Shown here: positions 1 to 33,367 of the stretch, piece after piece
Position numbering within the stretch: position 1 is the stretch's first letter
How the letters are laid out: the number at the start of each line of letters is the position of its first letter
Origin: Lenisia limosa
Lineage: Eukaryota > Protista > Breviatea
Reading direction: 5' to 3'
Assembly (NCBI GenBank): GCA_001655205.1
Contig: LPNZ01010086.1
Coordinates: forward strand, 1 to 33,367
Length of the DNA: 33,367 nucleotides
Notes under the pieces: model-generated
Database searches by the model: none
Told to the model about the DNA's origin: nothing
Seen by the model: the letters and a program-made list of their open reading frames with translations, nothing else
Program-made: the position numbers and the translations under genes

Positions 1-958
1 ACTCTTAGACAAGAAGGACGAGGATTTCACTGCTTCCTCAGGCAGCAACCAGCAGTATGGCATCAGCAACATGGGAATGAACCAGAACATGGGTGGTATG
101 GGCCAGATGGGAGGCATGGGCATGGGTGGTATGAGTGGTATGGGTGGTATGGGCCAAATGGGAGGCATGGGCATGGGAGGCATGGGCATGAGCAACCAAT
201 ACGGAATGGGAGGAATGGGCGCAGGCTACGGCAACTACGGTGGAGGAATGGGCTATGGTGGTGGAATGAGCAACATGATGAACAACATGTATGGCAACAG
301 TGTGGGAATGGGTTACGGCGGCATGGGCATGGGTGGAGGAATGAACCGNNNNNNNNNNNNNNNNNNNNNNNNNNNNNNNNNNNNNNNNNNNNNNNNNNNN
401 NNNNNNNNNNNNNNNNNNNNNNNNNNNNNNNNNNNNNNNNNNNNNNNNNNNNNNNNNNNNNNNNNNNNNNNNNNNNNNNNNNNNNNNNNNNNNNNNNNNN
501 NNNNNNNNNNNNNNNNNNNNNNNNNNNNNNNNNNNNNNNNNNNNNNNNNNNNNNNNNNNNNNNNNNNNNNNNNNNNNNNNNNNNNNNNNAAGTGCCTTAA
601 GTGCAACGTGTTCAACTTCGCGACCAGGTTCGTCCCAACGCCATTTCGGCACACCCTTTCTGTCGACTTTTGTTACACACCTGAACTCAGTTCCCTCATG
701 ATTTAACCGCTGTAGAGACGCCTGCTTCAAGTGTGACAGCGGAAAGTCTGACGCAATGGTAAGAAGGGGCTGTTTTCAACCCAACTCCTTTTACCGCATC
801 TGTTGCTAATGGCGTAGACGCGGCCTGCTCCCGAGCGTCGTGCTGGCGACTGGGACTGCCCTAAGTGTCAGTTCCTCAACTTTGCCTCAAGGCATCAGTG
901 TTTCAAGTGCCAGACTGACAAGGACTCGGAGGAGGTCAAGGAAACTCGTGACGAATAG
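1..958 (+). CDS. Gly/Met-rich low-complexity protein with C-terminal RanBP2-type zinc fingers (5' partial, spans N gap)
   Basis: Frame is open from base 2 through a GMGG-rich tract. After the gap it reads KCLKCNVFNFATR|RDACFKC (intron 628-715) and, after intron 759-817, GDWDCPKCQFLNFASRHQCFKC. Both match the W-x-C-x2-C-x3-N-F-A-x-R-x2-C-x2-C RanBP2 finger pattern. Stop TAG at 956-958. Confidence 0.88.
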
Positions 959-995
959 AGTGTAATTAATTTTGTTTCTTATTTTAAATGTATTT

Positions 996-1098
996 TATCA
1001 GGTCCAACACCACCCAGCTTGTGAAAGGAGTGTGGGAGGGGTGTGACTATCAGGTCCAACACCACCCAGCTTGTGAAAGGAGTGTGGGAGGGGTGTGA
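996..1098. repeat. 52-bp tandem duplication (2 copies) downstream of the zinc-finger gene
   Basis: tatcaggtccaacaccacccagcttgtgaaaggagtgtgggaggggtgtga occurs at 996 and again at 1048. Confidence 0.95.
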
Positions 1099-1414
1099 TT
1101 ATTTTGCCATCTGAACCCGCCTGCGTCTTACTACCTCACCTCTGGGGGATCAGATGGTTATTTTATTTTTTTATTTTGTTTTTCTTCTTCCATATCAACG
1201 GCAAAACGGCAAATAAAACCAGAGAAAGAAACAACAACTTGACGACAGCAACGACCTCATGTAAAAGAGACAGACCCCCACCAAGTTGCCACCAAGTATT
1301 TCGTTCAGTTTTGAAGACTTCCCACTCTTCCACAACTCTGCATTCTAAACAAGTTTAAACAGCATTTTTTGCTTCAGGCAGGCCTCTAATAGGCAGTACA
1401 CGTCGCTCTCCGTC

Positions 1415-4400
1415 ATGGGTGACCCTGCACTCAAGAAGACGATCATCGTTGTGGTCTGTGTCTTCGTCTTCTTCTACCTCTTAACATGGGGAACATCAAG
1501 TGTCAGTAATAACAAGTATTTGGGTTGATTTGCTGAGGGGTTGAACAAAGAACTTCGATGGTGGTTGGTTGCATTATTGATCATTTCAAGTGCGGCTGAG
1601 TTGGGGTCGCAGGAGGAGGAGTCTGAGAACCAAGAACAGCTTACTGAATTCGAAGAAGGTTGGACGGCTTCAACATTGATTTTCTAACAAGGGATGTGAT
1701 AAAGGGCCGATAACCTGACTTGTCTCTATCAGACAGGATTCCTTGTTTACGGTCTAGGAGAGGAAGAAGAAAGTCAACATGCTACCCAAGCAGTTGCAGC
1801 GATAATCATCTTGTCCGTGTGTGTGTTAGCAGCACACTTGATCCACACATATGAGCTCACTTTCATGCCTGAAAGCGTGGTATGGGAGGGAGGGGTATGG
1901 GAGGGGAATGATGGTACTGTTATGTTTTCTATTGTCATTTGAAACTTGTGTTTATCTCTATCAAGTCTTCACTCGCTTGGACTGTAATTATGATCTCCAG
2001 ACTTTTCTTTTGTCCACCTTTTCTGACATGTTGACCTCCCTTCAGGCGGTAGTCTTCATTGGCATGCTATTTGGACTTGTTCTCCGCATAAGCCACCAAG
2101 ATTATGAGAACCTTGTGACTTTGGACCCCCAATTGTTCTTTTTGTTCATTCTCCCACCCATCATCTTTGAGTCGGCCTACCTTGGAGTCAACAAAGGAGA
2201 CTTTTTCCGACACATTGTCCCGATCGTGGTATTTGCGCTAATCGGAACCGTCATTTCCGCAGTTATCATCAGGTGGGTCTTGCCGTTTTGACTCCTCCCT
2301 TTCCCTCCCCAGTGTAATTTGTTCTGACTAGGTGTTTTACACGGCTTATACTGAATCCCGTTCAACAATTGATATTTTCGGTCTTTAGCCGACTTGTGAT
2401 TCGTTCAGTTCGTTCCTCTACGTCGCCGGAGAAATGGGAATAGCTTACAAGATGCCTTTCTTGGACTGCTTCATTTACGGCTGTATGGGGGTGGAATAGG
2501 ATAACTGCTGTGTTTCCAATTAAATATTTGGGTTCATATTTCAAATAGGAAAGAACATGACATTTCAGCACTGACATCGGCGGTGGACCCGGTTGCTACT
2601 TTGGCTATCTTCAAAAACCTGTGGGGATGGGGCATTGGAATAACATTTCTTGATTCAAATGAAAGTAAAATAATCGGAGGAGGGGAAGATGAAAGTGGCT
2701 TCTTCGGTTTATGCGTTTAATTTCTAACCCCCTGAAAGTTTTTAAGATGCCATCTTATCACGCAGCTGCGTGGTGCCCATGTTGGAAATGACCGTCCTGG
2801 GTGAGTCGATAGTCAACGATGCAGTTTCGATTGTTCTCATGCGGTGAGGGGCCTTGCAATGAGGAGTATGTTGTGTTTTTTTGCTTACCCCTCCCCCCCT
2901 CTCCAGAACACTTGTCCATTTCTTGTCGCACCCTGTTGAGAGCGGCCTTCTCCAAGAGGCAGCCGGCAGGTTCCTTCTGAGCGTCTTCGGCTCGGGTGGG
3001 TCCAGGGGTTGAAAATCGGAGCACTTCATGGTGCCAATAATAAAGGTTGCTTCCTTTAACCTCTACATACATGTATTGTCTCTATAATGCCTCATTAGTT
3101 TTATGCCTTTTCACAGCGCGTCACCTTGAAATAACCTTATTTGTTTGTACCGAAGCGTCTTACTCTGACCTTTTCAGCTGCTCTTGGCGTTGGACTTGGC
3201 CTCATTTCTGCCCTGGTATGTTCTTGTTGGAGCAATTGTACTGGACTTCTTTCTTTTGCTATTCTGTCGTGTTCCTCACCTCTCCACTCCAATAGGCTCT
3301 CAAGTACCTCTCCCTCCGAGACAACCCCACTTTTGAGTCGTCATTCCTCTACTTCTTTGCGTACCTTCCTTATGTGGCTGCCGATATGTTAGGAATGTAA
3401 GCATGCAGACATCTTTAAGGGTTATTAGAAAATCTGAGATATTGTGGAACAAGCATTCATTTTTTTGACCTTCCAGGTCCGGCATTATGGCTGTTCTCTT
3501 TGCTGGTATTACGATGGCGCATTACACTCACCACAACATGACCCCGTTGAACCAAGTAAGGGAATTCAGGTTGTTTATGGCTTTAGAAAGCTAGCTTATT
3601 GACTTTTATATCGGTTGTTTATGGCTTTAGATTGGCGTTGGGCAAACATTACATACTTTGGCGTTCCTCTGCGAAACTGCTGTCTTTGCCTATTTAGGTA
3701 AAGGGATGGAAACGATTCGTCATTATAGCATGTATATATAATATAATATATGATATATACATATACTACATATATTATTGCTACATAATATATATATTGC
3801 TACATATTTTGGTGAATAGGCTTCCACAACCCAACGTATCACTTTATTGTATCAAAGAAGCCGGGCTGGGTTAAACTTGAAAAAAACACTTTGCATTATT
3901 GTCGCAATTGTTTTGCCTGAATGCTAATTCTACAGGAATTGCCATTTTCACGCATGAGCATCACTTTGACTTTGGATTCATTTTGGTGACTATTGTGGCG
4001 TGTCTGGTTGGACGCGTCTTCAATATATATCCTCTGTCGTTCATCGTAAGGGTGCTTGTTTGAGTGTTTCGGCGCATGTCTTGCTTTTACCCGACATTTT
4101 AGATGAATTTGTTCCGCTCAGAAAAGATTCCTGCCAAAATGCAGGTCTGCCTCTTTTTCACTATTCTTTCTCCTTTATCTTCACCCCTCATTACCCCCAG
4201 TTCATGATGTGGTTCTCAGGACTCCGCGGCGCAATTGCCTTCGCGCTGGCGCTCAACGCACCCGGACACCGATCACTGATCGTCACCACCACTCTGGTGC
4301 TTGTCGTGTTCACCATGGTCGTTCTTGGAGGCTCAGTCTTACCAGTGAGCCATGAGGCTCAAATGGATTGCTATGAATTTGCTGACAGTTTAGCTCCTCA

Positions 4401-5241
4401 AAAAGCTTGGTCTTGACAAACAGGAGCCGGATCCTGAAACCCTTGTGGGACTAGTTCGGGTTGAAAATAACAAAAGAAAAACATTGTGAATTGAACTCAC
4501 CAAACAGAACGATGATGATGACAGGCATTTGGTGTCAAACACTCAAACAGCGCAAACATGGTTCTCACAGGTTCGCAACTAATCGTCGGATTTGTTTGCG
4601 ATTTCATAAACTAAACTTCACTTCCCTTTCGTGCCATTCTACCAACATAATAATCAATCTCACCTCACTTTCGTGCCATTCTACTGATATAATAATCAAT
4701 CTCACCTCTCAGATGGACGAGAAGTATCTGAGGGGAATTTTCATTGCCCAAAAGACTCCAAAACACGCCAAGGTAGCTTCGTCATTATCATTTTCTTACT
4801 CTTCAGTTTGCGGTCACTGAAGTGGAGAAGATTGTTCGACTATGGGACCCACAGTATCATACAATTGAAATGGTTGGTCTAAACCCCCCGTGTTCATTCT
4901 CCAGGCTGAAGTAGATGTAGATAGTCCTACGGAGCCACGAAGTATGCAGGAGGTCCCTGGTGTTGAGGAGCACCATCGTTTCAGAATACACAATGATAAC
5001 GAGGTAAAGACTGCCAGGGCCAGTCATGAAGCTTTAGATTATGTCCCCGCCGCCGGCAGTACTGGATGAGTCTGACGTCAGTGATATGTCTATTGTTGGC
5101 ACCCCTATTGCCTCACCCGCAATTAACTCGGTAGGTGGATTTGAATACCTTGAAGACTTTACTGATAGTTTCCAACTAAAAACCTCTAGGAGGTCGACCT
5201 GGGAGGAACGGTTATGGTCTAATTGGATTTTAATGTACTAA
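1415..5241 (+). CDS. NHE: Na+/H+ exchanger, CPA1 family (NHE8/endomembrane-like), multi-exon
   Basis: Spliced translation contains family motifs DPQLFFLFILPPIIFESAY, SLTSAVDPVATLAIF, LGESIVNDAVSIVL, SGIMAVLFAGITMAHYTHHN and WFSGLRGAIAFALA. The N-terminus is hydrophobic (MGDPALKKTIIVVVCVFVFF). Introns are canonical GT-AG. The 3' end is less certain. Confidence 0.95.
4626..4708. repeat. 42-bp tandem duplication at the 3' end of an NHE intron
   Basis: ctttcgtgccattctac(caac/tgat)ataataatcaatctcacctc occurs twice with 3 mismatches, just before the acceptor at about 4712. Confidence 0.9.
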
Positions 5242-5348
5242 TATTTAAACTCAGAAGAAGCTGTTTGAATACAAACTTAATTTACTTATTAACAATGAAT
5301 ACTGTGGAATATCGCATCATTTGCACATGGCTAATTTGACCTGGTACA

Positions 5349-8300
5349 TCAGGCATCTAAAGGGTGAGTGGATGTTGGATGTTGGGGAACTGGTGATGCA
5401 TTACATAATGAAGCAGATGATGATGGAGATGATCCAATAATAATATCGAAGGACATAACAAGGATCACCTTAAAGAAGGTCTCGGTGCTGGGTGGAGTTG
5501 ATAGGCAGGTGTCTTCGAAACCAGCAATGGAACTCTTTGCACTAAAATTTGAGACATAAACGGGCTTACACATAGCCGAGGGCAAAGTTACCACCGCATT
5601 CGCCAGTGACGTAGAGAAGGTCATGACCATTAAAGACCCGGGTAGGACTGGACGAGTGAGAACCCTCGAACACCTACAAAGGACAAAGCGCAGTGACGGC
5701 AACAGTAGCATCGGTAAAGCCCTTCCCTAACGATTGTGACACCATTACCCCTCCGTTAGCTGGGGGGGGGGGGTAAGCGAAGAATTGNNNNNNNNNNNNN
5801 NNNNNNNNNNNNNNNNNNNNNNNNNATTAATATAGCTGCGTCAGTATTGTGACCAAAGGTCAAGACATCGTATTGGTCAATAGCAGGAACCGACACCCAC
5901 CTAATGGACAGAATGATAATACTACCGAAGTATGTTGAAAAAAAAAAAAGACCCATTGAATAGATTTCGCACAATAATTTTCGGTGTAATATTTGAATTG
6001 CAATTGCCCCTACAATTGTGCGTGATCCTCACGGTCGACGTATTTGACGGTGGACACAACTCCTCTGAAATAGAACCTTCCAGAAGCTAAGCAAATAAAT
6101 AATAACAGCTTGCAAAACACTGTATTTCTGATTGTTGTGGACAAAGGATCCCCTTAGTATTATTATGGCAAATTTCATATCGTATATTATTATATCATAA
6201 ATGTATCATGAAAACTGAATTTCACTTGATACACATGTACTATATACAGTATAATACATATGATATCATATGTTACATAAAATTATATCATCATATATGA
6301 TATGTATTATATTACTATATGATCATATAGTATTATATATATCATATCATATATTATAATATCTCATAGCTATATAGTAGTATATTAATATAATATACTA
6401 CTATATATCTCTCACCAGTTCTGATCAAAGCGTTATAAGCAGAGTTGGATCCAAATTCAGGCTGTGTGTCTCCCTCGGGCATGGAAATCATCCTATGGGG
6501 GTCACATCATAAATATCCCTGTGATTTTTGGAGATGAAGATNNNNNNNNNNNNNNNNNNNNNNNNNNNNNNNNNNNNNNNNNNNNNNNNNNNNNNNNNNN
6601 NNNNNNNNNNNNNAGCCATTGTCTCCCGAGTAGTAGGCCATGCCAGAAGAAAGCGTCACGAATGAGGAGTGGCCGGTGGCGTAAACGCTCACAGGGTACC
6701 CGTGTGATGTTGGAATGGGCTGGATCGTGAGAAATAGGAAAGAAAAAGGCAGGTATAATATGATATACTAATACTATGTATAGTATCACATACATATGAT
6801 ATATACTTAGGGCTTCACTTCGGTTCGAAAATAGACTGCATTTCTCGATAAATTCGATATTTTCTCGGTCTTTTTTGAACCGAAGTGAAGCCTAAGAAAT
6901 TCCTAGACCCTCAACCAACAATTTTGTAAAGGGCAACGTATGAATAATCAGTGGACCCGTAGTAGATGGAGTCTTTTACCTCCAGGCCAAATCCATAAAC
7001 CTCCATGTTGGCTAAAAAGGCGTAACTATGCTAAACTGTGCTTGTGTGGGAAAATGTGTACCAAGTTCAAACCCATTGGCATTGATGCAAAAAGTATTGT
7101 GCTATTAACCAAAAAGATTAGTAATACCAACCTGTCAGGATGAGCAAGTGGTAGAAGCCGTATGATATCTTGCTAATTTGTGAAGGTAGATCGTTAGCGG
7201 TCCATTCAGGCATTGCTGGTGCATTAAAATGGAGGAATAGAGAAATGGCCGTCCGTGAAACACCAGGCAAAACAGAGTCTTTCATCCTAGTTGCCCACAA
7301 ATAACAGTAGGCTCGGTTCCAACAGAGTTGAGAGCAACGCCGTTGAAGGGCTTTTGCCGACCAGCAGCAATGAAATGAGTACCTGGGGTATGAAGCAAAC
7401 CAACAAGGCACTTGGTATCTAACTATGAAAGAAGGGGAGTCGAGTACTCAGTCACATACTGTTAATTACAAAACTTGCTTGATGGAAAACAAACGCATAG
7501 TCCCACGTTTCGGCAATATGCGAGAACTCCAGGACAGAGTCCAAGTACTACATGGTCAATTGTGGTTGACTGTTCTGAGGCGTTTCAAGTGCGTCAACAG
7601 GCTAAGACATACACACCAGTACCCACAGAAACACCATCGTTGAGGAAAGCATTTGTTGAGCTTGCACCACACCCCACAAGACCTGGCATGATAAGTAATT
7701 GTCCCGAAGACTATTTCATACCCCCCCCCCCCACCTTGTGTGCTTTCCTGACATGTTGGCAAATCAGCCCATCCCGTCAGCACGGAGCATTGTACCGGTC
7801 CCGTGACGGAAAGCTTGAACTTTGCCGGGCATGAGGCAACACAGGTCCGGCCCGATGCTGTCAGTTCGTAACAGTGTAACGACAGTCTGGGAGGAGGGGG
7901 GGGGGGGATAAAGCGAGAAATTTTGGAAGAATATTAGGGTGAAGGTAAGTCACTTGGGCTTCACTTCGGTTCGAAAAAAGACTGAATTTTTTCGATAAAT
8001 CTCCGAAAATTATCGATATTTTATCGGTATTTTTCGAACCGAAGTGAAGCCCTCATAGCCATGAAATAAATAATCTAAAACTCCAACAAACAAACAAGAA
8101 ACCTAATATAAAACACAAAAACAAAGCCCGGGCCAGCCTTTGAAGAGTCCCACCAAAAAAGGTAAAGGGAAATGATTTTTTTTTAAAAAAAAATCCGATT
8201 AACAAAGGGGAACAGTCTCTGCAAACCTTGGTGGTAGAATTGGCAACTCTCTGCAGTTGCTTCCTGAAAAATTACTCCACAAAGAACAAACGATAACAAT

Positions 8301-8714
8301 AGGTTTAATATAAATCTAAAATAACTTTCGGAGGAAAGTCGGATTATCGATGCTAAGACAAATTGCCACCAGCCTTGCATGGAACAAAGTACCAATTAGT
8401 TTTTTTGGATGTCAAACAGAGAGAGAATTATAAAATTGGATTACAAATTGCAAAAAAGAACAAACCCTTAAAAGACAAGAAGTCAGTAGGATGACTATCT
8501 TCTGAGGCTACAGGCACATTGAGAGTAGCTAAACCACTTGGGTCTATCCTGCAAGCAATTAAGACTCAAGCACCTATCATGGAGATTGTGAAGACGAAGA
8601 GGATGCACTTTAGTACATATTTGGCCTTAGATCTTACTTTATTGATGATGAGGAAAGGCACAAAGGTAGAGGAAATACAGAGAGAGCAAGTAAAACGGCC
8701 AAGAAGTAGGACAT
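5349..8714 (-). CDS. Putative secreted protein: signal peptide + Sushi/CCP-like domain + RCC1/BLIP-II-like repeats, multi-exon
   Basis: ATG at 8714 gives MSYFLAVLLALSVFPLPLCLSS (signal-like). A Sushi-like segment follows: SNCRELPILPP..TCVASCPAKFKLSVTGPVQCSVLTGWADLPTC (main exon about 7734-7886). RCC1-like blades include ISKISYGFYHLLILTANMEVYGFG (about 6985-7180), VSVYATGHSSFVTLSSGMAYYSGDNG (6614-6692) and NALIRTASGRFYFRG. The last exon matches ORF 5349-5711. Two N gaps and several junctions are unresolved. Confidence 0.75.
6810..6892. mobile_element. MITE, PIF/Harbinger (Tourist)-like, copy 1 (intronic)
   Basis: About 21-bp terminal inverted repeats, (G)GGCTTCACTTCGGTTCGAAAA ... ttttTGAACCGAAGTGAAGCC, with 1 mismatch. 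Flanked by TTA on the left and TAA on the right. Internal sequence resembles 7956-8052. Confidence 0.75.
7956..8052. mobile_element. MITE, PIF/Harbinger (Tourist)-like, copy 2 (intronic)
   Basis: Perfect 23-bp inverted repeats GGGCTTCACTTCGGTTCGAAAAA ... TTTTTCGAACCGAAGTGAAGCCC. Same family as 6810-6892 with about 14 extra internal bases. No clean target-site duplication. Confidence 0.78.
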
Positions 8715-9256
8715 TTTCAAACAGTGTTGTCCAATGTTTGTTTGTTTCACGCAAGTTTCACGTTTTCTTCGGGTTTTCTTTCTCTTGTTCGTTCATTCAT
8801 TCGGTTTTCCTATAAACAAAGCCACGGCTCAGCCGCGGTTCAACATCAAAGTTATTTATTTTAGTTAATTTTATTAAAACTAACTAGAGAAAGTCAGTCT
8901 GCTGCTTGTCGTTTAATTACCCATTTTCGAATGGATATTTGGATTTTGTTGTTGGAATTCGGTTGGAATTACTCTGTCTGTATGTCCCCCCGCCAGCCGC
9001 CCAGGACATAGCCCCTTTGGCTGCATCTTGCCCACCCCAAGCCCATCCTCGAAACCCCCACTCTTTGTTTTCCTGTTACACTGATTTTTTTTTGCTACTC
9101 CGATATCTGCCCTCAATCTACCCTCTGACAATGCTGCAAGTGCCCTCTTAATATCAACAACTGTATGGGTGGATGTTTATATCTGATGGTGGGAGAAATG
9201 TAATGTTTTTTTGTTTTTTTTTCCTGTTATTCCTGCAAGTGTGTCTCATTCTGAAG

Positions 9257-11721
9257 ATGGAGACGAAGACTCCTTCGTTAAGTGGTTTACCGATCTCTTC
9301 GGGGGTCACAATCAATGACGTCACATCCACATCTTCACCTATGTTCTCCGCCAATGCCACATCCACATCTTCACCCATGTTCTCCGCCAATACCAACGTT
9401 CACGATCGAGACCCCAAACGACACAGGCCATTGCCAGGAATTGTGGGCCACATCATATTTCTCTAAATCATGAAGATTGCTCTTTTAGTGATATTCTATT
9501 TCCACCACATTATTCATTCATTTTCCCATGAATCTGATGTGGTAAGTTGAGGAATAGATTCAGCTTTATAGCCTATATGAGTTTAAACGAACATACATAC
9601 TACATATGATATTTATTCTCTTGTTACTTTTCTCAAATCATCAATATCTCGTATAAGCGTGATCTACATATCAAGAAACTCAGCATGATTCCTCTTGTTA
9701 TTCTCCGTGTTATTCTATTGGTATGATTGAGTGTCAGAACAATACGACAATGTCGCAGTTTTCCCCTGCCGTCTCCACTCCGCCGGTCCAGTCTGGGCAG
9801 TCCTCATTCCCATCAGGTCCGGTCCAGAATCCAAGCCAGGTTCGCCCAAATATCTTCCTCAATGTTTCGTCATGTATGTATGATCGCTTGGTTCAGTCCT
9901 TTCGGAGGCGAAGTAACTTCCCCCTTAGTTCATGGCGCCTTTCACACCGACAGCGACCAACTCGCCAATGTATCCAAGACAAGGCGATGGTAGGGCCCAA
10001 AGGATTGATTTTGTGTTGTGCTTATTCTTTGCAGGCAATTTTGTAAATCGGTCTTCACCTGGGCAATCTTTTACTGGTGAGGATGATTGACTCAGAATCA
10101 AAGGGTAAACTGAATAGGACATAGTTTAGACCCTCTTTCCATTTTTTTTTTTTTTTTAGTTCAACAACGTTATNNNNNNNNNNNNNNNNNNNNNNNNNNN
10201 NNNNNNNNNNNNNNNNNNNNNNNNNNNNNNNNNNNNNNNNNNNNNNNNNNNNNNNNNNNNNNNNNNNNTCCCGTAACCGAGCCTTTCAGTTCGGTATCCA
10301 CGGTTCCAATCCCGATGACTCTGACGCCGATGTCGCAGCTGTCAGCAGTGCAGGATGTTTTGACGCGAAGCTCAGTCGCGCAGCCCATTGACCAAGCAGG
10401 CCTCAATGCCGTGATGGGCAACATTGTCAATGCAATCACGGGTTATAACCATCAAACCAACGTCATACCCCCCGCACAAGGCCCGATATCACCAGCGTAC
10501 ACCTTTGTTGAGCCTCCCTCTCAGCCCGGACCCAGCGTCAGACAACAAAGCCCTGCCCCGGCCCTTCAAGTCTCTGTTGAGCGATCGCCTTCTATTCACC
10601 TTCCTGGTGCCTCCGGGGGACCGAGCTTGCAAAACCAGACAGCTCGCCCAAGCCTAGCGCCTCAGGTGGGGCCTAAAAGCAAATATCATTCAAATAAAAG
10701 TCTGTCAAAAGACATACTAAATGAGAAATCGTTGAAATGTGATGTTGGTGATGACTTTGGGATATATTAATGCTTTTCACCTTCTCATACGTATGATATG
10801 ATATGCAGTTTTCAAATCAATACATCTTCATGATGGTTGCTTTCAAGGGCACAAACAGCCCGTCTGTTGGCACTATAAACGCTCTAGGAACCCAGTGCTC
10901 CCCCGCAACTTGACGCTGCCAGTCTGCTCTCGGTAATCCAGTCAACTTTGGGCTCCTCAAGTGACCCCGCCGCCGCGCTCGCTCAAATCTCCAACCTCAT
11001 TAGTCCGCAGGTCACATCTCCCCAGTTTTCTCAAACTCAGCATTACCCCCAACAAAACGTGAGTTGCCTTATGTGGAAGTATTTGGCTTGTTATTGTGAC
11101 TTTTCACCCTCCAGAAAGAGCCCCTTCAAACGCTCACCCCACACCAAAGCCCTCAGATTCCCTTGTCAGTAAGCTATGTTCAATTCATTCCTTACAAGGG
11201 GTGATCTTCTTTGATAAAGAGAGAAATATGAAGAGCCTTACCTTGCAGTCGCCTCGAGTTCTTCAAGTTGTCCCTGTCCATTCAGAACAGTTCAATGTCC
11301 AGAACACGGTGGCGGTGCACCCTGCCTCCACAGGATCGTTCCAGCATTCTGTGCCTAAGCAAGTCCTTCAGGAGCACATGCCTCGCGAAATAGCCCCGCC
11401 ACAACCCCCACAGCAGCAAATGCCACAGCTCCCACAGCCCCAAATCCCGCAACCACCAATCCAGAAACCAATCATCCAAAGTGTTCCCCCACCACTGGTA
11501 TACCCTCTATTAATTCGTCCATATTGTGATGAGTTATTTCTCATCTTTCATATTTGGCGAATGTTTTCACATTAATTCATTTTGTCCTCAAATTTTCTCT
11601 GACCATGTAGACTCCGCAGTTCCAAGTTCCCTCACCAGCACAGTTCCAAGCGGTCAAATTACCACAATTTACACACCCTACACATACCCCTGTTCCACCA
11701 CCGTTTGTTGGCTCAGTATGA
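9257..11721 (+). CDS. Pro/Gln/Ser-rich, probably disordered hypothetical protein, multi-exon
   Basis: Consecutive P/Q/S-rich exons: METKTPSLSG.., SQFSPAVSTPPVQSG.., TPMSQLSAVQDVL.., PPQPPQQQMPQLPQP... Canonical junctions are found where checked (9864-9928). Likely stop TGA at 11719-11721. No recognisable domain; start and some exons are uncertain. Confidence 0.65.
9322..9395. repeat. 36-bp in-frame tandem duplication (TSTSSPMFSANA x2)
   Basis: cacatccacatcttcacc(t/c)atgttctccgccaat(g/a)c occurs at 9322 and 9358. Confidence 0.9.
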
Positions 11722-11762
11722 CATTAATTTCATTTCATTTTCTACCCGCCCGTATCATTACC

Positions 11763-11996
11763 TCATATCTTCAGCGTTGAAACCCAGAACTTTTCTTCCT
11801 CAGCCCCGTGGTCCGGAAGACATCTTGTGTCTCCAAGAGGTATGACTGTCTTGAAAGCCAATGCTGCTTCTGTGGTGTTTATATAACATACTACATTGTC
11901 CTCTGCGGCAAAAACAGGCCCGTTCGACTCACTACTAGGCGTTATGGCTGAAACGTGGGACATTTCAACTAAGGAGCCCACAGAAGCTAGCTCCAT
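11763..11996 (-). CDS. Small hypothetical protein (77 aa, possibly about 91 aa with an upstream exon from ATG 12085)
   Basis: Uninterrupted ORF with ordinary globular composition. It ends 41 bp from the convergent upstream gene's stop. A possible 50-nt phase-2 intron would join it to an ATG at 12085. No domain recognised. Confidence 0.4.
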   Translation of the reverse strand: MELASVGSLVEMSHVSAITPSSESNGPVFAAEDNVVCYINTTEAALAFKTVIPLGDTRCLPDHGAEEEKFWVSTLKI

Positions 11997-12142
11997 CGGT
12001 ATGCTTCAAATTAAGCACAAAACTAGAGCACTTCAAGGGATGTGATTTATTACCCCTTGCGTCTTGGCCAACTAATGAGTCTCATAATCTTTTTTTTTCT
12101 TCTTCTATCTCTCCATTTTACCATCTCTCTCTTGTTTTCTCC

Positions 12143-14514
12143 ATGAACTTCCAGAAACAAAGCAACCCCCCACTAATCATTCCCCTGAAGTCCTCAAAAA
12201 TGTCACCCCTCCAATGTTCGATGAAGAAGGAAAGTAAACCATTACCCTGTGCTGCTGTAACCCCATGTTTCAAACGCGGATTTGACTGTTCAGTCGTTCC
12301 CCACCGCGCCCCTCTACCCCCCTGTCCCCGGCTCCCACAGACTCAAAACAGGCGCATATGCGCAAGTTACGCGAACGCAACAAAACGGGTCTGCGTTACG
12401 TGATTTGAAATGCCTCCTGAACTCTTGTTGGCTCAATGAAACTTCTCGATTGCCTACACAGCCAACTCCTCTAGTGTGGCACTTCAGCAAAACCGGACTG
12501 AGGCGATGTGATGACCCTGAGACCGGCACTCTACCTGGCCGGTTCCCTCTGGAGCTCGTGGACCATGCTTCGAAGACGAGGGTCCGTCTTATGTGGGACT
12601 CACCCCCACGAAAGGTCTTGATCATCAAGAAGCGTAATGAGCCAAAGATCACTCAGATCCTAATGGAAATGGCCAAGTATGGGGACTGGTGACTCTTTAA
12701 GATACTATCGAGCAGGTGCAGGCACCATATGAAATCCCTTATCATAAATGTCTTGTGAAAGAACCTTTTTCAAACGTATATGTTGTTAAAGATCTTTGTA
12801 TCAACAAGCAAGAGTATTAGTATAGCATCATTCATTACAATGAAGGTGGCTGAAGGAAGAAAAGAACATCGATGTTACAGTGGAAGAAAAGGTGTGTTAT
12901 CTCCTGTCATGCCAATATTGCCTGTACAAGACAAAGCGACTTTGTCCACTCACCTTTTCCTAATAGTCCAAATTTGTTGGTTGCTTTATGTTCCTGAGTG
13001 TGACACGACAGGTGGCAGCAGATACTGGGCTGGAAGCTTTCGATGACACTGATGTTGACCGGTTAGCCCAAAGCACAGACTTCATAGTGTGCCTTGGGGG
13101 GGACGGTACATTGCTACACGTCAACGCCATCTTCTATGGCAGGTGTGCTGGGCGCTCCTTTGAAATAAGATTGTACAGAATCAAGGAATTCAACAAGGAA
13201 AAAAGGGTGATTATTTGCATAAGCAACTGTTTATAGGATCAATATTGCAAAGAGATTACAATAATATAGCATATTTGAACCCTAGCACAGGCATATTTCT
13301 AACTGACCCCCCCCCCCCCCNNNNNNNNNNNNNNNNNNNNNNNNNNNNNNNNNNNNNNNNNNNNNNNNNNNNNNNNNNNNNNNNNNNNNNNNNNNNNNNN
13401 NNNNNNNNNGAGGTGGAGGACTTCAGAGAAAACATCCAAGATGTTATTGAAGGTAGGAGTCTGGCGTAATATGATGGAATGAAAATGGAACAATTTGAAA
13501 ATACAGGACGCTGCTTCTTGACCCTTCGGTCTAGGCTGAGAACTAAGATCTGGGTGCATAGAGACGGCCAGCTACAGAAGGTGGGCTTGACTTTGGGGTT
13601 ATTTACAAATGAGATTGTTTTTTGGTTTTTTGACAGGATGTGTTTTTCATAAAGTCAGCACGGGTGTGGATCGATGATGTGATGGTATAACCAACCTCCC
13701 AGATTACTGGCCCGGAAGTACGACAAGGTTTATGTCTCAATGACGTTGTTATTGACAGAGGACCGCAGCCCTCAATGGTTAACTTGGAGCTGCATATCAA
13801 CGGTAAGCTACGGCCAAGCTAGTACTTAAATACTCGCTTATCGGAGCATTACTGGGTTTAGTTATAATGAAAAGGGCTGCTTATCCTTTGAAGAAATGAT
13901 AGACCCTTAACACTGCAGACATCAACATCACGAACCTCACTTCGGACGGGGTCATTATTTCTACAACCACTGGGTCTACTGCGTACTCTCTGGCTGGTTG
14001 GCTGGAAAGGGTTTTCGTTTTGTATTCACAAACCATCGTTTGTCAGAAGCATATCCATTGGGCCGTTTGAATGGGATATTTAGCTCACTTGACCAGCCGG
14101 CGGCTCAATGTGCCATCCCATGCTCCCTGGCCTACTCATCACCCCCATCTGTCCACACTCTCTGTCCACACGCCCCCTCATCCTGCCCGACTCATGTGAT
14201 GTTAAGCTCATTGTCGCCAAAGGTATGTCCTATGATGTGGCACGAAGAAAATCAAACATGATTGTCATTTTGTAACTGGATAGAATCGCGGGGTAGTGCC
14301 TATGTTTCTCTGGACGGCCGCACTCCCATCAAAATTCAGCCCGAAGACTACGTGCATATCCAAATGTCACGTCAGCCTGTTCCTTGTAAGTATTGACTGT
14401 ACTTGTGATGATAATTCAGGCGTGAATCGAGTGGATGATGTTGGTGACTGGTTCAACAGCCTTGCCGAATGCCTTCATTGGAACAACAGAAGACCACAAA
14501 AAGTGCTCCTCTAA
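12143..14514 (+). CDS. NADK: NAD+ kinase, multi-exon
   Basis: Motifs [13 protein letters not shown] (GGDG), [46 protein letters not shown] and [12 protein letters not shown]. Stop TAA at 14512-14514. N-terminal exons are less certain. Confidence 0.96.
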
Positions 14515-14552
14515 TGTGTACAGTTTTGTTTATGTTTCTATTTATTGTTTCC

Positions 14553-17500
14553 TTAGAGTTTCAATTTGGCACAACCATAATTACCTTTGTAAATAATACC
14601 ATAAACGGACAAAGAAAAGCAAAGAAAGACAAACAACGTTGTGTCGTCACCACCCGGAGCCAAAACTGATATCTGCTGAGTTGTAGGACCAATTTGACTG
14701 TGTCTGTGGGGTAAGTTGTGGAAGGATTCAAAACTGCAGAGAGACAAAGACACTCATCTACCATTGGGGTATGGAATCCCTGGGGTTTCTGAATTGGAGG
14801 AGTGGGTTGAACTGGCTTCTAAACATTATCAGGTCAACACAACATTTTACATAATATCATTCAAGCGCTTCTAAATCTGGAAGTGTTTTGAAGAGCAAAT
14901 GCGAATTCCAACACCAAATCGGTTAATACCTGCTAATTGTCCCAATAAAAGACCCGACCTACAAGTGGGGCTGCAGCAGGCTTGAGCTTGTGAGCGGGCT
15001 TGGGTTCATTTGGGGGCTGTTTTAGGGTAAGGTTTAAACTGGTTAAAAACAAAGTGGAAAATAATTTAACATGTGCTGAAGAAATACCATTACCTCATAC
15101 ACTGAGTTTGGGTTCAGACTTGGATTGAGAAATGGATTTCTGAAAAATAACAAAATTGACAACTGTATTTCTTTTACAAGTCTTTGATTTAGTCCGTTTA
15201 CTCCACCTGATAACTCACAATAGAAATCAGTTAACTCAATATTTCAATAGCCCTCGATTCCCCTATCCCCACAGTGACATTGCTGCCTACACCGAGATGT
15301 AGAGACTCAAAACTTTCTTCAATTGGTTCGGCCAAAAAAGAGGGACCGCTGAACTTTTGCTGGGGTTGTGGCGCCTGTGGTGGTCAACACTAGGGCTTCC
15401 CTGTGGTCTGAAAATGACCAGTAAAACATTGATATTTATCGAGGTTTTATCCAGAAATTCGGTCTTTTTTGGGATCGTAGGGAAGCCCCAGTCAACACTG
15501 AACAAAGTTGAAGTTGTTTCGTGAAAGAATGAGATTAACCAGAAGAAACCCTGCTTGCCTTCTTTGTAACAGGAGTAGCATTAGAGGTAGCGTTGGGAGC
15601 AGTCGTTGCTGATGACGGTGTTGAGAGAGTTGGAGACAAGGCTGACGCCGGCGATAAAGCGGGCGTGTCTTGGACATGATGGGGGGTCAGGCTGTGCTGT
15701 TGGACGGGCGTCTTAAAGGTCGCTTCACCACTCTTCTGTGTACTCTGGGGTGTAGCAAACTGAGAATGACTATTGGTGGCTTTCTGGACCGGATTCTGGG
15801 GGATTCCAAACACGGTTTTCTGTATGGAATTTGATCCTGGTCGCTTTGCCCATGGGTTGACCGTGGGAGATGCGTTAGCTGACGTGCCCCAGGGGTTACT
15901 TCCTCCCGGCTTCTGACCCTGGGCCAGTGACCATGGATTGGCCTTGGTTTGCGAGGGCGACGGCTGCGATGGTGTATGCGGTGGTTGATTTTCTTGGGTG
16001 AAGGGATGAGATGGGTGATTTTCTTGGGTGAAGGGATGAGATGAGTGATTTTCTTGGGCGAAAGGATGAGATGGTTGATTTTCTTGGGCGAAAGGATGAG
16101 ATGGTTGATTTTCTTGGGTGAAGGGATGAGATGGGTGATTTTCTTGGGCGAAAGGATGAGATGGTTGATTTTCTTGGGCGAAAGGATGAGATGGTTTGTT
16201 CATTTGGCTGAAAGAATGCGTTGACTCTGTGACATCTTGAGATGGCGCCATGAAGTTAGGCTTGCCGAAACTCTTGGGGGGCTTGTCGCCAAATGACGTA
16301 TCGTCTACTTCCGAATTAGGCAAGTTCAGCGGCTGTGAGCTGAACCATTCCGAGGACTCACGGTGATCCGTGATCATGTTGCTGCAGGAATTATCGGAAG
16401 CGCTTTCGTTATCAACAAAGCCGGGCCTTGACATTATGGATGAGTGTGCCGCAACAGAAGGAGTCTGTTGGAGTGAGGAAGAAGCTAGCCACTTTATGTT
16501 ATTGTTACCTTGTGACAATCATACGCCTAGGATAAACCAGCTTACCCATTCATTGGTCTGAGGAACGAACGCCGCCTGCTTGGCTTTAAGTTCTTCAATC
16601 TGACGCTGCTGCTCCTGCATTAGTTGCATCTGCTGAGTGTACTGCTCCTTGTGCTTTTGAACCTCGTCTTGGTGGCTGCTGATGGATGGCTGAGATGGAA
16701 CTAAAATGTGCATGGTGAATGGTTAAGAAAAATACCCCAGGTATACGATAATATGTATATGCCTGTGATAGATCATATGATATATGTTTTGCATACAATC
16801 ATATCATATGATATGTGATGAAGTGACGTTTTGAGTTCTTTTTCATTTACCCCCCCCCCCCTTCATACACTGTGAAGTTGAAGATGTAAAAGGATTTTGA
16901 GTTGAAGGGGTAGAGAAAGGACTGCTTCGTGCTGATGGTTGGGAAGGGGTTGCAAAAGACGTTGATGGTGGCTTGGAGGCGGATGATGGTGGTGAAGGGA
17001 GTTGTGCGGGGGAAGGTGGATGGGTCAGAGTGCTGAAAGGGGATTGGTAATGCGATTGTGAAGTTTTCGCTGGCAAAGGAGAAGCAAAGTACTTGTTGAC
17101 AGCCTTGTCCAGAATACCTTCTGTGGAATCCAAATATTCCATAACCTGAACGATGAGAGCTTGTTTATCTACCAATTTTGGACCATATGGTAATACGACA
17201 GATAATAGAACACAAACCTGTTCTCTTGGGAGAGGGCCTGTAACCATTTGAAACTCCGAAATCTTATCTTCAGAATAATTGGGCGATGTAGTGGCTGCAG
17301 TAAGTAAGGGGGGACTGGAAAGAGACTCATGTGCCTCTGGGGTTCTACATTCAGAAGCCTGCATAAAGAGATCGACAGCTCGCTCAGCGTTCCCCTTTGC
17401 TTCGAAGTAATACGCCTAAGGAATTAACCTGATCAATTCATGGAGTGTGCCATCTGATCTGCGCCCTCACCAGCAGAGTAGAGTCTGAAGGTCCAGCACC

Positions 17501-19206
17501 AACAATGAACCTCATCTGCTTGAGACCTTCGTCCTGGTCGGCCTCTTTCGCAGGTTCGGATTGCTGCGAGGGCTGAAATGTTGGTTGAAGGATCTCTGAC
17601 AAACCTTGTCTTCATGAAGCATAGAGCTTTCTTCACTTATCAACTTATCAAGAGCTTTCTGATAATCACCATAAAACTCTTTACTGGCCTGACAAGTAAT
17701 TAGTCAGGGTCGAGGTAAAAAGGCGTAATAAACATTTGCGTACCGCCCTGAGTTGATCTTTGGTGAAGCGGGTGTCTCCAACCATTGTCAGTAAACTGTG
17801 AACACAGGTCTCATATTCTGTGGGGGTATTGTTAGTTATATAAATGCATATAATACCACAATGTCGCAATACATAAAGTATTATTGCTCACCTCCAATAC
17901 TGGGTTTATTTGACCACTTTGAAACCTCAGTCAGTTTAGGCTTAAAAGTTGAGAAGAAAAATAGAAACAATCAAAAGATGGCACTTGAATGAATGTTAAT
18001 GGACTTATATCTTCAAACCTTGATATAATCAGGAGTTAAATCTGGCTGCGATACAGAGGAGAATGGGTTGGCTTCCTAGGAATAATGTCAAAAAAGAGAG
18101 GTAATACAAAGAGATAACTGTTTAGTCATCTTCTTTCCTCATAACAATACTAAATACCATACAGCTGGAGATAGGTCACCAGGGAATCCCGGGTTCTTAA
18201 CGTGTCAATCACGAACAAAAATCAGTGGTTAATGAGGGCCATACCAGAGGGGGTGGAGTCATTGTCTTTCTCACAATTGGCTCATTCTTTTGTTTCTTCT
18301 TTTTACGCTGGAAAATGAAACTGCAGTAAGTCGAATTAACCCTCATTATTCCCATATATTTTACCAGAAGCTCTGATCTCTGCTTACTTGACGCTTTTGT
18401 TTCCTAAGAAATGAGAACTAGTTGGAACTTCAAAAAAGAAAGTGGGGGTTTCAAATCGAATCCTTACACCATCATATTTCAAATCGAATCCTTACACCAT
18501 CATATTTTCATGATTGTAGTTACATATCATATTTATTAAGATATAAACAGCACTACTCATTTTTTCTCACCCGTGGAAAGCCTCGAGGTTGAGCTGGGAT
18601 TCTCCTGCGGCTGAGTGGTGAGAGGAGAACGAGCTAAGAGAGTAAAATATTTCTGCTTACCAGCCTTCTTAGTCAAATTAGACATTGCTGCTGACATTTT
18701 CTAAGATATAAGGATTCCTTACAAGGCTCAATTGTACAACCACACTGTTACTGTAGGAAATTTGATTTCCTCCTCTGCCTGCTTTTCTTCTTTCTTGTGT
18801 TGCTTGATCCATCTACACTATCACCAATTTGCATCCGGTTTATTTCAAACAACCCCCAAAATGACAGTACGCCCATCCCACTCCTTTGCGATTTTCTGCT
18901 GCTTTCTGTTGTAGCTTGTCGCATAGTCCCTTAGTGATTAACTGATATTTCCAAATCACCACTGATGGACCCATATTTTCCCACAATTTTTCTGGTAAAA
19001 AATCACATTAAAGCACAGTCTTGTTTTCACGCAACAAGGAAAAAAAAAAACGCAAGGCTTACATATGGTTCTGTCTCTTAATGGAGTCCCACTTTGCTTC
19101 CTCTGACTTCTTCCACTGCGTCATATCCTTGGAAGTAAACAAAGTGAAGACTTAACCAGGTCCTTACTGCTGGATTAGCTGAGCGTGGAGGAGGAGGTGC
19201 AGGCAT
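14553..19206 (-). CDS. Large, mostly disordered protein with three UBA/CUE-like domains, HPF decapeptide repeats and NPW/NPF motifs
   Basis: In-frame spliced path from MPAPPPPRSANPA. Three UBA/CUE-like segments: CVHSLLTMVGDTRFTKDQLRAASKEFYGDYQKALDKLI (about 17600-17815), AYYFEAKGNAERAVDLFM (about 17360-17415) and KISEFQMVTG..VMEYLDSTEGILDKAVNKYF (about 17080-17265). Large exon corresponds to ORF 15535-16518. The 5' and 3' limits are approximate. Confidence 0.72.
15982..16195 (-). repeat. 30-bp coding tandem repeat, about 7 copies, encoding SHPF(A/T)QEN(Q/H)P
   Basis: Unit gatgagatgg(t/g)tgattttcttggg(c/t)gaa(a/g)g repeats on the + strand. It translates in ORF 15535..16518 as SHPFAQENQP-type decapeptides. 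Confidence 0.97.
18449..18504. repeat. 28-bp perfect tandem duplication (intronic)
   Basis: tttcaaatcgaatccttacaccatcata occurs twice, at 18449 and 18477. Confidence 0.95.
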
Positions 19207-19471
19207 CTTGGTCCCTCTTGTGATGGAAGAGAGGGTCCAATGGAAGTATCAGCCTTGTGAACAAGCACGAGAGAAGCGTTTGAGCGTCTAATATATTTAA
19301 TAAAACAGATAGCTGGTTTTATTTCAAGGTAGCACGAAGAGGAGGCTGAGAGGAGGTGAGTGTTTTCTGCGGTTGGGACAAAAAGTCGAGATACTTTATC
19401 GAAGTTTATCGACTTACCTTGCCTCTGGTCTTTCTTTTCTTAACAACAAAAGCAGCAATTATTAAAATAAA

Positions 19472-21679
19472 ATGATGGGTGGGTGAGCAGCAAAGGTTAA
19501 CGTTTTCTCACAATCAGCAGATAGGTCCCTCCACCATATTGACAGCATGATTGAGTCGCTTGAAGCTGACCTTGGTATTACCCCCTCCCAGGTGAGTATC
19601 GATTCAGGTATACTTAATTTAACAGCAGACTTACAGCACCCTCTCTACGGAGGGTACTATACTCACCCATTCAGGTTGACGCCAAGGCTTACTTCAAGAT
19701 AAACCCTGATGTTACTCTTAAGAAAGTATGGAGGAATCTTTCTTTTGGATCTTATTTGTGATGAAGGATAATTTTTATTCTTGCAGGAAAAGTGTAAGGA
19801 ATGCAACTATGTGCTGGCTCTTCCCATTGACACAAAGTGCCCCTTGTGCTCATGCCCACTGTGAGATGGAATGCATCCACAAGCAGATTGTTTTTGTTTC
19901 CAGGGATATGTGTTGTGTTCAATTGTTGAGCCAAATATGTCCAAAACCCCTGTCCAAGGTGATGAGGCTCAGAATAGTGTTTATTTGAGTAGGGCTGGTG
20001 CCAAGTCGGCTGAAGCTGCCAAAATTCAGGTTCGTCAGGGGTATTGAGCTATTCATTATATCATTCAACTTCGCTAACAACAGTATAGGAGAAGAAGGAG
20101 GAGAAGAAGGAAAGACCTGCCAACCCTGAGGGAAAGCAAGGAAAGAAGAAAGAAAAGAAAAAGGATAAGCCTGCTCCAGCACCCCAGGTTCCCCAAACTC
20201 CTGAAGGTGACTTCTCCCTTTGCCATCTTCAGGTTTGGTAGATGGGCTTTTATGAATAGCAGATGTTGGACTGGGTTAAGGATTTGTAAAAAAAACTGAA
20301 ATCATTCAGGTGTCACGTTTGACTAATGTCCAAAACCACCCTAAGGCTGATAAGCTCTATGTTGCGCAGGTTTGTGAGGTGTTTTGACCACATGTAGATT
20401 AATGTTTGAAAAAGAATGGTAAAATAATGTATCATGATATCATACGTTTTGGTTGCTTTTGGACTTACTTATGGGAAACCTACCCGTTTTTAAAGGGTTT
20501 TTGCAAGTATGTACGCTATATTTACATATATATATATTGTGATATATGATATAGTATATATACTACTACATATCATATGATATATAAATATGATGATATC
20601 GTGTTTGAAAAGTTGCATCATGATCGGATAAGATGGGTTTGAATACCAGTGTATATGTTTGTACAACGTGAAGAGATTGTTTGTATCCTTAATGGATAGG
20701 ATTATTGGAGACGCATTTGATGTGTCGGTCTAATAAGCAGGTTGACGTTGGAGGTGGAGAATTTAAGGCCCTTGTTGCTGGCTTGAAGAAGTACTATTCC
20801 GTTGAAGAACTGGAAGGTCGTCTTGTTGTCACCATCAGGTTTGTGCCATTTGTGCCTGGTGAAATCTTTTATGCTATTATCTCATTCCATAAAGAGAAGC
20901 GGTATATTGTAGTTTTTTTGACTTACTCGTATACCTTTGGTTTCTCAAAATAGACAGGTCCCATAAATTCTAAATATCGATGGTACCTGTCTTTTCGGGG
21001 CGTAGAGAGGCTGTAGTGATAGTTCAGGAACCTGAAGCCGTCAAAGCTCATGGGTGAGGTATCTGAAGTCATGGTGCTTGCTGCTGACGATGACGAAACT
21101 ACTAAACAAGACAAGGTGAGTGGGCCTTCTTTGAATCCGTTGATTTTCCAGGTCTTTGTGTTGCAGCCGCCTGAGGGGTCCGAGGTCGGCGACAAAGTGT
21201 TCCTCGAGGTATGTTAAGCAAGTGTTCTCCTGTCTCAACATCCCCTTCAATTCACCACTCAGGGGACAACGGTGTCTTCAGAGTGGCCTGCTCGTGTGAA
21301 TGAGAAGGTGCGTGATGGTGAAGTTTTTGCTTCACCGAATCTCTCAATTAGCAGTCCGCATTTTGCGTTCACCATTTGGAATGTGGTGATGTATCAATAA
21401 TAATGTATAGGTGTGGAAGCGAGTCGTTCCTCTCCTCAAGGTTTCTGGTTTGAAGGGGGGTGGGGGGGGGGGTCGCTNNNNNNNNNNNNNNNNNNNNNNN
21501 NNNNNNNNNNNNNNNNNNNNNNNNNNNNNNNNNNNNNNNNNNNNNNNNNNNNNNNNNNNNNNNNTTGACCAGCCAATGCTTACAGTCCAGGCAACAAAGC
21601 ATGCTGTGACGGCAAGGCCCTCATGACCACCAAGGGCGTAGTCTCTTCGCCACTCTCTGAAGGCTCCGGTATCCATTAA
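19472..21679 (+). CDS. tRNA-binding (EMAP II/Arc1p/MetRS C-terminal OB-fold) domain protein with N-terminal Cys-rich putative Zn-binding domain and Lys-rich linker
   Basis: C-terminal motifs: NVQNHPKADKLYVAQVDVG, LVAGLKKYYSVEELEGRLVV, NLKPSKLMGEVSEVMVLAA, VLQPPEGSEVGDKVFLE and KVWKRVVPLLK. N-terminal CKEC-x10-CPLC. Linker EKKEEKKER..KKKEKKKDK. Stop TAA at 21677-21679. N-terminal splicing is anomalous (see findings). Confidence 0.88.
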
Positions 21680-21732
21680 ACTGTCGTGTTACCATTAAAT
21701 GTCGTGTCAATGAGCGGTACCATTAAACTGTC
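21673..21732. repeat. Three copies of ccattaaa(c)tgtc spanning the junction of two convergent genes
   Basis: Copies at 21673, 21692 (1-nt deletion) and 21720. Confidence 0.8.
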
Positions 21733-22670
21733 ACCATCATCTCTGTAGCATGGTCCACTAACGCAGAGAAGGCCTCAGGCCCAACACGGGCGACTCTTCT
21801 GAAGCCACTCTCAGATAGAGACTTGATAAGGTTGACAACATTAAGACCAAACTGTTTAGTGGAAACAATCCCAGCAACAGATTCTGCAATGGCAGGGATC
21901 TTTGAATACTCTTCGGACTCTTTTTCAGCCCCTCCATCCATCCCTATTTCCACATATCCTAACAGTAATTATGGTCCACGGTTATGGTCTTATGGTCACT
22001 CTCAACACCCACAACCGTTGGTCACTCTTATGATGCTCGTAATGCCATATTCTTTATCGTGGATATCGAGCATCCCTTCTTGCCCTGTGAAATTTCTGAT
22101 ACCCTCGCAACTTTCCATCGGTTATTTGTGCCCTGAGAACTGAATAGATCTCCGGGCACATCAGGAATCACGCATATCCTTCAGACGACCCGGCCCGGGG
22201 ACCAAGTAGCAAAAGTTGTCACACTCCGCCTTCCGCCGTGAAATCATGGGAGTACAAATCCTGGGGACTCTATCCTTGGAACTATCTATAATATATTGTC
22301 ATTGCTTCATTTGATTTCGATATGATTTGCCTCCACCCAACCACAAAGAATTGTAAGCAACGCGACAATTTCCGAAACTTCGCCCTTCTTCTTCTTTTTT
22401 TTTTTTTTTTTTTTANNNNNNNNNNNNNNNNNNNNNNNNNNNNNNNNNNNNNNNNNNNNNNNNNNNNNNNNNNNNNNNNNNNNNNNNNNNNNNNNNNNGT
22501 CTTTGGACGAAGGGCCCGGCTCGGGGAACTTTTTTAGAATCTTTGGAATCTTCATGGGGAGAAGGAATAAGTAAGAGAGATTGATTGAAGAGGGAGGAAC
22601 AGAAAGTTTGGTGGAAAGGGAAAAAAAAGGCCAAACAAACAACAATCAAAATCAAATCTACCTTCGGCAT
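21723..22670 (-). CDS. Hypothetical protein, multi-exon (spans N gap)
   Basis: ATG CCG AAG followed by a GT donor at 22670-22662 joins IPKILKKFPEP. Later exons give RVPRICTPMISRRKAECDNFCYLVPG and LDIHDKEYGITSIIRVTNG|YVEIGMDGG..RRVARVGPEAFSALVDHATEMMVTV*. One internal junction (about 22120-22170) is unresolved. Confidence 0.6.
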
Positions 22671-22861
22671 GGAGCTAAGGCCCCTCCACTCCACCCTCCG
22701 CATCCCTTCGTACTGTCATTGGCGCCTGATACTATTTTGAGCAAGTGGGAGGGAATTCTTTTTCCTGCGTAACCCGCTTCTCAACCCTATCACTAGCTTC
22801 TCTCCAAGGCGGCCTTGCTTCTCTCAATGAGGTCAATCCAGTGCCCAAGGCTTCTATTCTC

Positions 22862-25800
22862 ATGTGTTTTTTTTTTGTCTTCTTTTGTCTCCTTTTTGTT
22901 GCTCATTCGATTGCATTTTTCTGTGACTACATTCCACTCACCTCTCACTCCAGTCTGCTCGTATGTTGCTGGTTTGGCTGATTGTGCTAGGGGCACTTCA
23001 AATATGCTTTCCTTTGAGGTGAGGGGTAGAGGGCTTTGGATTGATCAGAATGAATGGGAGATTTTTTTAACTGCTACAGAACCCAATCATTATTCTTCCA
23101 AGGGGGAGGCCAACTTACTGTCCTCACCTCAGGGTCTCTCAGCTCCGAAGTAAGAGAATATTTGGCTTTTCTTCTACTTTCAAACTAACAGCACTACTCA
23201 AAGATCTATAAATGCCTCTATTTTTATGTAAAAATAAACCCTGGTAAATGACACAGAATTATAATAATGCTGCAGATGCTCAAATTTCAACAAAAATCAC
23301 TTGATGATATTCAAAGAGTACAGGTTAGTGGATCAGTGGTGTTTCTTGGAGACAAATATTATATCATATGTACATATCTGTCATGAAACATTACCTATAT
23401 TACTCAACATGGTTGTACATCGTTATAATTGACACATTTGACAATGTTCTTACAACAAGATACATACATTTGTTTTTCTTGATTTTCTGACTATGGTAGG
23501 AAGACCTTGAAATGTATTCAGCAAGTGAGTGGGGGGGGTTTCACGCTCTTAAATAAATGAAGTTCCTATGATCTAATAAGCTACGAGTAAAGAACAATAT
23601 ACCTCAGCCCGCCATACATGGTAGTACATCATATACTATAGTAATATATCATAAAAAGTATCAATACTATATTGGTATCATTACATTCTAATTCCCCACG
23701 TCAGATCACCTTTGCGAGCTATACGCCCCTCCAGCAGACCCCGTGATAAACATCACCCTCTCTGACTTCTTGCGTGCAACCTCCTCACAAAACTACTCAA
23801 TGAATGTTCATTTGGAGGTAAAGCTGAAATGGGTTTAGAAATGGGTTTGTTGAAACTGTCTCACGACCAAGGGAGACTGTTCCCCCATGGACCTTCCTTT
23901 TGTGGACAGAGTTTTGACCTGCGACCCTTCAGTTGGATGGTCTCACGAGGCCAAATGCAAGGCTGGTTGGTTGGGACGGTTACTTCGAAGCGTAAATGTA
24001 GAAGCACCATCTTAACCTCCTTTCACATCTTAAGATTGCGAAAAATGCATCGCGCCAGACGTTTACCGTTCTGTTGTGTGTGATGTTGGAGTTAGCAGTG
24101 ACGAGTGTCAACCCTGCAGCGTAATTAATCGAAGTGATTTCACTGGACATAACTGCGGTCGTTGCTTAGTAAGTGTCAATTAAATGCTAATAAGAGCATT
24201 TTCAACTTATTCAATTTAATCCTTCTTAGGACACTTTTTTCCACCTGGAAGAATCTGGAGATGACTACATCACAAACTGCACTGGTTTGCTAAACTAACA
24301 CCCTCAAAATGAAACATTACGGGAATGATATGTCATCTAGAATCATAACTCCACAGCATGTAACTTATGTGACCGTTCATTTGAGTTCCTTGAGAGTGCC
24401 TGTCTCCCCGACACGGATACAATTTGTTCGACGTGTTCAACTGTGTTTAGACAGGATTTGGCCGGAAATAAATGTTTGTCCTAAACTTGTCTGACAATAA
24501 GGATAATACTAATTATAACTTCTTCTTTTTAATTTGATTCACTGTTGTGTGCATCTATGAAGGGATGATCATGTTGATAGAACTCCTCATTCCACGGCCA
24601 TATCTCATTTCTCCAGGCGGGATCTGTTTTGGCGGCTATTTCCACCCCACTCTCAATACTAACAATGAAATTGAAACTTGTCTTGGTAAGTAAATGTCAG
24701 CAACGGTTCATCATGACTCCTTCAGAGTGTAACCATTGTGCCTTGTTCTCGGAATACCTTAAGGCGGACTGCACTCTTTCGGAGAACACCATCTGCGAGC
24801 AGTGTTCCGTGCTTCATCGTGAAGGCTTGTCTGGGTCGTCATGTGGGACATGCTCCTCCAGCTACTTCCACACGACTGAGGGTTTGGGTCCTTCACGAGA
24901 GGCATGCCTCTGTAGGTGGTGTATCTTGTGGCTACCTACAAAGAAAAAAGAATTCTTAAAACAATATTTGAAATACTATAATACATCATTTTATCTTTCT
25001 GACTCTGATGAAGCTTTCGCTAACGTTCAAGCATGTAACCTCTGCAATACCATGTCAGTGTACCTCCACACGGCCTGCACTGCTACGACCGACACTATCT
25101 GTGATGATTGCAGCGCTTTGCACCGAGACAACCGAGCCGGTGATACCTGTGGAGAATGCTCCAGTGGCTTTTTTCACGTGACTCAGCATGGAGGAGACAA
25201 CATCTCAGTTTGCAATGGTATGTACAACGAGGCGATGTGTCACATATATAGCATGCAACACATGTTCTCTCGCTTCGGAATACCTCAAAACGCCCTGCTC
25301 CAATATTGACACAGTAAGATTGTCCAATTCATTTGACCAGATGCTTTGTTTGACCATCAAGGAATGTGACTCATGCGTATCTTTGGCCAGAAATGACCTT
25401 GTGGGTGATAAATGCGGAAGCTGTTTAGCAACAAAGTTCCATACTGAGCAGGGCTATGGGCCTTCTATTCTCAGCTGCAGCGGTATGAATTAGAGTATTT
25501 TGTGAAAGTTGGAAAAAATCCTTCCGTTTCTTTTTGCAGAAACTTATCATTTGTAATATCAAATCAGTGAAAATGGTGACATCATTTAATTTTTTAGATT
25601 GCAGTACCTGCTTGACTTCAGAATTTGTTAACACTACTTGTTTTGAAGTGAGTACTTTTCACAGAAATTTCTGATAGACATTTAGATTCAGGATACCATT
25701 TGCAGCTCTTGTTCCTCGAGGAATCGCGAGTCCAATAATGGAATTGTATGTGGAAGTTGTTCTACTAATCACTACCAAACTTCAACTGGCCACCTAAACT

Positions 25801-28486
25801 CGAATGAGATGTGTATTGGTAAGATGGTAGAAAATGGCAAGTTATTCCTGCAAAGGCCTGTTTTACTTGGACTCTCTTCTTCATTCGTCTGCTACCTGTT
25901 TACTTGGACTCTCTTCTTCATTCGTCTGCTACCTGCTTTATCTTTCAGCTTGTAACACCTGCTCTGTTTCAGACTATGTATCAACTCCTTGTACTAATGT
26001 GGGCTTTGGGAAGGCTTACCATGAAGGATAACTTCTTTCATGAAAAGTCTTGAATGCGTGATAGGGGGGGGGGNNNNNNNNNNNNNNNNNNNNNNNNNNN
26101 NNNNNNNNNNNNNNNNNNNNNNNNNNNNNNNNNNNNNNNNNNNNNNNNNNNNNNNNNNNNNNNNNNNNNNNNNNNNTAGCATTCTGCACGTCTTGCAGCG
26201 ATAGTTTCAACCGGTTCGGCCATGACGGTGTCATTTGTGGTCATTGTCGGCCCGGCTTCTACCGTGATAATGGCGATATCAACATCAACGACCTGTGTAC
26301 CGGTATGCATCCTTGGATGTGCTGACTGAATTACAAATGTAGCATGCACTCTATCATGTATTGACGCACATTATCTGACTCATTCTTGTTCAAAGACTGC
26401 TAATATTGCGTGTGCATCGTGCTCGCTTCTTAAGAGGGCAAATGAACCCGGTGGGTAGACAGAAATATAATGTTCAACTACTTCATTTAAAGGGGAAATA
26501 AAATATCACGTTCAGGCAACTTGTGCTCCACCTGTCTTGACGGGTTTTGGGCCTCAGACGGCGCCTCGAGCGGTATTTCCCAATGTTCTGGTTAGGGGAT
26601 GGCGGCGGGCAAATAGACTTAACATCTTTTTAATTGTATCAAGTGGCTTACCATAGCAGAGTGCACCCCATGTCCAACAACTAAATTTGTGGTGTCTTCT
26701 TGTAGGAAAACACAAAACACTGTGAGAATGGTATAAAGCCTTTGATGTCTACAATCCTAACTCTCTGGCACCTCCTGAATCTGTGACATAAGACGGATTT
26801 AGGAGGGCCTACCTGGGTTATTATGCAGGGCTATTGTCCTTATTCATGAATCTAATCCTTGTAGGTATGCTGGGGAGGCACGCAGAAAGCTGTGTGCACA
26901 GAGTTGTAAGGAAAATTTGGGTGAATTAATATTATACTATCATCCAATATCTCTTATTAGCGTGATGATGTGGACACCTTTGGCCAGATACATCTTCGGC
27001 CAAATAATTCTCATTGCTATATATAATTGCTTTCATCTTGGCTTGACAGATTTTTTTAAAAACAATCTTTATGAAGCTGTAGTATCGATACCTTTAACAT
27101 GATATATTTATGATATTATTTTATCCTGAAACCTTATTCACGAAATATATAGATACTTGAACTTTGCTCTTCACAACTTCGTTTGGATGCAGCTGGCGAC
27201 TCCTGTGGTAATTGTTTGTCCGGACACTTCAATATCGTATCAGGAGACTCGGATGCGCATAGCCTTTGTACTGGTATGATAGTTGTCTCCTTGTACCTTA
27301 TCTTGATTCAGCCTGCTCCAGTTGTGATGCCAGTGAGTACCATCAATCAGCCTGTTCCCTGCGGCAGAATACTGTGTGTGCTGAGTGCTCCACAGTACTC
27401 AATAGAGAAAGTCATAATACGGTGGGATGAATCTGATAACAGCAATACAATGCATTTTTCAATGTGGACAAAGACATGGATATGCGACTTTAGTCCTCAA
27501 TATATCATTATATTTATGTTTCAGCTCACATGTGGAACTTGTAAGTCCAATTTCTACCGACAGTCTGATGGAAATAGTATTGGCGTAACCACCAAGTGTA
27601 TCGGTCTGTAGGGTTGTGAGTAATGTGTGTCAAGAAAATTGACCTTTAGTTTATTATTATATTTAGGAACCGTAATGTAGATCTCCTTTTCACCCAGTAC
27701 CCAGAGATTCACTCACCTTTCAGCGTGTGGTTCAGCAAGCTGCGCTTCTACGCATTTTGTTGAGTCCGAGTGCAGCAAAACTGCTGATCGTGTCTGTTCG
27801 GATTGTTCATCGATTCACCGCAATTCCAATGATGGAAGCGTTTGTGGAACATGTCAATCCACCTACTACCATTCATCAACCGGCAACAGCGCTGGAACAG
27901 ATCCGTGTATTGGTATGAGAGGGGCGACAAGACGAAAGATAATTTGGCTTTCTTTTTCAGAACTTACGAACTTATCCTCTCAGACTGCACCAAAGTCACT
28001 TCAGGTGAATACCTTATTACCCCTTGCTCGCTGACACAGAACACTGTTTACGAAAATTGCTTTGACATCCACCGAGAAGCTCAGAGCGGAGACATTTGTG
28101 GAACCTGTCTCACTAATTACTATCACAGCACTGATGGTAATGAACTTGGTGTCGCAGTATGCTCAGGTTTGTGAAGGAATATATACTAAGAGCGAAATGA
28201 TATAATATAATATACTATCATAAATATATGTCCAAAGCAACTTCAGTAGTTCTACGATTTAATAATTGTACAGTGTTGACGTGAGACTGACACCGTAGCA
28301 TGCCAAAAAGCAACCAGGGCAACATACATCAAATCGGCCTGTACCAAGACAATTGACGCTGTTTTGGGCTCATGCTCATCCCTGAACAGACATGATGCTG
28401 ACGGGGCTAAGTGTGGTATGTGCTTGGATGACTACACCGCAAATAAGGACTATTATGCTGGAGTCACCGAGTGTACTTTTATTTAG
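22862..28486 (+). CDS. Large putative secreted protein with about 13 TNFR-like/furin-like Cys-rich repeats
   Basis: About 13 repeats of roughly 55-60 aa from 24036 to 28486, consensus C-x2-C-x3-4-EY-x4-C-x4-(D/N)T-x-C-x2-C-x3-HR-x4-G-x2-CG-x-C-x4-(F/Y)H-x10-12-C. Each ends at a phase-1 intron. Stop TAG at 28484-28486, with no C-terminal hydrophobic anchor. The hydrophobic N-terminus near ATG 22862 and exons 22862-23970 are less certain. Confidence 0.8.
25857..25935. repeat. About 37-bp tandem duplication at an intron 3' end
   Basis: cctgttt(t)acttggactctcttcttcattcgtctgcta occurs twice plus cctg, just before the acceptor at 25948. Confidence 0.93.
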
Positions 28487-28628
28487 TTGACCATCTATTG
28501 TTGTATTTTTTTTTTATTGTAATAATTTACTTTTACCTTCCACGGTATCAATTCACAAACACTGTGATATTATTAAATAGTGAGATCTACTTAGAGAAGA
28601 AAAAGGCATCCATTAGCCAATAAATAGA

Positions 28629-30606
28629 TTACAGATCAAGAGAAGAGATTTCGTCGGAGCGGTAGAGACCAAGATGTGGTAAAGGGAAGCGCTTCATCAT
28701 AATCTTCGTATCATTCCTGTGGGGATTGTGAGGGAATAGCAATTACCAGAAAGAGGCCGGCTAGGGATGAAGTTCAAAGGACAGAGGAAATAGTTGTGGT
28801 TAAAGCGAGATGTGCATCGAACTTTTTGGGTTCGAGTCGTTTGACAAAAAAAAAAAAAAAAAAGTGATCTCTCATTTTTCTTTTTTGGGTTACCTCAAAC
28901 AATTTCCTTCTTCTATCCTTTGCTCTGAATTGATTGTTATTGAAAGATACAATCATTTGAAAAGAGGAAAGAGAAAGAGATGCATTAAACATCGAGAAAT
29001 CAGTAATTTGCCCCATCAAAGGAAGAAAGTATCCAAGTTCACCCAATCTTCTCTGAAGTGCTCTCCTTCCCGGGATGCAAGTTTTATTCAGTTGAACAGT
29101 TTTTTTACGGGTAGAGAGGTTATTGGCGCTATCTCCAAACGGTGCACATCTCGCTTTAACAAGGCTTATAACAGGAATACATAGTGAGTCACTTCTCAAA
29201 TAAAGTAAAAATCCAGGCCACCTACTTTGCGTCTTTAGTGAGAAAAAGGTACTTATTGGAGACGGTCAAGTCCTCTCGCGGTGTTTGCGTCATTTGTAAT
29301 GAGTCCCAAAACACAACTTCAGAGGTCTGAGGAATGAGCAGAAATTAAAGACACAGCGACAAGAGGACAACGGCCGATGTCGTTGCTTTCATGAAACACC
29401 AGGAATACACACGAGTGCAATGGGTGGAAAATGGTATGAGAAAAAAAACTAAGTCAACTAAACATTTGACACAAGAAAACAAACAAACAACAGTAGAGGA
29501 GGTAAAGTAACATCTGAGATAGAAATCCAACTGAATGCTGAAAGTAAAAACATTATTATCATCCCCCTTTCTGATCTTCTTNNNNNNNNNNNNNNNNNNN
29601 NNNNNNNNNNNNNNNNNNNNNNNNNNNNNNNNNNNNNNNNNNNNNNNNNNNNNNNNNNNNNNNNNNNNNNNNNNNNNNNNNNNNNNNNNNNNNNCATATA
29701 AAGAAATTTTGAAATAAATAATAAAATAACATAATTAGGCTAGTCGATTATTACTGGATATGTTGTGGCTGAATAATGATGTAACAGTTCTGACACTCCC
29801 CAAAGAACAAAAAGTTGTTGTGTGTAATGGAAGCCTACCATTCCGTTCTTGGTTTCATATTCCGAAGAGAGGGTATAAAACACACCTTTGCTGTTCCAAG
29901 TCAGCTCAGTGTCTTCTGAAAATAATATCAAGAGCTGGTTGTAGAGGGCAACATTGATAGACAAGGAGGGGGGTGGGAAGTAAAATTGGAAAACTAATGA
30001 AAAAAAAAAGAAGAAAAAAAAAANNNNNNNNNNNNNNNNNNNNNNNNNNNNNNNNNNNNNNNNNNNNNNNNNNNNNNNNNNNNNNNNNNNNNNNNNNNNN
30101 NNNNNNNNNNNNNNNNNNNNNNNNNNNNNNNNNNNNNNNNNNNNNNNNNNNNNNNNNNNNNNNNNNNNNNNNNACTCCAGCGTACCTGTAGTTGGAAAAA
30201 ACCTATCTAGACACAATTACCACCGCAGACAAATAAACAGCAGGGATATACAATAAAAACACGGAAGGAAAACAAAACTTAAATAATATCACCAATATAT
30301 GCTACTCAATCCGTGTGAAACAATTATCCAATCAATAGCTCATCATTATCCAGTCCACAATCTCAAATGAGACCTCCTCAAACCTGCCTTGATTTTAAAC
30401 TGATAGTTTTGCTTGGTGATCTTGCCGTAGTTCTTCGTGGTGTGGCGAATGAGTTCCATCTCTGCAGAAGGGGTGCGCTGTTCAAAGAGCGCTGAAAGCA
30501 CCGAAAACGAAGAAACTATGAATAGACATAGGATAAACTGGCAGAAAACTGCATTAGCTCTGAATGCAACGGAGTGCATTTTGGCGGAATACAAATAGGG
30601 GGTCAC
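28629..30606 (-). CDS. Hypothetical type II membrane protein, multi-exon (two N gaps)
   Basis: First exon MHSVAFRANAVFCQFILCLFIVSSFSVLSALFEQRTPS has a short N-tail, one hydrophobic helix and a stem. Downstream candidate exons: NDIGRCPLVA|TSEVVFWDSLQ..NK|WPGFLLYL and SFWNDTKIMMKRFPLPHLGLY..DL*. Full frame continuity is not established. Confidence 0.45.
28804..29155. mobile_element. Non-autonomous DNA transposon with TTAA target-site duplication (Kolobok-like termini), 352 bp
   Basis: TTAA (28800-28803), then AGCGAGATGTGCA ... TGCACATCTCGCT, then TTAA (29156-29159). The 13-bp TIR is perfect (18-bp inverted match including flanks). It appears to lie in an intron of the minus-strand gene. Confidence 0.7.
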
Positions 30607-30895
30607 TCACTGTATCCACTACAATCAAGACTAATATATTCGAATTGCTTTAGCAAGTTTTTTTTTTTCTGGCGGTGTTCTGGGTTTACTGGGTCCCCAA
30701 AACTTTTTGCAAGCCGGATTTTTCATCCTGTCTCAATGTCTGACTCACTAACTCTATTTGTTTAAACGTGTAACCTTTTAAATCCCTTCTACGCTGTCGG
30801 GTCATACCCTCCTATCGCTATTATTTCACAAAAAAATGTATATCGCCACCTTGACCAAAAGTAAGAGATCTCAAAGAGAACGACTGCATTAGCAC

Positions 30896-31393
30896 TTAAT
30901 AGAAGTATCCGAGGATCTTGCCACCAGTGTGCTTGCGACGAGCCTCCTCGTGGTCCATGATACCGTAAGAGGTTGTGAGAACGATGTAACCGAACTGACG
31001 AGAGGGGAGGAGGTTGGTCTGCCATTGCTCAAGGTCATGGAGCTGAAGAAAGTTAACTTCTGAAACAAAACAACAAATAAGGTAAATCCCGTAAAAACAC
31101 TTACCTGGACATCAAAGCGGGGAGAGATAACACCACACTTGTTGAGGCGGCCAAGAAGGTTGACAACGATCTTGCCGGAGCGGTGGTCGTCGACGACCTC
31201 AAAGTCACCAATGTAGCCTATGATGATAAGTACCCTTTGTTAATGTATTCCAATCCCTACCGTGCTTTTGCATGACCTGGAGGAACTTGACGATGACCTT
31301 AGAAGAAGGACGAACGATGACTTGACGCTTTCCAATGCGCTCAGCGTTGATAATGCCGTTAAGGGCGTCGTTAAGAACAGACATGCGAGTCAT
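30896..31393 (-). CDS. RPS15A: 40S ribosomal protein S15a (uS8)
   Basis: [45 protein letters not shown]|[37 protein letters not shown]|[48 protein letters not shown]. Introns at 31260-31218 and 31104-about 31045. Confidence 0.99.
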
Positions 31394-31406
31394 TTTGGCT
31401 GTGTTT

Positions 31407-31460
31407 CTAAGACGTGAGCAGGGGTCAAAAATAACGCATACAATCACAAAAAAGGCTTAC
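31407..31460 (-). other. Probable 5'-UTR intron of RPS15A
   Basis: On the minus strand, gtaagc...ttag (54 nt) ends 13 nt upstream of the start codon. Confidence 0.6.
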
Positions 31461-31612
31461 CAAGATTATTGAAGTGCACTAGCAGAAAGAGGCTGCAAAA
31501 TTGAAAAAAAATTGATAAAAGGTAACTGGGTGACCTAAGTTCAGTTCAATTTGATCATTAGATCAAACTATTTTTCTTCAAATTTCGTTTGGAAAACATC
31601 CTTTTACTTAAA

Positions 31613-32526
31613 ATGCTCTGGTTCCTTACATTAACACAGAACTGTAATCTTAAATGCTCCTATTGTGGAAGTGACGAGACTTTTGAAGGTGACATTGAGG
31701 ATATTTCGCCTCATCCTCGCGATTTAACATTTGCCACGGAGCTATATCAAAAACTTAACACCGATGAAGATCCTATTATATGCTTTTATGGAGGAGAGCC
31801 TCTTCTCAAGGTTTGCGGAGACCGCCTCCAAGCCTTTCTTATTAATTTTTAGATCAGAATCATTGAAAAGGTTGTTTCTATGGTTCCCCACGCCAAAGTA
31901 AGCCATCCCTTCTTTAAATTTACAGATTAGTTTGTGATCCAGACCAATGGAACACTGCTCCCCAACGTTTCCGATGATCTTCTTACTAAGATTGACACCA
32001 TTTTAATTTCCCTTGATGGTGACGAAGAAGCCACGGACCGGTGGGAAGAGGGATACAACTGGCAGTCAATGCATATTTCGGGTGTCTTCTTACATCACAG
32101 TTCTCGTGGAGAAGGTACCTACGATCAGGTCATCGATGCCACCCGTGATGCTCGTGAAAGGGGCTTCACTGTAAGTGGCTTCCAAGATAAATTTAGTCTG
32201 GCTTTTTGGCTTATCTATTTCTCACAAATTTTCTTTTCCGATGTGGTCTTACTCTAAAACGTCTTTCACATGTTCTATCCTTTTATTTGTATTTACTATT
32301 TATTGGACTAGTTTGTGCTACCTGAATTGAAACTACGTCAACACTATAGGGAGACTTTGTTGCCCGTATGACAGTCAGCAACGGTTCCAACATTTACGAT
32401 GATGTCATGCATCTCATCGACTTGGACCGTACAGAAACCGAGCCCCCCCTCTTTGACCATGTGCACTGGCAAATGGATGTCTTGTGGGACAGCCCCAAGT
32501 TCGCTCGTTGGGATAACTTCCTTAAG
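31613..32526 (+). CDS. Radical SAM enzyme resembling the AF0577 (TIGR04084) family, intron-containing, 3' partial
   Basis: [19 protein letters not shown] contains the CxxxCxxC motif at 31643-31666. Further motifs: [52 protein letters not shown] and FDHVHWQMD. At least four GT-AG introns. No confident exon after 32526. Family assignment is from recalled motif similarity, not a search. Confidence 0.9.
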
Positions 32527-33367
32527 GTAGGCCAGGTCAATAAATATTTGCATATATTGGATATTTATGAATATTCATATTCATAAATATGATACATATC
32601 GTAATAAAGCAATTATTCTTAATGTAAGTTATCATACTGGCTAAAGTCTTTGTTAAATTTTAGTAAAAACTAGGTAAAAGATTACGTAACCAAAACGGTT
32701 TGTTCGGATATATACATGATAATGTTTTGGGTTGGCACCCTGCTTTAACAAAATTATATCATGATTTATTTTTAAGGAGAGATTGATTATTATTTATAAA
32801 ATTGATGTTTTTTTTCTCTCTAATTGTAAATGTTGGATTTCCTTTGGTAAAGTTAACAGAAGAACGAAGGGAGTACCAAAAGATGTACATTATAAATGCT
32901 GATAGGTGGAACCGTTAAACTCATCATTCTGGCGTTTTTACTACACTGTCCCAAAATTGAGTCAGATAAACTGAAAACTATACGAACAAATCCAAGAAAG
33001 GTAATAGAAACAAAAAATCAAATGATGTTTAAATTCCATAAATTAAGTCCTGTAGCCATTTGCTGTATGATTTTAATATGCATTCAGTAATTTTTTCCTG
33101 TCAGTTTACAACGTATTTTGTCATAATTGGTGTTTTTTTTTAGACGTTTCCTATTGTATTCATAATATGTTATCTATTACTATATCGATATATGTGTGCT
33201 TAGCACTTCTGATTTATTCCAAATCATATATTTTATCATATTTATACATATATTTATCATGTGTCAAATAGAAATCATTTTTGAAATAAAATCTCTATTG
33301 ACCGACTCAGCAATTTACTTTCAAATTGTTGTTTGTGCCTCTTTTTTACCAAAGTGTCTCACTTTTT

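Follow-up and report, generated by a model that had tools for sequence, protein, structure and literature searches.

The breviate Lenisia limosa very probably possesses a genuine nuclear gene, apparently intact and made up of 14 exons, for a radical SAM/SPASM enzyme of family TIGR04084 (AF0577-type), a member of a eukaryotic clade that would act on a protein or small-molecule substrate encoded elsewhere. The window that we analyzed is the contig LPNZ01010086.1 over its whole length of 33,367 nucleotides (C10086 below), in which the five exons of the 5′ half are located. The remaining nine exons, including the SPASM region, are found on another contig of this assembly, C3183.

Gene model and integrity

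On the plus strand, positions 31613–32526 comprise five exons and four GT-AG introns (42, 33, 60 and 179 nt), and the exons together encode the first 200 residues of a radical SAM/SPASM enzyme of the TIGR04084 type. Exon 1 (31613–31810, 66 codons) opens with the start codon at 31613 and encodes CNLKCSYC, i.e. the CxxxCxxC motif with Cys11, Cys15 and Cys18, as well as FYGGEP and the signature of the eukaryotic clade (..DETF..DIED.SPHP..). Exon 2 (31853–31897, 15 codons) corresponds to the helix located behind YGGEP in homologues, exon 3 (31931–32040, 110 nt, ending in phase 2) contributes the QTNG and ISLDG motifs, exon 4 (32101–32170, 70 nt) contributes RGEGTY, and exon 5 (32350–32526, 59 codons) contains ARMT, YDDVMHL and FDHVHWQMD. 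The last of these is the most family-specific stretch and is 79% identical to protein P0051 of another breviate, Pygsuia biforma. When full-length homologues from Pygsuia, Euglena and archaea were used as tblastn queries, intron 1 (31811–31852), intron 2 (31898–31930), intron 3 (32041–32100) and intron 4 (32171–32349), all starting with GT and ending with AG, each coincided precisely with a gap in the alignment and contained in-frame stops. The preliminary description of a CxxxCxxC radical SAM gene broken by at least four short introns is thus borne out, and every motif of the string that it had listed is present. With regard to its extent, the start given there was right, but 32526 closes only the last exon on this contig, with the end of the gene lying elsewhere. 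Intron 5 begins with GT at 32527 and its 5′ part runs on the plus strand to the contig end at 33367 (841 nt, AT-rich, no coding signal), the contig stopping within the intron. One copy of a dispersed genomic repeat of ~120 bp, with about 33 further matches in the assembly, occupies approximately positions 32629–32750.

Intron 5 continues on C3183. The downstream extension that the preliminary description had called for exists there, in the form of open exons encoding Cx2Cx5Cx3C. Across the 49-Mb assembly, TIGR04084 matches are confined to C10086 and C3183, with complementary coverage of the model (positions 3–176 and about 190–347, respectively). Because the two parts are colinear and single-copy, rather than because of any overlap in sequence, we infer that they are one gene. 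The gene in total has 14 exons and 13 GT-AG introns and encodes about 374 aa; from conservation alone we infer that it is spliced and expressed. Read against homologue alignments, the SPASM exons are located on the piece of C3183 referred to as L012 (1256–1323, 1411–1488, 2467–2528, 2655–2706 and 2764–2823). The C-x12-G-x4-C portion is divided over two exons, Cx2Cx5Cx3C is interrupted by an intron and the final Cys comes after it, all seven cysteines aligning to invariant Cys columns of the homologues. The last intron (L012 2985–3053, 69 nt, GTGAG..TTTTAG) is followed by a 7-nt micro-exon, C CCC TAA. Without this intron the protein would end in ..EIM*, while its removal yields ..EIIP*, in agreement with E371 and P374, which are invariant in an alignment of 56 homologues. 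Colinearity with full-length homologues therefore extends from Met1 to the ..EIIP end. Among the 34 invariant alignment columns, every readable one is kept, W201 and Y206 falling in a run of N at L012 817–914 that covers about 9 residues of the protein; one nearly invariant Phe (..PF.. motif) is replaced by Ile. L012 also carries a tRNA, the 5′ part of which was found by Rfam; the tRNA gene runs into the N run and gave no ARAGORN match. The protein has no N-terminal extension, beginning 10 residues ahead of the cluster motif, and is therefore probably cytosolic. No Lenisia protein corresponding to the gene was found in the databases searched; the annotation misses it owing to its division between two contigs and its last exon of 7 nt.

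Two readings would deprive this gene of its meaning. In the one, it would be either a pseudogene or an artefact of assembly, a dead N-terminal fragment to which exons of another, unrelated copy on C3183 have been joined. The contig end, which cuts the gene in repeat-rich sequence, and the approximately 9 codons left unreadable in the N run speak for it. Nevertheless, the only two TIGR04084 sites of the assembly are exactly complementary, 14 out of 14 exons are open, the readable invariant residues are retained with the 7-nt exon restoring the invariant Pro, and identity to Pygsuia is 45–79% per aligned stretch without any frameshift, which together render this reading highly unlikely. In the other, an archaeal contig from a mixed culture assembly would have contaminated the genome, a chance that we consider negligible in view of the thirteen GT-AG introns, the eukaryote-clade signature and the closest relative being another breviate. 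Moreover, the gene adjoins, in head-to-head orientation, an intron-containing eukaryotic ribosomal protein gene, uS8 (RPS15A; 30896–31393, minus strand), the two start codons being about 220 nt apart. Of the uS8 pieces compared with PF00410 (Ribosomal_S8), the first exon scored 21.2 bits, below the 24-bit cut-off, and the last 34.2 bits. The introns and this neighbor uphold the earlier view of a genuine nuclear gene.

Family assignment and distribution

In an exon-by-exon scan, TIGR04084 was the best NCBIfam family for exons 1, 3, 5 and the last large exon, and thereby for each exon of sufficient length to be scored. The scores were 37.7 bits for exon 1 (positions 3–56 of 347), 28.2 bits for exon 3 (72–107) and 44.2 bits for exon 5 (131–176), which matched this family only; on C3183, with exons likewise scored singly, the last large exon reached 14.5 bits and positions 282–328 reached 19.1 bits. 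The curated cut-off of 225 bits refers to the whole protein, and orthologues from Pygsuia, Entamoeba, Trichomonas and Euglena attain 312–356 bits over positions 3–347, the value for the Pygsuia protein being 326 bits. Exon 1 was additionally matched by PF04055 (24.8 bits) and PF13353. As candidates for the best model we rejected Elp3, Dph, MOCS1, viperin, lipoyl or biotin synthase and TYW1; on exon 1 the MoaA and viperin models did not exceed 23 bits, and they did not match the other exons at all. The assignment to TIGR04084/AF0577, proposed earlier from motifs, is supported over that to any common eukaryotic radical SAM family. The nearest relative is P. biforma P0051, with 427 summed tblastn bits vs. 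316 for the next. Literature searches on TIGR04084/AF0577, on radical SAM/SPASM enzymes of Entamoeba and on radical SAM enzymes of Asgard archaea and anaerobic eukaryotes returned nothing relevant, AF0577 occurring in the texts as a GenBank or catalogue number.

As judged from sequence trees, the eukaryotic members are a single clade with a shared acidic motif, derived from archaeal homologues. The clade comprises Archamoebae, parabasalids, Anaeramoeba, breviates, Neocallimastigomycota, Blastocystis and Euglena, with SH-like support of 86 (FastTree, 146 rows) and 83 (IQ-TREE PMSF, 82 rows). The signature motif after CxxxCxxC was recovered by a strict regular expression in 22 of the 31 clade rows; most of the others have D/E-I-E-N/E variants, one has nothing recognizable and one was unscored, while the 7 matches outside the clade are at other positions. 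Entamoeba and trichomonads, named beforehand as carriers, are indeed among the matches, but Giardia, named with them, is absent from these. The lineages of the clade, drawn from several supergroups, mostly live at low oxygen, yet the family extends beyond anaerobes, Euglena, an ascomycete MAG and Sulfolobus being carriers as well. To our knowledge, the family has not been reported in animals.

The eukaryotic clade is nested among archaeal sequences, the nearest of which are from Heimdall/Hodarchaeales. In the AU test, grouping the eukaryotes with Hodarchaeales, a choice made after the tree had been seen, gave a likelihood 4.9 units above the free search and a p-AU of 0.60. Grouping them with a clade of Thermoplasmatota, Archaeoglobi and Thermoproteota was not rejected either (p-AU 0.29). 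Since both groupings are acceptable, no particular donor lineage can be claimed. Lateral acquisition, as suggested in the preliminary description, agrees with a eukaryotic clade amid archaeal sequences, but the tree equally allows ancient vertical descent from an Asgard-like ancestor; both fit the sequence data, which cannot decide between them. The family spans much of Archaea, being present in about half of the sampled Asgard genomes (83 of 151) and in two thirds (50 of 75) of those of one crenarchaeal class, which contains a Thermofilaceae genome. Its distribution is patchy within both crenarchaea and Asgard archaea, and most carrier genomes have one match. Carriers include T. tenax, Acidianus, Sulfolobus and Saccharolobus; among control genomes, S. 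acidocaldarius has the family and H. volcanii, M. jannaschii and M. acetivorans lack it. The N-terminal extensions found in some homologues of 420–435 aa are of low complexity and contain no domains.

Archaeal gene neighborhoods revealed no conserved neighboring gene or ORF across 80 loci. When 549 neighbor ORFs from these loci were clustered, the largest cluster covered 6 loci of one lineage, and inspection of six contigs by hand showed lineage-local synteny only. Nor did pathway genes cluster with the family at the archaeal loci examined. The eS26 and EF-2-like flanks in Hodarchaeales, the B3/4-domain neighbor in Atabeyarchaeum and the VTT and DUF6036 neighbors were all considered and set aside, as they do not generalize.

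Predicted chemistry and candidate substrates

CxxxCxxC would ligate the SAM-binding [4Fe-4S] cluster and the seven-Cys SPASM region would hold two auxiliary clusters. Reductive cleavage of SAM would generate a 5′-deoxyadenosyl radical, which would take a hydrogen atom from the substrate, with the auxiliary clusters carrying the electron away and a two-electron oxidation or a cross-link as the net outcome. Keeping in mind that the protein has no RRE domain and that its archaeal homologues have no conserved neighbor, the substrate is most likely encoded elsewhere in the genome. A stand-alone, typically single-copy and widely spread gene points to a housekeeping modification missed so far, and our own preference, to which we give roughly an even chance, is for a conserved cellular protein as the substrate. 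The closest structural precedent is the anaerobic sulfatase maturase, which carries out side-chain oxidation on proteins that are folded or partly so. In whole-protein searches, trees and structural work, Pygsuia P0051 served as a stand-in for the Lenisia protein. The best PDB matches to its AlphaFold model (pLDDT 92) were the anaerobic sulfatase-maturating enzyme (anSME) structures 4K36–39 (TM 0.67–0.71, full length), then ChlB, CteB and SuiB, with small-molecule enzymes, BlsE and DesII among them, at TM 0.48–0.54 and high rmsd. A profile search of the PDB returned CteB at 1.9e-27 and anSME at 6e-21.

Among other substrates, a small molecule (cofactor, lipid or sugar), handled without oxygen by a dehydrogenase or decarboxylase comparable to BtrN, BlsE or AhbD, is unlikely but has to be taken seriously. 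SPASM/twitch enzymes of similar size include small-molecule enzymes, some of which appear among the fold matches as noted, invariant aromatics and histidines line one barrel strand (..DHVHWQLD..), the invariant C-terminal tail could close an active site, and there is no partner gene; conversely, the best full-length fold matches modify proteins or peptides and no pathway genes cluster with the family. It is far less plausible that the enzyme is a RiPP maturase cross-linking a small ribosomal precursor peptide, in the manner of CteB, PapB or SuiB. Although PapB and other peptide maturases provide the next-best NCBIfam models, CteB is the top PDB profile match and relatives bear the JGI label 'putative peptide-modifying radical SAM enzyme', a leader-binding domain is lacking in a protein that starts so close to its cluster motif, the 80 archaeal loci have no conserved neighbor ORF, and single-copy presence at the frequencies given above is unlike sporadic RiPP clusters. 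Most unlikely is a function as anSME proper, i.e. the conversion of Cys or Ser to formylglycine in sulfatases. The best structural match, the second place by profile, the equal size and the shared absence of an RRE would suit it, but on TIGR03942, whose cut-off is 349, eukaryotic orthologues reach 54–60 bits, the whole Lenisia assembly is devoid of PF00884 sulfatase matches, and in two complete archaeal carrier genomes PF00884 matches are only partial and C-terminal. It is further contradicted by Entamoeba, in which every sulfatase belongs to the Zn-dependent alkylsulfatase type and thus not to the formylglycine-dependent one (PMC6801973).

One specific conserved protein that we considered is a/eIF5A: TIGR04084 might be the enzyme that completes hypusine where DOHH is absent, in archaea and in those anaerobic eukaryotes that lack it. 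Archaea have no DOHH orthologue, and hypusine has been reported from Sulfolobus acidocaldarius, Thermoproteus tenax, Acidianus ambivalens and Pyrodictium occultum, with deoxyhypusine only in Haloferax and little or no hypusine in methanogens (PMC5178350, PMC6105217). The distribution described above is in keeping with this, in that S. acidocaldarius alone of the control genomes carries the family, which H. volcanii, M. jannaschii and M. acetivorans lack, and that T. tenax, Acidianus, Sulfolobus and Saccharolobus are carriers. E. histolytica, likewise without DOHH (PMC7909649), carries a gene of the family (P0052). In the Lenisia genome, exons of deoxyhypusine synthase are present and DOHH-type HEAT repeats were not found. 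We nevertheless judge the idea improbable, as hydroxylation is not what radical SAM/SPASM enzymes usually catalyze, the family is patchy within crenarchaea and Asgard archaea, it occurs also in aerobes expected to have DOHH, and the aIF5A and DHS genes are never its neighbors.

The oxygen-poor eukaryotes that carry the family come from at least four supergroups and include the human and veterinary parasites Entamoeba, Trichomonas, Histomonas and Blastocystis as well as rumen fungi. Should the substrate be found, the enzyme could become a parasite-specific drug target. In addition, the affinity of the clade to Heimdall/Hodarchaeales, seen in a single-gene tree, marks this as a candidate Asgard gene that may have come with the host and survived only in lineages living with little oxygen.

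Comparison with known enzymes

With the thioether (sacti-/ranthipeptide) synthases CteB and PapB (5WGG; NF047865), which are the best PDB match by profile and the second-best NCBIfam model, respectively, the Lenisia-type enzyme has in common the radical SAM core and the full SPASM region, but it differs from them in lacking an N-terminal RRE and an adjacent precursor gene and in scoring only 65–110 bits against a cut-off of 340. Of the solved structures, anSME (4K36–4K39; TIGR03942) resembles the predicted fold most closely along its full length. It too is about 370 aa long, with three [4Fe-4S] sites and without an RRE domain, and its targets are proteins instead of leader-tagged peptides, yet identity is only 16–18% and the likeness in fold leaves the reaction unfixed. 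With TIGR04084 itself, the gene shares CxxxCxxC, the seven-Cys SPASM region, YGGEP, QTNG, SxDG, ARM, HWQ, CGGRC and the C-terminal E-I-I-P. It is set apart by its 13 spliceosomal introns, its division over two contigs, the Phe to Ile change and the acidic insert that the eukaryotic clade has behind its cluster motif, a disordered segment in the predicted model. With the Lenisia gene, this as yet uncharacterized family gains a second breviate carrier.

Predicted gene structure across contigs C10086 and C3183

An ATG at 31613 on the forward strand starts a radical SAM frame that is interrupted four times before 32526. The frame comprises five exons with open translations on the + strand (E1, 31613-31810; E2, 31853-31897; E3, 31931-32040; E4, 32101-32170; E5, 32350-32526), which, in tblastn alignments of full-length homologues to the window DNA, are colinear with these from Met1 on. 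The four introns between them (42, 33, 60 and 179 nt), all starting with GT and ending with AG, appear as exact alignment gaps with in-frame stops. The CxxxCxxC motif in exon 1 is formed by Cys11, 15 and 18. Every motif listed in the preliminary description was found in these exons, and the interval proposed there, 31613-32526, is exact for the portion of the gene on C10086.

The window is the entire contig C10086, and the gene exits its end within intron 5, of which 841 nt of AT-rich, non-coding sequence lie here, including a dispersed repeat of ~120 bp (32629-32750). This element, perhaps of MITE- or SINE-like nature, has ~33 further matches (72-84% identical, on both strands) on other contigs, many of them near contig ends, and the assembly probably breaks at the window end for this reason. 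A short way 3' of the exon 5 donor, a 30-nt AT-rich stretch (32561-32590) is 93% identical to its own reverse complement.

A profile search of the whole 49-Mb assembly gave matches to the TIGR04084 model only on C10086 and on a second contig, C3183, where nine additional exons of the gene were read at locus L012: one ending at 956, with its start within an N run (817-914), followed by 994-1048, 1256-1323, 1411-1488, 2467-2528, 2655-2706, 2764-2823, 2911-2984 and a 7-nt terminal micro-exon at 3054-3060, which would escape standard gene callers. The introns are GT-AG throughout and coincide with gaps relative to the Pygsuia, Euglena and archaeal proteins. The preliminary description had proposed looking downstream for a C-terminal SPASM-like motif, and these open exons indeed carry Cx2Cx5Cx3C. 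The SPASM signature is complete across them: C-x12-G-x4-C is divided over two exons, an intron after ..CGGR divides Cx2Cx5Cx3C, and one last Cys follows.

Were the final intron read through as coding sequence, the predicted C-terminus would be ..EIM-stop. Removal of this 69-nt intron (GTGAG donor at 2985, TTTTAG acceptor ending at 3053) yields C CCC TAA and thereby ..EIIP-stop, the C-terminus of all 56 aligned homologues, in which E371 and P374 are invariant. Although indirect, this restored end argues strongly for selection acting on the gene and for splicing as modelled. We infer that C10086 and C3183 are adjacent and carry two parts of one gene. The predicted gene has 14 exons and 13 introns, and its ~374 codons equal the Pygsuia protein in length; ~9 residues fall in the N run, where relatives read W-R-x-x-x-Y-N-P-G. 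On the same strand, the C3183 part of intron 5 also contains a tRNA gene (Rfam RF00005, 28.9 bits), of which the 5' two-thirds are readable at 759-816 and the 3' end lies in the N run; by eye, it is a tRNA-Ser whose anticodon loop is of the UGA type.

Host, family and ancestry

A minus-strand uS8/RPS15A gene lies head-to-head with the radical SAM gene, ~220 nt away. It contains introns and the contig is therefore eukaryotic, in keeping with the earlier view of a nuclear gene rather than contamination. Among ~150 homologues, the orthologue from the breviate Pygsuia biforma (P0051, EukProt) is by far the closest to the exons (427 summed bits vs. 316 for the next), and E5 is 79% identical to it. 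The databases searched hold no Lenisia limosa protein for this gene, as expected given that the contig break cuts it.

The exons were scanned singly against NCBIfam and Pfam models, so that scores for the Lenisia copy are per exon. Among the NCBIfam models, TIGR04084, the family named initially, scored highest on E1 (37.7 bits, positions 3-56), E3 (28.2 bits, 72-107) and E5 (44.2 bits, 131-176), and no other model matched E5; the radical SAM families usual in eukaryotes, such as MoaA/MOCS1 and viperin, reached at most 23 bits, on E1 only. In Pfam, E1 matched Radical_SAM and Fer4_12. A literature search returned nothing on the TIGR04084 family among the open papers covered. The gene adds a further member, apparently intact, to an established family of uncharacterised function, and both the observation and the main interpretation of the preliminary description hold.

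Because a word search from a 59-aa piece misses full-length relatives, exon 5 alone was searched against 1.84 billion cluster representatives, followed by word searches with full-length matches. The named eukaryotic carriers are Entamoeba marina, E. histolytica, E. invadens, Pelomyxa and, presumably, Mastigamoeba (named from its EukProt gene id only); Trichomonas, Tritrichomonas and Histomonas; Anaeramoeba ignava, A. flamelloides, Pygsuia, Blastocystis, Euglena gracilis and Ergobibamus; and Neocallimastix, Anaeromyces, Piromyces, Pecoramyces and an ascomycete MAG (Cirrosporium). Of the protists originally suggested, Entamoeba and Trichomonas were recovered and Giardia was absent among the matches listed. 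The archaeal spread was borne out by a genome scan matching at least 536 species genomes; archaeal carriers known by name include Sulfolobus, Acidianus, Thermoproteus, Pyrobaculum, Vulcanisaeta, Archaeoglobus, Methanoperedens, DHVE2 and Bathyarchaeia. The family occurs in 83 of 151 sampled Asgard genomes and in 50 of 75 genomes of the class to which a Thermofilaceae genome belongs. Of the control genomes, Sulfolobus acidocaldarius alone carries it; it is absent from Haloferax, M. jannaschii and M. acetivorans. It follows that the family is not confined to anaerobes.

Trees of this one protein (~363 aligned columns) were built with FastTree (146 rows) and IQ-TREE under LG+C20 (PMSF; 82 rows). 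In both, every named eukaryote but Ergobibamus falls into one clade that also takes in unnamed metagenomic sequences (SH-like support 86 and 83, respectively), within which fungi and Entamoeba are each monophyletic and the backbone is without resolution. Right after the cluster cysteines, the clade bears G-S-x-E-x-F-x-D-I-E-D-L-S-P-H-P and variants, with window exon 1 having almost the Pygsuia form. The strict regex matches 22 of 31 clade rows, most others being D/E-I-E-N/E variants, with one unrecognisable and one unscored; seven non-clade matches fall at other positions. Our reading is that the main clade probably had a single origin from an archaeal gene and the Ergobibamus copy a separate one.

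In the FastTree tree, the archaea closest to the clade are Hodarchaeales; in the IQ-TREE tree, they are Hodarchaeales and a Heimdall pair. A constraint joining eukaryotes with Hodarchaeales gave a likelihood slightly above that of the free search (p-AU 0.60), and grouping them with a Thermoplasmatota/Archaeoglobi/Thermoproteota clade was not rejected either (p-AU 0.29). As to the route, transfer followed by spread among anaerobes is a plausible, if tentative, account, and vertical descent from an ancestor resembling Asgard archaea, with frequent loss, is only somewhat less likely.

Fold, proposed reaction and relation to solved enzymes

The predicted structure of the Pygsuia orthologue has a pLDDT of 92, with disorder only in a eukaryote-specific insert. 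The predicted Lenisia protein starts ten residues ahead of the cluster motif and therefore has neither an RRE domain nor an organelle presequence. These data support a stand-alone, three-cluster radical SAM enzyme. Its cluster-binding residues and fold are evident; for the reaction and substrate class, we infer that the enzyme would take a hydrogen atom from a substrate encoded elsewhere in the genome, with the electron handed to the auxiliary clusters.

Across 80 archaeal loci, no neighbour family recurred beyond single lineages. In two Heimdall/Hodarchaeales genomes (contigs L017 and L018), the family gene (6001-7089) lies between eS26, upstream on the same strand, and an 811-aa EF-2-like GTPase on the opposite strand, with LSM and Roadblock/LC7 proteins nearby; this arrangement is lineage-local and was not seen in other archaea.

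Completion of hypusine on a/eIF5A where deoxyhypusine hydroxylase (DOHH) is absent was considered as a function. Archaea have no DOHH orthologue, yet hypusine is reported in S. acidocaldarius, T. tenax and the genus Acidianus, and Haloferax has deoxyhypusine only (PMC5178350, PMC6105217); the first three carry the family, and Haloferax and two control methanogens do not. DOHH is also absent from E. histolytica (PMC7909649), in which a TIGR04084 gene is present. In the Lenisia assembly, a multi-exon deoxyhypusine synthase (PF01916) was found exon by exon on contig C9130 (3786-5872, - strand), and DOHH-type HEAT_2/HEAT_PBS repeats were found nowhere. However, the correspondence involves a handful of taxa, the chemistry would be unusual, and the family is patchily distributed and also found in aerobes, making this role very improbable.

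A role as sulfatase maturase was rejected. Orthologues score 54-60 bits on TIGR03942, the model for the anaerobic sulfatase-maturating enzyme (anSME), vs. a cut-off of 349. No sulfatase (PF00884) candidates were detected in the 49-Mb assembly, a null that may stem from the first-look filter of the search, and two complete carrier genomes have partial C-terminal sulfatase-domain matches only. That Entamoeba sulfatases are of the Zn type only (PMC6801973) also counts against it. In structure, anSME is the closest solved match to the Pygsuia model (TM ~0.7 over the whole chain), followed by ChlB, CteB and SuiB; by sequence profile against the PDB, CteB ranks first and anSME second.
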